DNA of 63,441 nt, counting the filler, from Licmophora abbreviata (taxonomy: Eukaryota), in NCBI GenBank assembly GCA_900291995.1. It is 9 parts of 9 records of this genome, joined end to end, with 100 filler letters (N's around TTAATTAATTAA, not from the genome) between each part and the next. Parts side by side here need not be neighbours in the genome. Positions count along the whole stretch, not along the records: positions 1 to 12,952 come from OLMU01002945.1; 8 more parts are not named here. The stretch is one strand, 5' to 3'. Both the position numbers and the translations under genes were made by a program. Below the pieces are notes generated by a model. That model saw only the letters and a program-made list of their open reading frames with translations, was not told where the DNA came from and searched no databases. This document shows, one piece after another, positions 1-63,441 of this stretch; the first letter of the stretch is position 1; each line of letters starts with the position of its first letter.

Positions 1-162
1 ACTGCGAAACAGAACGATGGCAGCGCCCTCTCGACACTATCTCGGCACATCATCGATCCACGAGCGGCATGGTCTTTTTTTTTTGAAATGAGAACCGCGC
101 GCGCTTAGTGCGCGACGATAGTGGCGCATGTCTCTTGTTATGCTCACGCGTGTGATGACCAT

Positions 163-186
163 GACGACGACGACGACGACGACGAC
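163..186 (+). repeat. (GAC)8 microsatellite upstream of the dehydrogenase gene
   Basis: Eight consecutive GAC units read directly from the sequence. Confidence 0.9.
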
Positions 187-298
187 GCACAGATTGATTG
201 TCAAGATCGACGCGTGTATATAGTCTAGCCAACAATAACGGACTGTATTTTGATATCGGGCCTCCTTATATATCCAGCCGTGTACCAGCAATTAGAGA

Positions 299-1516
299 AT
301 GCCGCCCGCTGTTGCTCTTACTTCTACTGACGACGAGGACACGATGCTGGCCTTTGTCGTTCATCCCAAGGGCGGGGGGAGCGTCGAGCGTGTCGAAAGG
401 CCATCCGTGCTGCCCGCCAACTCCTGTTTGATTCGAGTGTTGCGTGCTGGAGTTTGCAATACCGACTTGGAAATTCTTCAAGGATACATGGGATTCCAAG
501 GTATCTTGGGACATGAATTTGTGGGAATCGTCGAGCGTGTGAATTGTACTACGAGTAGTGCTGCTGCTGATGATGACACGCAACAGCAAGAGTGGGTGGG
601 AAAGCGGGTCTGTGGTGACATCAACGTGGGCTGTGCCTCGTGCAATGTATGTACGAACCAGGGGGACATGGATTCGTCGTGTTGTCAGATGTCTCGGAAT
701 CACTGTCCCAATCGAACCGTGCTGGGCATTCTGAATCACTCTGGTACCATGGCCGAGTACTTGACCTTGCCCATTTCGAACCTACACGTCGTGCCGGAAC
801 ACGTATCGGATGAGGTTGCCGTCTTTGCGGAGCCGCTCGCTGCGGCATGTCGGATCGTCGAGCAGAATCTGATTCAGTACAATGCGGAACGACCCGATCG
901 AGTGGCGATTCTGGGAGATGGAAAGTTGGGACTAATGATTGCCGAAGTACTCGGGAGAGAGTATGCCAAGCACTTTACCGATGCGGCGATGAGTCCAATG
1001 AGGAGTGATGCACGTCCTGTTCTCTTTGGAAAGCATCAGCACAAGCTAGACCTCGTCCAGGAAAGTGGAGTCATCGGAAAATTTGTTTCGGAATGTGAGG
1101 ACGAGACGGCCTTTGGTGGCGTGGCAGCAGCACATGCCAGCAAGTACGATGTCGTCGTGGATGCGACGGGCAGTCCCGCTGGCCTATCCTTGGCGGCGGG
1201 TCTATGCCGTCCCATGGGCACTGTTGTACTCAAGAGCACGTGCGCGGCCGGAGAAAAGTTCAATGCGGCACCCTTTGTCATTGATGAACTAAAAGTCATT
1301 GGCAGTCGGTGCGGACCCATCGACAAGGCGCTGACGTTGCTGGCTTTGCCAGCGATGAATGAGAAGAACATGGGGTCTGTCAATGCCAGCCAGATGCCGC
1401 TTCGCGTCGAAAAGTACATCACCGAGACCTTCCCGCTCACTAGAGCCGACGAGGCGATCCAGTGTGCCGCGGAAAAGTCCACCATGAAAGTCCAAATCAT
1501 TTGTTCGGATCGCTAA
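299..1516 (+). CDS. Zinc-dependent medium-chain dehydrogenase/reductase (alcohol/threonine dehydrogenase-like), intronless
   Basis: GVCNTD catalytic Zn Cys, GHEFVG motif, structural Zn cluster CASCNVC...C, Rossmann GDGKLG, VDATG and GSRCGP. Confidence 0.9.
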   Translation: MPPAVALTSTDDEDTMLAFVVHPKGGGSVERVERPSVLPANSCLIRVLRAGVCNTDLEILQGYMGFQGILGHEFVGIVERVNCTTSSAAADDDTQQQEWVGKRVCGDINVGCASCNVCTNQGDMDSSCCQMSRNHCPNRTVLGILNHSGTMAEYLTLPISNLHVVPEHVSDEVAVFAEPLAAACRIVEQNLIQYNAERPDRVAILGDGKLGLMIAEVLGREYAKHFTDAAMSPMRSDARPVLFGKHQHKLDLVQESGVIGKFVSECEDETAFGGVAAAHASKYDVVVDATGSPAGLSLAAGLCRPMGTVVLKSTCAAGEKFNAAPFVIDELKVIGSRCGPIDKALTLLALPAMNEKNMGSVNASQMPLRVEKYITETFPLTRADEAIQCAAEKSTMKVQIICSDR

Positions 1517-1567
1517 GCAACCGATTTTAAAAGAAAAAAAAACACAATCTATAGAGTAGACCACTCG

Positions 1568-3355
1568 CTAGCTTATTCGCCGTAGACGAGCTACAAAGAA
1601 TCCATCGCAGGAACTTAGGACGCCTGGGAGGGACCCTGGGAGTATTCGCAACCATCCATTTTCGTCAATTGCATCGTCGAACCCAGGTATTTCGCCCGGT
1701 TCGAAGCGTATTGTTTCCAGAGTTGCTTCGCCACTGACGCCGCGTCGATCTAGAAGCGTTTGCACTTGATCTTCACTCTCTCGCTTGAGAACGGAGCACG
1801 TGGCGTATACCATAATTCCACCGGGCGATAGGATCGTATCCGCACAGTGAGCAGCCAGTTTCTCCTGTACCTCAAGCAGGTTTCCCAAGTTCTCCTCTCG
1901 TCGCAACACGTCGGGTCTCTTGCTACCCGTTCCAGTAGCCGAACACGGTACGTCCACCAAAATGCCCCCCACCGATGATGACGGCACCCACTCAGACCCG
2001 TCCGCGACAACCACCTCACACCGACCTTGCATTTCCAGTCGTTCCAGATTCTCCACGAGTCGTCGACTTCGTCTCGCATTCATCTCGACAGCCGTCACAC
2101 GGCCAAAGCCCAACGAAACGAGCTGGGCGGTCTTACCCCCGGGAGCCGCACACATGTCTACCACGTGCGTTTGACCAGCAGTATCGTCATGACTTTTCAA
2201 TGCACTGTACAATGCCAAAGCTGGTAACGCTGCGGATGCATCTTGAACCCACCATGCTCCTTCTCGGTACAGTGGCCATTCACTCACGGCCCCCGTCATA
2301 TTTCGTACACGGATGGATCCGTGGGGGAGCATCGTAGTGTGGTCACCACCGAACGCCTCCTGTACATGTTCCAAGGCGTGCTGTCTCTCGTCTTCACTGT
2401 GACAGTCCACTGGGTAATTCACCGAGAGATCAATGCAGCCTTGTTTCATGAAACTCTCCGACATGCGTTCTGCCGCAGAGTCGCCCCAATCTTGTCTCCA
2501 TGCCTGCAACAACCACGGCGCGATATTGTCTCCCGCAGCCGTGTGCTCCTCCATCATCTCCTTCCCTTCACGACCGATCCGTCGCAGTACAGCATTGACG
2601 TATTTGATTTTTGGTTCACTGAGTGAGATGCGATTCGAGTGAGGAAGCTTGAGTGGTACAGTAAACATCAATGAGACGTAGCTTGTAGCTGACGTGACTC
2701 TACTACTCACGATATTCGACAGTCTGGAATCTCCCACAAGACCTGAACGGTTTCCTTGACTGCCACATATTCCTTGGTATCCAAAAATAGCAGCTGTGCT
2801 GCTCCTAGGCGAAGGCAAGCTTGTACGTATGCGTCATCTCTCCGCCGTGCTCTTCGATTTGCCCGCTGACCATGAGAGACGCGCAGTTAGAACAAAATGC
2901 GCTCAATAGCATACACCATGCCAAACGCTTACCTTCTGCTTGCTCGTCCCGGTCTGGCACAACTGTATGACCTTGGTGATCTGTCCCATGCGACGTTCGA
3001 CGGTCGTCACAAGCAATCGCGCCAACGCGCGATCGCGGTGGTCTGGCAGCGATCGAAATTTCGGATCCGACTCCAAGATTTGAAGAGAGAAGTTGTTCTT
3101 GGTGGAGGCAGCCAGAGCGTTGGCGGCTACTGAGCGCGGTGTCGGTGCATTGGAAGAAGAAGACGGGGTAGCGTCGTCTGTACGAGGTACAGTGGCCCAG
3201 CAGCGTGATCGAGCAATGACTGGGTCCGTTGATGGCGACGATCTACGATGTACATCACTTCTTGCACTTATTCCAAAAGCAACAGCATAACAGAAGATCG
3301 TACTCAGCAGTAGAAGCACCAGTGATCCTCGACGCAATAAGCATTGGACGATCAT
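1568..3355 (-). CDS. rsmB: RsmB/Sun (NOL1/NOP2) rRNA m5C methyltransferase with NusB-like N-domain, probably plastid-targeted; about 3 exons
   Basis: WWVQD, DMCAAPGGKT, DVPCSATG, YATCS and DGFF motifs. Exon 2 (after intron 2932-2866) reads LRLGAAQLLFLDT..AVKETV, typical of the NusB-like domain. The N-terminus is a signal peptide followed by AVA-F. One base appears to be missing near 2733-2735. Confidence 0.88.
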
Positions 3356-3789
3356 ACTACGATCTCGTCAAGCCTCGCTGCCAGCGGGAGAATGAAGATC
3401 GCGGCGCACATCAGATCGACAGGCATCATCCATCGCGTGATGGCTCTCTCGATCGTTTTCAGATAATAGGGATGGCGGGAAAGGGGGTGCCATTTTCCAA
3501 TGCAAGACTGATGTCGCAGCGACATTTTGGGCTGTGACGCCAGCAGGACAGCTGGCTGAGCAGAAGAAGATGATGTTTTAGGCGTTAAATATGTATATTG
3601 AAGATTTAAGTAATAATGGTGTATGATAAGCTTCAGCTCTGAAGATTGTTTCAAACCATGCTCATGCATCATCCCCAAACGCAAAACTGACAAAAGCGCT
3701 TCAACTGCAAATCTCGTCAACGCGAACTGATCATTCCATCACTTTTCGCAGTTGAGAAACATTTCTTTCCGGGAACGGCATCAACAACA

Positions 3790-4155
3790 ATGGCACCCAA
3801 CGCTAAAGCAACACCCTCCTCCTCGTCTGATCCCATGACGGATCTATCAGTGCACTACGCTGAGATTATGGAGAGCTGCCGTGACTTCTACTCACTGTCT
3901 GGAGCACCGTCACATTCCTCGTCGACTGTCAGTAGTGACATGGCCAGAACTTCACCATTCCAAATCGCCCCGAGACTGGACGATGTCATCAAGCCCAATG
4001 TCCCACGTCGACCAAGTGAGAACAGTGTCATTTCGAGGATCAAGTCGGCAGGGACGGTACGTACGATGGTGCTGCCTCACTTGAGTTTGGATTCCTGCGT
4101 GCTCACAAACTATATCTCTTTTTCGCTCTTGACAGCCCGAACCCGACCAAGAGTG
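3790..4155 (+). CDS. Small Ser/Pro-rich hypothetical protein, probably 2 exons
   Basis: ATG in caacaacaATG context. A candidate intron gtacgt...ttgacag would give a C-terminus PEPDQE*. No recognisable domain. Confidence 0.35.
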
Positions 4156-4566
4156 ACCACCTCCCAGAATGAGTGTGTGTATGTGCCTGTACACTAGACG
4201 AGGGAGAATCGCTTCGAATTACGAATCCATTTACTAGATATATATGAAAAGGAGACGACACAATTTTGGTACCGCACACGCTGTCAAGTCGATGATAAGC
4301 CGCACCGCGGCGACATGATACCACATATGGAACAAGCAATAAAGAAAGGGGTCGTGCTCCGTATCTTCATCCATGATACTGTAGTTCCTATCATAGTTTA
4401 GACCGTTCTTTGCGTCGTAGTGTGACTGTGATCGCGATTGCGCCCTCTCGACGAGAGATCGAGCTCGCGCGCGCCGCGTGCATGACGACATCACCGACGA
4501 TGGCAACCAACTATGATGTCGCCTGTCCATTCCATTGTCTCACTTCCTCCATTGCCATAGAAAACG

Positions 4567-7500
4567 ATGTCGCTCACTGCCACGAAAGTCCTGCTTGTGG
4601 AAGTGGCGTTATCATCGATTATTTCAGCATGTATCCTCGTCTTGGGGGGCGGTCTGTTTCTGGTACCCTCCCTTGTGTTGCGCGAGGCCTTCTCGTCATG
4701 CCACGATGGTACCGACGATATATCCATTTTGGAGGTTATGCTCTGTCGGATATTGGGAAGTGCTCTGATTGCCATGGGTTTATCGTCAGCCATGATAGTT
4801 TTCTGTATGGGCAATACTGACGACGGCAGATCCTCATATTGGGCGTACCGCGTATCGCTGTCCACGCAAGCCGCGACAGGCTTGATGCTCGTGCTCGCCG
4901 GACTCTGCAACGATCGATCCTTGTATCACGAGGAGAAACAAAATCGAAACGAGAACCGATGTACTGGAGCTCAGTTGGAATGGATGCTTGGGATCGGGGC
5001 TTCCTTCTTCGTACTTGCCTGCGTCGGATTGATGGCCTCTTGGTTGCCCTCCGCATATTCGTCTTCTGGTCAAGAAGAAAGAGATGAAGAGTATAGATCG
5101 ACTGGACTCTGTTGCTCGAGACGTCAGAGGAGACTATCTCGTGAATTCGACAACGATTTAGAAGAGCCTCTCTTGTCGTCCCCTCAGATGCCGAGTCCGC
5201 GAGACGATAGCAACGCCTGTGACGCAGCGCCCGACACGATCGGTGTCGATATCGAACCCACCGCAACAGAGACCTCTCGCCTTCGTGGAACACGACGACT
5301 TGTCAAACTCGCTGCGCCTCAAGTCTTTTACCTATACGTTGGCTGCGCGGTCCTCTTGGTGCGCCTGCCATTTAGTTTGAGCATTCCCCATTTCATCAGC
5401 ACGACGCTCGGTGCCTTGGCGCGAGGTGACTACAGTGGCGCACGAACGGAAATTCTGCTCCTCTTTTGTTTGGGCACCATTGATGCCGCGCTGGACTTTT
5501 GGTGTGTCTTCTTGTTTGGGTACGCCAAGGAGCGTATAGTGAGAGGAGTACGAATCGATACATTTGCTTCGATACTCAGACAAGAAGTTTGCTTCTTTGA
5601 CAAACATACATCTGGAGAGCTCTCCTCTCGATTAACGTCTGACTGTGGGGAAATGGCCGGAGGTATGTCCGCACAAGAAATCGTTCGTGACTGCTATGTG
5701 GGGAGGATATCTCACGTTGTCGCCACCGGTATGCGCAAATGGTACTTTCAGATCTGACATGGTTCTTTCGCTTCAGTATCGAATCGGTCGTTCGCATATC
5801 TGGAATAACCATGTACATGCTATTTCGGAGTCCTCTCCTTGGAGGATGTGCTCTGTCCATAGTACCCATTGTTGCAATTGTGAACAAGAAGTATGGAGAC
5901 TGGCTTCGAAACAACGCCATTGCAGTACAAACAGCGCTCGCGGAGGCGAATTCGGTCGCTCAAGAAGCGTTTGCATGTATACGAACAGTTATTTCCTTTG
6001 CAGCGGAGGATTTCGAGTATAACAAGTACACGGAAAAGATTGATTGCCAGTACGATCTCAATATTCGACAGGTGAGCTACGCTCGAAGTGGTTTTTGGCG
6101 ATTGATAGCAATACGATCGAGATGAGAAAAGGTTGTCTCACGTTCAGTTCTTCCCAATACTCCTGTCATTTGCAGTTGTACATGAGCGGCGTTTACTTCA
6201 TGGTCATATCAACGTTTTTGATCAATACATGCGTGCAGGCCGCTTTGCTTCTTGTCGGCACTTCGCTGATTGAGCATGGGAAGCTGACGCCAGAGATTCT
6301 ATTGGCTTTCATGCTCTATCAGGGACAGCTACAGGTACGCCGAATGCACTGTCTTCTTCCGACACTCGCTCGTGGCTCAATATCCTCACTCTCGCCTCAT
6401 TCTATGGTAGAACGAAACATTGAACCTCTTCAACTCATATTCTTCGCTACTCAAGAGTTCAGGGGCTGGCGATAAGGTTTTTGCCCTGCTAGACCGACAG
6501 CCTCCGGCCCCAGGCACGGGCAGTCGTGAAGTGATCACTACTAGCATTGCCCGTGAGCCGGAAGACAATGAACGCACGACAGAAGAGACAAGCGGCGGTC
6601 CCATGTACGACAGCGATCAATATGCCCATTCAAGCGTAACGCTACAGAAGGTCGACTTTGTGTACCCGGCGCGGTCGTCGCACAAGGTACTGGATGCATT
6701 CGACCTTGTCATTCCAGCAGGGTCGACCGTAGCTCTTGTCGGCTCGTCGGGCTGCGGTAAGAGCACTGTAGTCAGCCTCCTTCAACGTTTTTTTGACCCC
6801 ATAGCTGGACATGTGATGGTGGACGGTGTTGATCTGCGATCACTGGACATCAACTCTCACAGGTACGGGCTTTTCATTTGGACTTATTGCAAAGCAGCCA
6901 CGGGTGCCTACGTAAACGTTGCAATGGCCTCGTCCTTACACCGATACTATTGTTGCAACGTATTGTAGACGTAGAGTTGGAGCCGTCACGCAAGATCCTA
7001 TCTTGTTTTCAGGTACGATCTTATCGAACATCACCTATGGTTCTCCCGCTGCTACACGAGAAGAAGCAATTTTAGCTGCACAACTTGCCAATGCCCATTC
7101 ATTTGTCTCGTCGTTTCCGGAGGGATACGAGACACAAGTCGGCGAGCGAGGTGTGCAGCTCAGTGGAGGACAACGTCAACGTTTGTGCATTGCACGTGCC
7201 ATTGTTAAGAAACCTTCCCTCTTACTATTGGACGAGGCGACATCTGCGTTGGATGCAGGTATGACGCTCCTTGGGGTGGCCTACGCGGATCGTTTTACGG
7301 TAGTACTTCGACTGGTTATCTCACATTTGCTATCGTTCCTGTGCGTGTCTATTCCAAGAGTCTGAGCACGTCGTACAGGAAGCATTGGATCGTCTCTTGA
7401 ACGCCAACAAAGGCCTCACTACGGTCGTGGTGGCCCATCGGCTTCGCACAGTACGCAACGCCGACAGAATCGCATTCCTGCATGGCGGCCGCGTAGTCGA

Positions 7501-7597
7501 ACAGGGAACGCACGAGGAGCTTATGCGACTACCGGAGGGACGATACCAGCGCATGGTCCAGCGTGCAGACAAACATGGGCATTTGCCAGACTCGTAG
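4567..7597 (+). CDS. ABCB half transporter (TAP/ABCB9-like) with extra N-terminal membrane domain; 6 exons
   Basis: Exons about 4567-5662, 5752-6071, 6176-6334, 6411-6862, 6969-7258 and 7359-7597 join in frame via GT-AG introns. Motifs: FFD..SGEL.SRL, Walker A GSSGCGKS, signature [19 protein letters not shown] and the VAHRL H-loop. Confidence 0.92.
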
Positions 7598-7716
7598 TAC
7601 AAGTCATGCACCAACACAGAACTCACGACGGCATCATCCGAAACGGCGCAGTAGAGTCGACTTATGGTATTTGTTGCTAGACTAAACGAATAATTGGTTA
7701 TCGCGATTCTCTCACT

Positions 7717-9033
7717 TCAGTGCGTTGTCGTAGGCGGATGGAAAGTATTGAGGCCCGTATGTGAATCGAGATTGGCTTCATCAACTCCCAACACTTGCGG
7801 ACCTGGGCCACTCTTGGTGTAGTAAAACTTCTTCACGTCGCCGACAGTCGGGAGACGTCCCGTCTTATCCGTCGCTTCCAACAAGGCTGGATCCAATGTG
7901 TACGATGCAATCTGCTTAGCATATGCAGGATTGTTGATATAGTTATCAGTACCACTGGATGTTGTTTTTACCGCCGGATAGTAATGCTGCATGAGCGCAC
8001 CGAGTTCCACCGCGTACTCATCCAGCGTGTACAAGACGGCATTGGGACCTGCATCAAAGGTATAGGCCGCACGAATACTGCCCCCATGATAGTGATTCAA
8101 GGCATGCACCAACTTGATAATACTGCGACTGACATCATTCATATAAAAGATGGGAGGGTAGGTATCGAGACAGGTGGCATGGAATTGATTCGAATCCTGC
8201 ATGGTGACTTTCCCAAAGGCATCAAAGTCCTTCTCGAGAAAGGCTCGTTCGATGAGTGTCATTCGTTTCGGCACAATGTCGGTGGCGCGATGCGCCAAGA
8301 GTTCGGAGGTGGCAACTGACGTACTCATTCCCGCCGTACTGGACGTATCCTTCTTGAGATCCGACACGACGAGAATCAAGGCCCGCAAATTGGGCCAGTG
8401 ATGTTCGGACGCCACCTGCTGGGCCATGCTGTACTTCCAGTCACCGGCGTCGCCCGGCGATCCCATTCGCCAAGCCACAAAGCCTCCATAGAGAGACCGA
8501 CAGGCAGATCCACTGCCCTGACGAGCAATCGTCGAAAGTTCTCCCTCGTAGGTTTCCTTGGCATGAAAGAGCTCTGCCAATGCCGCCACGAGTGCAGCGT
8601 ATCCGGCCGCACTGCTGGCCAAGCCTGCGGCAGTCGGAAAGGTATTGTAGCTACTGACGTGCACCTTCATTGCCTGCAAGTCTTCCTTCTTGACTAGTAT
8701 ACTCGTCCCATCTGCATCCTGCACTACCTTGTCTGTCGCCAATCGCTTGACTCCGTCGACACATGCTCGAAAGCGTTTGCTCGTTGCCGCGTCTTCTTCT
8801 TCCAGTCCGTTCAGCCAGAGCCTATCAGTGACGAACTGAGCACTCACAGCAGCCGTGGTGACGGCCTTCAAGTCTGCTTGATCCAATGTGACACTGACAG
8901 AAGAGTTTATGGGAGTGTTGTAATGAGCGTCGGCCTTGCCCCAGTACTTGATGCACGCAATGTTGGTCGGGGCCGACACTGTGGCCATGTGAATTGTCGC
9001 CTTTTTGGAAGACGATGGTGAGTCAGACATCAT
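7717..9033 (-). CDS. MVD: Diphosphomevalonate decarboxylase (mevalonate pathway)
   Basis: PTNIACIKYWGK, NTFPTAAGLASSAAG, RQGSGSACRS, DSNQFHATCLDTYPPIFY and AYTFDAGPN. Confidence 0.97.
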   Translation of the reverse strand: MMSDSPSSSKKATIHMATVSAPTNIACIKYWGKADAHYNTPINSSVSVTLDQADLKAVTTAAVSAQFVTDRLWLNGLEEEDAATSKRFRACVDGVKRLATDKVVQDADGTSILVKKEDLQAMKVHVSSYNTFPTAAGLASSAAGYAALVAALAELFHAKETYEGELSTIARQGSGSACRSLYGGFVAWRMGSPGDAGDWKYSMAQQVASEHHWPNLRALILVVSDLKKDTSSTAGMSTSVATSELLAHRATDIVPKRMTLIERAFLEKDFDAFGKVTMQDSNQFHATCLDTYPPIFYMNDVSRSIIKLVHALNHYHGGSIRAAYTFDAGPNAVLYTLDEYAVELGALMQHYYPAVKTTSSGTDNYINNPAYAKQIASYTLDPALLEATDKTGRLPTVGDVKKFYYTKSGPGPQVLGVDEANLDSHTGLNTFHPPTTTH

Positions 9034-9378
9034 GTATGTGTTGTTTGAAAAGGAGAATCAATCAGAAACAAAGCCAAACGATGCAGCGACTAGGAATAAG
9101 AAGTGGTAGCAACAGCAGCCACAAGGAGTGAACTGTGGGCCGTTCGCGTCATTGGCGGCGGCAATCCATTTTGTCGCGACGAGAGACACGCACGCGCTTC
9201 GATATGACGCATGACGGACGGTCGCGCCAAATTGGGTCTGGCCTTCGCTGCTACGCTAGTACGTCAGTCTCACGACGACGACGAGATCGCGACATCCGGC
9301 GACCGGCGACGATCACCATTTACGTTGCTTGTATTGTATTTAATCCTCTTCTCCTCTTCACCATCACGCCTCCTCATC

Positions 9379-10308
9379 ATGACACAGGAAAGAGCAACAA
9401 GCAAGGCCCCGTGGCTACTCCAGTTGTGGATAAATCTGTATCGCAAAATCCCCCACGTGTACATTCCTGGAACGCGCCATACCCTTGACATTACCTTCAC
9501 TGCCTTGAGTGCCTTGTTCTTGTACGGAGTCAAGAAAATCGGCGAGTACACATTGATCCATGCCTTTCGGTGGCCCGCAGCACGGGTCACCACCGAAGCG
9601 GCCGGCAGCATCGCAGCAATCTGTCATTCTTCCTTGCTCGTCCCCGCCTTGCTCGTCAGTTTGCGGACCCAACCCTATGTGCCATCGGCCAAGATGAGCG
9701 ACGCACCGCTCTGGTGGCAGCAGGCAGTCACGGCGCTTTTGCAATTCTGTACTGGATATATGCTCTACGATGGTCTGGTCAATATCATTTGGTTCAATCG
9801 ACGACCTGACGATGGATCTTTCGACTTGTCGGCCAGTGACTATATGTTTCTTGGGCATCATTTTGCCACAGCATTTTACATGTCCTCGACGCGTTTACTT
9901 GGTGCGGGACATATTTCTGCACTCATTTGCATGTGTGTCGGTGAAGCGACCAATCCACTCCACAATAGCTTTACGATTGCACAGCATGCCAAGACCATAG
10001 GAGACTACTGTTGCAACGGACCCTTTGCACAGCAACTTACCTTTTGGATTGAAGTGGCCTTTGCATCCATGTATGTCCTATTTCGTGTCGTTATTGGACC
10101 CATTGCTTTGTTGCATGTGACGTACGATCTAAATATCACTCCTCGGGGACGAACCAACATTCCCATTGCCTTGCGCGTCATCTTTACGCTCATGATTTGG
10201 GGAGTCGTCTTTGGGAGTGTACCATGGATCCAAGAGTGTATTGAAATGTTGAAGGAACATGTGGGTGGAGAGTTTGTCCGAGAATCATTGCATGCTCCAG
10301 AATTGTAA
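9379..10308 (+). CDS. TLC (TRAM/LAG1/CLN8) domain membrane protein
   Basis: Multiple TM segments with GYMLYD, FLGHH, GEATNP.HN and F..FR.VIGP patterns. Start taken at MTQERA; an upstream in-frame ATG exists at 9211. Confidence 0.78.
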   Translation: MTQERATSKAPWLLQLWINLYRKIPHVYIPGTRHTLDITFTALSALFLYGVKKIGEYTLIHAFRWPAARVTTEAAGSIAAICHSSLLVPALLVSLRTQPYVPSAKMSDAPLWWQQAVTALLQFCTGYMLYDGLVNIIWFNRRPDDGSFDLSASDYMFLGHHFATAFYMSSTRLLGAGHISALICMCVGEATNPLHNSFTIAQHAKTIGDYCCNGPFAQQLTFWIEVAFASMYVLFRVVIGPIALLHVTYDLNITPRGRTNIPIALRVIFTLMIWGVVFGSVPWIQECIEMLKEHVGGEFVRESLHAPEL

Positions 10309-10395
10309 TTTATAAGGGGGGTTCTGTTACACGTATGATACTTACTTTCGACTTCTCGCAGTCTGTACATTATTATTATGGTTATACGTCTTACA

Positions 10396-11193
10396 CTAAC
10401 AACCCGTCGCACCCCGATCATGACAAAGGTTTGTAATCCAATGTGTATACTCTCCGACCTCCACTTCCAATGCCTTGGCGACATGATCTATCAACGTCGC
10501 AAAGAAATGAATGTTCTTTACAAAAATGTTGGCATTCTGCATGCGTACAATCCCAGTGCATTTCAAACGTTGTTTGGGGGAATGGTCGCCATTATCATTT
10601 TCCAGGTAAAAGTGTAGCTCCCGGCAACACTTGTTCTGGCCTTGGTCTTTCCAGTCGATGGTAGAACTAGGTTCCGTGGCGAAGGGAATCGGAATAACCG
10701 CACGTTTACTCAATGGTTCATTGCGAAGACAGTCAATGACATTCTGGATCTTTTCTTGCATCTATTAGATAGAGGGGCGGAGAGTGTTGAGTACACATTC
10801 AGTGCTGTGCGAACAATCATCACCAGCCATTACCACTCGTCTACTCACTCCATCTCGATAATCCCCTTGCGCACCTCCTCGCTCTGCCAGCTGCCACTCC
10901 TCCGCTTCTTCGCTCCTATACTCCCACCCCATGTTCTTTTTGGTATAGTATTCCAGCGCTCCTCGAGGAAATAGATCTGTTGTGACAGTACTCGCTTCGA
11001 TACTGATATCCTGAATGACGGCAACAAAGTTCCGAACGACGAATTCACCTCCCGGTTGTGTAATTTTGCGTAGATGCGTATAGAGTTCGGCAGCGGTGGG
11101 AAAATGCGGAAACATGAAATTGAGATTCTTGCAGGCTGCTGATGATTGTGGAGCGGATGGTTTTTGCTCATCTTGTTGATTCGAATATGACAT
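10396..11193 (-). CDS. Divergent stand-alone thymidylate-synthase-fold protein, 2 exons, about 236 aa
   Basis: Phase-0 intron 10848-10762 (GTGAGT...CTAATAG) joins two ORF-track pieces. The core pattern resembles ThyA: VIDCLRNEPLSKRAVI, KCCRELHF, LKCTGIVRMQN, KNIHFF..L..VAKALEVEVGEYTH. Confidence 0.72.
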
Positions 11194-11696
11194 TCTCAGA
11201 AGATTAGTTGGCTGGGTCAGAAAAGAGCGCAAAGGATTCGACGAGAGAGGAGGAAGAGTACAAGCAAGAAGTGTTGCTGCGTAATGCCTGATGTGTTCAT
11301 GCTGTTTGTGTTTGGAAAAGATATCGAAAAAGATCCATCACACAAAAACTGTGATCGACCGACTGGTGGATGACAGACAGACATGCCGAGAGCCACACGG
11401 AGTATTCTGTAGAAATATCCTACATTCAGTAGAATGTCTATAACGTTCAAATTCCAAAAAACGCGTACGTATTCAGGATGGCAGGCTTCTCGATGTAGAA
11501 GTCACGTGACGTCTTTACTGACGGCCCGGCGCGGCATTGGATTGACTCTCGTGGTGTTTTGCATGCTCGGCCAGATTGCAATTTTTTTCTTGAAAACAGA
11601 TTCGACCCGACCATGCTATGCTTTGCGATGGACTGTTGACCCATAAAGTTCTCTGCGTTGAACAGACAGTAGTTCACTGTGCTTCATACCTTCACC

Positions 11697-12941
11697 ATGG
11701 TAAATTTTCGAATCGGCCACCGCAAGAATCATAAGAAACACGGCGCGTCAACGGCAGCCGCAGGAACACCCTTGTCAGCACCCACCGTCCATGAGTTGCC
11801 GGCGGCGACATCACCCGCAGCAATGGCGTCGGGGCGTCGTCAGTATCAACCACCGACGCCTAAACAAGGCTCGAGGGGCAAGATGGGGAACAAAGCTGAT
11901 GATCAGAGCACTGACAAGTACGCTCCAGTGCTGAGTCAACAGTCCTCGGGTGCCTCTTCGATAGGAGATGCATTGGGAGCTGAAGGTACCAATAGCTACT
12001 ACTTGAGCAGTACCGACGCTGATGAGGACATGTCGCGGTCCTACAATGTCATGTCAGCATCGACTGGCTTTTCTACTGGTGAAGGACAACGAGATGGAAT
12101 ACTCATGTGGAACGACTCTTCTGAATTCTATTATACCAAGCAAAAGTATGCATACTTTTCGTTGATCATTACGGCGCTGCAAGTCCTCGTGCTCATGATG
12201 CAGCTAGCCCTCTGCGGGGTCGCGCCACTCGACGTCAATCCCATGGTAGGCCCCTTCCCGGACGCATTCAGTGAGTGGGGAGGCAAGAATGCATATTGGA
12301 TCCAACAAGATCTACAGCTCTGGAGGTTCGTCTCCCCCGCTCTATTGCAGGTCGGCGTCTTGCACTTGTTGTGTAATGCGGTAGTGCAGATGGAAACGTG
12401 TGCATTCTTCGAACGTGAATGGGGAAGTTTCCGATGGCTCCTAATTTATATCTTGAGTGAAGTCGGATGTATCACTTGCTCTTGTGTGGCCAGCCCGGAT
12501 ACGATTGCAGTGGGGAGCAGCGGCGCCTTGATGGGACTCTTTGGTGCCAAAGTAGCACAAGTCTTTTCCCACACTTGCTTTGACAATTACACACGGCCCA
12601 ACGAAGAATCGATACGGGTAGAGCACTTGTCCAATGTCTTGTGTTCTCTCGTGGTCATCAGCGTCTTGTCCTTTGTGAACTACATTGACTGGAGTGGACA
12701 TATAGGTGGACTGGCGACTGGATTGGTGGTTGGCATGTGGATATTTAGTATGAAGATTCGAAGTTGGTGTATCCGATTCTTATGGAGTCTACTCGGATTG
12801 ACACTTACGATTGGGGGATTGGGCGCGGGCATGTACCTGTTCTGGACCTTTGTCGAGACGGATGCCGAACTGGCGAATGTGTGTGAGTACTTTCGAAATC
12901 TCTTTGTCGAAGACTACAACTGCGACTGTTACTGGCAGTAA
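11697..12941 (+). CDS. Rhomboid intramembrane serine protease
   Basis: NPMVGP, LWRF, HLLCN, catalytic VGSSG and WSGHIGG motifs. About 7 TM segments and a Cys-rich tail. Confidence 0.92.
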   Translation: MVNFRIGHRKNHKKHGASTAAAGTPLSAPTVHELPAATSPAAMASGRRQYQPPTPKQGSRGKMGNKADDQSTDKYAPVLSQQSSGASSIGDALGAEGTNSYYLSSTDADEDMSRSYNVMSASTGFSTGEGQRDGILMWNDSSEFYYTKQKYAYFSLIITALQVLVLMMQLALCGVAPLDVNPMVGPFPDAFSEWGGKNAYWIQQDLQLWRFVSPALLQVGVLHLLCNAVVQMETCAFFEREWGSFRWLLIYILSEVGCITCSCVASPDTIAVGSSGALMGLFGAKVAQVFSHTCFDNYTRPNEESIRVEHLSNVLCSLVVISVLSFVNYIDWSGHIGGLATGLVVGMWIFSMKIRSWCIRFLWSLLGLTLTIGGLGAGMYLFWTFVETDAELANVCEYFRNLFVEDYNCDCYWQ

Positions 12942-12952
12942 TTATATTGGAA

Positions 12953-13052
12953 NNNNNNNNNNNNNNNNNNNNNNNNNNNNNNNNNNNNNNNNNNNNTTAA
13001 TTAATTAANNNNNNNNNNNNNNNNNNNNNNNNNNNNNNNNNNNNNNNNNNNN
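12953..13052. other. Assembly gap linker
   Basis: N44-TTAATTAATTAA-N44, which places stops in all six frames. Confidence 0.98.
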
Positions 13053-14255
13053 GAGGTGCAGATCGCTTCACAGCTTGATCGGGTAGTGTTTCTTTCTTCG
13101 AAGCTTCTTCGGCAAGCTCGGTCTTGAATCGACGATCTGTCCTACGGCAGCTAAAAGTGTCTGACGTTAACTCGTGGACTCGATGTCCATGCGACGTATG
13201 TCGTTTCAACTGTAAAACGATAGAAGATTTGGAGACGTTAGACATCTGGCAACCAATCACTTTGCGGGTACAACGTTCACTCTCGGCACAACACGTACGG
13301 TCTTCCGCACACCCGGATTCAATAGAAGTGGCAGCGCCAATTTCACACTCTGTTTGCTTGTCATGGCTTCCAGATTCGCAACCAGGGTCTCGTCTCTCCC
13401 GATACAACAGTCTTGAATAGGTACTGAGTTAATTAGCTCCACGCCCTTCTCGAGCGGTCGGCAGAAACCGGTATACGTCTGCTCCGCTAGTACAGGAGTA
13501 GTCGCAAGGTCGGGTATTCGCTTGAGAACCTCTGATACACGTAGAGAATCATCCTCATTGTACGAGATATGTATGACTTCAAACTTCTTGTTCACAGGAC
13601 TGAGCAGGAGAATGAGAGCCGTCATCCATTCGGGGTTTTCATCTTTCGGCCTTTCCCGTATTCGTTGGATCGGTTTCCCTTCCTCGTCGGCAAATCTAAC
13701 TTTTCTCTCGGCAGAGTCAACGGCAGCCGAATCACCGATGTATTCACCGAAAGCCGCTTCTTCTCCGTCTTCCTCATCAATTTCAAACGAGAACTCGGGC
13801 CATGGCCATACCCATTTCTCTTCCACGCAGACATTATGTGATGCAGAACTCAGTCCGCTCAGTACCCGCCTTCTGTATTGACTCGTCTGTGAAGTGAATA
13901 CTTCCAACTGCGATGATTGATCCGGGGAGGAGGGTCGAAACTGCATTGCAATTGTTGAACCAAAGCCTCTGTCGTCGAAAGGTGGCAGCGTCAGATCTCC
14001 GTCTCCCGAAAATCTGGAGTTCCCATCGTCGTTCTCGTCGTCTTCCGAATCTGTGGTTAAATTAGGACTTGAGTAGCTAACATCAATCATCTTGAGGTCA
14101 TCACTCCCGTCATCCTGACCCTCATTACCTTCTTCCGGAAACCCCAACCTTTGACCTCGCTTACTGGAGAAGAGCTTCCGTAGTGACCTCCTACCGGTTC
14201 GCCTAGGCTGGCTCTCTTCCGGATTTCTCAGCGTGACGTACCCCCTCTTGCTCAT
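13053..14255 (-). CDS. Hypothetical protein, paralog A (disordered acidic N-terminus, RKVRFADEEGK motif, conserved C-terminal domain); 3' end runs into the gap
   Basis: 332-aa ORF plus a probable downstream exon (TDRRFKTELAEE...). Clearly similar to the adjacent gene. Confidence 0.7.
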
Positions 14256-14695
14256 TGCAGACTGACAAGAAAGTGCAACACCTCAGACGAGGTAAAAACA
14301 TCAGTGTACACTTTCTCACAGTCGCCCCTCACGTGGTCTCATATGCGCAATACGCGTACACGACGATAACCGATATCACGTAAGGTTGTTGGCTGTCTCG
14401 CAATGTGGTGGTGGTTTCGGAGATGGCGCTGCCGGGTCATGTGTTTCGCTTCGCGCGCCAACTTCGAAATCTGAAGCGAGCCAAATCCGGAGTAGCGCTG
14501 CGATTCACGCGTGTCGGGTATATGAATATTTACATTTTAGTACTTCGACACATGGCGATTCTACGTTCAAACCAATATTGAATCTACGGTCAAAAGAGAC
14601 TAGACCTTTTTACACATACAACTTGGAGGTACCTCTCGACGATTAGAGGAACCTCATCGGCACCGTAACCGATACTTCGTTTGACGATGAAAGCC

Positions 14696-15845
14696 TTAGG
14701 CGGTCAATTGAAGCGCCATGCTCTCAAACCCGTTATCTTCTGAAATGTGATCCCATTGGCTGTGTAGCTTGTGGAGCCGAAAGCCGTCAATTCTCGAGTA
14801 GGCCTTGATCTGTAATCGAGAAACAAAAGTATAGAACAAATTAGACACCACTGTCACACCTCCAATCGACGCTTGCGGCATAGTCAATATCAGCACTTAC
14901 TCTCTTCAATACAAGCCGATCGTCGAGAAGTGTATTGGAAATGTGTACAATTTCTTTGCGCGTCATACCCCAAGGAATAGCCACAAGAAACTCGTCTCGA
15001 TCCAACCCACAATCCTGAATCGCCAGCAGGTTGAGGAGCTCCACCCCCTTCAAATTAGATCTACAAATGCCAACATACTCCTGGCAGGCCAGCTCTGGTG
15101 TCAAGGCCAAATCGGGGAGCCGTCCAAGGACTGATTTGAGGGGCAAATGGTCATCGTCATGGAACGATATATGCACAACTTCGAATTTCTTCTCGTCAGG
15201 TGCCAAGAGAAGCACAAAGGCTGTATTCCAGTTGAGCTCGAACCGATCGCGTCGTTCGGTGATATATGTCTTCGTCATGGCCTTTCCTTCCTCGTCGGCG
15301 AATCGGACGCGGCGTTGCGAAGAGGTAGTCGATACAGTCGACAAGCCTGCGACTGATGAATCGCAGTCGTGGATGGTGCTGTCGACAGTACTATCGACAG
15401 TGTCCCCAGCGACGCTCGCAGTGGACAAAAGAGGAAAGTCTCCGTGTTTGTGAGGCTCCAGCGAAATGCTCTTGGTGAATGTCGGAGTCTTCAATAATGA
15501 TACGGGCCTCGGAGGTAGACACTCCTCCTCTGGGGTCGTGGGTTCTGTCTCGTCGATGGTCGCTAGTTCCGAGAAGGGACATGAATCGTCATTCGAAGAG
15601 GGAAGAGACAGGAGCTCCTCAGGGTCTGTCAAAGGATCGGTCGAGTCAGATGAAAAGCTCTTCAACGATCCGCTCTCGAACAAGTCCAGGCTGCCGCCAT
15701 CAGAGCCGTCGTGCATCAGAGTTTTGCTATTGCGCACGCAGCAGAGCTTCCCGAGCGACTGGCGACAACGATGCCACTCCAGACGTCGGAGCATCTTAGT
15801 CTCTCTTTGGCGCTCGAGCAGCAGTGAGTTGTGGAATGACTCCAT
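14696..15845 (-). CDS. Hypothetical protein, paralog B (RRVRFADEEGK motif plus the same C-terminal domain); 2 exons
   Basis: Shares W.TA..LLL.P..KKFEV.HIS and GVEL.N...IQDC...RDE.LVA with paralog A. An intron GTAAGT (about 14900)...TTACAG leads to IKAYSR...LTA*. Confidence 0.72.
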
Positions 15846-16363
15846 GATAGTTGAGTCTCCGCGCTAAATCAGGCTTTACTCAGGCGATAGGAGTATCACG
15901 AGCACACATGGAACATGGCATTTTCTTTCATTGGCCAACATGGTGGTAAAAGAAGGAGTGGCATCGCAGCAACTGCCAAATTTCTTATACTGCCTTACGC
16001 TTTGTAGAAATAAATAGCGATACTAACTGTCCGACACTATGATTATCGGGTCTGAATCTCGAATCGAATCACTTAAAATTCATATGTTCAGGCCTGACGA
16101 AGACTAAAAAGCCTGCTCTACTCGTGATTTAGACAATTTCGTAGATATTGCCGTTGGCGTGCTATTATGTATGAAACACATATTTCTATCTTCATATAGA
16201 CTGCTACTGTTATTCAAGAGTCATTCACGCGATTTTTGAAATGAGGTTGGTTCCTGAAAAATACGTGTATCATATCTACATTAACACTTGGTAATGACAA
16301 ACCTCCTCTCTCCCGTGATGAGCGAAAGGCGCGCTTCTCTCTATTTGTTAGGGGTATCGCAAG

Positions 16364-19300
16364 CTAGCTGAGCTCGGACATATCCATGTGCCGCATCGAT
16401 TCGGTCCTTGGAAAAGCACTCAGTTGCTGCGCCATGTTGCACCGGTGCCCGCACCCCGTCGGGCAGAATTCACGAATGGCCTTCCCACCTACACCACCGA
16501 ACCACTCGAGAGCATGATCGAGATGCCCCCCGTGACCGCATCCGGGGCACCACACATATACGCCCTTCACTGGTTCGTGGCATAGAAAACAAAACCCTAT
16601 CCGCCTTCGGCAACTACTGCAGGACCGCCGCACGGTAACATCGTTGATGTCTCTGCTACCTGCAAATCCATCTTGACCATGTAGAATAGGCTTCCGACAG
16701 TGAGGACACGATTCATGAATTGTCGTTGACTGTTGGTTGAGGGCACTGACAACTGAGTCGTTGCACCTTCCGATCAAGGACGATGCGTGTGAGAAGAGGC
16801 ACATCTGCTGCAGAAGATCAATATAAGATAGATACCACTCTCGTACAAAGTTGCGATCGAGTCCAGGCAATCGTGTGGTCGAGCTGTCGGAGGATCCTGG
16901 TTCCATCACTTGCAGTACTTCGCAAAGCGCGACGCACGTCTGTACATCTCCTGCATTCGCCCGCTCTTCGAGCAGTGACTTGACGGTCGGCAGCAATACA
17001 AACTGCATCGCGTTCCCTGAACACGAATCTTGTTTAGGAAGGGAATCCAGTCCAGAACCTTTCAACATTGACGACACTATTCTCCACATTCGAGCAAGTG
17101 CACCGCAAGAGAGTCGATCCGCGACGTCTCCATTGTGTAGACATAGGTCGACCTGAGTATGACAGGTGTCGTCCGGGCGTAGTTTGTAAGACTCTGCGAA
17201 ACGAGACAAGTGGACGACTTCCGGGGCGATAGTAATGGCCGACTCAGAAGTCACAGGATTCCCGTGTCTATCGAGATCGCCTTGGTCCACAACATTGAAC
17301 GCAAGTTTCAAAGGCATTGCTACGCGACAAACGTGTGCGACAAAGTTGGCATTGGTAACCTCAAAATTGATAACACGCAAACGAACCTAAACTGCAACGT
17401 ACCAGGGTGCCGAGTGCCAGAAATCTGCCGCTCCTCTTCATATTTAAGGGATGTGTACTCGCCGGTTGGAAGGGCGTCCTCCTTGAAGACACCGGGCGCG
17501 TGCGCGGTAACATCGTCCCGCCGCAGGCCAGTAAGAGCAAAGTCCTGCTTCGTTCTTGATGGTACCGATTGGTGTACAGAGAAGAACTGCAACGACCCAT
17601 ACCCACTCTGAAAGGGGAAAGGTTTGCCATCGCGAAACACGAGGGAGGTACACGGGAAATAGGTCGATCGCCTTTGCGTAAAAAGCAAGCGAGATGTGTC
17701 AGAGCTAGTGTGTTGGGCCGATGACTAGCGAGGGTTTGTACACACGGCAAACATCTGCCACACACCTCGCGCAAAACTCTGTAGCAGACAGCGTCCGTCA
17801 CGTCCTACACTCAAAACGTGCTGCCAAATTTGACCCCTCAGTCGATCTACCTCTTCTATTCGATCATGCATGCCTTCCTTCTTTGGCTCTTCGAGTTCTC
17901 GCCCGCGGGCGAGAAGTGTCAGCGACGATGCACTAAGAGATTTTCTCAAAGGACTACCAGAGCCGTCTGATAACGCATCTGTCAGACTGTTTCGTCTTTC
18001 AGGTCCGGCCATCTGCGAGTATTCCTGAGGCGTGTCGACCCAGACAAAATCAACGACGGGACCTTCTTGGTGCCCCTCTACGACACTAAGGGCCATAAAA
18101 GGCCGATGATGTGACCATAGACTGACAAAGCCATTGCCTCCGGAGCTCGTTCCCTTGATTGGTACGGTTGCGACCGCAAGCATGCCGTCATGGGGATCCT
18201 CCACAGGCGAAGAGAAGTCTTCACCGATATAGGAAAAGGCAGGCGGCCGCCAAACGACTCGAGTGACTGATGCCGATATGGAAAGGACGTGTAGAGCCGC
18301 TGCCATTTTGCTGTGTCGAGAAATCGACAATGTTCCGGTTCCATGCGATGAATAGTTTCGAAGCAAGCCCAGTGAGGCCGCCCCAGAGCCAGATGACTCG
18401 GCCGAAACAAGAGGATGAGCGTGCACCCTGTGAGAAATGCGACAAAAGAGAGTGAGTATGCACCCCTTGCATGTGAACAATAAACGCCAGCTTTTGAGTC
18501 CTACATTGGTCGTGGGAGGGCAACCTCATCGCCCGCCGACAAATCGGAAGCACCGGAATCGCTAAAGCTATTCTCAGACTTCGCGGTGTTTGAGTTTTGT
18601 AAAGTGCTTCGCCGATCAAGTGACATTTTGCTCTCAAGGTCCCAGACTGTTGATGCAGAGGAAACGGTCGGACTACAATAGTGAGACGAACGGATGTTAA
18701 CTTGATTGGTCCACCGCTTGTCCGATTCACGTACTCTTGACGGAACGATCGTTAGCACCACCCGTCGCGATGACGTATTTTCGCGTCGGATGCCAGTCAA
18801 GAGTGCTCGCGTCACCAGAATGAGCCGTGATACGAACCCAAGCGGTCTTTGGAAGTTGAAGGTTGTAAACAATGAGATAGCCACTGGCTGTCACAACAGC
18901 AAAGACTGACAAATTCGTAGCCAGATTGTTAGATTTCCTCTGCGCTTTAAAGGCAACGACGGTCAGTCTCATACTACTTACTATCGTCAAAGAATGGGCT
19001 CCATTTCACATCTCGAACTGCCTCGCTTTTAGGTTCAAACGATGCTCTGCACTGCCATGAATATAGATTGCTACCTGAAGCGGGAGTGTTGACGTTCAGT
19101 CCGAACCAGGTTGTCTTCCGGGCAGGGGCTTGCGAAGCAAAGGTACCAGGCTGCGAGGCTGTGGTACGCTCCCATAATTTAATGGTGGAATCTTGTGATG
19201 CGGTCAACAGATAAGCTGGGAATGCACCTGTAGGATGCCACGCAAGACGGTTCACGGCTCGAGAATGCTGGGTGAGGACAGCCTGTGGCTGAGCTGACCC

Positions 19301-19902
19301 TTTGGTTCCCTCTAGAAACGCCGCGCGAGCATTCCACACAACGACCACACCATTGGATCCAGCGGCTGCCACCAGTGAGTCTCGATCATCGTCATTCTCT
19401 ACTCCCGCACTCTGCTCAGTAGCATCTCCTTTCGTGGCATATGAAAGCTGCGGCATGCTCCAAGCGACATCCTCAACGCTGACCGTGACATTCTGTGGCG
19501 ACGCAGGTTGTGCTTTAGCTAGACCGAACGTATCCCTGACATCCCCGACGGGTCTTCCACCCCGAGACCTACCAATGGATTGACTCGTTGTTGCTGCGAC
19601 TGACGTCGACGTTTGAAAGTGCTGCGAAAGAACAAAAACAGAGGTTCACCGAAAGCATGAGTCTTTCCCCAATTGTAGTGTCCCGACAACATGAGAGTGC
19701 AAGGTCGCTCTGAACACACCTGACTGATTCTAACTGATCTTATCTGTTTTAGCCCTTCAGGATCCACAGAGACGACATGCAGTGTATCTTTCCCAGCGAC
19801 GATAGCGTGTTGTCTCGTCGGTGACATGGCAATCGCCTTGTAGCCCGGATGAGCGGCACGATTTGGCAGCGATGCCGCCACTGGATTCCTTTCTTGACTC
19901 AT
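16364..19902 (-). CDS. WDR24: WDR24/Sea2 (Rtc1) GATOR2-SEACAT subunit; multi-exon
   Basis: WD40 segments HSRAVNRLAWHP, ASQDSTIKLW, EAVRDVKWSP and AHSG..TLDWHP. GDVQTCV and W..SYIDLL segments. C-terminal RING (CFLCHEPVKGVYVWCPGCGHGGH...CPTGCGHRC). One-base frameshift near 17612. Confidence 0.9.
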
Positions 19903-20150
19903 TTTAGGATCACAGAGTGTCAAGAATAGTCACCAACGACTTATCCGCGCCTTTCTCCCTCTCGCCTGCCAACTACAGCTACAACAAGCTGCTCGTCGTC
20001 ATGGTCTGCTTGTTCGGTCGAACTAAGATCCCGAAAAGAAGAACAGATTGAAGATGATGAAGTGCGGAAATTCCAAATTCCAAACGTCGAAGATCCGGCC
20101 CTGCGCATTTTCTTCGCCTCGCCGTTGTGGACACTCGAGCGTCTGTGATG

Positions 20151-20250
20151 NNNNNNNNNNNNNNNNNNNNNNNNNNNNNNNNNNNNNNNNNNNNTTAATT
20201 AATTAANNNNNNNNNNNNNNNNNNNNNNNNNNNNNNNNNNNNNNNNNNNN
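20151..20250. other. Assembly gap linker
   Basis: N44-TTAATTAATTAA-N44. Confidence 0.98.
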
Positions 20251-20492
20251 TATCTTTCGAAGAATCTTCACAGGAACGATCAGGTTGCCACGTAGTCAGC
20301 GGGCTTTTTCTTTCTCCCGCAACAACAATTTCACCGCCAAACACCCACGAATGGCCTTTCACAGATGTTTCATTGGCGTTCATTCTTCACCACAAATTCA
20401 ATACCAATTTCCGTATCGTGCTCCATTGATAGGCTCTGCAAAGCCGTTCTAGAGCTTTTTCGACCCCCAACTCCTTCCAAAACTTCGAAACC

Positions 20493-21956
20493 ATGTTGGC
20501 AGCCCGCATCCTCGGACACCAAGGCAAGACGACCCTCGTCCATGCCGTCCAACGTTCTGTAGCCCATCAGGCACCTTCTGCGATCGCCAACGTGGCTCTT
20601 CTTCGCCAGTTCTCTGCTTCAAGCGCAACTGACCCTCATACACCACCGACAACCAAGAACTTCTCCACCCTGATGGCCGAAGACGTCGTCAACAGCAACT
20701 CTGTGAAAGGAACTGTCTCCAAAACTCTGCAAGCCCTCGACATGGCTGTTGTGCGCCAGATCAAGTCAGAGCTGATGGAGGTGGACGCCAACTCGGATGG
20801 CAGGTATGTCCAGCAGGCAGGCAACATCGCTGCAATGGAGCAACAACGAGACCTCTCGGTATTAGCATATTGCTGACGCGGACGCCACTCCGCCATGCTA
20901 TCTTTCTCTATTATGTTACATAGGATCGATGCCGATGAACTCAAGCGTTTGATGCGAAAGCACAACACTGCGTTCACTGACGACGAAATCGTTGAGATCG
21001 GCGAGCTCTTTTACGCCGGCAAGGCAGGCGGCAGTGTGTCCATTGAAAGGTTCATTGAAGCCATTGACCACGCCGCCGCCACCAGCGACGCCTCCAACAT
21101 TCGCAAGAATGACGAAAAGACGGAGCATTTCAAGGAAACCGGACGTCACCCTCTGGGCGTCGGTCGTTGCAGCTTGGAATACATGTTTCCCAAGTCGCAC
21201 GGACACTACACGCAGGAGGAACTTGACGTGAAACTCACTCACGTCGAGCCCGTTGGGATACGCGACCGTCTGGCTCTCGGCGCCGTCAAGGGCGTGCGTG
21301 GTATCTTTGATTACCTTACCGGCTGGACGAATGACAAGATCACTGCCCATCAGATATTGCAGCGAGCCATCTTTCTTGAAACCATCGCTGCTGTTCCAGG
21401 CATGGTAGCGGCGATTGTGCGTCACTTTAAGAGCCTGCGTACCATGGAGCGCGACGGTGGAATGCTCAACATGTTCCTAGAAGAAGCCAACAACGAGCGA
21501 ATGCACCTCTTGACGTTCGTGCGAATGAAGAACCCGTCGACTTTGTTCCGTGCATCTGTTATTGGTAGCCAATTTGGCTTTGGAAGTGTTTTCCTTCTCT
21601 CCTACATCATTTCTCCCAAGTTCTGTCACCGTTTTGTGGGTTATGTGGAGGAAGAAGCCTGCACGACTTACACCAAGATCATCAAAGCCATCGAAGAAGC
21701 TCCCGAGGGATCGGAGCTTGCGGCCTGGCGCTCCGAGAAGGCACCCAATATCGCCATTTCATACTGGAAGCTTGGTGAGCACGGAACGGTGCTTGACCTA
21801 ATGTATGCCGTTCGAGCCGACGAAGCCGAGCACCGAGATGTGAATCATCTGGTAAGCGGCATGCAAGAGGGCCAGGTCAATCCGTTGTACGACCCGGAGG
21901 CCAAGCTAGATGTCATGTTGCGGAAGTACGTCCAGGACATCATGGCGAAGCAGTAA
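20493..21956 (+). CDS. AOX: Mitochondrial alternative oxidase with N-terminal EF-hand region; 2 exons
   Basis: Intron 20804-20923. Di-iron motifs LETIAAVPGM, EEANNERMHL, FVGYVEEEA and RADEAEHRDVNH. Arg/Ser-rich mitochondrial-type presequence. Spliced EF loop DANSDGRIDADE. Confidence 0.95.
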
Positions 21957-22437
21957 GACGTAGTAGATAGAATATCGTATCAACGGGAAGTGTGGTCGAA
22001 TCGGATCCATTCTCGGACGAAACGTTTAGTTCATGAGAAACATTCAAAAGCATTTCGCTGATTCAACTAGATAAATGTCTTTTCCTTGAAAAGCACCAAC
22101 TATCAAAGTGTTAGTCAAGTAGCACTCCATTCGTCCTGATCTCTTAGATGGTTGGTGGTTGTTGTGGTGTCATGTGACGAACCCCACAACCCGGAAGTTG
22201 ATGCATATCTTCTTGGAGCTGGTTGAACGCGCGCGACGCCTCTCGCGCGATCCTCACAAAATTGGCGCACGTCATTTTTTGTCGTCGAGGTGCACTCTGT
22301 GTCGGCTCCGTGGTGTCGTGCATTGTCTATACCATTGACAGCACCAGCTTGTGTGTGTTTGATTGTTGCTCTTGCCATCCCTGTCTGCCCCCCCAAAACC
22401 AGCCTCCGTTGCTTTATTTCGCAATTGCAATACTAGA

Positions 22438-23432
22438 ATGTCTCTGGCTCCGCCCGCTCTGGCGACGTTGGCCGTCGCTGGCATGATCAAGGTGGGTATG
22501 CGAATGCAAGCGCCTCCACCTCCACCCCCACCACCTGAGTCGCATTTTGACTTACAAAAACCGTACGAAGCCTTCTTTCGCTTGAACGAGCCAACGCGTT
22601 TCTTTGTGAGTGGCAACCTTGGAAACGTGATCTTCTACTATATCGAACGTCTGGTTGCCGTGCTATTGACGAAGTTTGCCGACCTGCCTAAGAATGTGCA
22701 GGAGTATCAAGATAGTCTTTCTTTCTTTATTGCCTACATGATCCAAGTTATCAGTCAGCATTGGCTGCATGCGTTGCTTGTGTACGGTCTGCACACAATC
22801 GACACAAGAGAAAAGTATCTGAAGACGTTGGCTGGACAGTACTCGGCGTACGTTGCGGTTTGTTGAATGTCCTTGCACCCTGTTGTTAAACGGAAAACTG
22901 ACCTCACCTATCTTCTTTTCCTTTCCGAACCCATAGTTATATGGGCTCGCTGGTCGGATCTACCTTGCTCAATACGTTCTTTATCAAAGTTCTGGAATTG
23001 AACAAGACAGTAGCGTTTATTGTCACGCTGTGGACGTTCGCCTGCGTCAACTACTTTCTCATCGGGTGGATTGTGCGAAAGGGGCAAGAGACATCTCTGA
23101 CGCTAGAAGAGAAAACAAAGCAGGATATCGTCAAAGCAAAGGCCAAGGCCATTGCAAAAGAGAAACGAGACCGGGAAAGGGTCGAGGCGCAACGGAAAAA
23201 GACGGCAGAGAAGTTGGCAAAGGATAAGGCAAACGCGCTAAAGCAGCGAGCAGCCGAGCTGCAAAAGAAAAAGGAACAACATGCGGAGAAGAGATCTGCA
23301 GCTACAAAAACACTGCTAGGAAGGTTTCGCGGTGGAGAAACGTCCATGTCGTTCCGGTCGTGCAACGTCGACGACGAAGCTTCGCTCCGGAGCTTCATTC
23401 TTTCTGTATCGGACCCTGTCAGGATCGAATAA
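22438..23432 (+). CDS. Hypothetical membrane protein (about 4 TM, loosely GtrA-like) with Lys/Glu coiled-coil tail; 2 exons
   Basis: RFFVSG.LGN followed by TM segments. A GT-AG intron at about 22849-22936 joins two ORFs. Confidence 0.55.
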
Positions 23433-23802
23433 TGTAGAGTGCTACTTGGGTTTGTAGATGTGAGAGCGCAGAAAATATAGCGCCTTAAGAAAATGTGCTA
23501 CAATGTGTTACGCAAGCTCTGGATAAACATGTTAGACTCTACATTCGATGCGACATTCCAATCCACTCTCGGAACTGCCCAAAGGGGGCTTGAGCGGCCC
23601 ATAACCCCAAACCGCCAAAAGTTATGCGCGGTTCGATGATGGCGACGCTTGATGTGATGATGTGATCCCAATCCTCTTGCTGAACAAGCGAGGTGTCTCT
23701 CCTGACCAATTATCGCATGAGTCTTAGCTGGATGAGTACGGGGTTGTGCCTTCACTCCGTGCTCTCTGCTGCTGCGTCTCGCAAACCTAGTCAGAAGTGT
23801 CA

Positions 23803-24687
23803 ATGAAAGATCGCTGGGAATCAAACGCTCGTCGCGCATCGCTACGTGTGGCATCGCACCGCCCTACGCTATCGATCCAGGATGAAGATGCCGAGCTTCA
23901 ACAGCTGCATCAAAGGTTTCCCCAGGCAACACAAGAAGAGCGGGTTCGGTTTCTCAAGGCTTGCAAGGGCGATCTAGACTTTGCCACGAAAGAGCTCAAG
24001 TACTATCTCGACTGGCGTGACACGAACGATCTTGAGTCACAAGCAGGCGCGCGCGGTGGTCCTCCAATTGACAGTGATGACTGGTCGTATGCATCTGCCA
24101 AAGCCCTGGAAGCCATGTCACACGATCCGGATGATATGAGGAAGAGCACGATTAAACATCGAACTCACTCTCCCACTAGTTTGCCAAATGTGGTACGCAT
24201 GTATTACGACGAGAACGGAGAGCCGCTCAAGGCCAAAGACGAAACTATGGTGTTGCAGGTCCTTCCCGCCCTACTGGATAAAACGCTTGCATCAAACGAG
24301 TGCTATGCTCTTGCGATGGCATTCTATCTCGACCGAAAATTTGACCGATCCAGTCTCTCAACCGGGACCCTGTTGATTGACGTGCGTCCAGGAAACGATT
24401 GGCCAAATCCATCTGCAAAGCACCTGGTGCCCTTTATCAAAGAAGTCGCTCGGATGCTGCCAAAGTTATTCGCAGAGCGACTCAGCACATGCTTGGTGTA
24501 TCCAGTGCCTGGCATGGCAAAGTTTCTGTGGTTTGCGATTCGTCCCCTACTTTCGGAAGCCATCTCCGGTCAAGTAGCACTCGTCGCGGGGGGCAATGGT
24601 CTGAACGCCCCTCCGCCTCGCGACCTGGACAAACATGTAGACAAGGGAGTGGTTGATCAGCTAGAGACGGGACGCAAATCTTCGTAA
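23803..24687 (+). CDS. CRAL-TRIO (Sec14-like) lipid-binding protein, copy 1
   Basis: RFLKA.K.D...A...L..YL.WR N-domain, LLIDVR, and F.ERL..CLVYPVP..A..LW..IRPLL. Confidence 0.82.
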   Translation: MKDRWESNARRASLRVASHRPTLSIQDEDAELQQLHQRFPQATQEERVRFLKACKGDLDFATKELKYYLDWRDTNDLESQAGARGGPPIDSDDWSYASAKALEAMSHDPDDMRKSTIKHRTHSPTSLPNVVRMYYDENGEPLKAKDETMVLQVLPALLDKTLASNECYALAMAFYLDRKFDRSSLSTGTLLIDVRPGNDWPNPSAKHLVPFIKEVARMLPKLFAERLSTCLVYPVPGMAKFLWFAIRPLLSEAISGQVALVAGGNGLNAPPPRDLDKHVDKGVVDQLETGRKSS

Positions 24688-25012
24688 TGAAATGATAAGT
24701 ATGGCTTCTCAAAGCTGCAGTCGTAGAGAAGAGATGGATTCACTGTGATGCTCTTCAGTGTTACGTCGTAACCCAACACATGACCTCGCCGCGCGCGCGA
24801 ATGTATCTGTAACGCTCGGGATCGCGCCGATCCGGTGATCGGCGGCGCTGTGACGACACGATGTACGAGGAGCGAGACGACTGCTTAGTAGTATGTAGGA
24901 TGCGAGAGTGCTTTTTCACGATCGGGCTTTCATCGATCCCTCTCATTGTATACCTGGTAGACAACCCTCTTAAGTCTTTGGACGCGACTATAGCCTGTAT
25001 TGAATTATACCC

Positions 25013-25899
25013 ATGAGAGACCGCTGGGAGTCCAAGAACCGACGCGCCTCGTTGCGCGCGCCTCTCTGCGCCGCCACGCCACCACCGCGGAGGAAGATGC
25101 CGCGCTGAAGAAGCTCGAAGAGAAGTTCCCCGAAGCGACAAATGAAGAAAGGATTCGGTTTCTTCGGAGTTGTAAGTGCGATCTTGAGTTTGCGAACAAG
25201 GAGCTTCAGGATTACTTGGATTGGCGCAAGACGTATGACCTTGATTCAGTAGAGCATATATCGATGCGAGGTGACTCGGACGATAAAGGCGATTGGGCCT
25301 ATGCCTCCTCCAGAGCTCTTCAAACAATGTCCAGAGACCCGCATGACACTAGAAAAAGCATAACGAAACGTCGAGTATCGTCTCCACGGAGTCTCCCTTG
25401 CGTCATTCGGTCATACCACGACGAGAATGGGAATCCACGCACTGCCAAAGATGGCACGATGATTTTGCAGGTCCTTCCAGCGCTACTTGACAAGACGGTG
25501 GCATCGAATGAATGCTATGCCCTGGCGATGGCATTCTATACCGAAAGGAAATTTGAACGGTCCAGTCTTGCAGCGGGAACACTGTTGATCGACGTGCGTC
25601 GAGGAGTCGGCTGGCCAAATCCAACCGCAAAGCATTTGGTTCCTTTCATCAAAGAAGTCGCTCGAATGCTACCTAAGCTGCATCCTGAACGACTGAATAA
25701 ATGTTTGGTCTATCCTGTGCCTCGCATGGCGAAGATTATATGGAAGACGATAAAACCAATGCTTTCTGAATGCGTCACGGGCCTCGTAACGCTTGTCACG
25801 GGCCCCGCCCGCATCGAGTCACCTCCGCCCAAGGAACTCTACGACCACGTGGATAAGGCAGTCGTTGAACGATTAGAGGCAGAGCGAAGCGTTGTGTGA
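25013..25899 (+). CDS. CRAL-TRIO protein, tandem copy 2 (apparent 1-nt frameshift near 25060)
   Basis: Closely similar to copy 1. ATG 25013 reads MRDRWESKNRRASLR, matching copy 1 MKDRWESNARRASLR, but is one base out of frame with the main ORF. Confidence 0.8.
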
Positions 25900-25942
25900 T
25901 ATAGGCGATTGCTACGTATAATTTCTCTTGAGATGAGATCAT

Positions 25943-28900
25943 TCATTCCGCTTCGCCTCGACGTCGCTTCGCGAGTCCTTGACCGACATATGCACGAGTG
26001 AACATTCCACTCAGAACGGGCAGCTCTGACGATTGGAGGGGACCCGAGCCGTCCCTGTCGCTATCGTCGCTTCCGAGAAGGCTTCCAAAGGCCCTAGCAG
26101 CCTTTGCAGACGGTTCGTCGCGCATGAGTGCAGACCGATCCACCCGTACACGTTTCTTGTCGTCCTGGCGACGCAACATGTTCAGCTTTGGCACTGCCGT
26201 GATACTACCGTACGGGGCACTCGACAGGGGTTGTACATGCGCGAGCTCTTTATCGGTCTGCTGCAAAAGAAGCATGTCCCCGGAGGCCGTCATTACAAAG
26301 ACAGATGCCATGGTCTGGTTCTTAGGGACGATACTTCCCAGGCTGCCGACTTGCACCCAGTTAGACTGTTTTCTCGCATCCCCGCGGCATCCCATTGCTC
26401 GAACGATGTCGTGTATTTCCCAAACGACAGGTTTGGTAGAACCCTCATTGCCCTGCGTCACGGCGCAACCTGTTGTAGCGTCCACTAGCAGGATACGACT
26501 GTGTCGCTCCTTGGGCGAAACCATACAAATGACCACATTGTTGTCGCAGGGAATCAATTCAACATGAGACACATACATATCCTTGTATGATGCTGGTAGA
26601 GCACAGGCCCACGATGCTTGACCACGGTTTCCATAAGGAGACTGTAGCTTAACGCCTGTCGATGACTTTGTCAAGATCAGGTCGTGAAGAAAATCCGTCT
26701 TGATGAAACGCAACTCGTCCACCGGAGAACCACCATAGTCTAGATGTCGTAGCGATTTCAATAAACTAGTTTCCTTGTAATCCCAGATTGTAATCATGTT
26801 TCCGTAGGCAATACTCAAGATTGTACCATCTGCAGAAAAGTCGATCGCCTCACACCCCGTAGGAAAGTTCGAGTACCCAGCTGGCGTCGTCACCTTGAAC
26901 TGGCAAACCCACAAAGGCGCTCGTCGACTCTGCCGCTCATCATCTTCCTGTGGAGGCTGCACGTGGTGCCATACTCGAAAAGCGTTTTCGTCGTTGCTCG
27001 CTGTGCAAGCGTACTGGCCGTCACGGGAAATCGCCACAGCAGAGACTCGGTTCTCTTCTCCATGAGGATTAGCCATGGCCGCAGTGAGGCTATAAGGCGC
27101 ACCGTCTGCCTTCGGTGATTTACTCGACTCTGGACTCCGTGTCCAAAATCGAAGCGTGCTGACAATTCCCACCGTTTGTCGGGAAGTCGTCCGTGCGGCG
27201 GCTCCGACAAACTCATTTTCTGTAGGAGAGGTGTCTACTGTTAGCAAGTCCTGGTCATTGTCGCTGATAACACAGTGAGAAATCGACGGAGCGGGCATTT
27301 CCTCCTCGTCCTTCTCTGTACGACTGACGCGGTTGTAAGGAGCGACCTCGAGCTGACGCACTACCCTCTGCTCTTGGTAGTTGAACCAGTGGAGGTACCC
27401 GGGGGCTCCAGCAAGTCCCGAAAGAAGCACTGTCTTTGGACTAGCTGTAGTCGTAGGTGATCGAATGGATGTCGTTTGTGTCCTGGTCTGCGTTGCGTTG
27501 CCTCGCGAAAAATTCGCCCCTGACCCTGCAAGGCCCTGTACTTTCCAGAGAAGGGATCGATTGTGCGACTCAAACAGCTGCAGTGAATTGTCTTCGGAAT
27601 ATATCAAGATACCCATAGCTCCTCCCTCCCGTGTCCCGTCCCCGCAGCAAATGTGGACAATTCCGCCCATAGCGAGACGTGGGAGTACGTCAGCGGGGCG
27701 ATACGATCCCCTCGACAGCTGCCAAGTGACCAGCACGCTTTCCTCTCCACCACTGTATAACATGGGATCTATCATACCGCTCTTTCCATGATACGCTAGT
27801 GTCGAAACAGGATGAGCGTGCCAATGCACCCGGCGTACCAGCACCGTTTTGGAGGGATGCCTGGGCGCGGGACCTTGACTCGTCTTTCGCTCGCTTGCGT
27901 CCATGTATTCCAACGTCCGAGGAAGCAAATTGCTCATGACGCGAATATCCCCTTCGTGATATCCACAGGTGACGTCGACGCCATTAGGTGATATACATAG
28001 TGCTGATAGCATGTTCGGGGGTGCCACAGTGAAGCTCACTGACCGAATTGCACTGCTATCGGATTCGCTGCCGTGACGAGACGCAAGTCGTTCATGATAC
28101 ACATGAAACGTGGTACACCGGGCAACTACGACGAAGAGATCGTGCCCGGCATTATGCGAAAATTGGGTTGTCTTCGTGTCTTCCATCACTGTAGACAGCA
28201 AGCGAAACGGAGTGGAGTCCTCGTGATGTCCCTTCTTGTCGCGCCCTACTCGGCATTTGAGTGTGTCCTTTACTTGGACGCGCGTTGAATCTTTGAACAG
28301 CTCTGTTGCTTGGTTGACGTCAATCGTACTATCAAATGCAGGAAGTTCAACGCGCAGCAGTGCAAACATGGCCTTGGACGAGGGCGCCCCAGTGGCCGAC
28401 GGTCGTCTCGTCTCGGAAAGGGCAAAGACCAAGACGCCGTCCGTGCCATGTTCCTGAACGCGAGGGGCAGTCAGGTGCCGAACCGAACATTTTTTCTCTG
28501 TCAGTCGAAACACACGTCGTGGTCGATGGCACGGTCCCATGAGTTCGTAGGGGCCACAGTCAATGCTGTTCTCGGCTCGATCAGGATACGCGAGGGCTTG
28601 CAACGCAAACTCATAGAGTGATCCATCACGGCACCCCACCAACAAGACATGATCATCAGCTTCCCCATGAGCATGGGAGAGACTGTTCTCATCTGATGGC
28701 GACGACGATATGCTATCATCGTCTTGGGCCCGCGTCAGTATCTGCCGTAACGCTGCCTTTCTCGTTCCTCCCAAACGTCGCCAAACACACACTCTCAATC
28801 ACAACCTCGTCGTCCTCTGTGTCACTTTTTGATTTTATTCTCGGTACCAAAGTAGCCACTCGCTGACCGGTCTTGTACGACAAGACAGTAATATGATGCA

Positions 28901-29078
28901 CTGACGGCAAAATCACAAATTGTTCTTCTTGCTTGGAAAAATTGGAAAGGGGAGGAGTAATGATGGGTTCCAGAGTTGCATGCGATGATAGCGAAGCAAG
29001 TCGAGGATCCTCGTTCCTGGCTGATGGCGACGACTTTCGCCGTCCCAAGAGTGGGCCTCCCACTCGGACTGTCTTCAT
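25943..29078 (-). CDS. WDR75: WDR75/Utp17 (Nan1) t-UTP WD40 ribosome biogenesis factor
   Basis: HWHAHPV..L.Y, LYSGGEESVLVTWQL, LPRL, PGYLHWF and TLRFW motifs. The N-terminal ORF (MKTVRVGG) joins via a 1-nt frameshift near 28771. Confidence 0.85.
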
Positions 29079-29408
29079 GATGTTTCTTCGTGAAAAAAGA
29101 GAGACGTGTATGCTGGAAGTGGTCTCTCTCTCGCTCTCTCTCTCAACAAGAAAGCAACCACAATGGCGCCGTCAACAAAAATGTTCTTTCTAATAACGAA
29201 AGCTGTGCGGGAAAAAAATGGACGGCGATCAGCTTTTGGGTTCTGGGTCAAAAAAGTCATAGTCTCGATGACCTCCAAAATATCATGATGCGGTCATTCT
29301 TTTGCTCAACATTGTGCTGACTTTTGACTTCTTTTCAACCATGGTGCTCTGATAGTCTACCTGAGACGCCATTGTGATCTTTGACCCCTTCCATAGATTC
29401 ATAGAAGC

Positions 29409-30739
29409 ATGCCACTTGTCGACAAGAACGACTTTGATCACTTTCTGGACGTCGCAGTGCGAGACGAGAGCGATACTGATGCCTTTCGAAGATCTCGACG
29501 ACGACGCTCCGAAACAGCATCTACAGGGACTAGTAGTGATATCAGGAGTACTAGTGATGCGGACGATGGAAGCAATAGCAGCTGCAGTGCCAGTATGGCA
29601 AGTACCTCAAGTCCGGACTCTTCTGAATCAATCAAGTTCTCTCAGACAAAGGATGAAAAGCCAGCTATAGGCTCATCAACCTCGCCCTCGTCCCAGGATG
29701 ATAACGACCCGAGAGACTTCGATGCCGCCAGGTCGCCGACCGAATCTTCTTCTACGGCAAAAACTTCGAGCTCAACCTCTGATAGCACTTCGACTTGCGC
29801 TAGTAGTGACCCTCAGTCGAGTCGGATACTGGAACTCGAGCATTTGGTCGCTCGTTTGAAGTTCGAAGCAGCTGACTATCGGTCTCAGTCCGACTACTAC
29901 CGCATGCAGCATCGACAGTTGCGTGTTCAGTTTGAAGATTTGCAGGCCTTTTGCCAACAGCTTCAGACGGAAAATGAGGAGCTGCGCAACAGTATTTTGA
30001 ATCAGGAGGAAGACTCGAACAAACGAGTGGGTGGAATCTGGCCGTTTCACAAGGAAGAACCATCCTTCAAAATTGGACCACCACCTGAGCCGCCAGAGAG
30101 TTTGGCGCATGTGAACTTTGAACCATACACTGCACCAGAACAGTTTCATGAGGAGAAATTAAAAGCGGCTGACGCAAAGATCCCGAAAGCCAGCTACCAT
30201 TCACCAGCGATCGAGTCGAGTAGTAGGGATGCGGCCCACAACGCAGACTGCCGGAGCGTAGCGTCGAGCTCGAGCGAGAAGACACCAAAAACTGGCAACA
30301 CGGNNNNNNNNNNNNNNNNNNNNNNNNNNNNNNNNNNNNNNNNNNNNTTAATTAATTAANNNNNNNNNNNNNNNNNNNNNNNNNNNNNNNNNNNNNNNNN
30401 NNNGTGTACTCTGAGCTATCGCTAGAGGAAGATCAAATCGCACCATGCAGTCCGACTGTGCCGCTGTATGGTGCTGCTACGTCAAGTGCCGACAGCAACA
30501 AGTCTTCGGCGTCGTGGTGGCCTTTCCCGGGACAGACCAAGACTCCAGCGTTCGCCGCGGTTGATATCGAGAACGACGAGGACTACGATTTGAAAGATTT
30601 TCGAACCCCTCGGCCTACAGTGGGCGACGCTAGATCTCGATTGGAAGAGTTGAAACGGAGATCGGCTCTTGCTGCCGCAAAGGAACGGACAGATGAATTG
30701 CGCCATAGTGGTCATCTGATTGGCATGAGTATGATATGA
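29409..30739 (+). CDS. Hypothetical Ser-rich coiled-coil protein spanning an assembly gap
   Basis: The ORF is open into the gap at 30304, and a coding-like ORF continues after it to a stop at 30739. Heptad segment ILELEHLVARLK...NEELR. Confidence 0.55.
30304..30403. other. Assembly gap linker
   Basis: N44-TTAATTAATTAA-N44. Confidence 0.98.
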
Positions 30740-31039
30740 TGAGGCTCTAACGAAGCTCAAATCTCTCCACTAGCAAGAACAACATAGACAGTTTCGCTCA
30801 TCGTAAAGTAGCTAGCTACGGCCACATCCACATTCAACATGTCGTACCTATGACATATTATTGCGAGCTTCAGTTCTCGTCTGCTCAACTCCGGGCAAAC
30901 AAGACAGACAGACGCGGTAGAATCATCAGGAATTTGGAATTCCTCAAAAGCGCCTCCCTGACGCGCGGTTTCTCGCGGCGTCACATCCACCCATCACCGC
31001 AGCACATCACATCACATCACAGTTTGTTCTTTCTCGACC

Positions 31040-32246
31040 ATGGCGGTGCGAAGGACCACGTCGATCCCGGGGCGAGGGGCGGGACTTCGACTGCTTATAC
31101 ATGTCCTTGCGTTGCTAATATCCCTACTTCCACCAGGCAGAGCGTTTCAGATTGAGCAACAAAATGGCTGGAACAGATTACGTCGGTCGGGACAATATGA
31201 TGTACCTAAGGCTCCCGTCTGTTCCAGACGACCATGTCTATTAGGCTCTAGTACTAGTTTCGATGATCGTTTTGATGACACAGTAAGGTCATCGTCCGTT
31301 GATTTTTCCATGGACCCGCAGAGTCACGAGGCGAAGAGCATCACTTCTCGGTTGGGGCTATCACCCTCTCAACACGACAAGTTGGCTGAACTGGCATCGC
31401 TCGTGGTGGAATGGAACGAGCGCATCAATCTCGTCAGTCGAAGAGACTGCACCGAGGAAGTCATATTTGGCAGACACATCTTACCGTCTGTCGCACTCAT
31501 GGGTATAACGAGCAATCCGTTCGAGTCAGCTAGAAAAGTGGTTGACGTCGGAACCGGAGGTAGGTCGTCGTGCGACATCATGTGACAACTGATTCAACCA
31601 ACTTGTTCATCTATTCTCGTCCATGATATGCTCCTGGCGTAGGAGGATTTCCTGGGCTTCCGTTGGCGATGTTTACCCCGACTTGGACTTTTTGTTGGTG
31701 GACAGTGTTGGCAAGAAACTCAAGGCTGTCGAAGGCATGGTGGACGATTTGGGGCTGATGAACGTACGAGTACATCACGGACGAGCCGAGGAGATGACGG
31801 ATGATATTCTTGAGGGACCGCGACACGAAGGGGCGTATGACATTTGCCTAGGTCGGAGTGTAGCAGCGTTGCCCAAGTTTTGTTTTTGGATATCCGAGCT
31901 AATCAGACCAGCTTCGACCGAAGATGCCGGCGACGAGGGAGGCAGGCTGGTTTACATAATTGGAGGAGACATTGACGAGACGCTGCTGTCGAGGACTTCA
32001 ACGGACGTGGCAATTGATGAAATACTGGAGGAGGATGGTGCTTCCGATAAGAGGATTCTCGTTTTCAGTCAAGAAGACGTATCAATCATCGCGGCAGGGA
32101 GTGGCGAAGTAAAACAGAAACGCGGCACACCACGACTGAAGAGCAAACCAAAAAGAACACAGAAACCAAAAGGATCTTGGGCTCGGCGAGACAGTTCGGT
32201 CCCCAAACAGAGAGGTTACGAGAATTTCAAGCGTTATAATGGATAG
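31040..32246 (+). CDS. rsmG: RsmG/GidB 16S rRNA m7G methyltransferase, probably plastid-targeted; 2 exons
   Basis: WNERINLVS, RHILPS, DVGTG|GGFPGLPLA (intron 31560-31642), LVDSVGKK and GRAEE. Signal peptide followed by GRA-F. One base is missing near 31670. Confidence 0.9.
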
Positions 32247-32330
32247 CAGGAGCTTCTTATTCGATCGTCCCCGGTAATTGTTACCTCCAAGTACACCAAA
32301 TTGATGAACGCACACGACTTCACAGCCGGT

Positions 32331-34352
32331 CTAAAGAAGAGCCGGACTGCGGACATCATCGCTCAGCTGGCTTCCAATGCTTGGTTGACTCGGTTGGGTC
32401 GCTGGTTTGCTGGCCGACGACGTTGACGCTGTCGGCGGTACAATCGTGCTCTCTGACTGTTCGGCCTCCTGCGTTGCGTCACGAAGCGGCCGAAGCGGCG
32501 TTACCCCCTGTGTTGCAAACGCTTCGCCATCGCTACTCTCAACGACAGAGAGGTCTTGCTGCGAGGTACCGGGTGCAGTGGCCTGTGTCTCGAAGTGAAC
32601 TGTTGGTGCGCCTTGCGTCTCAGCCACCTTTTCTCCAGTGTCACGGAGAAGCCGAAGCGGCGTTGCTCCCTGAGTTTCAAACTCTTTATCATCGATGCTC
32701 CCAGCCGCAGAGAGGTCATGCTGGGAGTTACTCCCTGTCGTCGCCTCTGTCTCAAAGTGGACTGTCGGTGCTCCTTGTGTCTCTGTCGCCTCTTCTTGGG
32801 TGTCACCAACATGTTCTTGAGTTTCTACAGCAGCGATATCTTCTTCTTCTTTCTCCTCTACTACGAATTCTCCACTAGGATCCTCTTCTTCAATTGCCTC
32901 CAACAACCCACATGCTACAAGACTTTCGCTTACACCAATTGGGATCGGCACACCGGGGTGGGGCTTCAAGGACCGAGCGGCGATCCATCCTTCGGCAATC
33001 TTGGTCTCCAAGACTGAGGATCCATAGAAACTGCCCACGATTTTCTCCCGTCGACCATCGTCCATGCATAGTGCAGCATACGGTTCATAGTCCATGAGTT
33101 CGATGTCGACTCCTGGGCGACGCAACACGACACATCTGCATTGTAGAGGATCGTACACGACTGGATGACGATACATGATCAAGGCAGCAAGAAAGTTCTC
33201 TTCGTATGTTTCTTTCTCCTCCTTTGTCAAATTCTTCTGGCTCGTGTGCTTGTAGAGTCGTGCAAAGACACGCTCCAGAGCTGGAGTTTGAGTCGTCGCC
33301 GAAGATCCCATCTGCTGGCCGAGAAAGGCATCCTTGACGATATCGCGGGCAGCCACGGAACCGATATTCTTGAGAGATGTGCAGTAATCGCATCCGGCTG
33401 CGACAAACATGACCGCTAGCATGACATCGGAGAAATCCAAGAGCGACATGGTCTTGGGTTTCATCTCCCTGCAGCCGAGGTAGTTCCGTTGCACGAGCAT
33501 GCCCTTTCCACCACTGTTGTCTTCCAGCGACTTGTAGAGAATGGATCGACATCCATGCGCAATGAGATCCGAGTCTTCCGTAACAACCAAGTCAATCATT
33601 CCCTGACTACTAAAGTAGGCGAGCTGTCCATCGGCTTCGTATGGAGCCACAAGGAAAGCAGTCTTACTCTCTCGAAGCCCCTCGATGACCTTGGCGACAA
33701 TCTCCGGATGGCATCGTCCCGCTCCCGCCCGTTTCGCCGCCTTCATTCGGTTCGTCGTCTGCGTCTGTGGCGATTCCGCCACAGCCAACGTCCCGTCCAC
33801 GACGACATCCCGCACTGCCGCAGCCGCCTGCTTTCGTGTCGACCGATCGTGACACTCGCGCTTCTTGATGGGAGGCGTGTTGCCGTCCAGCACCACGAGC
33901 AGCTGCGACCCAGTATTCTGTTGAAGATTCTGAATGCGTTCCAAGACATATCCGGCACACTTCTGGATGTATTCCAAACGAGTTTCGGCTGGAGTCGCGT
34001 CCAGCAAGACGGATGCATCGTGATCTTCGCCATCATTGCCACCGCCTTCTTGGTGCTGCAGGAGCATTGCTCGTCCCATGTTACTCAGATGACGCTCGTC
34101 CATCAACATCCCCCCGAAGCCATGCGACGCACGAGCAATCAAGACCCCGACGTCGACACCGACTCGTAAGGGACGACGCTTTTCGTCGTGGGAGCTGCGC
34201 TGGCGTTTTTGCTTTGGAGAGCCGTCAGAGGCAGTATTTGCGATGCAGGTTCTAGTGCGATCCACAATGCCGTGGTCGCGAAAGGCTCGTAGATCCAATT
34301 CTTGAGCTCCCGTCTTGATTATTCGATTCAGAAAGTCACCTGTGACTCCCAT
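32331..34352 (-). CDS. EXO1: XPG/Rad2-family 5'-3' nuclease, Exonuclease-1-like, with acidic TQ-rich tail
   Basis: MGV start, GVDVG, VLDG..PPIK, VAPYEADGQLAY, TEDSDL and GCDYC.SL..IG. Confidence 0.85.
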   Translation of the reverse strand: MGVTGDFLNRIIKTGAQELDLRAFRDHGIVDRTRTCIANTASDGSPKQKRQRSSHDEKRRPLRVGVDVGVLIARASHGFGGMLMDERHLSNMGRAMLLQHQEGGGNDGEDHDASVLLDATPAETRLEYIQKCAGYVLERIQNLQQNTGSQLLVVLDGNTPPIKKRECHDRSTRKQAAAAVRDVVVDGTLAVAESPQTQTTNRMKAAKRAGAGRCHPEIVAKVIEGLRESKTAFLVAPYEADGQLAYFSSQGMIDLVVTEDSDLIAHGCRSILYKSLEDNSGGKGMLVQRNYLGCREMKPKTMSLLDFSDVMLAVMFVAAGCDYCTSLKNIGSVAARDIVKDAFLGQQMGSSATTQTPALERVFARLYKHTSQKNLTKEEKETYEENFLAALIMYRHPVVYDPLQCRCVVLRRPGVDIELMDYEPYAALCMDDGRREKIVGSFYGSSVLETKIAEGWIAARSLKPHPGVPIPIGVSESLVACGLLEAIEEEDPSGEFVVEEKEEEDIAAVETQEHVGDTQEEATETQGAPTVHFETEATTGSNSQHDLSAAGSIDDKEFETQGATPLRLLRDTGEKVAETQGAPTVHFETQATAPGTSQQDLSVVESSDGEAFATQGVTPLRPLRDATQEAEQSESTIVPPTASTSSASKPATQPSQPSIGSQLSDDVRSPALL
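32475..32783 (-). repeat. Intragenic tandem duplication, 162-nt (54-aa) period, 2 copies
   Basis: ETQGAPTVHFET.AT....SQ.DLS...S.D...F.TQG.TPLR.LRD occurs twice, with copies starting at 32783 and 32621. Confidence 0.9.
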
Positions 34353-34873
34353 GATGTAGCGATTAGATATGAACTTGATCGAATATCAACAAATGGGCCG
34401 CTACTGCTAGAATGGGAGGAGCGGATGCACCATGGAATGGTCGCGGAGGCATCGGCGTCACCGCAAAATCAAAAATCGAAATCCGCGTCGCGTGTTCGTC
34501 GCTCTGACCATGTCGAGCTCTCAATACGCGCTATTCTTGGTGCTAAACGTTGAGACACCCAAACTCTCCAGCGTGCGAGTTGCAATCCTTGTTTGGACAA
34601 ATCTGTCAAATTAAACACCAGACGCTGGAGATTTGGCGCGAAACCCTCCAAAGTTCGAGCCTGCCCACCCTTGAGGTTTGCGCCAAAGCCAGAACGAGGC
34701 CACTTTTTAGTCCGAGCACAGTCACACAAAGGTCCCCCGCCAAGGTTCATCCGTGTCGATTGTGACTTATCCAGAGCACAGTTTCGACTTGACACGCCCT
34801 GTCACTACGTCTCTCATCATTGTGAGTGCAGCTGCAACGTTCTCATACTGAAAAGGACCTTTTTCGAACGAAA

Positions 34874-34973
34874 NNNNNNNNNNNNNNNNNNNNNNNNNNN
34901 NNNNNNNNNNNNNNNNNTTAATTAATTAANNNNNNNNNNNNNNNNNNNNNNNNNNNNNNNNNNNNNNNNNNNN
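34874..34973. other. Assembly gap linker
   Basis: N44-TTAATTAATTAA-N44. Confidence 0.98.
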
Positions 34974-35042
34974 AGTACATATTCTACGTGTGACATCATC
35001 AATACCAGAAAAAGGTGATTCTACGTAACCTGCGTGCCCTAG

Positions 35043-36089
35043 ATTCCCAAGGAAGATACCAAAGCGCGCGCCTTTGAGGTAGCGTCGGAGCACCTCGCAG
35101 CTCTGCTTCGACTCGAATCCAACCACTACCTGCCTCTCTTCGACCGCCACCCCTGTGGCTCTATCAATCCTCAGAGTCCTTCGTTCTCACGTCACCGCGA
35201 AAGGGACGAGTGGCGCCACAAGATATGCGATTGGTTCTACCAGATTGTCGACCAGACCGGGTACGACCGCGAGGTGGTCCTCTTTGCTCTCTCCTACATG
35301 GATCGTGTCGTCACTGTCATCAGCAAGGCTTCCACCGTAATCTGCAGTGCTCGAGACTATAGACTGGTAGCCATCACATCCCTCTACATGGCAATCAAGC
35401 TTCATGGACAAGCTGAACACCATCACTACCGACGAGCTCTTCCCGTCCAAACTATCGTTGATCTGGCACGGGACCCCATGCCGCCGCATACCGTCGAACG
35501 CATGGAGCTCTTCATCCTTGAGACTCTCCAGTGGCATATCAACACTCCTACGTCGCTCAGCTTTTGCGAATGGATGATTCGGCTCTTCCCTGACTCCTCG
35601 CCTCACCTTCCCGCCAAAGTAGGTCGCAAGATCTACCAGGACGCTCGCTTCCTGTGCGAGCTAGCATCCTACCATTTCGACCTCTCCATGTACTACCCTG
35701 CATCGACTATCGCATACGTGGCCATCCTGTGTGTCATGGATGCAAGAGGTCATCATGATGCTGATGATGGCGCATTGTTCGTGTCCTTCGAGACTCGTGC
35801 GGAGTTCCTACTGTCATTGGCGGACCTCGTGCAGCTCACTCCAAACACTCCCAGCGTCGTCGAGTGTCTTCCCATCCTCAAGGATCTTGCCCCCGCCCGA
35901 TGGTTCCTGGCACCGCACACTATGAGTCCGTCGTCGAGCGTCGATCATCCTCGTGATCAAACTCCGGCCAAGAAGAAGAAGGAAAAGACGCGTGCCGTGG
36001 CGTCTCCCGTGGGCGTTGCCGACTACCATGACGCTCGTTTCTGCTGCGACGAGGCGATCCCGAATCCAACGGCTCGTTGTCTGTATTGA
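35043..36089 (+). CDS. Cyclin (diatom-specific cyclin type); first exon lost in the gap
   Basis: The frame is open from the acceptor ccctag|ATT at 35043. Cyclin box EWRHKICDWFYQIVD....REVV..ALSYMDR, LVAITSLYMAIKL and MELFILETLQW.INTPT. Confidence 0.85.
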   Translation: MPKEDTKARAFEVASEHLAALLRLESNHYLPLFDRHPCGSINPQSPSFSRHRERDEWRHKICDWFYQIVDQTGYDREVVLFALSYMDRVVTVISKASTVICSARDYRLVAITSLYMAIKLHGQAEHHHYRRALPVQTIVDLARDPMPPHTVERMELFILETLQWHINTPTSLSFCEWMIRLFPDSSPHLPAKVGRKIYQDARFLCELASYHFDLSMYYPASTIAYVAILCVMDARGHHDADDGALFVSFETRAEFLLSLADLVQLTPNTPSVVECLPILKDLAPARWFLAPHTMSPSSSVDHPRDQTPAKKKKEKTRAVASPVGVADYHDARFCCDEAIPNPTARCLY

Positions 36090-36419
36090 ACGTTACAGAA
36101 GTGGGGAGAGAGATGTTGTGTATCTGTGTGAGGTTTTAGGTGGTGCCTGTACAATGTACAGTGTGTTGTGAACAGAAGCTATATTTCAGTACAATCCTTT
36201 AGTTGTGCTATAGAAGGCTATTTTTTGAGCTTGAGCAAATGGTGAAGGAAGCAAGCGAGCCGTCGTAATCATATAGAGGAGTACGGCTCTGCTCTCCTAC
36301 TGTCTTAGATTCGTTTCAATCTCTCCTCTCCAAGAATCGATGGCCGAGTCGGTTGTGGTTGTGGCTATCGATCGAGCTCGTCGCTGATGATGCTCCGCTG
36401 CGGAGCACTGTAGCGCTAC

Positions 36420-37250
36420 ACGCCGAACAAACCTCTGTATGATTGAAGAATGCGTCATCGTATAGACGTTCTTGCCGATTGTAGAATATAATGGCGAGGA
36501 TCTTGAATGGCTTTCCACCGACGAGATACACCTTCATCTCCATGCTGATCCCAACAATCGCCGTGTGTTCTCCCAGGTCAAGGGTGTACGGGTAGTACGG
36601 ACGTTTGGTCTTCATGTGTTCCTTCGATCTCAAACGAGGTTGAACAGCGATCACATGTGCCAACCGCAGTGTTGTTGCTAACGGTCACCGTGAAGTTCGC
36701 ACGTGAATCATTCCATCGGGGACCGTAACTCTTGGCAGTGTACAGATACACTTTTGACTCTCTGTTGTCGATTCCAGCCAACGATAATGAAAAACTGGCG
36801 CCCGGCCAGTCTGCAACTAAGCCTAGCTTGCGAAATGTGGCTCGAAAGGAAATCCCCACTACCTTTTTGTTCGTACATAAGCGTTGAGAATCACATCGTG
36901 TCCGTTGGGAAAGAGACGGCTGTTGGGGTGATAGAGCGAATGCCGTATGATGGGTGATGGGTATTCCAAGGTCTGCAGTGGTTCCACCTACCGCCAGATT
37001 GTGTACTTCAACCACCTATCTGCCAGCAAGGGTGTTCAGAAACGAGTTTAGTCGCAAAGGCCAGGCGTGGCGCCGAGTTGCAATAGAAGCTCACTCGGGT
37101 CGCCACAGAAAGCTCGAGTTCAATGGAAAACATCCCACGCCACCCGTGATGGAACTGTAATCTGGAGAGGCTTGGTTGAATCATTTTGTATGCGACCATA
37201 TACTTTCTCCAAAACTCTCAATCAAAAATTCTGAGAAGCTGCCGTCTTGT
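36420..37250 (-). pseudogene. Decayed SGNH-hydrolase-like gene remnant
   Basis: Fragments in several frames: PLQITV / SITGGVGC, AWPLRL.SFLN.LAGR*VVEVHNLAVGGT (in-frame TAG), KLG, KSYGPRWNDS, G.H.DQTSV and GGKPFKI. Multiple shifts and an apparently deleted middle. Confidence 0.6.
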
Positions 37251-37533
37251 AACCCTGGCGAAGAAGTCTAGGTGTCACCTTGGAGAGAAGCTCGCGGGTC
37301 TCTGGCCCATATTCGAACGTGAAGTCGTCGGGGTGCCGGGACGCTTGCTGTCTGGGAGGCACCAGGTACTATTCTGCAGAATCCGGTGGAGTTCGTTCGT
37401 TGATGTTTGGACGGAGCGGATAGAAACATGACTCTGTCGTGAATCGACAGAGCCCGGTTTTGTCGGCATGTTGATATCGAAGCAAAACTATAGCAAGCTG
37501 TGTTTCAAAATGAATAATCTGGTCAATCTGGCG

Positions 37534-37633
37534 NNNNNNNNNNNNNNNNNNNNNNNNNNNNNNNNNNNNNNNNNNNNTTAATTAATTAANNNNNNNNNNN
37601 NNNNNNNNNNNNNNNNNNNNNNNNNNNNNNNNN
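37534..37633. other. Assembly gap linker
   Basis: N44-TTAATTAATTAA-N44. Confidence 0.98.
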
Positions 37634-38219
37634 AGAAATGATGAACCTTCTTGATCTCACGGTGGAATACCGTCCATGTCCCGGCGCCCGCATGGGGCAG
37701 TTTTCACAGGAACTCTTTCAGAGGACTGGAAGACAGACTGTTCCGTACCTCATTGACCCAAACACTGGAATGGAAATGTTTGAAAGCAATGATCAGATTC
37801 AATATCTCTTGAATACGTACGGGCCGCCAGAAGAGTCCTTTGATCGCAAGGCGCTATGGCCCATCACTTTTGAAAGTTTTGCTCAATCGACCGCAACGAC
37901 CGCCGCACTGCTTCGTGACATGCCTGGAGCGCGTCGACAGGCAAATGCTCGACCTGACAATGAAAGGATGAAGCCTCTGGAACTATGGGGATACGAGTGC
38001 TCTCCCTTCGTACGACCTGTGCGAGAAAAGCTCGGCAGTCTTTGTCTCCGCCATCGGATGGTGAGCTGCGCACGCGGCTCTGTAAACCGGGATAGGATGG
38101 TGGAGAAAACAGGACGGTTCCAAGTTCCCTATCTGGTTGATCCCAATACAGGCATCGAGATGTTTGAAGGGCCGGAAATTGTCGAGTACCTTGAAAAGGT
38201 CTACACAGTTGACTCATAA
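37634..38219 (+). CDS. Tandem GST-N/thioredoxin-like domain protein, 5' part lost in the gap
   Basis: Repeated VPYL.DPNTG.EMFE motif, plus ELWGYECSPFVRPVRE. Confidence 0.85.
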
Positions 38220-38270
38220 CATTCAGGCCCAGTTTTAACTAAGAACCTACCAGTAAACCCGGCACCGGGT

Positions 38271-41200
38271 CTAGTCGTCGAATTGAGGGACGTATCCAAC
38301 ACGTCGGAGCGCCAAGTACCACTTGAGCTTTTCGCACCACTTGCCAAACTCGGCCTTGTCCCGCTCGGAGCGTTCATTGTACGGAGTATCGATGAACAAA
38401 TCACCCATGATAGGGCGCAGAAACTCCGTCATGGTAAACTTGCCCCCGTCTCGACCAGAAGTGTTTGGATCAGCGACAACGTTCATTTCGGTCACTCTTT
38501 CTGTCTCCTCGAGCTGCTCCCATTCATCCTTGGTTGGAGGCGTCGAGAAGTGGGCTAGACGCTGGAGAGGCACGGCGCGCCCCTGGACGAGTCCGTCGAA
38601 GACGTGGCCGACGACCGTCGAGACTTGAATTGGACGACCGTTCGATGGAGACATTGCGATTGTCTGTGGGTGTTCGCCGGCAAGGAACCGTTCGTGAGAA
38701 GATTCCCAAGATGCAAGGCCTGTCTTCTTGACCGCCTTGTATACAGCATGCTCCCATGATTTGGAGGGCTGAAATGGCGCGCCGTCTGATGGGAATATAA
38801 GCGACTTGCTGTTGGTGATGGCAGAGGGCACAGCAGTCTCGCTGCTGTTTGGTTGCACTTCTTCAAGCCATGCATTCAGGCTAAAGACCAAGGAGTCGAG
38901 CTCGCTCGATCGCACACCAGCCGCAAGTAGAGCGCTTCGCTCGACGAGCAATCCGGGTGTCATGGTCGCGACAGCGTATGCGACCGAAGCCATAAGATGC
39001 TCAGCCATAACAGAAGCGGGCGCCATGCCGTTGCGGATGGCAGCGGTGGAACGCCATTTTTCGATACGCCCAATGAGTTCCTGCAGCTGAGCAAAGCGCT
39101 CTTCCTTGCCGTTCTTCTGAAGACGATCAAGATAGCCGTGCCATTTCGAAAAGGCACGAATAACCTCGCCATCGCCCGATTCCACTTCCTCCTTTGGAAT
39201 CTGTTCGAGATTGACACCGGCGTCTTTCAGATCGTTCAAGATACGTTGCCGCTTTTCTTCTTCCTTCGTTTCGGCGTCACGCAGCGACTGTGGAACGGGA
39301 AGCAGGACGGAGATGTCGGCGGTTCGAAGCGCGTCGCGACCCTGTGCCGTCAATCTGTATGTAGTCCAAGTTCGCTGTCAATAGCAAAATGCAACGCAGG
39401 GGACATGTTGATATTAGCTTCATTTAAAGAGCGACGGTTCCGGCATCGTCGTCTTCTCACTTACCGAAAATCCGTTTACTACAGTTGACTTTGTTCCTTG
39501 CTCCACGTATCCCTTGGCCGACAATGGCGCGACAAGTTCGCGAAAGAAGTTCGCAGAGTACTTTCTTGCGCCCAACGGCTGACGCCGCTGCTGAATCGAT
39601 TTCTGTACAGAAGTCGCGCTGCATCCAGAACGATAACGAAAGTCCTCCACCTTGTTGCCGGCAATGACCTTTTCAATGTTGGTCAGGCTCTGGTCGGGCA
39701 GAGCATCGATCGCCTCCAGTACAATGCGCGCCCCCAGTGGCCCAAAGTCACGTTCATTGTCGGCTCCGTACTTGACGAAACGTTGGCATGTATCGCATGT
39801 CCCACACCGCTCACCAAACGACGGCGTTTCGTCGAAAAATTCCAACAAGGCCCTTCGACGACACTTTTCCGTGTTCAGCGCATACTCACGCAAGGCGTCG
39901 ATGCTCCTGAACATCGATTGCTTGGCTTCGCCTCGCAACGCTCCGGTATAGAAATCGCCCTTGTACCGATCAAAGTCAGAGTCTCCCACAAACATGTGGC
40001 ACTCGGCAGTAAGACCATCGCGTCCCGCCCGACCAATCTGTTGGTAGTACTCTTCCACTGTCTTCGGGGAGCCCCAGTGAACGACGCGTCTCGTATCTGC
40101 CTTATCGATTCCCATACCAAATGCTGTCGTTGCCACAATGACTTGTGTCTGACCCACTAAAAAGTTAGTGTGCGCCGACTTGCGTGCGTCATGCGACAGG
40201 CCCGCATGGTAGGCTTCTACCCTCACACCATTGACGTCGCTCGCTGTGGCATCCAATCGTTGCTGGAGGAACGAGGAAATGTCGTCGACCAAATCACGAG
40301 TGGGCGCGTACAGAATGGTACTGCTCGAACGCAGTTTACGCAGAAAGTCAATGGAGAATGCAGCCTTGTATCCTCCACTGGTCTTTTTCGTGACATGAAT
40401 GCGCAAATTGGGACGATCAAATGTTTGTCGGACAATGGTGGGACTGCGCAGACCCAGACTTGTCACAATGTCTTTTTGGACTCGGGGGACGGCCGTTGCC
40501 GTGAGGGCCACCATGGGTACCTCTGAGAGTACTCGATGAGCGCGGATCTGATCGAGCTGACGATACTCGGGACGAAAGTCGTGCCCCCACTGACTGACGC
40601 AATGGCTTTCGTCAATGGCAATCAAACACAGTTCTTGCTTGTGTTGATGCATGTTTGCCAAGGCGGGTAGGAATCCTCCGGCGAGGAGTTTCTCGGGAGT
40701 GACGTAGACCAGACGGTACTCGCCATTCAATGCCTTGATTTCTTCCAAAGGATCCATCTGTCCACTTCCCAAATACGTGGCGAGTTTATCGTTGCTGCTG
40801 TCCGCCAAGAGTCCATTCAATTTCCGCACTTGATCCTGCATGAGCGAAATGAGTGGCGACACGACGACTGCCACCTTATTGGTAAAGAGGGGAGGAATCT
40901 GAAAACAAAGACTCTTGCCTGACCCAGTGGCCCAATAAACGGCCGCATCTTGCCTCTGATTCACCAATGCTTCAATCACTTGGAGTTGGCCAGGACGGAA
41001 CTTTGGGAATCCAAAGTAATGACGGAGTGTGTCTTCTAAAGTCGGAAAGGCTGGTGCTGTGGTAGCCTTGGCAGTGGACGGGATTGCCGCTGTACTAGTA
41101 CTGCTACTACTGAAGCTCGTGGCCAATTCTTGTTTGGGATTCGTCTTTGTGCCCATGACAATGTTGGAATTGGGTGGAAACACGGAGGATGAAGCGGGCG

Positions 41201-41321
41201 CATCTTGGAGAGGAGTCCTCCTGAGACGCTTGTTGCTTGCGTCACTATTCTGCTGGTGGGCATTCACAGCGGCATCGACATCAAAGTCAGCGAGAAAGTC
41301 GACGTCATCTTCAAATTCCAT
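38271..41321 (-). CDS. RecQ-family DNA helicase (WRN-like, with RQC, HRDC and C-terminal HTH-like region); 2 exons
   Basis: ATGSGKSLC, IDESHCVSQWGHDFRPEY, LTATA, FGMGIDK, YYQQIGRAGRDG and Zn site CRR...CGTCDTC. Phase-0 intron 39464-39375. The frame is open upstream to 41660. Confidence 0.93.
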
Positions 41322-41766
41322 GGCGCCGTTGTTACTCAATCGAAATTGTGATGTGGAAGTTGCAAGAGTTGCCAAACTGGAGTGAGGATACCGACGTCGA
41401 AGTTGACAGGTCCTGTGAGCAGTTGATGGACGACAGTATGCTGTAACACTCAAAATGAAGTCCCTGGATCGAACCAGGAGCAAAAATCGAGATAAGACTA
41501 TGATGATGCGACGTAGCAGAGAGCCAGAGCCGACGACAGGGTGCTTATTTCGAAGAGACATGCAAAGCGACAGCAATGCGACCGACAAAAGGATTTTGTG
41601 TGAGTGAAATCTGAAATCTGATGAAATCTGCATTCCAAACATGAAAGGGTCTGTCATCATCAGTCATGTCGGTACCATCGGCGAGACAGCAGCGTGAGAT
41701 GTTTCTCTCTCGCGAGCACACACACAAAACTGAAGACACAAAGCGCTATTTATCATCATCATTGCC

Positions 41767-43116
41767 ATGCCCTCCTCCTCGCCATCTTCTTCCAAGAGCT
41801 TTGTGCAAGAGTACCTTCCTCCAGATGTTCTGGAGAAACTGGAGGCCGGAGCGTTCCGAAGTTTGCGCCAGCATCTCGAAGAGCGATCTGCCCAAGTCTC
41901 AAATATAGATTTGATGACGCTGTCGGGCTTCTGTCGAAACTGTCTTGCCAAAGTGAGTATAATGCTACTAGTATACTTCTTGTATATGAAATACTGCGCA
42001 TGCGAACCTTTCACGGTCTCTCACAAAGCTTTTTCGTTCCTTTCTTTCTCCGTAGTGGATGGTTCTCGAGGCACGACGGCTAGCCAAACAAGAGGGTGTG
42101 TCGGATCCCTTGTTGGAGCAAGCGCTGAATGCTCTTGGATACGATGAGGCGGCGCAATACGTCTATGGATGCGACTACAAGGAATGGAAAAAGCGATACA
42201 TGACCAAGGCCACCGATGAACAAATGTACGTTCATGGAGCTCTCAAGACTATAGTCGTGTCTTGCAATTGTGTGGGTGAGCTTCACTCATGTTTGTTATT
42301 TTACGTGCTCCCAGGAAGCGATACCAAGAGAGTGAGTCTCTTCATGCCAAGCATGACAAGGAACTGCTGAAGGCTCGAGCCGAACGACCCACTACAGCGA
42401 TTCATGAGGCGATAGACGGATCGAATACAACTGTCCAGACAAGTACTGGCTCGCTCGTCCCTTCCAATGTGTGTTGCCAGGACGTGGAGGAGGATCCCAT
42501 GTCGAACGCCCTCATGGCGACAGTGCCTTCCATCCGCAACAAGCCTGCCGCCAAGCAGGCACGCGCCCTTCCTGCCTTTGTGCCTCCACCGCCCCCTGCA
42601 ACAACCATGTCCATAACTACGTGCATCTTAACCGTGTCGGATCGCGCCTCGCAGAATCTATACGACACTGGAGACCTATCAGGGCCTGCTGTCGAAGAGC
42701 ATGCGCAGGCAGCATGTGAAGCGCTAGGGGTGAGCTGTGCGGTAGTGGAAAAGAGGATTGTTCCGGATAATGTGGACGCTATTCAGAAGGCATTAAAACA
42801 ATGGTGCAACAACGACATCGACGTTGTCTGGACGACGGGAGGCACGGGATTCGGACCGCGCGATGTAACGCCCGAGGCCACGACGCAAATTTTAGACCGC
42901 GAGTGCAAGGGCCTCATGTCCTTTGTGGCGACCGAGTGCAGCAAACAGCAACCTCTCGCGTCACTCTCGCGCGGCACAGCGGGTGTTCTCCAAAACACGT
43001 TGATTGTTAACTTGCCGGGAAATCCAAAGGGCGTTGGCGAGATTTTTCCAGTCCTGCTACCCGTGTTGCTGCACGCCATTCATGACATGCAGGCCTCTGC
43101 AATCGTCAAGAAGTAG
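41767..43116 (+). CDS. Fusion protein: DUF1244-like domain plus MogA/Cnx1G (gephyrin G) molybdopterin adenylyltransferase; 3 exons, 385 aa
   Basis: Exons 41767-41952, 42056-42225 and 42315-43116 join in frame. N-part: LEAGAFRSL..HL.ER...NIDLM.LSGFCRNCLAKW...VYG..Y.EWK. C-part: LTVSD, DLSG, TTGGTGFGPRDVTPEAT, SRG.AG and NLPGNPKG. Confidence 0.88.
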
Positions 43117-43488
43117 ATAGGGGAAAAGAGTTGCGAATAGAGTCGCCCATACGTTTCGAGTGTCCGTTGACTGCCGTATCGTCATTCCGCAACTGAACGA
43201 CCCAGACGACAGCACGACCCTCTTGTGCTGAGCTGCCCGCGCTGAATGAAGCACGTTCACCGAAGACCCTGTGGAACTACATCGCAAGACAAGAATGGCA
43301 TAGCCGCGCCGATGAAGCCGTTCCGTCTCTCCAGCCTTATGCGTAGCTTTCAATTTTGGTTTGCTTCTCTGCTCTGTTCAGCAATGATTTGTTTTAAATT
43401 TTCTTTTCGTTTTTGGTTTCTGTTTGATTTATTGCTTTCAGTGATGAGTTTGCACGTGCCTTTCATTGCCGAGTGCTTCTCTTTTTGT

Positions 43489-45036
43489 TTAACTCTCGGG
43501 AGCATCCCCTCCGCCACCATCGGCTCCACCGTTGTCGTCGCCCTTGCCCGCCTCAACATCCGTTTTGGGACGGACCCACGTCTTCGACGCAAGCATGCTC
43601 GCAACCTGAGCGCGATACCCACCGCGACCACGGCCTCGTCCCCTGTAGCTACGTCCACCACGTCCACGGTATCCACGGCCTCCGTAGGAGGCGGAGACAA
43701 TCGGAGACGGGTGGGCTGCCGCATCTGCGTCGTATCCACCCTCGCCCTCTTGTCCGTCAGCAGCTGACGGGGTTACTTCCTGGCCATCAGGACCTCCTTC
43801 CGGTGACTCAAAGGCACGGCCTCCGCGACCGCGACCACGGCCTCGCGATCCCCGACCACGGCCGCCTCGACCGCCACGGTATCCACCTCTCCATGGAGAA
43901 TAGTCGTAGTATCCCCCATCATGGCCACCACCGTACGGCTCATCGTACGACTCCTCGCCGTACCCATCATTCTGCCACTCCGCAGACTCGTCGACTCGCT
44001 GACGTTTTCCTTCAGGACCAACACGACCTCGTCCGCCTCCACGACCTGCACCGCGTCCACCTCGGCCGTATCCCGAGTTGGCAGGAATAAAGTCGTCTTC
44101 ATCATCACGATCACGACGTTTTCCCGTCATGGGAGCGCCCCGACCCCCTCGGTCATTTTCTCGACGTGGTGGCCCTCGACCATCGCGACCACCTCGTCCG
44201 CTTCTGCCTCCGGGGTCGCCACCGCGTCCACCCCCACCTCGAGCATTGCGACCACCACGGCCTCCTCGATCATCGCGGCCACCCCCACGCCCCGGTCCAG
44301 GACCACCTCGCTGCCATCGAGCATCGTCACCACGTCGTCCACCACCATCACGGTGATCGCCTCGGTGGCCCCGACCTCCCGACAAACGTTCAAACGCTTC
44401 CGACGGGGTCGACCGTCCGCCACGGCCCCTTCGATCCTCGCGCCGATCACGACCACGGTCATCCCCTCGATCCTTTCGCTGCTGATGCTTATCATTATTG
44501 CGCCGGTCATCCTGACCGCGACCACGGTCGTCTCGTCGCTCATTGCGACGACCACGACCTTCTTTCCGGTCGTCTTGTTTCTTGTTGGTACTGTCTTTCT
44601 TACTCTTGCTGTCCGCATCCTTTTTAGCACCCTTGCGCGACGACCCCAGAGCACCCGACATGGTCAGTGCATTGTTCTCTGCGNNNNNNNNNNNNNNNNN
44701 NNNNNNNNNNNNNNNNNNNNNNNNNNNTTAATTAATTAANNNNNNNNNNNNNNNNNNNNNNNNNNNNNNNNNNNNNNNNNNNNCACTGAGCGTCTTTCCC
44801 AGTCCCGCCCCCGAGGATTCGGGAAGAATTTCCATGTCCATGCTCAGAAGCTCCTGGATGACGTACTCGACCGTCTTGCCATTGGAAATCATGGCTAGCG
44901 TGTAATCGATCAAGTCGACGACATCCTCCAGCGTATCGGGAGACTTTGGAAGCTGTTCTTGTAGCGCCTCGCGTAACTGTGTATTTTCGGCTTCTGTCAA
45001 CTTGCGGGGAGCCGCAATGGAGGCGTTGTATGACAT
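43489..45036 (-). CDS. RGG-rich putative RNA-binding protein with PWI-like N-terminal helical domain, spanning a gap
   Basis: N-part: L..QL......DV.DLIDY.LAMISNGKT.EY..QEL. After the gap there is a long RG/RGG low-complexity region ending in KTWVR. Confidence 0.7.
44684..44783. other. Assembly gap linker
   Basis: N44-TTAATTAATTAA-N44. Confidence 0.98.
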
Positions 45037-45516
45037 GGTGACAATAACGATGATTCAGTGCACGACGATGTGCGGCTATACGGCCAATGCTCAATGCAGA
45101 CGCTCAATAAATGAATGACTGAATGAGAGGCGACGAAAGCAATCTTTCTGTCGACAAAGCTGCTCCACTGACTTTGTCAATCAGAACGGATAGCTCAAGC
45201 GTTGGGAAAGATAGCAATGACCAAATCAAGCGATGGTAGCGTCGCTTGGGAACTGCGATAGTCGCTTTGCTTCACGAAGAGTGCACCGAGTGTTGTGCCG
45301 CTGTGTGTGTCGTGTGGGACTCTCGCCGCTGTGATGCGTGTGGCTGACAATCGCCGTACAGCATGCGTTGGACGTAGCACAGACATTCTTTCCTAAAATT
45401 ACTACAGTTTGCCTAAACCAAGTCCAAAACTCAAAACTCATCTCCAAAAATTCCAGAAATCAAAAAATTGGAATGGGCTTTCACCGACGCTCACAACATA
45501 ATCATCGAACTCGACC

Positions 45517-48500
45517 ATGAGCGGCAGCGGCGGCTCAAACAACCGCCGGCGGCGCAACGCTCGCAATACATCCACAGGGAGTAGTGGTGGTCGTGGGGGA
45601 GGTAGGACGAAACGAAACGAATCTTCAGAGAGGCATTCATCTTTGCAACACGCTCAAAACGCAAGTCGTGCTGGTGGCCCGCCACCCTCGCGATCCACGG
45701 GCGGACGCGGTGGACGAGGCAACTACGACAGACCTCCAGTGGGGATTGATCCCCCTGTCGCATTGAAAAAGAATGGTGAAAAGGGAGCCTCATCTCATAC
45801 CGTCTCAGAGGCTCGGCGCATTCACTTTACCAAACTCTTGATGAATTTGCGAGAGAATGATGATTGCAACAACACTGAATTCCCTCCTACATTGACCAAT
45901 ACCGAACGCAAGTTTGTCCATGAGTTGTCGGCGCAGCTGGGACTGGTATCCAAGTCAGCTGGAAAGGGTGAGAATCGTAGAATTAATGTGAGAAAACGAA
46001 ATGAAGTGGTCAAATCGACGGAGGAGGAGGGACACGTCCCGACACTGCGAGTCGGACGACGTGGGACGGAAGCGCTGCGGCGTCATTTGCAGCGCTTTCC
46101 ACCATCGCACACGGAGGACTTGGAGTCTCACGAGACAGGAGCTTCATTGCTAGAGGCCTTGACACAACATGACGGTGACGATGGCGAAGGTATCAGCGAC
46201 GCGTCGCTGGCCTCGGCGTTGAATCAAATTGGCCTTGGTGTAAACAAGGAGGCACCCGTGAAGGAAAGGTATCTAAGGCCGGTCGATTTGGAGCGGCGGA
46301 GACAGTTTCATGCGTCTGCACAATGCCGTAAACAAAGTCACCCTCAGTATCGCACCGTGCAGAAGGCAAGATCGCAATTGCCGGCCTTTGCCCATCAGGA
46401 CGAGATTGTCTCTGCCGTCCAACAGAATTCCATTGTGATTATTTCAGGCGATACGGGATGCGGTAAATCAACACAGGTGCCACAGTTTCTCCTCGATTCG
46501 AATGAGACGGCCAGTATTGTAGTCACGCAGCCCCGAAGGATTTCAGCCATCGCGGTTGCCGAGCGAGTGGCTGAAGAGCAGTGTTTGGAGCCCGTTGGCG
46601 GCATGATTGGTTATCAAGTCAGACTAGAGTCGGCGTCTAGCAAGAATACGCAGCTGCTATTTCTTACGCCGGGGGTATTACTCCGAAAGCTCCAGAGCTC
46701 ACCGACGTTGCATGAATACACCCACATCGTGATTGACGAAATCCACGAACGCGACAAGTACACGGAGTTTTTGTTGATTACATTGCGCGACTTGTTGCCG
46801 CTTCGAAACGACCTTCGTGTCATTTTAATGAGCGCCACTCTACAAATTGATCGATTGCTGGACTATTGGAAGCTCTTTCCCATGGCGCATGTACAAATGC
46901 AGGGACGGACGTTTCCGGTGCAATCGTTCTTTCTCGAGCAAGCACTTCGCGTAACTGGATACCTGAACGACACGATTGGAGATAATGCTGCTGAAGATGC
47001 CGAGCTCGACGCTGCTTTAGCAGCGTTGACCAATCTCAGTACCGTCGAAGAGCTTTCATTGGACGTGCCAGACTTAGCAGATACGACATCGTCGTCTGTC
47101 TTGACGTGCGTCATGTGCGGACGTTCCGGCTTCCCGGATGCGCTCGAGCTTGGGACTCATGTCGCATTGTGTGATGGTGGCGCCAACGAAGATATGGACG
47201 CGCTAGAGGAGCGTGTGCGGGGTATGGACACCATCAACGAAAGTCGTGCTGTCGTGACAACGAATGTTCCTGTCGGGAACAATAAATTCGACGAGGAAGC
47301 CACCAACGAAGAATCAAAATGGGACGGCCAGAGTCCATTTGAAATCACGAACAAGAATCCCACGGGTCTCAGTCTGACCGAAGAGGAACTCCTCAATCAG
47401 TACCAGGCGATGCACGATGATGAGCAGATCGACAACACCTTGCTGCTGGAAGTTCTTCGATTTATCGTCAAGTCTTCCTACGGGGATGGTGCGATCCTTG
47501 TATTCCTCCCTGGATGGCAAGAGATTTCAGAGTTTGGACTATGGTTAGAGGGTTCTACTCCATTTCAGGATCGCTCGAAGTATCTGGTATTACCGCTTCA
47601 CTCCGGGATTCCGAGCAAAGATCAACGCAAGGTGCTCCGACGCCCACCGAAAGGAGTTCGCAAGATCATTCTGTCTACAAACATTGCTGAAACGTCGCTG
47701 ACAATTGACGATGTTTCCTTTGTAGTCGATACTGGGAGAGCGAAAGAAAAGAATTATGACCCCCACCTAAAGACCAGTACGTTACAAGCCACCTGGGTAA
47801 GCCAGGCTTCGGCGAAACAGCGGCGTGGTCGGGCTGGTCGAACAAAGGCAGGAGTTTGTTTTCATTTGTTTTCAAGTCGACGCCATGCTTCAATGCGCGA
47901 TTTCGTTGACAGCGAGTTGCTGAGAACCCCACTGGTAAGTAACATTAAGCTGCCTTATTTCGCCCAAAGCGCGCTTGGGCAACGTTAACGAATATGCGTC
48001 GCTCTCTTCAACCATTTCCAGGAGGAAATGTGCCTACAGTGCAAGAAACTTAACCTAGCACCGGGTGGACCTGACGATCCCGACGGCATTCCTGCTTTCC
48101 TGTCGAAAGCAATGGATGCCCCGCACTCCAAGTCCATCACGAATGCGCTAGAGCTGCTGGTCGATCTTGGCGCCATGCAGCCCGAAACCAACAATCTCAC
48201 GAATCTTGGACAATGTCTTTCCATTCTCAGTCTTGAGCCTAGAGTAGGAAAAATGGTCATCTGGTCATACCTCCTGGGCTGCGCACGCGTTGCCTCAAGC
48301 ATGGGCGTTGCCATGTCCTACAAGTCTCCATTTGTCTTACCCCCGACACCGATGCGAAGAGCCGCTGACATGGCCAAAGTACAACTTAGTCAGCACAGTG
48401 AGAGCGATCAGGTAACCATCTTGAACGCTCTCCGAAAAAGAGACCAGATGTCTCGAAATCATGGAGCGTACAACGATTTCTGTCGAAGGAGCTTTCTCGG

Positions 48501-49161
48501 CTACTCGACACTGGAAATGATTTCAGACCTGCGACGCAACGTGAATCGCGAGCTCACGACTCTCGGATTTCCTAGTCCTTCTGCATCAAACCAGTATCAT
48601 AATCGCCACGATAATGATCATGCACTCTGGCAGGCTGCCATCGCTGCCGGCCTGTATCCTAACGTTGCATCACGGCGCCGCGGCGATGTAAACTTTTCTA
48701 CCATGACGAATCGGAAAGCCAAGATACATATAAGCAGCGTGAACGCTGTAAAGGGTCAACCGCTGAAAGCCAAATGTCAAGTACCAGAGGGTGAAGTGGA
48801 ATTCGTAGCTTTTGGGGAGATGGTACGGGGTCCGACACTCTTCACCATGAACCAGACGACGCATCTTGCCTCACCGCTACCGCTGCTTCTCCTTTGCGGC
48901 ACTTCAATGAGTGTTCGCCCGCATATGGAAGACGACAAGATCTCCATCCTTAATGTGGACGATTGGATCATCTTTCAGTGCGATGTCGCTACCGCAGCGG
49001 GCATTGTGATCCTCCGAAAGCGCCTAGAGGCTGCTTTCTGGCGTACTTTGACGGATCCAACTGCAGGATTGAATATACTGAGTGATACAGAACGAGACAC
49101 GGTTGAGATATTGGGCACCGTTTTGCAGAGCGCGCACCGGTCTGCTCCTGGGCGCACATAG
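45517..49161 (+). CDS. R3H-domain DEAH/RHA RNA helicase (YTHDC2/DHX36-like); 2 exons
   Basis: R3H FPPTLTNTERKFVHEL, GDTGCGKSTQ, TQPRRISA, DEIHER, MSAT, TNIAETSLTIDD and QRRGRAGR. HA2/OB region follows intron 47935-48021. Confidence 0.93.
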
Positions 49162-49249
49162 GTAGATTCGCTCAAGCTCACGATGATACGTAGCATCTAC
49201 TGGAGGGTATTGTCTCTAGCTTATTACAAGAGAGATTTCTATTCGTGTT

Positions 49250-50877
49250 TCATAATTGCCGCCGCTCGAGAGCTGCCACGACTCTTGAGATGTCTTTTCG
49301 TAGGAGGTGCAGTTCTTCCTGAATGCTAAACATCTGCCGTTGTAGGACGACGGAATAAACTAGCAAAATCACAACAGCGATCACCGCAGCAACACCAGCC
49401 CTCGAGAATAAGCCGTCCGCGCTTTCTTCGCGACGTCTCTCTTTCTCCACGACACATTCCTTCTCGACTCCCTCCTTGGCGCGCAACGCACCTTGCAACA
49501 TTTTTGTATATCCTTCATACCAATGACTTACTTGCTTGTTGGTATTGGACAGGATCATTCGCTTGAACATGGTTCGCTTGATGAAACGCGTTTCGTGCCG
49601 GACTGACAGACTCACACTGGTTTCTCCTCCTGCTTCTACTATCCACTTGTCATCGACGTAAAAGGCATCTGATGCCGGCACGCCCTGTACATGAGTTGTT
49701 GTTTCCAGACACAAGCCCGCATCTTCAAAGCGACGCAGCCGTTGTTTTCGAGTTGTCATTGTAGAAGAGGGTCCTACACCAAGACCGTTGGGAAGCTTGT
49801 GGCGGAACGTGATTGTACGTGACAGCCACACTGTAGTAGAGTCGTCGGCATCGTTGTCCTCTGCTGTCCATTCGGTCGAAACGAGCTCACTGTCGCCAAT
49901 ATGATCTCGCTGATAGCCTACGATGGAATGCGGTGCACTGTCGGCGAGAAAGAGACCAAAGAACTCATCTAGGGTACATGGCAAGGTGATTGTCTACAAA
50001 CACGGCGAGCAAATAGTGAGATCGATAAACTGAATGTGATACAGTATTTGGTAGTGACCAGCATCTGATTGCACCATTGACTTACACCAACAGCAGTGTC
50101 GCTGTAAGACTCCTCGGCGGCCCTCTTGACTTGCTCCCACGCGTCTCGTATGTCAGCGGGAGTCTCTGTCTCTAGCGTCGTATTGAGGATAGAATCTCTT
50201 CGATCTTCTGATGATTCCCGGTCGGAGACGCCAGTCTCTCGTCGAGGTTCCTGATCTGAGCATGCCTCCTTGTCTTTGCCATCACTGTCGTCGACCGACT
50301 TTGCGTCGTCGCCCGTTTCCCTCTCAGATCCGTCCTTCACCAAAGTCCCACTACTAGACTCTCCAATATTACTACTAGTGCTGAGTCTCTGACGTTCCAC
50401 CGATGAAAATGGATCCCCGGTCGACTGCAGCCGATGTAAAAGTTCCAATACAACTATGCGATTCTGAAAGGACTTGAAAATGTAGTCTTCTTGGTCAGCA
50501 CGCGTCCCAACAATGCATATACTGGTCGTTCGGTACAAGGAGATGGAGTGCACCTGTGCGTACTCGACACAGATCCGTCGTTCAAAGCCGAATAGGTTGC
50601 TGAAGAAACACAGGGACTTTTCGCACACGTACAGACGGCCGCGCTGTCGACAGTAGTTGCAGGAAAAGTCGCCCCAGCAGGTTCCGACCGCCGTGCCGAA
50701 GAGCGCTTGGACTATTTCAGTCCGACTCGTGCGATGGAAGGAAGAGGAGTCAGTGGTGGCGGCGTGCGCAGTCGATGGCATGGAGGCGGCGGATGCAATG
50801 GAGGGACGAGACGAAGAGGAAGACGCGGCGTTGGGACGAGTTGCAAGAACAGATGGCGCCTGTTGGGTCTCCATCAT
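49250..50877 (-). CDS. GRAM + VASt (StARkin) lipid-transfer protein with C-terminal TM and coiled coil (LAM/Aster/VAD1-like); 2 exons
   Basis: GRAM DFSC...GRLYV....CFFSNLFG. VASt SR.I.F.H, VPASDAFYV..KW and FIKRTMFK..I. Intron 50085-49994. Confidence 0.87.
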
Positions 50878-51065
50878 TGTCGTCGTTTCAGGTGGAAATT
50901 TTAAAGTAACAGCATAGATTTGAGGTTACTTCCGTGAGATGCAAGGCAGGCACCTTGCAGTGAGGCAGCTTGACGAGACGCCAGAGTCAGTAGACTCTAA
51001 TCATGGTCAAGACGCCGGAAAAGATGTCTTGTGTCGTCCGTCTCATCATTATCCTCTAGTGGTAT

Positions 51066-52034
51066 ATGACGTCAATGTCTCTTAAGTATCATGTCACTAC
51101 GACGTATTGTGAGAGCATACAATGTCGCACCGACACCCGCGATCACAGCGACAATGATGGCATCACAACGGCTCCCCCACAACAAGCGCACTCATCTTGT
51201 CGTCCAATGAAGGCTATTTCTTGTACATTGCTAATGTGCATGGGTCGTCGTGGTGTCAATGCCCTTGTTGCGCCGTTACCTAAGAATCAACGAAGAAATC
51301 GAGTCACAAAACGGACTTTCCCCCAGATTATGAAAGCGGCGAGCTCCACCAGCATCGACGACCATGATGATCCACAAGATTCCACTGTCCTCCGTGTACT
51401 GGCTCTGCATGGGAGTGAGGAGACAGGGCCGTCCTTCACGGAACGAATCCGACCGCTGTCGTCGAACCTACTGGAGCACCATACTCTTATCTTTGAGGTG
51501 ACGGCAGCCCCTACTGCGCCGTTCGCCAAGGGCGAGGCTGGATTTGCCTGGTGGACCATGCCTCCCGGCGTGCGGTCGTTTACGGCCAAGGAGTATCACG
51601 GGTTTGAGGAAAGCGCGTCACTGGTGCTCAATGCCTGGATGAAAGAACCTGAACAGCACTTCGATATCGTTCTAGGTCACTCGCAAGGTGCTATATTGCT
51701 ATCCGCGCTGCTGGCTCTCAAGCGGATTCCTCGCCATCCACGGATTGGTTACATTCTCAACGGCGTGGCCATGCCGAACCCTTACAAGACTGACTTGGAG
51801 AGCCTGACAGTGTCGACTGACGACGACCCTGGTGCTCCGCGTATTTTGTTTGTCATGGGCGAGAAAGACAAGATCAACCCCACGTCGTCCGCCGAGACAG
51901 TCAAGGCCTGTATGAAAACGGCTGGGATGGACGTTACGACATGCAATCATTCGGGAGGACACGCGGTTCCAGTCAACGACAAGAGAGCAGTGTCGATCAT
52001 GGCAGAATGGATCAACAAAGGAACTACAAGCTAG
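51066..52034 (+). CDS. FSH1/OVCA2-family serine hydrolase; start uncertain
   Basis: LALHGS, AWW, nucleophile GHSQGA, GEKD.I and HSGGH.VP. Confidence 0.85.
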   Translation: MTSMSLKYHVTTTYCESIQCRTDTRDHSDNDGITTAPPQQAHSSCRPMKAISCTLLMCMGRRGVNALVAPLPKNQRRNRVTKRTFPQIMKAASSTSIDDHDDPQDSTVLRVLALHGSEETGPSFTERIRPLSSNLLEHHTLIFEVTAAPTAPFAKGEAGFAWWTMPPGVRSFTAKEYHGFEESASLVLNAWMKEPEQHFDIVLGHSQGAILLSALLALKRIPRHPRIGYILNGVAMPNPYKTDLESLTVSTDDDPGAPRILFVMGEKDKINPTSSAETVKACMKTAGMDVTTCNHSGGHAVPVNDKRAVSIMAEWINKGTTS

Positions 52035-52089
52035 AACGCTCTCTTGTAGAGTTTGACTTTTAGAGACTGATGACTTGAGGTTGTTGCAA

Positions 52090-55000
52090 TTACGACTGCT
52101 GTTCCAAGTATGTAAGATCGAAGCTTAGCCCGTCCGCTTCTGTTTCATTGAATTTCGTTTGGGAACTGACTGCGGCAACACTTTCGAGACCCAATGCATG
52201 AAAACGAGTCGCAAAGTCGAAATAGTCTTGACGATTCGTGTTGAGAATCTGGTTGCGCCATACTTGTCGATGCTGGGCTGTCTCGCCGCGAAGGAACTGA
52301 AGCAACGACTCCCACCCGACTTGGTCGGGTTGCGGTGCCGACCCATCCAGATCACCAATGGTACCGATGATGACACTCTCTGCAGCTGGGGGAAGCGCTT
52401 CCATCTCCGAAAGCTCGTCGAGCAAGAAACTCTTCGCTCGCTCGTAGGTGTGCAACGTATCGACAAGATTGGGATCTCGGTACGTGAAGAGCTCCAGAAT
52501 GCCAGCAGCCCGTCGCAGACGTGCAAATGCTCCGTAGGCCCCGTGCTTGAGACGAAGTGTTTCATAGAGAAAGTTGTTCTGGAGGTATCGCGTCACGACA
52601 GCGGCACTTCCGGGAACCATCTCTTCGGGTTGATACAGAACACCGCTCAAACCGACGTATGAGACGCGAGTTGAAGTCACGAACCCTTCTGTGGAAGCTA
52701 AACGTTGCTCCATGTCTGATAGTGCCTGTGCTGCCCAGGGGTGTTCGTTCTTGGCGAAATTGGGAGACTGAATGACTCGTTCATTGGACGGCACGATAAC
52801 TGCAAGAAACTTGTCAACGGCAGCTGATGTCACTCCCATGACACGCTTGTCCCCCGTGAAGTTCAAGACCATGCCCTTGCGATTGCCGGCAGTAAGCTCG
52901 GTCATCATCCGTTCTAATCTCGCCAATACAGTGTCCCAGTCGGAAGCGGCGCCTTCGAGCACTTGTATGAGCTTCTTCAGGCCACTCACTCCGTACAGCA
53001 ACTCTTGGACGTAACCACTAACCGAATAGTGAGCCTCCAGTCGATGCTTGACGAAGTGGTGTCCGCGTGTCTTGACAGAGTCTTGTCGCTCGGCGATCAT
53101 CTCCTTCAAGACTTCAATGGTCTTGTCTTGGGCAAAGGTTCGTTTTTCGAACAGCATATGGCCAATAAGATCGAACGTGTCGGAAAGGTTTTCGGTGAAG
53201 CATTTTGTGCGGACAAAGAGCTTGGTGCTCAGGTGGGTACCATCCGTGACCTCGTAGCCATTTGAGGAGTCTTCACTCTGAATTGATACAACCAAAGGAG
53301 TGATGTCGATGCCGCCTGTGTAGGTGCGTATCTTCCGCGACAGAGAAACGTCGTCGAATCTGTCTGTTCCCGACTCAAGAATGAGTCGACCAAGCAACGG
53401 CACGAGGGCAACGTCGTCGAAGTCGAGCATCGACATGTCCAATCCATAGTCTACGTAAGCGATATTGTAAGTGGCTTCCACAACGTGGGTAGCGACAAGC
53501 ACGTCGTTCTGGAGAGTCGTCGTGATAGGATACTCATCGCCAGCCACGTCGATCTCATCCAACGTTAGGGATGGGATCGCTTCCAACGCCTCTGGAGAGT
53601 CATTGGAATTCTGAATACCTTTTAACTGGATAGATTCGTTGAGTAAAGCCTGAAAGTTGTCGTCCTGCATTTGCGACTTAAGATCTGAAATAACACTTCG
53701 TTCATCCTTGAGATGTGTCTGCTCAAGTGTTGAGTCGGGATAGAGCTCCGTGACGACTCGATGGTTGTTATTGATCAAATCATTCGCAATGAGGGAAGTG
53801 AAGACGCTAGCCCCGTCTTCTTGCACTTGTTCCTTTAGTTCCTTCAGTGCAGACTCGAATTCCAAGGCAGCTCTCGGATTCGAATCGTAGTTCCATTTCA
53901 TGAGCGCCCCCATGAAAAGGACGATACCCCTGGGGTAGTCCCCAGTGCTAAGCTCTCGCACCTTAAAGTAGTAAAACATTATGTTGCGAACGCATCAGAT
54001 CTCGTTACACTCTGCATACCCTAGCCTACGTTCACACGCTCCGCACTCACCTGAAATTCGACAGCGTTCATGGCACTTGCGATATCATCCTCGTCGATCC
54101 CATTGCGGAGGATGCTTTCAAGCGTCGACATTATTATGTTCTCTACCATTTGGAAGTCACTCTCGTTTTCGATACCTTGAAGTCCAGCCTGGAATGTCCA
54201 CTGTTGAAGTGTGTCGTCGACGCCGTCCCCAATGACATCTCGTCCATATCCGGATTTGATCAGAGCCTTGGTCAAGAAGGAAGACGGGGATCCCAGCAAT
54301 AGCTCTGATACTACGTACCAGGCTAGCTCCGTCTTTCGGTCCATTGGCTTGGTGTTTAGTAGCCATGATATCATCACTCGGTAGTCACCATCGTCACTCA
54401 ACGACGGATACGGAACGCGCTGTCGAGCTGGCGAACTGAACCTAGTATCTTGCCACTGTACCTGACTCGTCTCCGCGACTTGCTTGTCAGCCTCATACTT
54501 TTGCAAGTAGTCATCGAGTAGGTGCAATCCATCCTCAACATGATCTTTAGGCCCAAAGAAGTACACCTTAGCATTCGAGGGATGATAGAATGAGTTGTAA
54601 AAGGCAACAAAGTCTTCGTATTGCAGCGTTGGAATCGTCAGAGGCTCTCCTCCACTATCATGTCGATACGACGTATCAGGAAACAACATGGTCTGCGCAT
54701 ATCGCTCAATCAAATCGTCAGGATTCGAGTAGGCACCCTTCATTTCACTCATGACGACCCCATTAAGTTCGTACTCCTCTCCAGTTGTGTCCTGTTCGAT
54801 GCGCCACCCTTCTTGCCGGAAGATCCACTTGTGCTCGGGAATCACGCATTTGGGTTGGAACACGGCATCCAAGTAGACACTGACGAGGTTCGAAAAGTCT
54901 GCCCTGTTTCGCGAGGACAAGGCATAGGCAGTACGATCAGCAAAGGTGAAGGCATTGAGGAACGTTTGCAGTGATCCACCCAGCAGTTGGTTGAAGGGAT

Positions 55001-55433
55001 CTCTCGATGGGTAGTTCTTGGAGCCGTCCAAGACGCTGTGTTCCAAGATATGCGCCACGCCTGTACTATCACTCGGTATTGTCCGGAAGGAGATACCAAA
55101 TGTACTGTCCTGTGTCGAGTCAACTGGAATCAACGTCATAATTTCCGTTTTCGTCTTACGATGCTTGTATACGACCATGTCTGCATCGACTTCACTGATG
55201 AACGCATGGTGGGTTCGTTCGTAGGAGTCGTGTTGGATCACATTCTCGACAGCATTCACACCCTTGGACATTGCTCCTGGAGGAATTACTCTCCAAAATA
55301 GTACTGCCACTAAGCTGACGATCAAGAGTGCTGAAAAGAGCCAGATCAGCTTGCATCGACGAACTCTCGCCTTGGCGACGCCGTGATGCGAGCTCGGCTT
55401 GAAGTACGATACTGCTGTTCTCTTGACTGACAT
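52090..55433 (-). CDS. M16C metallopeptidase (presequence protease/Cym1-like) with N-terminal membrane anchor; 2 exons
   Basis: GVAHILEHSVL.GS..YP, FLNAFT..DRT.Y, VYLDAVF.P, F.QEGW, GVV.SEMKG, R...GAYG and TYRDPN. Intron 54050-53962. Confidence 0.92.
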
Positions 55434-55806
55434 GGTTAATGAGTGATTTTCGTGTCAGCAATTCTTCTGAATCAAGATTTATGTCGATGGAATGGTGGAA
55501 AGAAACACTTGCTCGTTTTCGAGTTGTTGCAAAAGGCAAGGCATTTTGTGGGGCAAGTTTCAAATGACCATTCACGTGGATTTCATCATGATACTTCTAG
55601 AGTCATCTGGGGAATTCACAATGACTTCTCAACGGATGGAGTGGAGTTCGGATGTCTCGAACTCCATTCAGCAGACAAAATCTGGCATTTCTCACTGATA
55701 AGGATGACAATGGCACCCATCCGACGACCGGCGTAGATAATCGGCGTTCACACTACGCTTCTCACTTGATTTCTGATCGCTACGGTCCTCGAACTTTATT
55801 GCTACT

Positions 55807-57543
55807 ATGGACGGAGTGGCAGCGATTCGAAATTACGTGGATCGGGTCGTGAATGGCGACCGGAAATGTAGCGGCATGAAAGTGCTGCTCTTGGACGCCA
55901 GTACGACCCAGATTGTTAGCTGTGTTTACTCTCAGACTGAAATTCTAGGCAAAGAAGTCTATCTAGTGGCGCGTTTGGACGATGTGAGCAATCCGAACTT
56001 ACCCGGGGCCCAACAGAACGGTGCCGCTGCAGCGTCGTCTCCGTCGCATCTCAAGGCCGTCTGCTATCTGCGTCCAACCGAAGTCAATGTCGGGTTGTTG
56101 GTCCGCGAGCTGGCGCGTCCCCGATTCAGCGAATACCATTTGTTTTTCAGCGGCATTCTATCGACGGGTCTATTGAGACTTTTAGCTGAAAACGACCTAA
56201 ACGAACGCGTCAAGCAAGTGCAAGAATTCTATGGTGACTTTGTCCCCGTCAATGAGGATTTGCTCACTCTGCAGTGTCGACACACGCTCGCCATGACCTG
56301 TGCGGCCGGTACGAGCTGGGCACAGAATCATGCCCACCTGTACGAACGGAACCTGCGAGGATTGCAAAGCATGCTTCTGGCTTTCAAAAGACAGCCCAGC
56401 GCGATTCGTTTCCCCAAGCACTCGACCGTCGCGTCGCAGCTTGCCAAGGACTGTTACGATCAAATGGTGTCGGATCAGATCTTTCACTTTCGCAAGAGCA
56501 ATTTGTTGCTGCTGGTTCTTGATCGGCGTGACGATCCAGTCACTCCGCTTCTATCCCAGTGGACCTACCAAGCCATGGTCCATGAATTGCTTGGCCTGAA
56601 CAATCATCGTGTGATTCTTCGTGGAGCCCCGAATGTCGCCAAGGATCTCGAAGAGGTCGTCCTCAATGCCAATCAAGATGACTTTTTCAAGGACAATCGT
56701 CACAAGAATTTTGGAGAGCTTGGAGAATCGATTCAGAGATTACTTCAAGACTACCAACGCCAGACGCAACACCACAATACTCAGCATCTCAACACAATTG
56801 AAGACATGCAGAGTTTCATGGACAAGTTTCCCGAATTGCGAAGTCGATCACACAAAGTCAGCAAACATGTCGCCATCATGGGAGAGCTAGCGCGTCTTGT
56901 GGAGGTCTGCAGTTTGATGGATGTGTCGGCGTTTGAACAGGAATTGGCATGCGCTGACGATCACGCCACCCATGTGCGCGAGCTCTTGGCCAAGTTGCAG
57001 TCCCCGTCGGTCAAGATTCCAGACAAGCTGCGATTGGGATTGTTGTATGCGCTTCGGTACGAACACTCTGGTAACATTCACTTGATTCAGTCGGCTATGA
57101 GTAAGGGCGGCGTCCCGCCGGACATGGTGGACTTGGTCAATGTCATATTGCGGTATGGTGGCAGCAAGTCGCGCGGACCCGGTCTTTACGGTGAACACAA
57201 TCTCATGAGTAAAATGACAAAATCCTTCATGACAAGCGTACAAGGAGTCAGCAACGTGTATTCGCAGCATGTCCCCGTCTTGCTAGATACGATTCAGAGC
57301 GTCGTCAAGGGAAAGCTCAAGACGGATACTTACCCTTTTGTTCCTGGAAGTACGACAGGGTTGCAGCCCGAACTGAACGCTCCCGATGAAATCATGATTT
57401 TCATGGTCGGCGGCGTTACTTACGAGGAGGCAACGAAGGTGACTGAGTTCAACGAGGCGCACGCTGGCAAGATACGGGTGATTCTCGGTGGCAGCACGGT
57501 TCACAACAGCACAAGTTTTCTGGAAGAATTAAAGGCAATATAG
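55807..57543 (+). CDS. VPS45: Sec1/Munc18-family protein VPS45, intronless
   Basis: GMKVLLLD..TT.IVS..YSQ..IL.KEVYL, QVQEFYGDF, DRRDDPVTPLL.QWTYQAMVHELLG, NVYSQH.P and GGVTYEE. Confidence 0.95.
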   Translation: MDGVAAIRNYVDRVVNGDRKCSGMKVLLLDASTTQIVSCVYSQTEILGKEVYLVARLDDVSNPNLPGAQQNGAAAASSPSHLKAVCYLRPTEVNVGLLVRELARPRFSEYHLFFSGILSTGLLRLLAENDLNERVKQVQEFYGDFVPVNEDLLTLQCRHTLAMTCAAGTSWAQNHAHLYERNLRGLQSMLLAFKRQPSAIRFPKHSTVASQLAKDCYDQMVSDQIFHFRKSNLLLLVLDRRDDPVTPLLSQWTYQAMVHELLGLNNHRVILRGAPNVAKDLEEVVLNANQDDFFKDNRHKNFGELGESIQRLLQDYQRQTQHHNTQHLNTIEDMQSFMDKFPELRSRSHKVSKHVAIMGELARLVEVCSLMDVSAFEQELACADDHATHVRELLAKLQSPSVKIPDKLRLGLLYALRYEHSGNIHLIQSAMSKGGVPPDMVDLVNVILRYGGSKSRGPGLYGEHNLMSKMTKSFMTSVQGVSNVYSQHVPVLLDTIQSVVKGKLKTDTYPFVPGSTTGLQPELNAPDEIMIFMVGGVTYEEATKVTEFNEAHAGKIRVILGGSTVHNSTSFLEELKAI

Positions 57544-57584
57544 TAAATGACGAGATGACTCTTTTCGCTATCACTACGATTTAT

Positions 57585-57684
57585 NNNNNNNNNNNNNNNN
57601 NNNNNNNNNNNNNNNNNNNNNNNNNNNNTTAATTAATTAANNNNNNNNNNNNNNNNNNNNNNNNNNNNNNNNNNNNNNNNNNNN
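57585..57684. other. Assembly gap linker
   Basis: N44-TTAATTAATTAA-N44. Confidence 0.98.
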
Positions 57685-58163
57685 TTGAAGAATCGTTCCG
57701 TCGTGTGCACAGCCCCAGTCTGTTGATTGGTGACGGTCAGCGTCTGCACCAAGACAGTCTTGTCAGGCTCTTGCAGCAATCGTTTGGAGTCTACAACGTT
57801 TGCAACACCATTCAAAGTACCGAGAGACGACTGAATATCCAGTTGATCCAGACCTTCCGACGTTGCCAGCGACTTCTTGACACGATCCCCCGGAGGCAGC
57901 TCTTGCGTGAATTCCTTATTGAGCTCGAGTTCGACGACCAAATCATTGTTGACGCGGGATCGTTTCACAGTTTTCACCTTTTTGTCATCCAACTCGATGG
58001 TATGGTAGGTATCATGATCGGCCTCGCCCTTTTCGTGCGCTTCAATGGCAAGTTCGTTGACGTTCATCGTCTGCAAGTAGCCACGCATGGACGGAGTGCC
58101 GCGCGTCTTGTCCAGAATCCAAACACCATTCAGCGACGTTCTTTTCATCGACTTATCCGCCAT
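57685..58163 (-). CDS. Hypothetical calycin/FABP-like beta-barrel protein, 3' end in the gap
   Basis: N-terminal LNGVW.LD (GxW) motif, a short helical insert, then alternating beta-strand patterns ending in T.RFF. Confidence 0.55.
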
Positions 58164-58815
58164 ACTTTTCAATAGACGGCGATAACTTCAGATGAAATGG
58201 CAACAGGAGAGCAAGAGATCGGTCAATCAAAGGCTTCTATCAGCTACGACGTATACAAACTAGAATGAAGAGTGATCGCATCGCGGTCTCCGTTCGGCGA
58301 TGCGATGAAGCAGGTCTCTCAAACTCGGTCGATGGACGTACCAACTCTTACCTCTTACTACGCGAAGCCGCGAGCGTACACTTTGTACTGAGCCCTACGT
58401 GAAAAGCACTGCCGGCCGTCCACACTATTCAAAACGCGACGGAAAAGCAGGTGTGTTGACCATGGCGGAAGGAGCGGCGGAGAAAAAGAACGGGCCTCGA
58501 GGACAACATAGGTTGACTTGGCGTGCAAGTGCGGGGAATATGGAAAAGAGTCAAGAAACGGAAGCACGAAGGAAGATGGAACGCTCGATCTTTCATACCC
58601 ATGACCCGTTGATAGACCACGGACAGTACAAAGGCGTCGCGATTGGGTGGATTTTCGGTCGTGTCGTTCGGGAGACTGTCGTTAGCAGTGTAACGAGACA
58701 CTCTGTATTTAAAAAGGACAGACTCAGTTGTCGGTCAGCCCAAACCAACTCAAATGGCCCATGCGTGTCGCTCACCCTTCTATTTTCTTATTTTACACAA
58801 CAGATTGCACACACA

Positions 58816-59004
58816 ATGGCCGAGACACGCAAACCGAACAAGCTGTATTCAACTCACCCCAAGGGGTACGGAAAGGGGTCCCGCCAGTGCCGTGTGACTG
58901 GACGCAAAGGTGGTAATGGACTTATTCGCAAGTATGGAATCGATATGAAGCGACAGGTCTTTCGTGAACGAGCACTTGAAATGGGATGGATGAAGTACAA
59001 CTAA
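58816..59004 (+). CDS. RPS29: 40S ribosomal protein S29 (uS14), Cys-depleted variant
   Basis: HPKGYGKGSRQCRV, GLIRKYG, RQ.FRE.A..GW.KY; 62 aa. A possible 5'UTR intron acceptor ends at 58803. Confidence 0.92.
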   Translation: MAETRKPNKLYSTHPKGYGKGSRQCRVTGRKGGNGLIRKYGIDMKRQVFRERALEMGWMKYN

Positions 59005-60051
59005 AACCTTAGTATAGACTACTCGTGGTGTAGCCAAGGTCTTTATCATTCGTCTGGAGGATCGCCCGAACAAGTAGCTATTAGATGTCAAACAAAGGCT
59101 TACGTGCTCTCTTATGGTGATGCCGACTTGGTTAGGCTGCCGCCAGAATAGCATCGCTAGTAGGAGGCGTGCCACTGTTTCGAGCTCACTTGATAATGAC
59201 CAACCTTCCTCTTTTTATAGAGAGGACGCTGTTTGCGGCGGGGACTGCTAGCGGCATTAATTTGTCCGTCGCAGCTTTTTGCTTTCCGTGACATCTAGCT
59301 AACATAGTAGGCAGCTTATGTACTGGAGCTAGGAAGGTGCTACAACTTTAGAGAAGACTACCATCGTATGAGAGAGACTGCGGTATCTGATGGAAGATCA
59401 AGTGCAATAGAGCAGTTCATCTTAGCCCACCATCGTAACATTACTTGAAACTACCTAATGAATGTGAACATCGACACAATAACCACAAACGAAGTGCGCT
59501 GGTCGGCGAGGTCGGACAAATTTCTCCTAAATACCCGGATGTGAAGAATGTCGTCGAGTCCTACGCCACCTCTCGTATTGAATCGCACGTTGAAGGACTA
59601 CGTGGCTGTGATTCGCGAAAGGAGACGGCAGTGCGCATCGAAGATTGGTCGTGCTGAATCCTCTGGTTGTGAAGCGACTGTGCTCTTCTTTTTTCATTTC
59701 GACTTGCCTCCAAGACATAAACTGTCGCATCGTATCCGAGACAGCCGAAAGAGAGAAAGAAAACGGTAGAAATCGCTTGGAGCGGTCCTACCAACAGAGG
59801 CTCTCGGACCCAGAAGATTTGCTTTGTCCGGCTGGCACGCGGAGTGTGCTACTACTTTAATTATAGGTAATGACTCTTGTGTGTAATTGGGATCCGTCAT
59901 TACTTATGGTTCTCGCGCTCAAATGACTTTCTGAACCCTCGCTCGCTGCAGCCTCAAGCGAAAATCAAGATCAATCCTGAGGCTGGATTGAGTTCAATAC
60001 CAATTTTCCTTGGGCAGATCTGGGCGTTTACAGTAATTGGTTGCTTTCAAT

Positions 60052-61631
60052 ATGGGGTTGCGGTGCATCGACAGAGGCTCCGCCGCCATCGCGACCGTCT
60101 GCGGGGCCGCCTAAATCTGCCGGTGGAGGTACCTTTGATGGTGCGCGGAAAGAGAGTCCGGCAGAAGCCGCCAACTCGACCGGTATTGATCGTGACTTGG
60201 CGAGAGCACAGCAACAAGAAGAAGGAAAAGTAAAATTGCTCTTGCTGGGCGCCGGCGAGTCGGGAAAATCGACGATTTTCAAGCAGATGAGAATCTTGTA
60301 CGGGACACCTCGCCCTGTCGACGACTTGAAGTTGTACGGTGTAGTGGTGCGCTCGAATATCGTTACGGCAATGAAGAAACTTTGTCAACACCTTCGAAAT
60401 CTCGGTCTTGAGGATGCCCTCGCCAAAGAACCGACAGCCGAGTCGCGTGGTGGAAACCCTACCATGTCACCAAAAGAGGCTTTCGATGAACTTATTTCGT
60501 ATCTTGTTGACTGCACTGCGACCGCTCCCATTCAGAACGGGGATAGGAAGGACGATTGGGTGGGACATAGTCCCAGGGCGGGCAATGTGACGAACGCTCT
60601 CGCCACTGAATTTCTGGATCACGTTAATGCCATTCGGATTCTGTGGCAGGTAAGTTCATCGTTGGCAGAGCTTCCGAGGCCCGAGGCTACAGCCAGATGT
60701 ATAGGATCGTTTTCCTTGCGTGCAGGCCATGTCCAACATCGTGTATATCCCTGTTTTCTATGAGCAGTCTGAGACCATGAAAGAGGTATGGAAGAAACGA
60801 GCCCTAGTCAACGTGATCGATGGCCACAGAGTCTATTTGCAGGATTTGAACCGGATTGCCTCTCCGTCATACAAGCCTACGACGCAAGATATTCTGCTTG
60901 CACGTATACGGACGACACAAGTGATCATGGAACGTTATCGCATCGACGGGATCGAGTTTGAAATGTATGATGTCGGCGGTCAGCGGTCGGAGCGACGCAA
61001 GTGGATGGATTGCTTTGACGGCGTCGACGCGGTAATCTTCGTCGCTGCCTTGTCCGAGTATGACCAGTCATTAGCAGAGTCAAGGCGAACGAACCGAATG
61101 GTGGAAGCGTTGGACCTTTTTAGATCGGTATGTAACAATGCATCGTTCGCCGACACATCCATCATGCTATTCTTGAACAAGAAGGATATTTTCGCCGAGA
61201 AAATAATTTACAGTGATATCGCCGCGCAGAAGCCGTTCCAAGATTACTCGGGCCCACCAAATGATTTCGATAATGGCATCCTGTACTTTATTCAAAAGTT
61301 CAAGGATTGCCTAATTGACGACGAGTTCAGCGATTCGTTCATCCATGTTACATGTGCGACGGACACTAACAACAGTAAGTGCTGTGCCATTTCGACTGGC
61401 GTTGTTCAAACATTGGTCCGTTGCTCACGCGCCCTCTTTACTTCTTCTGTCGTTAACAGTGGAATTTGTACTCGATTCAACTCGAACAATTATCATGACA
61501 GACGTGAGTGTGTCGTCGTCTTCGTCGTCATTTGTGTATCACTGCCTTAATTGAGCGCTAACTTCAAATTGTCGTCGTCTCGTTGTGCCCTACAGAACCT
61601 AAGACGATCCGGCTTTCTTGGATGCGATTAA
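60052..61631 (+). CDS. Heterotrimeric G protein alpha subunit; 4 exons
   Basis: KLLLLGAGESGKSTIFKQM, RIRTT, DVGGQRSERRKW, FLNKKD and TCATDT. Introns 60650-60767, 61375-61459 and 61504-61595. An MGCGAS acylation start is restored by removing one G at 60054-60057. Confidence 0.95.
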
Positions 61632-62068
61632 ACGATATGCTAGATGTTTTGGATGTTTTATATGCCTTTTTTCCGTTGCGTCGACGAGGGAGCAAGCACA
61701 TACTTGGTAGAAGGATGTGTGCGCTAAAAGCTATTGCGACAACGCGATTTACCTGTACGACATCCCTCCCTCCATCTATGTTTGGGCAACAGTAGAGTGC
61801 TAATGCTTTTTGGTAGATATCAAAGTCTCTCACCCCAATCGAGTTCCACATTCATTAGGGCGTCTTAGCGAACGTCTGGTCGACTAGACAAGGACAGCCG
61901 ATGGAACAAACAAACTACTCCGAGTACCTACTACTTTGCTTGTCAGTCGTGTTGTCCGAGAACTCCCTCGTGATCAAGACCGAGCGGGCTAACTTTCTGC
62001 TGTAATCGCGAAATTTTGTATAAACTTCAACACTGTAGACTAGCATTTAGTCATTGCTTCCAAAAAAG

Positions 62069-62168
62069 NNNNNNNNNNNNNNNNNNNNNNNNNNNNNNNN
62101 NNNNNNNNNNNNTTAATTAATTAANNNNNNNNNNNNNNNNNNNNNNNNNNNNNNNNNNNNNNNNNNNN
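62069..62168. other. Assembly gap linker
   Basis: N44-TTAATTAATTAA-N44. Confidence 0.98.
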
Positions 62169-62169
62169 C

Positions 62170-63441
62170 TTGGGGCTGGACAATGAATCCGAATCCGTTG
62201 ACGGGGACGATGACACAGTTGCCACAAGCGGACTGTTGATTCCGATGGAGGCAGTCCACCAGCTCGAGCTAACTCTGTCAGCCCCCTTCAAAGCTCTCCC
62301 CCAGAATCACGAAGCAGTGCCAGAAACAATTGAAATACTGTGCTCTATCCTCAAACGCAATGTCCTCTGCAACGACAGGACAAGCGGGGTAGAAATTCTC
62401 AAGTTCGCAGCGTTACTCGCGCTCTCACGCCTTCGAATGTCTCATGACAGTCGTTTACTTCTCATCAGTCGAGGCAGTGTCTGCCAGCACGTGCCCAAGT
62501 CACTGATGCTGCTTCTTGGCGATGTTGTCGACGAAACTGATAGCGGGTATCTGATTGCGCCTTTCGTCCGAGTGGGTACTATGACCGGGTCGACTGGAAT
62601 CAACGGTGCAGATCGGCCACCGTCCGCTGAATCGACAACGATCTCGTTTGAGTCTTTGAGCGGTGCGATCGTTGATGCCCTTCACACCTCGCTTACCGGA
62701 GTCGTCGCATCGGCTCGCGATAACTACGACGACGTCGACTCGCGATTCCGTGCTACCTGCTACGACGCCTTAAGCAGCTTCGCGCTGTCAGGGTTGGATG
62801 TTTCCTGCTCCCATCATTTATCGTGCGTCCTGCTTGCATCCAAGTCGAGTGAGCCATATGACAGAACTGAGCGTCTGGCACGTTGCCGAGCTTTGTCGTT
62901 TGTTACGCAGCGATGCATTGTGAAACATCTCGATGTGGAAAAAGGAGGCCAAAGGGACAATGGTCGTATCTTAATCCAGGATCTGAAGGAGTTTTTGGAG
63001 AATCTGCTTCAGTTTTGTTGTTCGGACAACGAAACCGAGGTGCTGGCCGGCTGTCGAGCAATTGGAGCAATCGTGCCTGCACTAAGTCGGATCACTGTGG
63101 AGGACGAAGAGAGTATGCTTGAGCGCGTATCCTACCGGGTCATACAACGTCTAAGAGAGGAAATCGCTGCATCGTGTAGTGCCGACGAAACTCCGGATGA
63201 AACTTCATCAATCGCGGCAGGGGCCGCCCTGCTTTCTATTTTGTACAGCATCGTCACTCACTCCCACCGCGACGGAAGTGCTACTTCAAAAAATGTGCCA
63301 TTCGCGGCTGCATTGCTGTGCCTGGAGATCAACAGTGGGCCCACAACGCCTTTGAGTCAGGCGTGTAGATCCATTTCAGTAAGATGCTTGTCCACGGCTC
63401 TGTGTCGCATTGAAGAGAAAGATCTCAATAATCTGCCAGAG
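62170..63441 (+). CDS. Internal fragment of a large Leu-rich helical (possibly HEAT/ARM-like) hypothetical protein, open at both ends
   Basis: Manual translation from 62170 (LGLDNESES...KDLNNLPE) gives 424 codons with no stop. It is absent from the ORF track, probably because it has no stop codon inside the window. Confidence 0.7.
   Translation, partial: MGLDNESESVDGDDDTVATSGLLIPMEAVHQLELTLSAPFKALPQNHEAVPETIEILCSILKRNVLCNDRTSGVEILKFAALLALSRLRMSHDSRLLLISRGSVCQHVPKSLMLLLGDVVDETDSGYLIAPFVRVGTMTGSTGINGADRPPSAESTTISFESLSGAIVDALHTSLTGVVASARDNYDDVDSRFRATCYDALSSFALSGLDVSCSHHLSCVLLASKSSEPYDRTERLARCRALSFVTQRCIVKHLDVEKGGQRDNGRILIQDLKEFLENLLQFCCSDNETEVLAGCRAIGAIVPALSRITVEDEESMLERVSYRVIQRLREEIAASCSADETPDETSSIAAGAALLSILYSIVTHSHRDGSATSKNVPFAAALLCLEINSGPTTPLSQACRSISVRCLSTALCRIEEKDLNNLPE

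Follow-up and report, generated by a model that had tools for sequence, protein, structure and literature searches.

A family of small thymidylate synthase relatives in diatoms and dinoflagellates that may act at C5 of uracil nucleotides

The window analyzed here, a stretch of 63,441 nucleotides (filler included) from Licmophora abbreviata, carries a diatom-type nuclear gene for a small relative of thymidylate synthase (TS). The 236-residue product belongs to a very strongly conserved and uncharacterized marine-protist family, most closely akin to phage enzymes for the synthesis of modified DNA bases. We give even weight, for and against, to the view that the family is a marine-protist descendant or cousin of the phage hypermodification enzymes and acts on C5 of a uracil nucleotide without folate, in a reaction that would be new to eukaryotes, either synthesis of 5-hydroxy-(d)UMP or removal of a C5 group by a cysteine relay. 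The substrate, cofactor, product and cellular role set out below are those that we infer for the protein.

Gene structure and family distribution

The gene lies on the minus strand at positions 10396-11193 and was modeled as two exons separated by a single predicted intron (Table 1). Exon 1 encodes a low-complexity N-terminus followed by the N-terminal half of the TS fold with the family motif R-G-G-x-Q-G-D-Y-R. It could be aligned to the homologues over its full length (alignment A1), and residues 21-100 have pLDDT values of 90-98 in the AlphaFold2 model. An intron had been proposed in the initial annotation, and alignment A1 shows its 29 codons as a precise insertion that all 13 of the 13 homologues lack, several of these being transcriptome-derived. 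The gene itself was upheld by the gene model, the profile alignment and the AlphaFold model. The window protein alone has an 8-residue loop insertion relative to its homologues; a second intron at this loop was rejected because 24 nt is too short and reads in frame. Contamination was likewise rejected, owing to the intron and to the gene neighbors in the window, which are ordinary eukaryotic genes. A tblastn search of the 63-kb window with E. coli ThyA and the phage partner proteins described below gave chance matches only (E at least 0.57).

Table 1 Features of the gene, with residues in spliced numbering
Feature	Positions	Strand	Basis
Exon 1 (residues 1-115, 115 aa)	10849..11193	-	Starts with the first ATG in the open frame, at 11193
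Predicted phase-0 spliceosomal intron, 87 nt, GTGAGT...TAATAG	10762..10848	-	In-frame TAA TAG at 3' end
Exon 2 (residues 116-236, 121 aa), catalytic half of TS fold	10399..10761	-	Pfam, profile and hhalign matches
S133-K134-R135, equivalent to ThyA S-R126-R127, phosphate clamp lent to partner subunit	10702..10710	-	hhalign
K159-C160-C161-R162; C160 equivalent to catalytic Cys146, C161 at His147 position	10621..10632	-	Profile against PDB plus hhalign
R188-M189-Q190-N191, equivalent to R166-S167-C168-D169	10534..10545	-	hhalign plus MAFFT
K197-N198; N198 equivalent to uracil-reading Asn177, one residue nearer R188 than in ThyA	10513..10518	-	hhalign
C228...C236, C-terminal tail ending in Cys; ThyA His207/Tyr209 pair missing	10399..10425	-	MAFFT
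Stop codon TAG, directly behind C-terminal Cys236	10396..10398	-	

Homologues are 53-71% identical (local BLASTP) and form a tight clade of 122 sequences from diatoms, dinoflagellates, one centrohelid and two bacterial MAGs, the gene being common to many diatom genera. A sister clade, here called distant, was found in phages and bacteria, and in the tree the family is split from ThyA by a branch with an SH-aLRT value of 99. The rewired active site is not limited to this one gene: the changes are fixed in all 122 tight-clade sequences and define the whole family. Horizontal acquisition, also suggested, applies only to deep ancestry: the eukaryotic clade may have arisen from phages or bacteria, although the tree does not show such an origin; recent transfer into the L. 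abbreviata genome was rejected, given the eukaryotic neighbor genes and the many diatom genera that share the gene. A scan of viral contigs with alignment A1 gave 130 pattern matches, of which none was confirmed. A search for longer forms returned only two proteins, one an Effrenium model extended at its N-terminus and the other a TPR fusion, neither of them fused to DHFR, in agreement with the stand-alone TS-fold protein that had been described. A literature search on TS-like or dCMP-hydroxymethylase proteins of diatoms, and on TS and 5-hydroxymethyluracil in dinoflagellates, found no paper on the family.

Fold and active-site residues

Profiles and the predicted structure together place the relationship to TS far beyond chance. 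When the family profile was compared with the PDB, the best matches were 9iqu/9iqc (E 1.5e-8), followed by MilA (1.5e-6) and classical TS (from 1.3e-5). Profile-profile alignment with hhalign gave a probability of 93.7% and an E value of 1.9e-7 over 90 columns against E. coli ThyA, 8.2e-12 against the TS homologue of Acinetobacter phage Maestro and, as the strongest match, 4.7e-17 against Enterococcus phage Planchet PLANC_65 (probability 98.8%, 36% identity, 103 columns). The AlphaFold2 model of the 236-residue protein (pLDDT 85, pTM 0.82) was aligned by VIA-align to 9iqu, AfhB with dCMP, with a Z score of 19.0 (rmsd 3.1 Å, 188 residues aligned) and to 9iqc, titled as a riboflavin-dependent monooxygenase with dCMP and FAD, with a Z score of 18.9. 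MilA structures followed at 16.7-17.6, classical TS at 13.7-14.5, the E. coli ThyA chains being covered only over residues 1-213 of 264, and T4 dCMP hydroxymethylase at 14.1. Foldseek gave 396 PDB matches at E ≤ 0.001, in the same order and all TS-family among the matches listed, so that the fold check proposed in the initial annotation (AlphaFold plus Foldseek) returned TS-fold proteins at the top. The VIA-align output also lists 4f2v, a hydrolase designed de novo.

A dimer was predicted from two copies of homologue P0010 with a score of 0.84 (best of three controls, 0.00), past a mark that 20 of 30 known one-chain pairs attained, as against 1 of 23 proteins with single-chain structures, a result that the predictor may owe to TS dimers that are already solved. 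The runs agreed on at least 86% of contacts, with a partner pLDDT of at least 83, and the SKR segment is placed in the interface, in contact with the R188 region of the second copy. The modeled fold and the equivalents of Cys146, Arg166 and Arg127' make the protein a member of the TS/dCMP hydroxymethylase superfamily.

Residue equivalences were taken from hhalign to E. coli ThyA and from a MAFFT alignment with six comparators, and conservation was counted over the 122 tight-clade plus 22 distant-clade sequences (144 in total). The initial by-eye changes SRR to SKR, PCH to KCC and RSCD to RMQN, as well as the retained Asn177 with its spacing shorter by one residue, were reproduced by hhalign, in which K159-C160-C161 matches P145-C146-H147 of ThyA. 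The nucleophilic Cys is retained, as had been noted, C160 being present in every tight (122/122) and every distant (22/22) sequence. R135, R188 and Q190 are invariant in all 144, K197 and N198 in both clades (122/122 and 22/22), and K134 is found in 121 of 122 tight sequences. In contrast, the folate-activating Asp169 is replaced throughout (144/144), by Asn191 in 122/122 tight sequences and by Ala in 21/22 distant ones, and Gly173 falls in a one-residue deletion in both alignments. The position of Leu143 is Gln in the window protein and in 110/122 tight sequences and Glu in 11/22 distant sequences. Cysteines are a mark of the tight clade: C161 (122/122; Leu, Met or Val in 20/22 distant sequences), C183 (120/122), C228 (116/122) and the C-terminal C236 (113/122), the last two being lacking in the distant clade. 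The protein ends 14 residues past H222, and the folate-closing C-terminal segment of ~50 residues is absent. K159, R162, E163 and K197 are invariant charged residues specific to the family.

The reported change of H207/Y209 to C/D stood in part. The His/Tyr pair is lost, but the exact C/D pairing depends on the alignment: MAFFT deletes the His207 column, in which all six comparators, the AfhB-type Maestro protein included, have His, and there is no conserved Tyr. The same can be said of the claim that the substrate-reading residues had been changed, which is valid for the His/Tyr pair that reads the 3'-OH, whereas the phosphate and base readers are mostly kept, Arg126 being replaced conservatively by Lys. 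As the equivalents of Arg166, Arg127 and Asn177 are invariant and Arg126 has become Lys, the substrate is probably still a uracil mononucleotide. With the folate-activating Asp lost, as well as the His/Tyr pair that reads the 3'-OH, a reaction other than dTMP synthesis is the sensible reading, and the new substrate or reaction put forward in the initial annotation remains a hypothesis.

These residues bear on two further readings. Fold, dimer and the equivalents of Cys146, Arg166, Arg127 and Asn177 are shared with canonical ThyA/DHFR-TS (EC 2.1.1.45), and homologues are named 'thymidylate synthase' by some sources, as would be expected of an ordinary divergent dTMP synthase that backs up DHFR-TS. 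Judged by sequence such an identity is very unlikely, since the protein lacks Asp169, Gly173, the His207/Tyr209 pair and the C-terminal segment, the branch noted above separates the family from ThyA and all curated cut-offs are missed. Exon 2 alone scored 19.9 bits (E 4.4e-4) with Pfam PF00303, under the 24.3-bit cut-off, and 21.1 bits with NCBIfam NF002495, for which homologue P0010 gave 29 bits and the cut-off is 327. The NCBIfam model TIGR03283, for methanogen-type TS, was matched by 18 of 24 family members (best E 1.5e-9), but exon 2 scored 18.2 bits and P0010 25.6 bits against a cut-off of 174.55, and so the family is not a member of that short TS group, despite the similar length.

The second reading is an enzyme acting on a polymer, modifying uracil in RNA or DNA, or a nucleotide-binding regulator built on the retained fold. 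Homologue P0090 is fused to a cold-shock (nucleic-acid-binding) domain, the 3'-OH readers His207/Tyr209 are lost and many family-specific charged residues (K159, R162, E163, K197) are invariant, all of which would suit such a role. We nevertheless give it only a slim chance: the cold-shock fusion is a single case among the 120 matches listed, and such fusions are common in dinoflagellates; the phosphate clamp and closed dimeric TS pocket are kept; and the invariant nucleophile speaks for catalysis.

Candidate reactions at C5

Our best explanation, held tentatively and at clearly less than even confidence, is by analogy an AfhB-like flavin/O2 hydroxylase acting on a uracil nucleotide. A homodimeric TS-fold enzyme would still bind a uracil mononucleotide, with the phosphate held by Arg188 and by Lys134 and Arg135 of the partner subunit and uracil O4/N3-H read by Asn198, and addition of Cys160 to C6 would activate C5. 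Given the replacement of Asp169 by Asn191, the deletion of Gly173 and the absence of the last ~50 folate-closing residues, methylene-tetrahydrofolate would not be usable as it is in ThyA, and C5 would therefore react with a non-folate partner. The chemistry would most likely be that of the phage flavin/O2-dependent dCMP 5-hydroxylases (AfhB, RB69 gp48), but on uracil, giving 5-hydroxy-UMP or 5-hydroxy-dUMP for a modified nucleotide, a nucleic-acid base or a metabolite.

According to PMC13326640, the 5hodCMP synthases carry flavin and use O2, Asp169 to Asn is diagnostic of them, their signature also includes Asn177 to Asp and Leu143 to Glu, the Asn177 position decides between uracil and cytosine, and Acinetobacter phage Maestro is among the phages with arabinosylated 5hodC. 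The tight clade has the diagnostic Asn (N191), and Maestro shows R-S-Q-N in the same columns; at the other two positions the family has Asn (144/144) and, in most tight-clade sequences, Gln. The flavin/O2-dependent phage 5-hydroxy-dCMP synthases (HY126 AfhB, 9iqc/9iqu/9ir2; RB69 gp48; DLP3 gp80; the Maestro homologue) resemble the family in a short TS fold of ~235 residues without the C-terminal folate-closing segment, in being its best structural and best PDB sequence matches, and in the catalytic Cys, R-x-Q-N (Asp169 to Asn, Cys168 to Gln) and a G-x-Y-[TS]-H motif. However, identity in the structural alignment is only 15-16%, and the family differs in having Asn (uracil type) rather than Asp at the specificity residue, Gln rather than Glu at Leu143, SKR rather than SRR, K-C-C-R-E rather than P-C-T, and a deleted His207 (present in Maestro); the window protein, moreover, is the product of an intron-containing nuclear gene of a eukaryote, without a glycosyltransferase or kinase cluster. 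Other observations also count against the flavin hydroxylase. Planchet, the phage relative with the strongest profile match, is not of the AfhB type and keeps Asp169, and thus the Gln-Asn pair shared with the AfhB type could be convergent; in the sister clade the Asp169 position is occupied by Ala instead of Asn; and we know of no role for 5-hydroxyuracil nucleotides in diatoms.

The Planchet match also raises the question of a folate-dependent uracil-nucleotide hydroxymethylase or methylase that binds methylene-THF in a modified way, as in the phage dUMP/dCMP hydroxymethylases and MilA. Planchet is annotated as TS/pyrimidine hydroxymethylase, MilA (Z 17.6) and T4 dCMP hydroxymethylase (Z 14.1) are strong structural matches, the group of PLANC_65, T4 gp42 and MilA shares Y-T-H-[FW]-[IV]-T and D-R motifs with the family, and Asn198 fits uracil. 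Dinoflagellates, the DNA of which is known for 5-hydroxymethyluracil, are among the carriers. We nonetheless regard this reading as distinctly unlikely. That group keeps Asp169 and His207, has Asp at the Asn177 position, is longer (277-318 residues) and, for the Planchet-type phage enzymes, is encoded in DNA-hypermodification clusters, the Planchet gene being surrounded by glycosyltransferases. In the family Asp169 is replaced without exception, Gly173 is deleted, the folate-closing segment is absent and all Pfam/NCBIfam TS models score far under their cut-offs. Diatoms, the main carriers, are to our knowledge not known for hydroxymethyluracil DNA. The signature of the folate-dependent hydroxymethylases (T4 gp42, MilA and the SPO1 type) is half present: the Leu143 position is Gln/Glu, and PMC13326640 ties such polar or acidic residues to hydroxymethylation, but Asp169 is replaced and, by the title of PDB 1bjg, the TS D221(169)N mutant fails to promote opening of the cofactor imidazolidine ring.

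The clade-specific cysteines C161, C183, C228 and C236 are left unaccounted for by the flavin hydroxylase, and they figure in its main rival, a sanitizing or salvage enzyme that strips a C5 substituent (5-halo, 5-hydroxymethyl or 5-carboxy) to give back UMP or dUMP. Cys160 would add to C6, the substituent would leave, and C161, C228 and C236 would form a thiol relay re-reduced by thioredoxin or glutaredoxin. Such a reaction requires no folate kit, and only the eukaryotic clade has the extra cysteines as fixed residues. ThyA removes the halogen from 5-bromo- and 5-iodo-dUMP in a reaction that uses thiols and needs no folate, and marine algae make reactive halogen species. We consider C5 removal unlikely, partly because the distant clade lacks the extra cysteines and partly because of the gene neighborhoods, which point both ways.

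In 3 of 3 sister-clade phage contigs a thymidylate-kinase-like gene, a gene for a 291-294-residue protein and the TS-like gene follow one another in that order, by analogy the usual layout for synthesis of modified dNMPs; these phage members beside a dNMP-kinase-like gene look like makers of modified nucleotides rather than removers of C5 groups. The 291-294-residue partner had no match in the Pfam, PHROGs or PDB profile searches. It gave an Atlas match to 2OG-Fe(II) oxygenase/HalD clusters (0.93-0.95, 134-162 shared features) and has an invariant H-x-D...H pattern (alignment A4), which make it a probable 2OG oxygenase, to be taken as a lead and not as a finding. Its AlphaFold2 model, built from three sequences, reached a pLDDT of only 34.7.

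Relatives were also sought in a metagenome scan with 12 of the 22 distant sequences as queries. Over 54 de-duplicated bacterial loci with neighbors, SSADH-like aldehyde dehydrogenase and 2OG-oxygenase-like genes were each found at 12, Zn-ADH at 6 (best NCBIfam match of the class III/formaldehyde type, far under cut-off), uridine-phosphorylase paralogues with an ECF transporter at 3 and 5'-nucleotidase at 2. Neighbors from pyrimidine-nucleoside metabolism and C1-type oxidoreductases would suit C5 removal, but none occurs at more than 12 of the 54 loci, none is common to most, and synteny among related bacteria may inflate these counts. The two tight-clade MAG loci have no neighbors in common, and one sits among transposases.

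Significance for marine phytoplankton

The TS fold was long thought to be limited to folate-dependent one-carbon transfer. Phage 5-hydroxy-dCMP synthases (published 2025-2026) reportedly show that the fold can switch cofactor, and if the flavin-hydroxylase reading is true, this switch would be extended to cellular organisms and to uracil. Should the protein prove an unusual dTMP synthase instead, the finding would be a minor one. The sister clade of phages and bacteria makes the chemistry tractable, as its genes adjoin those for dNMP-kinase-like proteins, a probable 2OG oxygenase and uridine-phosphorylase paralogues.

The carriers, diatoms and dinoflagellates, both rank among the most important marine primary producers, and the degree of identity among homologues together with the many active-site residues invariant in 122/122 sequences argues for strong selection for the family's reaction. 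Its product could bring to light a modified pyrimidine so far unrecognized in the DNA, RNA or nucleotide pools of eukaryotes, or else a new pool-sanitizing activity, which in the case of C5 removal would mean cleaning of the pyrimidine pool in cells living in halogen-rich seawater. Either C5 reaction, if true, would be a new activity of the TS fold and new nucleotide metabolism in major phytoplankton.

Gene model and fold of the TS-like protein

The thymidylate synthase (TS)-like gene was predicted by the initial annotation to use an intron to give a protein of about 236 aa, a model with which the alignments agree; the spliced product is 236 aa long. For a joint search of both exons the intron was kept in the translation, its two stops being written as X (P0003), and its 29 codons formed an exact block in family alignment A1 that is absent from all 13 homologues, several of them transcriptome-derived. 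Splicing is supported by this missing block, and we infer that the intron is removed in L. abbreviata. The flanking TLC-domain and rhomboid protease genes are ordinary, making it unlikely that the gene is contaminant DNA. Note that the protein also carries an 8-residue insertion (residues ~169–176) in the hairpin loop joining two central strands. This insertion is in frame, is absent from all 13 aligned homologues, has a lower pLDDT (79) and is too short to be an intron.

Coordinates of the TS-like gene, its neighbors and related loci
Feature	Sequence	Coordinates	Strand	Details
Exon 1	Window	11193-10849	-	115 aa; starts at the frame's first ATG (11193)
Intron	Window	10848-10762	-	87 nt; GTGAGT...TAATAG; in frame but holds TAA TAG
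Exon 2	Window	10761-10399	-	121 aa; then stop TAG
Loop insertion	Window	10564-10587		8 residues
TLC-domain (TRAM/LAG1/CLN8) gene	Window	9379-10305	+	Convergent with TS-like gene; stop codons only ~90 bp apart
Rhomboid protease gene	Window	11697-12938	+	Divergent from TS-like gene
Phage trio	L003	6344-8522
Phage trio	L004	6298-8519
Phage trio	L005	6192-8543
Phage trio	L009, L057, L062
SSADH-like and TS-like genes	L026/L032	4461-6504
TS-like gene with uridine phosphorylase paralogues	L042	2438-4643
Sphingomonas phage PAU gp182	L090	3719-4426

Exon 2 alone gave weak matches: Pfam PF00303 at E 4.4e-4 (19.9 bits, cut-off 24.3), five NCBIfam TS models each far under cut-off, and PDB entries 9iqu/9iqc at E 0.28. 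The family profile matched 9iqu/9iqc at E 1.5e-8, the CMP hydroxymethylase MilA at 1.5e-6 and classical TS from 1.3e-5, and hhalign aligned the family with E. coli ThyA over 90 columns (probability 93.7%, E 1.9e-7). An AlphaFold2 model built from 46 sequences had a pLDDT of 85 and a pTM of 0.82, its low-confidence regions being the N-terminus and the read-through intron. Foldseek returned 396 PDB matches at E ≤ 0.001, with TS-family proteins in every row among the matches listed. VIA-align superimposed the model on 9iqu with Z 19.0 (rmsd 3.1 Å, 188 residues), followed by 9iqc (18.9), MilA (16.7–17.6), T4 dCMP hydroxymethylase (14.1) and classical TS (13.7–14.5). The profile, hhalign and structural results thus bear out the annotated TS fold and dispose of the possibility that the protein lacks it.

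A family with its own active-site signature

A word-indexed search gave 322 proteins at E ≤ 0.01 from 492 candidates; among the 120 matches listed identities were 53–71% (local BLASTP) and lengths mostly 176–260 aa. A profile search run exhaustively over 1.84 billion representatives gave 417 matches at E ≤ 1e-3. Of these, 199 reached E ≤ 1e-10 and 86 reached ≤ 1e-30, and many were fragments. By source name, the matches listed include diatoms (Ditylum, Thalassiosira, Pseudo-nitzschia, Epithemia, Attheya and others), dinoflagellates (Effrenium, Durusdinium, Polarella, Alexandrium, Biecheleria, Polykrikos and Ansanella) and the centrohelid Pterocystis. In the Atlas, Bacillariophyta make up most of the cluster to which the window protein belongs, and phage TS-family proteins of 222–232 aa form the clusters that come next. 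A prokaryote scan with one genome per species (185,579 species) gave only two confirmed loci, in a Methylococcaceae MAG and a Rhodospirillales MAG (59% identity, best tblastn segment), both with truly bacterial neighbors that are unrelated between the loci. Metagenome contigs of the family's tight clade (see the tree below) were either the same MAG locus or eukaryotic-looking. Only two longer forms were found, neither fused to DHFR, and hence the protein is rightly called stand-alone. The 313-aa metagenome protein P0090, which sits beside the dinoflagellate clade in the tree, has a cold-shock domain (CspA) fused to the TS-like domain.

In a quick IQ-TREE analysis of 54 rows, the 51 family members were split from the phage TS homologues Maestro and Planchet and from ThyA (SH-aLRT 99). 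The tight clade (28 rows, support 92) has basal, paraphyletic diatoms, monophyletic dinoflagellates (98) and the two MAGs together (100) nested inside. The distant clade (23 rows, support 90) includes all three phage contigs, and one of its database entries has exactly the sequence of a phage protein. Owing to long outgroup branches the tree does not fix the root or the direction of transfer.

Residue equivalences to E. coli ThyA were taken from hhalign, in spliced numbering. S133-K134-R135 corresponds to S-R126-R127, Q157 to L143, K159-C160-C161 to P145-C146-H147, V187 to Q165 and R188-M189-Q190-N191 to R166-S167-C168-D169; a one-residue deletion falls at G173, and K197-N198 corresponds to F176-N177. 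An earlier by-eye map was reproduced except for H207/Y209 to C/D, which hinges on the alignment used. The His/Tyr pair reading the 3'-OH is lost under both alignments. Column 207 is a gap in the family and His in all six comparators aligned (E. coli ThyA, Maestro, Planchet, Paraglaciecola virus GD1, Sphingomonas phage PAU gp182 and Bacillus phage Chotacabras). This loss, SKR in place of SRR, K-C-[CL]-R-E, and R-x-Q-[NA] followed by the one-residue deletion and K-N are family hallmarks, none present in any of the six.

Across 122 tight and 22 distant sequences, R135, K159, C160, R162, E163, R188, Q190, K197 and N198 are invariant (144/144). The Asp169 position is N191 in 122/122 tight sequences and Ala in 21/22 distant ones, and C161 (122/122 tight) is replaced by Leu, Met or Val in 20/22 distant sequences. 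Confined to the tight clade are two further cysteines, C228 (116/122) and, at the C-terminus, C236 (113/122). Judged from these columns, the rewired residues mark a family rather than a one-off gene.

Predicted active site and candidate chemistries

Two copies of the homologue P0010 were predicted to pair in the TS manner with a score of 0.84 (best of three controls 0.00). Of 30 proteins solved as one-chain pairs 20 attain this mark, as does 1 of 23 whose structures are single chains. Solved TS dimers exist, so the pass may reflect what the predictor had already seen. At least 86% of contacts agreed between runs, partner pLDDT was at least 83, and the SKR segment contacted the other copy's R188 region. 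The active site would then be shared between two subunits, with the 5'-phosphate held by Arg188 and Lys134'/Arg135', uracil read by Asn198 and Cys160 adding to C6.

The protein ends 14 residues past H222 and E. coli ThyA chains align over only residues 1–213 of 264 (VIA-align), so the C-terminal folate-closing part is absent. Since the folate kit is lost, the proposed mechanism has C5 react with a non-folate partner. A plain dTMP synthase is therefore very improbable, and a modified folate-dependent hydroxymethylase quite unlikely. A polymer-directed or non-catalytic role is also very unlikely, though somewhat less so than plain dTMP synthesis.

The top PDB matches 9iqu/9iqc are, by their titles, the phage HY126 enzyme AfhB with dCMP and FAD. 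According to PMC13326640, phage TS homologues such as RB69 gp48 and DLP3 gp80 make 5-hydroxy-dCMP with O2 and bound flavin, the diagnostic residue of such enzymes is Asp169→Asn, uracil or cytosine is selected at the Asn177 position, and hydroxymethyl versus methyl products correlate with the Leu143 position. A TS D169N mutant fails to open the cofactor ring (title of PDB 1bjg). AfhB and Maestro share the Gln-Asn pair with the window protein, which unlike them retains Asn at the specificity position. By profile, however, the Planchet homologue is the phage protein that comes closest (hhalign E 4.7e-17), ahead of Maestro (8.2e-12). Planchet keeps Asp169 and His207, unlike the window protein's family, and its gene lies between those for a nucleotide kinase, dUTPase and glycosyltransferases. 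Kinship to the flavin branch is thus the best available link, but not an exclusive one. Our tentative choice, held at well under even confidence, is AfhB-like flavin/O2 hydroxylation to 5-hydroxy-(d)UMP, either sugar being possible because the 3'-OH readers are lost.

ThyA dehalogenates 5-Br- and 5-I-dUMP with thiols in the absence of folate. By analogy, a reverse-type chemistry could remove a halogen, hydroxymethyl or carboxyl group from C5, and the extra cysteines of the tight clade would then make sense as a thiol relay; we consider this main rival unlikely.

In PAU gp182, the motif is R-S-N-N (Asp169→Asn) with Asp at the Asn177 position, and the gene adjoins dTDP-rhamnose pathway genes. 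It could represent a further phage DNA system of the 5-hydroxycytosine type with sugar modification.

Gene neighborhoods of the sister clade

In all three viral contigs, which are phages with major head protein and tail fibre genes, the order is thymidylate-kinase-like, 291–294-aa protein, TS-like, the last being short with Ala at the Asp169 position. Genes for making a non-canonical dNMP are usually arranged in this way. The middle protein had no match in Pfam, PHROGs or PDB; its invariant H-x-D...H pattern and an Atlas lead to 2OG-Fe(II) oxygenase/HalD-like proteins suggest a 2OG-Fe(II) oxygenase. We take the trio to be a probable pathway, so far undescribed, for hypermodifying thymidine/uracil in DNA. 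Mom-like and GNAT genes lie near the trio in L003.

A metagenome scan added 80 loci, de-duplicated at 95% identity to 62 groups (7 tight, 55 distant). Within two genes of the TS-like gene in the 54 distant groups with called neighbors were an SSADH-like aldehyde dehydrogenase (12/54), the 291-aa oxygenase-like protein (8), a Zn alcohol dehydrogenase (6; best NCBIfam match class III/formaldehyde type, 235 bits, cut-off 544), a divergently oriented GT4 glycosyltransferase (6), a DIOX_N/2OG-FeII_Oxy protein (4), uridine-phosphorylase paralogues (3; 277.4 bits, cut-off 280.3) and a 5'-nucleotidase (2). No partner was universal, and kinship of genomes may inflate these counts. Two themes recur, oxidoreductases and the handling of uracil nucleosides/nucleotides.

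The SSADH-like gene adjoins the TS-like gene at 15 loci (L026/L032 and 13 more), in most immediately upstream on the same strand and often preceded by the class-III-like Zn alcohol dehydrogenase; in the tight-clade Rhodospirillales MAG an SSADH-type dehydrogenase is two genes off. In L042, L049 and L060, three uridine phosphorylase paralogues flank the TS-like gene and an MFS transporter lies downstream (3/3); an ECF-transporter T component occurs in L042 and L060, with the ATPase in L060. From their gene content, loci of this type look as if they serve to take up and use an unusual uracil nucleoside.

The TS fold and superfamily are already known and the folate-to-flavin switch is published for phage enzymes; in the literature searched we found no publication on the eukaryotic TS-like family. 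What is new, as read from the sequences, is a subfamily of uracil type that is found in cellular organisms, mostly eukaryotes, and carries an invariant signature of its own.

What the first reader, a model, noticed from the sequence alone, without database searches (positions are those of the whole stretch)
41767..43116. DUF1244-like domain fused in frame to a MogA/Cnx1G molybdenum-cofactor enzyme
Seen: three ORF fragments join through two canonical GT-AG introns into one 385-aa protein. The N-terminal ~130 aa carry the pattern I recognise as the proteobacterial unknown-function family DUF1244 (EA.AFR.L..HL, NIDLM.L.GFCRNCL.KW, VYG..Y.EWK). A linker with a CC pair follows, then an intact MogA/gephyrin-G domain. 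Established: plant Cnx1 and animal gephyrin fuse the G domain to the MoeA-like E domain, and no E domain is present here. Inference: this Rosetta-stone fusion suggests a role for DUF1244 in Moco synthesis, for example metal (Cu/Mo/Fe-S) handling through its CxxC. That would matter for algal nitrate reductase. I am not aware of a description of this architecture but cannot search.
Basis: partly seen in the sequence, partly recalled or inferred. Interest (0 to 1): 0.78.

Follow-up and report, generated by a model that had tools for sequence, protein, structure and literature searches.

The report
DUF1244 domain fused to diatom MogA
A diatom-type gene joins the enzyme that activates molybdopterin for molybdenum-cofactor synthesis to a small bacterial-type domain of unknown function, and both the conservation of this fusion and the domain's distribution in bacteria tie that orphan domain to the molybdenum cofactor.

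Summary
Exons 41767-41952, 42056-42225 and 42315-43116 join through GT-AG introns into a 385-aa protein. It holds a complete DUF1244 domain, an ~85-aa linker with a Cys-Cys pair, and a Cnx1G/MogA domain.

Intron 2 lies inside the DUF1244 homology, so exon 3 alone carries the DUF1244 tail, the linker and MogA in one frame. Transcript-derived ORFs of relatives read straight through it.

Of the 120 best relatives, 118 show the fused form or its linker motif. Other protists carry MoeA-DUF1244(x1-2)-MogA and DUF1244-MogA-DUF1244-MoeA.

New here: in 301 alphaproteobacterial genomes DUF1244 never occurs without MoeA (172 with, 0 without; 92 genomes lack MoeA). In 300 gammaproteobacterial genomes the split is 83 to 1, and the exception has MoaC. 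Two control families are not nested this way. One gammaproteobacterium has mobA-mobB-moeA-DUF1244 in a row.

No paper found links DUF1244 to the cofactor.

Verdict: a real, conserved accessory domain of the molybdenum-insertase step. Its chemistry is unknown; the CxxC and linker Cys suggest thiol or metal handling.

The parts
41767..41952 (+). Exon 1 (62 codons): N-terminus and first part of DUF1244, ending ...GFCRNCLAK
   Evidence: 81 of 120 short relatives derail right after CRNCLAK, reading V = GTx into an intron. The intron position is therefore shared.
41953..42055 (+). Intron 1, 103 nt, GT...AG, phase 0
   Evidence: Pfam profile positions 1-19 lie before it and 31-61 after it.
42056..42225 (+). 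Exon 2: middle of DUF1244 (WMVLEARRL...VYGCDYKEWKK...ATDEQ)
42226..42314 (+). Intron 2, 89 nt, GT...AG, phase 2. It lies inside the DUF1244 homology.
   Evidence: Relatives P0126 and P0128-P0130 end at ..E[ED]Q[ML]. P0008 is a gene model that retains an intron at this place.
42315..43116 (+). Exon 3: DUF1244 C-terminal tail, linker and MogA/Cnx1G domain, ending in the TAG stop
41821..42363 (+). DUF1244 (SMc04008-like) homology region, residues 19-135, interrupted by both introns
   Evidence: Own HMM from bacterial proteins, E 2.2e-30. The relative P0051 matches PDB 2o35 and 3fyb at E 6e-17 and 7e-17. Coordinates.
41932..41943 (+). CxxC (C56-R-N-C59) inside the invariant GFCRNCL motif
   Evidence: Invariant in 24 of 24 (A1), 17 of 17 (A2) and 30 of 30 (A3) aligned sequences. 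It lies at the N-terminal end of a helix in both AF2 models. Coordinates.
42316..42357 (+). KRYQESESLHAKHD: the C-terminal tail of the DUF1244 protein, beyond the Pfam profile
   Evidence: It aligns to the bacterial tails ...DEQMKRFEETKPLHAK.
42463..42489 (+). Linker motif SNVCCQDVE, with the CC pair at 42472-42477
   Evidence: V and the first C are invariant in 30 of 30 full-length fusion proteins. A [DN]VC-type motif lies between DUF1244 and MogA in 108 of 112 fusion proteins by regex. The other 4 show it by eye, with variants such as TCC or SVCC. pLDDT is below 50, so it is not docked in the monomer model.
42571..42597 (+). Pro-rich linker motif PAFVPPPPP just before the G domain
   Evidence: The A3 consensus reads PPxxPPxPP. 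Coordinates.
42625..43074 (+). MogA/Cnx1G domain (MoCF_biosynth), with ILTVSDRAS, TTGGTG, PRDVTPEAT and NLPGNP
   Evidence: PF00994 E 4.4e-24. TIGR00177 scores 104.3 bits against a cut-off of 85.35. It aligns to Cnx1G 1o8q residues 8-163 of 167, E 5.8e-34.

Best explanation
The gene encodes a Cnx1G/MogA-type molybdopterin (MPT) adenylyltransferase, step 3 of molybdenum-cofactor synthesis. I infer it is the organism's main one. It is built as DUF1244, then a flexible linker with an invariant Val-Cys(-Cys), then the G domain.

DUF1244 is not a stray passenger. It is an accessory module of the molybdenum-insertase step. In relatives it sits between the MoeA (E) and MogA (G) domains, once or twice. 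Diatom MoeA is reported to stand alone, and there the module stays on G.

Proposed mechanism, inferred and not shown:
- DUF1244 forms its obligate interlaced dimer, between two chains here or between tandem copies within one chain in relatives.
- This places its invariant helix-capping CxxC and the linker cysteine beside the G trimer.
- There these thiols handle the dithiolene or metal chemistry, or the hand-over of MPT, MPT-AMP or Moco to and from MoeA.

My odds for each step:
- The fusion is real: 0.97.
- DUF1244 is functionally tied to the Moco pathway: 0.8.
- It acts at the G/E insertase step: 0.6.
- The cysteines do thiol or metal chemistry rather than a purely structural job: 0.4.
For: Shown:
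- Gene model and both domains.
- Intron 2 lies within the DUF1244 homology, so exon 3 alone links the two parts.
- Transcript ORFs of relatives read continuously across the junction.
- Of the 120 best relatives, 102 have DUF1244 and 16 more keep the SNVCC linker motif.
- Other architectures exist: E-D-D-G (P0241, P0243, P0244), E-D-G (P0359), D-D-G (P0248, P0251), D-G (P0284) and D-G-D-E (P0245).
- A Cys motif lies between DUF1244 and G in all 112 fusion proteins examined.

Phyletic pattern:
- Alphaproteobacteria, 301 genomes: DUF1244+MoeA+ 172, DUF1244+MoeA- 0, DUF1244-MoeA+ 37, both absent 92.
- Gammaproteobacteria, 300 genomes: 83, 1, 118, 98 in the same order. The single exception, G546, has MoaC and two MoCF_biosynth genes.
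- Control FGase: 26 of 212 FGase+ genomes lack MoeA, and none of those 26 has DUF1244.
- Control GCS2: 13 of 38 GCS2+ genomes lack MoeA, odds ratio 0.94.
- The 10 smallest DUF1244+ genomes (1.2-1.5 Mb) all keep MoeA. Ten small DUF1244- genomes have none.

Other support:
- A same-strand array mobA-mobB-moeA-DUF1244 with a 19-nt gap in G450.
- PMC2954204 (passage) lists the SMc04008-like family among globular oligomers of interlocking non-compact subunits. The AF2 monomer model fits the crystal chains poorly (TM 0.39-0.49), as expected for such a subunit.
- The diatom domain keeps all family-invariant residues.
- PMC11733289 (passages) reports that MoeA of Bacillariophyta lacks the MogA domain that most Sar phyla have.
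- PMC11489736 (passages) shows that the linkage region of a fungal Mo insertase is functionally essential.
Against: - Bacterial neighbourhoods mostly give no Moco link. Among 80 loci (±3 genes) the clusters seen in 3 or more loci are FGase 15, GCS2 14, pyruvate kinase 13 and GapR about 9, plus others. None is a Moco gene.
- tblastn finds moeA in 1 of 80 loci and mogA in 0 of 80.
- The commonest bacterial fusion partner is FGase: 76 of 120 listed long forms, by my count of the table. Others are GCS2 and HopJ-like proteins and, by the precomputed Pfam column only, PurD and GapR. This fits a generic module.
- 37 of 209 (alpha) and 118 of 201 (gamma) MoeA+ genomes lack DUF1244. E. coli and 12 other control genomes also lack it. 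It is therefore not essential for Moco synthesis.
- The phyletic counts are not corrected for shared ancestry or genome size, and genome completeness was not reported.
- An AU test does not reject a single origin of all MogA-fused domains (p 0.49). The eukaryotic architectures may be one old event rearranged, not several independent fusions.
- The linker with the Cys motif is modelled as disordered, with pTM 0.53.
- No biochemical datum on DUF1244 was found.
Confidence: 0.6

Rival explanations
1. Scaffold only. DUF1244 is a chemically inert dimerising spacer, the structured linkage region of this lineage's Mo insertase. It adds two-fold symmetry to the G trimer, as the E dimer does in Cnx1 and gephyrin. 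The cysteines are structural, for example a zinc site or a disulfide.
For: It sits exactly where the E-G linker lies. PMC2954204 describes interlocking oligomers for this family. Tandem duplication recurs in two lineages: P0241-P0244, and P0248 and P0251. Bacterial fusion partners are promiscuous. The linkage region is essential in N. crassa (PMC11489736, passages).
Against: A stand-alone ~100-aa protein with no enzyme attached is the common bacterial form, and it still tracks MoeA perfectly. The CxxC and the whole RxDVQNIDLMxLxGFCRNCL block are invariant from bacteria to diatoms. This is more than a spacer needs.
Confidence: 0.2
2. Downstream role. DUF1244 binds or protects finished Moco or MPT as a carrier or storage protein, or serves one particular molybdoenzyme or Mo-dependent regulation. 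It is not part of the insertase chemistry.
For: Its presence is nested within Moco-pathway genomes, but it is absent from many of them. That is typical of an accessory or carrier function. It is rarely in Moco operons.
Against: Every fused eukaryote-type form seen joins it to G and/or E, the insertase domains themselves. The one bacterial array found places it directly after moeA. No molybdoenzyme fusion was seen among the 360 proteins listed.
Confidence: 0.13
3. Unrelated function. DUF1244 works with FGase- and GCS2-type amide-bond enzymes. The link to MogA is one old accidental fusion, and the co-occurrence with MoeA reflects shared lifestyle or lineage.
For: FGase and GCS2 are the recurrent neighbours and fusion partners. 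A single origin of the eukaryotic fusions is not rejected. The counts are not corrected for phylogeny.
Against: DUF1244 occurs without FGase in 13 of 172 genomes but never without MoeA. None of the 26 FGase+ MoeA- genomes has it. GCS2 shows no association with MoeA. The pattern repeats in a second class. The fusion is kept with all invariant residues across divergent lineages and rearrangements.
Confidence: 0.05
4. Gene-model artefact. There are two adjacent genes, DUF1244 and MogA, wrongly joined by an imagined intron 2.
For: No RNA reads of this organism were available to confirm the junction. Read-through of intron 2 meets a stop at 42368-42370.
Against: The first 14 codons of exon 3 after the junction are the conserved DUF1244 tail, in frame with MogA and with no stop between. 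Transcript ORFs of relatives are continuous. The same intron positions recur in relatives.
Confidence: 0.02

Closest known systems
Plant Cnx1, G domain (Arabidopsis Cnx1G; PDB 1o8q, 1uux, 1eav)
   Same: It is the best solved-structure match of exon 3 (E 5.8e-34, residues 8-163 of 167). The LTVSD, GGTGF.PRDVTPEAT, LSR..AG and PGNP blocks are conserved. Relatives P0241, P0243 and P0244 have the plant-like order, E before G.
   Different: Cnx1 joins E directly to G by a short linker. Here there is no E domain, and a complete DUF1244 plus a Cys-bearing linker precedes G.
Gephyrin (PDB 1ihc, 1jlj, 9s3f)
   Same: The G domain is homologous (E about 5e-30). Gephyrin also combines a trimerising G domain with a dimerising second domain through a long flexible linker. 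The oligomer states are established knowledge and are stated in PMC11733289 (passages).
   Different: Gephyrin's second domain is the MoeA-like E domain and the order is G-linker-E. Here the second domain is DUF1244 and it is N-terminal.
Stand-alone MogA/CNX1G (E. coli MogA 1di6; Chlamydomonas CNX1G)
   Same: Same enzyme family and presumed reaction, MPT adenylylation. E and G are separate, as reported for algae (PMC11489736 passages) and for diatom MoeA (PMC11733289 passages).
   Different: Those proteins carry no extra domain. E. coli has no DUF1244 at all (control line).
SMc04008-like / DUF1244 proteins (PDB 2o35 Sinorhizobium meliloti, 3fyb Alcanivorax borkumensis)
   Same: Same family: P0051 residues 22-133 match 2o35 at E 6e-17, and Foldseek finds only these two entries at E of 0.001 or below. 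All invariant residues are kept.
   Different: The bacterial proteins are about 100 aa, stand alone and have no assigned function. The diatom copy has an insertion after ...CLAKW and is fused to an enzyme.
Bacterial FGase-DUF1244 fusions (for example P0262, 354 aa)
   Same: DUF1244 is used as a fused module on an enzyme.
   Different: The partner is an N-formylglutamate-amidohydrolase-family protein, DUF1244 is C-terminal, and there is no Cys linker motif.
Linkage region of fungal Mo insertase NIT-9 (PMC11489736)
   Same: It is a lineage-specific segment between G and E that is needed for function (passages). DUF1244 occupies that position in the E-D-G and E-D-D-G relatives.
   Different: The fungal element is a short lineage-specific sequence, not an independently folding domain shared with bacteria.

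Membership tests
MogA / Cnx1G MPT adenylyltransferase (MoCF_biosynth) | Pfam PF00994 and TIGR00177 above their curated cut-offs | tested here: met
   PF00994 scores 85.2 bits against 26.6. TIGR00177 scores 104.3 against 85.35. Bacterial equivalog models such as NF006932 are matched below cut-off, at 104.9 against 158.
MogA / Cnx1G MPT adenylyltransferase (MoCF_biosynth) | Full-length similarity to biochemically characterised G domains, with the conserved SDR, GGTG, PRDVTPEAT and PGNP blocks | tested here: met
   Cnx1G 1o8q E 5.8e-34 over residues 8-163 of 167. The blocks are visible in the printed alignment. That these blocks form the active site is recalled, not tested.
MogA / Cnx1G MPT adenylyltransferase (MoCF_biosynth) | Catalyses MPT adenylylation; complements mogA | not testable with these tools
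   Needs a bench assay.
DUF1244 / SMc04008-like (PF06844) | Profile match above the gathering score | tested here: met
   The exon 1 piece scores 35.7 bits and the exon 2 piece 33.3 bits, against 27. The spliced protein scores E 2.2e-30 against my own HMM, covering HMM positions 8-103.
DUF1244 / SMc04008-like (PF06844) | Family-invariant residues (AxAFR, HL, R.D/xV.N.DLM, GFCRNCL, KW, YG, WK) | tested here: met
   Alignments A1 to A3. The window has VSNID where most sequences have VQNID.
DUF1244 / SMc04008-like (PF06844) | Interlaced obligate oligomer of non-compact subunits | not testable with these tools
   Stated for the family in PMC2954204 (passage). The poor fit of AF2 monomers to the crystal chains (TM 0.39-0.49, rmsd 8.5-10 Å) is consistent but indirect.
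Two-domain Mo insertase (Cnx1 / gephyrin type) | MoeA-like E domain in the same polypeptide as G | tested here: not met
   No MoeA_N or MoeA_C in the gene and no MoeA anywhere in the window by tblastn. Relatives P0241-P0245 and P0359 do meet it.
Moco-pathway accessory gene (proposed membership of DUF1244) | Phyletic presence confined to genomes with the pathway | tested here: met
   MoeA_N in 172 of 172 (alpha) and 83 of 84 (gamma) DUF1244+ genomes. The exception has MoaC. The controls FGase and GCS2 are not confined in this way. The test is not corrected for phylogeny.
Moco-pathway accessory gene (proposed membership of DUF1244) | Recurrent operon linkage with Moco genes | tested here: not met
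   No Moco gene among neighbour clusters seen in 3 or more of 80 loci. moeA is near in 1 of 80 loci. One clear array exists in G450.

The most novel reading that the evidence does not exclude
DUF1244 is an unrecognised, widespread component of molybdenum-cofactor biosynthesis. It would be a thiol- or metal-handling subunit, or an MPT/Moco-carrying subunit, that works with MogA and MoeA in Alpha- and Gammaproteobacteria and is built into the Mo insertase of diatoms and other protists. It may have been overlooked because E. coli lacks it. Whether plants, fungi and animals lack it was not tested here.
Probability: 0.45. Interest if true: 0.85.

Novelty: new variant of a known kind. Interest (0 to 1): 0.75.

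Why it matters
The last two steps of Moco synthesis are MPT adenylylation by G and molybdate insertion by E. They are under active study precisely because the way G and E are joined differs between lineages and matters for function (PMC11489736, PMC13262936, PMC11733289; passages read). This finding has four consequences.

- **A folded third domain.** A large group of ecologically dominant algae inserts a conserved, independently folding domain at that junction.
- **A first functional context.** A protein family with two crystal structures and no known role gains one.
- **A bacterial signal.** The co-occurrence pattern was obtained independently of the fusion and points the same way.
- **Ordinary tests are possible.** Diatom nitrate assimilation depends on Moco. 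An accessory factor with reactive cysteines could couple nitrate use to redox or trace-metal status. This is testable with mogA complementation, Cys mutants and metal analysis.

Tried and rejected
RNA and genome data for this organism:
- No RNA holder is listed for this stretch. One run (X1, RNA only as a guess) held 0.12 of the sampled words. When laid, it gave two contigs inside exon 3 (42453-42629 and 42663-42834) and no joints. The junctions remain unconfirmed for this organism.
- No whole genome is held for the window. I could not look for a second MogA or for the organism's MoeA.

Tools that gave nothing usable:
I could not obtain taxon names for the unnamed hits, including the E-D-D-G proteins.
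- Complex prediction on the E domain, G domain and tandem DUF1244 of P0241 scored 0.00 against a mark of 0.34. The verdict was no answer.
- The ESM Atlas search with the DUF1244 part returned only bacterial DUF1244 clusters, at scores of 0.82-0.84.
- Earlier findings of this scan held nothing on DUF1244, only unrelated MogA fusions.
- Foldseek of a bacterial DUF1244 model found no significant fold relative other than 2o35 and 3fyb, so it gave no functional lead.

Literature searches that found nothing on DUF1244 and Moco:
- 'DUF1244' gave 2 papers, neither on Moco.
- 'PF06844' gave 0. 'SMc04008' gave 1. 'COG3492' gave 1, unrelated by its title and abstract. '2O35' or '3FYB' gave 1, a methods paper by its title and abstract.
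- I also ran diatom and CNX1 searches and a MogA/MoeA/domain-fusion search.
- Supplements of PMC11733289: 9 files searched, a further one unreadable. Supplements of PMC13262936: 12 of 21 files searched. No hit in either.
- Figure 1e of PMC11733289 shows 'other domains' in grey. I could not see the figure, so it may depict this domain without naming it.

Readings rejected:
- The two-gene model.
- A stand-alone MogA paralogue among the best hits. The 18 hits without DUF1244 are truncated models or too short to tell.

An early reading, that bacterial context gives no Moco link at all, was revised after the phyletic test.
Full report
**1. What is in the sequence**

The + strand between 41767 and 43116 holds three open segments that join through two canonical introns. 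The first is GTGAGT...CCGTAG, 103 nt. The second is GTACGT...CCCAG, 89 nt. The joined CDS is 1158 nt and the protein 385 aa.

Pfam places DUF1244 (PF06844) profile positions 1-19 at the end of exon 1 and positions 31-61 in exon 2. Each piece scores above the gathering cut-off on its own. MoCF_biosynth (PF00994) covers 2-144 of 144 positions in exon 3.

I built an HMM from 17 single-exon bacterial DUF1244 proteins. It aligns without interruption to residues 19-135 of the spliced protein (E 2.2e-30). tblastn with a full-length relative recovers exactly the three exons.

Exon 3 aligns over the whole length of the crystallised Cnx1 G domain (1o8q, E 5.8e-34). The LTVSD, GGTGF.PRDVTPEAT, LSR..AG and PGNP blocks are intact. 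It also passes the TIGR00177 domain cut-off.

**2. The fusion is real**

The bacterial proteins continue past the Pfam profile with a tail...ASDEQMKRFEETKPLHAK. The window's protein has ...ATDEQ | M | KRYQESESLHAKHD, with intron 2 falling at the bars. Intron 2 therefore interrupts the DUF1244 homology itself. Exon 3 carries the DUF1244 tail, the linker and the MogA domain in one frame with no stop.

Three MMETSP transcript ORFs marked 'complete' (P0010, P0071, P0075) and further EukProt proteins read straight through the same place.

Gene models made on contigs of relatives break at the same two spots:
- 81 of 120 short hits run off into V... directly after CRNCLAK.
- At least 6 end at ..E[ED]Q[ML].
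- P0008 retains an intron there.

RNA of this very organism could not be examined.

**3. How widespread it is**

The search with exon 3 listed the best 120 proteins of 7501 with E of 0.001 or below.
- 100 of the 120 carry both PF00994 and PF06844 in the precomputed column, by my count.
- My HMM finds DUF1244 in 102 of the 120.
- Of the remaining 18, 16 begin inside or after the intron-2 region and still hold the linker motif SNVCC or SDVCC. They are truncated models of the same fused gene. The other 2 are too short to tell.

Named members are diatoms: Nitzschia inconspicua, Cylindrotheca closterium, Seminavis robusta, Amphora coffeaeformis and Nitzschia sp. Two further names are cut off in the table as 'Synedr...' and 'Atthe...'. 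The best hit is only 61% identical, so the source organism itself seems not to be in the collection.

**4. Other architectures**

I searched long proteins with a bacterial DUF1244 (821 hits, best 120 listed). Pfam checks followed. D stands for DUF1244, E for MoeA and G for MogA.
- E-D-D-G: P0241, P0243 and P0244 by Pfam scan, and P0242 by the precomputed column and my HMM. They are 863-902 aa, and two of them are EukProt ORFs marked complete.
- E-D-G: P0359.
- D-D-G of diatom type: P0248 and P0251.
- D-G of a non-diatom, Ala-rich type: P0284, and P0329 by the precomputed Pfam column.
- D-G-D-E: P0245. Its two D copies are identical over 105 residues, so it may be an assembly chimera of two isoforms.

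In all 112 D+G proteins examined, a cysteine motif lies between DUF1244 and G. The forms are SNVCCQDVE in diatoms, HSDVC.GG.EQG in the E-D-D-G group, and VCGQxC or TCC elsewhere. Val and the first Cys are invariant in 30 of 30 aligned full-length proteins. Stand-alone bacterial proteins lack this motif.

A tree of 75 DUF1244 domains splits the MogA-fused ones into three groups:
- a diatom clade with support 100;
- an E-D-D-G clade with support 99;
- an E-D-G plus D-G group with support 84.

An AU test does not reject putting all 33 MogA-fused domains in one clade (ΔlnL 0.71, p 0.49). I therefore cannot say whether there was one old fusion or several. The shared Cys motif favours one.

**5. Bacterial gene context**

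Of 597 candidate stretches in species genomes, 596 encode a relative. The best 80 loci were kept. I clustered the three genes on either side of each. Recurrent neighbours, as loci out of 80:

| Neighbour | Loci of 80 |
|---|---|
| FGase-family amidohydrolase | 15 |
| GCS2 carboxylate-amine ligase (14 of its 15 copies directly upstream, same strand) | 14 |
| Pyruvate kinase | 13 |
| GapR | about 9 |
| EamA | 5 |
| DUF1036 | 4 |

No Moco gene appears in any cluster seen in 3 or more loci. tblastn finds moeA in 1 of 80 loci (L014) and mogA in 0 of 80.

Fusions tell the same story. 76 of the 120 listed long forms are FGase-DUF1244, by my count. P0262 is confirmed as such. Single cases involve GCS2 and HopJ-like partners (confirmed) and, by the precomputed Pfam column only, PurD, GapR and BMFP. 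On this evidence alone I would have called DUF1244 a generic module.

**6. Phyletic profile**

This test changed my reading. I searched two evenly drawn samples of species genomes for DUF1244 (PF06844) and MoeA_N (PF03453).

| Sample | D+ MoeA+ | D+ MoeA- | D- MoeA+ | Both absent | D+ MoeA- expected if independent |
|---|---|---|---|---|---|
| Alphaproteobacteria, 301 genomes | 172 | 0 | 37 | 92 | about 53 |
| Gammaproteobacteria, 300 scored, one not scored | 83 | 1 | 118 | 98 | about 28 |

- The single gamma exception is G546, an assembly of more than 250 contigs. It has MoaC (E 1e-56) and two MoCF_biosynth genes.
- The 10 smallest DUF1244+ alphaproteobacterial genomes (1.2-1.5 Mb) all keep MoeA. 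Ten small DUF1244- genomes (1.1-2.0 Mb) have none.

Controls on the same samples:
- FGase is DUF1244's commonest partner. It occurs in 26 MoeA- genomes (26 of 212 FGase+), and none of those 26 has DUF1244. DUF1244 occurs without FGase in 13 genomes.
- GCS2 shows no association with MoeA: 25 with, 13 without, odds ratio 0.94.

Caveats:
- Fisher p-values (2e-47 and 1.4e-16) ignore shared ancestry and genome size.
- Completeness values were not given.
- MoeA_N stands in as a proxy for the whole pathway.
- Five unpublished genomes (G212, G342, G420, G565, G575) are all DUF1244+ MoeA+ and are included in the counts. Dropping them leaves 171 to 0 and 79 to 1.
- Missing genes in incomplete assemblies would create exceptions, not hide them.

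In addition, one gammaproteobacterium (G450) has the tight same-strand array mobA-mobB-moeA-DUF1244, with 19 nt between moeA and DUF1244. In G408, DUF1244 lies 3.3 kb from a moeA/MoCF_biosynth cluster on the other strand.

DUF1244 is not universal among Moco users. 37 and 118 MoeA+ genomes lack it. Of 14 control genomes only Caulobacter has it, and E. coli does not.

**7. Structure**

- The AF2 model of a full-length relative (P0051, 30-sequence alignment) has two confident domains and a linker with pLDDT below 50 (residues 157-196, which include the Cys motif). pTM is 0.53.
- The CxxC sits at the start of a helix in both models. The helix is residues 60-77 in P0051, with Cys at 61 and 64, and residues 35-53 in P0140, with Cys at 39 and 42.
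- The most conserved loop just before the CxxC has the lowest confidence within the domain.
- A review of structural-genomics folds lists SMc04008-like (DUF1244) among globular oligomers of interlocking non-compact subunits (PMC2954204, passage).
- In line with that, the monomer model fits the crystal chains only at TM 0.39-0.49. No other fold relative is significant.
- Recurrent tandem duplication of the domain (E-D-D-G and D-D-G) is what one would expect if a partner copy is obligatory. This is inference.

**8. Literature**

I read passages only, not whole papers.
- PMC11733289 reports that most Sar phyla and plants have MogA fused to the C-terminus of MoeA, but Bacillariophyta and Pelagophyceae do not. 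'Other' domains are drawn grey in a figure I could not see.
- PMC11489736 shows that the linkage region of the Neurospora insertase is essential and that G-linker plus E partly complements.
- PMC13262936 and PMC6147048 survey domain arrangements and fusions without this one.
- The terms DUF1244, PF06844, SMc04008, COG3492, 2O35 and 3FYB occur in 2, 0, 1, 1 and 1 papers respectively (the last two PDB codes counted together). None links the family to Moco. For the COG3492 and PDB-code hits I saw only title and abstract.
- The searchable supplements of two of the insertase papers do not contain the term.
- Databases already annotate these proteins as 'molybdopterin adenylyltransferase', 'gephyrin' or 'CNX1', with both Pfam domains precomputed. 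The architecture is visible in databases but, as far as these searches reach, not discussed.

**9. Reading**

Shown:
- A real, conserved DUF1244-linker-MogA gene.
- Relatives in which the domain lies between, or beside, both insertase domains.
- A bacterial distribution confined to Moco-pathway genomes.

Inferred:
- DUF1244 is an accessory part of the insertase step.
- It acts as a dimer.
- Its invariant CxxC and the fusion-specific linker cysteine do thiol or metal chemistry, or pass MPT or Moco on.

Copper on the MPT dithiolene in a Cnx1G crystal is something I recall, not something I checked here.

Unexplained: why alphaproteobacteria so often place or fuse DUF1244 next to FGase and GCS2 enzymes.

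**10. Verdict**

This is a new variant of a known kind of system: a Mo-insertase component with an extra conserved domain. It has a good chance of revealing a new accessory factor of a textbook pathway. Interest 0.75.

Noticed in passing
window 39423-41663 (-): The upstream divergent neighbour is a RecQ-family helicase (DEAD, Helicase_C and RecQ_Zn_bind domains). Its likely start codon (MEFEDD...) lies about 450 bp from the ATG of the DUF1244-MogA gene, so the two may share a bidirectional promoter region.
   Followed up: partly
window 43489-44727 (-): The downstream ORF encodes an Arg/Gly-rich (RGG-type) low-complexity protein that runs into a stretch of N. The window holds 704 N in all.
   Followed up: no
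P0245 (EukProt transcript ORF, 880 aa): Its architecture is DUF1244-MogA-DUF1244-MoeA, with the two DUF1244 copies identical over 105 residues. It is either a very recent duplication or a transcript-assembly chimera of two isoforms that share a DUF1244 exon. The second case would mean one DUF1244 exon serves both G and E.
   Followed up: partly
L001-L080; P0258-P0360: In Alphaproteobacteria DUF1244 is very often adjacent to or fused with an FGase-family amidohydrolase (15 of 80 loci; 76 of 120 listed long forms). It often follows a GCS2 ligase (14 of 80 loci). GapR lies just downstream in about 9 of 80 loci. No explanation links these enzymes to Moco.
   Followed up: partly
L081 (G450:C164:2500-6643): There is a tight same-strand array mobA-mobB-moeA-DUF1244-M19 dipeptidase in one gammaproteobacterium. 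L014 (Azospirillum) has moeA on the opposite strand within about 200 bp of DUF1244.
   Followed up: yes
gammaproteobacterial genomes such as G314, G434, G482, G501, G505: About 20 gammaproteobacterial DUF1244 matches end at profile position 55-61, and about 10 of these, with a few longer matches, show a stop codon inside the match. This suggests a shorter C-terminus in that lineage. A preprint (10.1101/2025.10.02.679949, passage) predicts a -1 frameshift at codon 80 of a Marinobacter adhaerens DUF1244 gene that would add a new domain.
   Followed up: no
P0241, P0243, P0246 (between the two DUF1244 copies): The first DUF1244 copy of the E-D-D-G proteins is also followed by a Cys-Cys pair (GCCKK, GGCCKR, DCCKK). 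A CC motif after the domain therefore recurs even between tandem copies.
   Followed up: no
P0264, P0260: DUF1244 is fused to a HopJ-family domain in Pseudomonas mangiferae and a relative. Its function is unknown.
   Followed up: no
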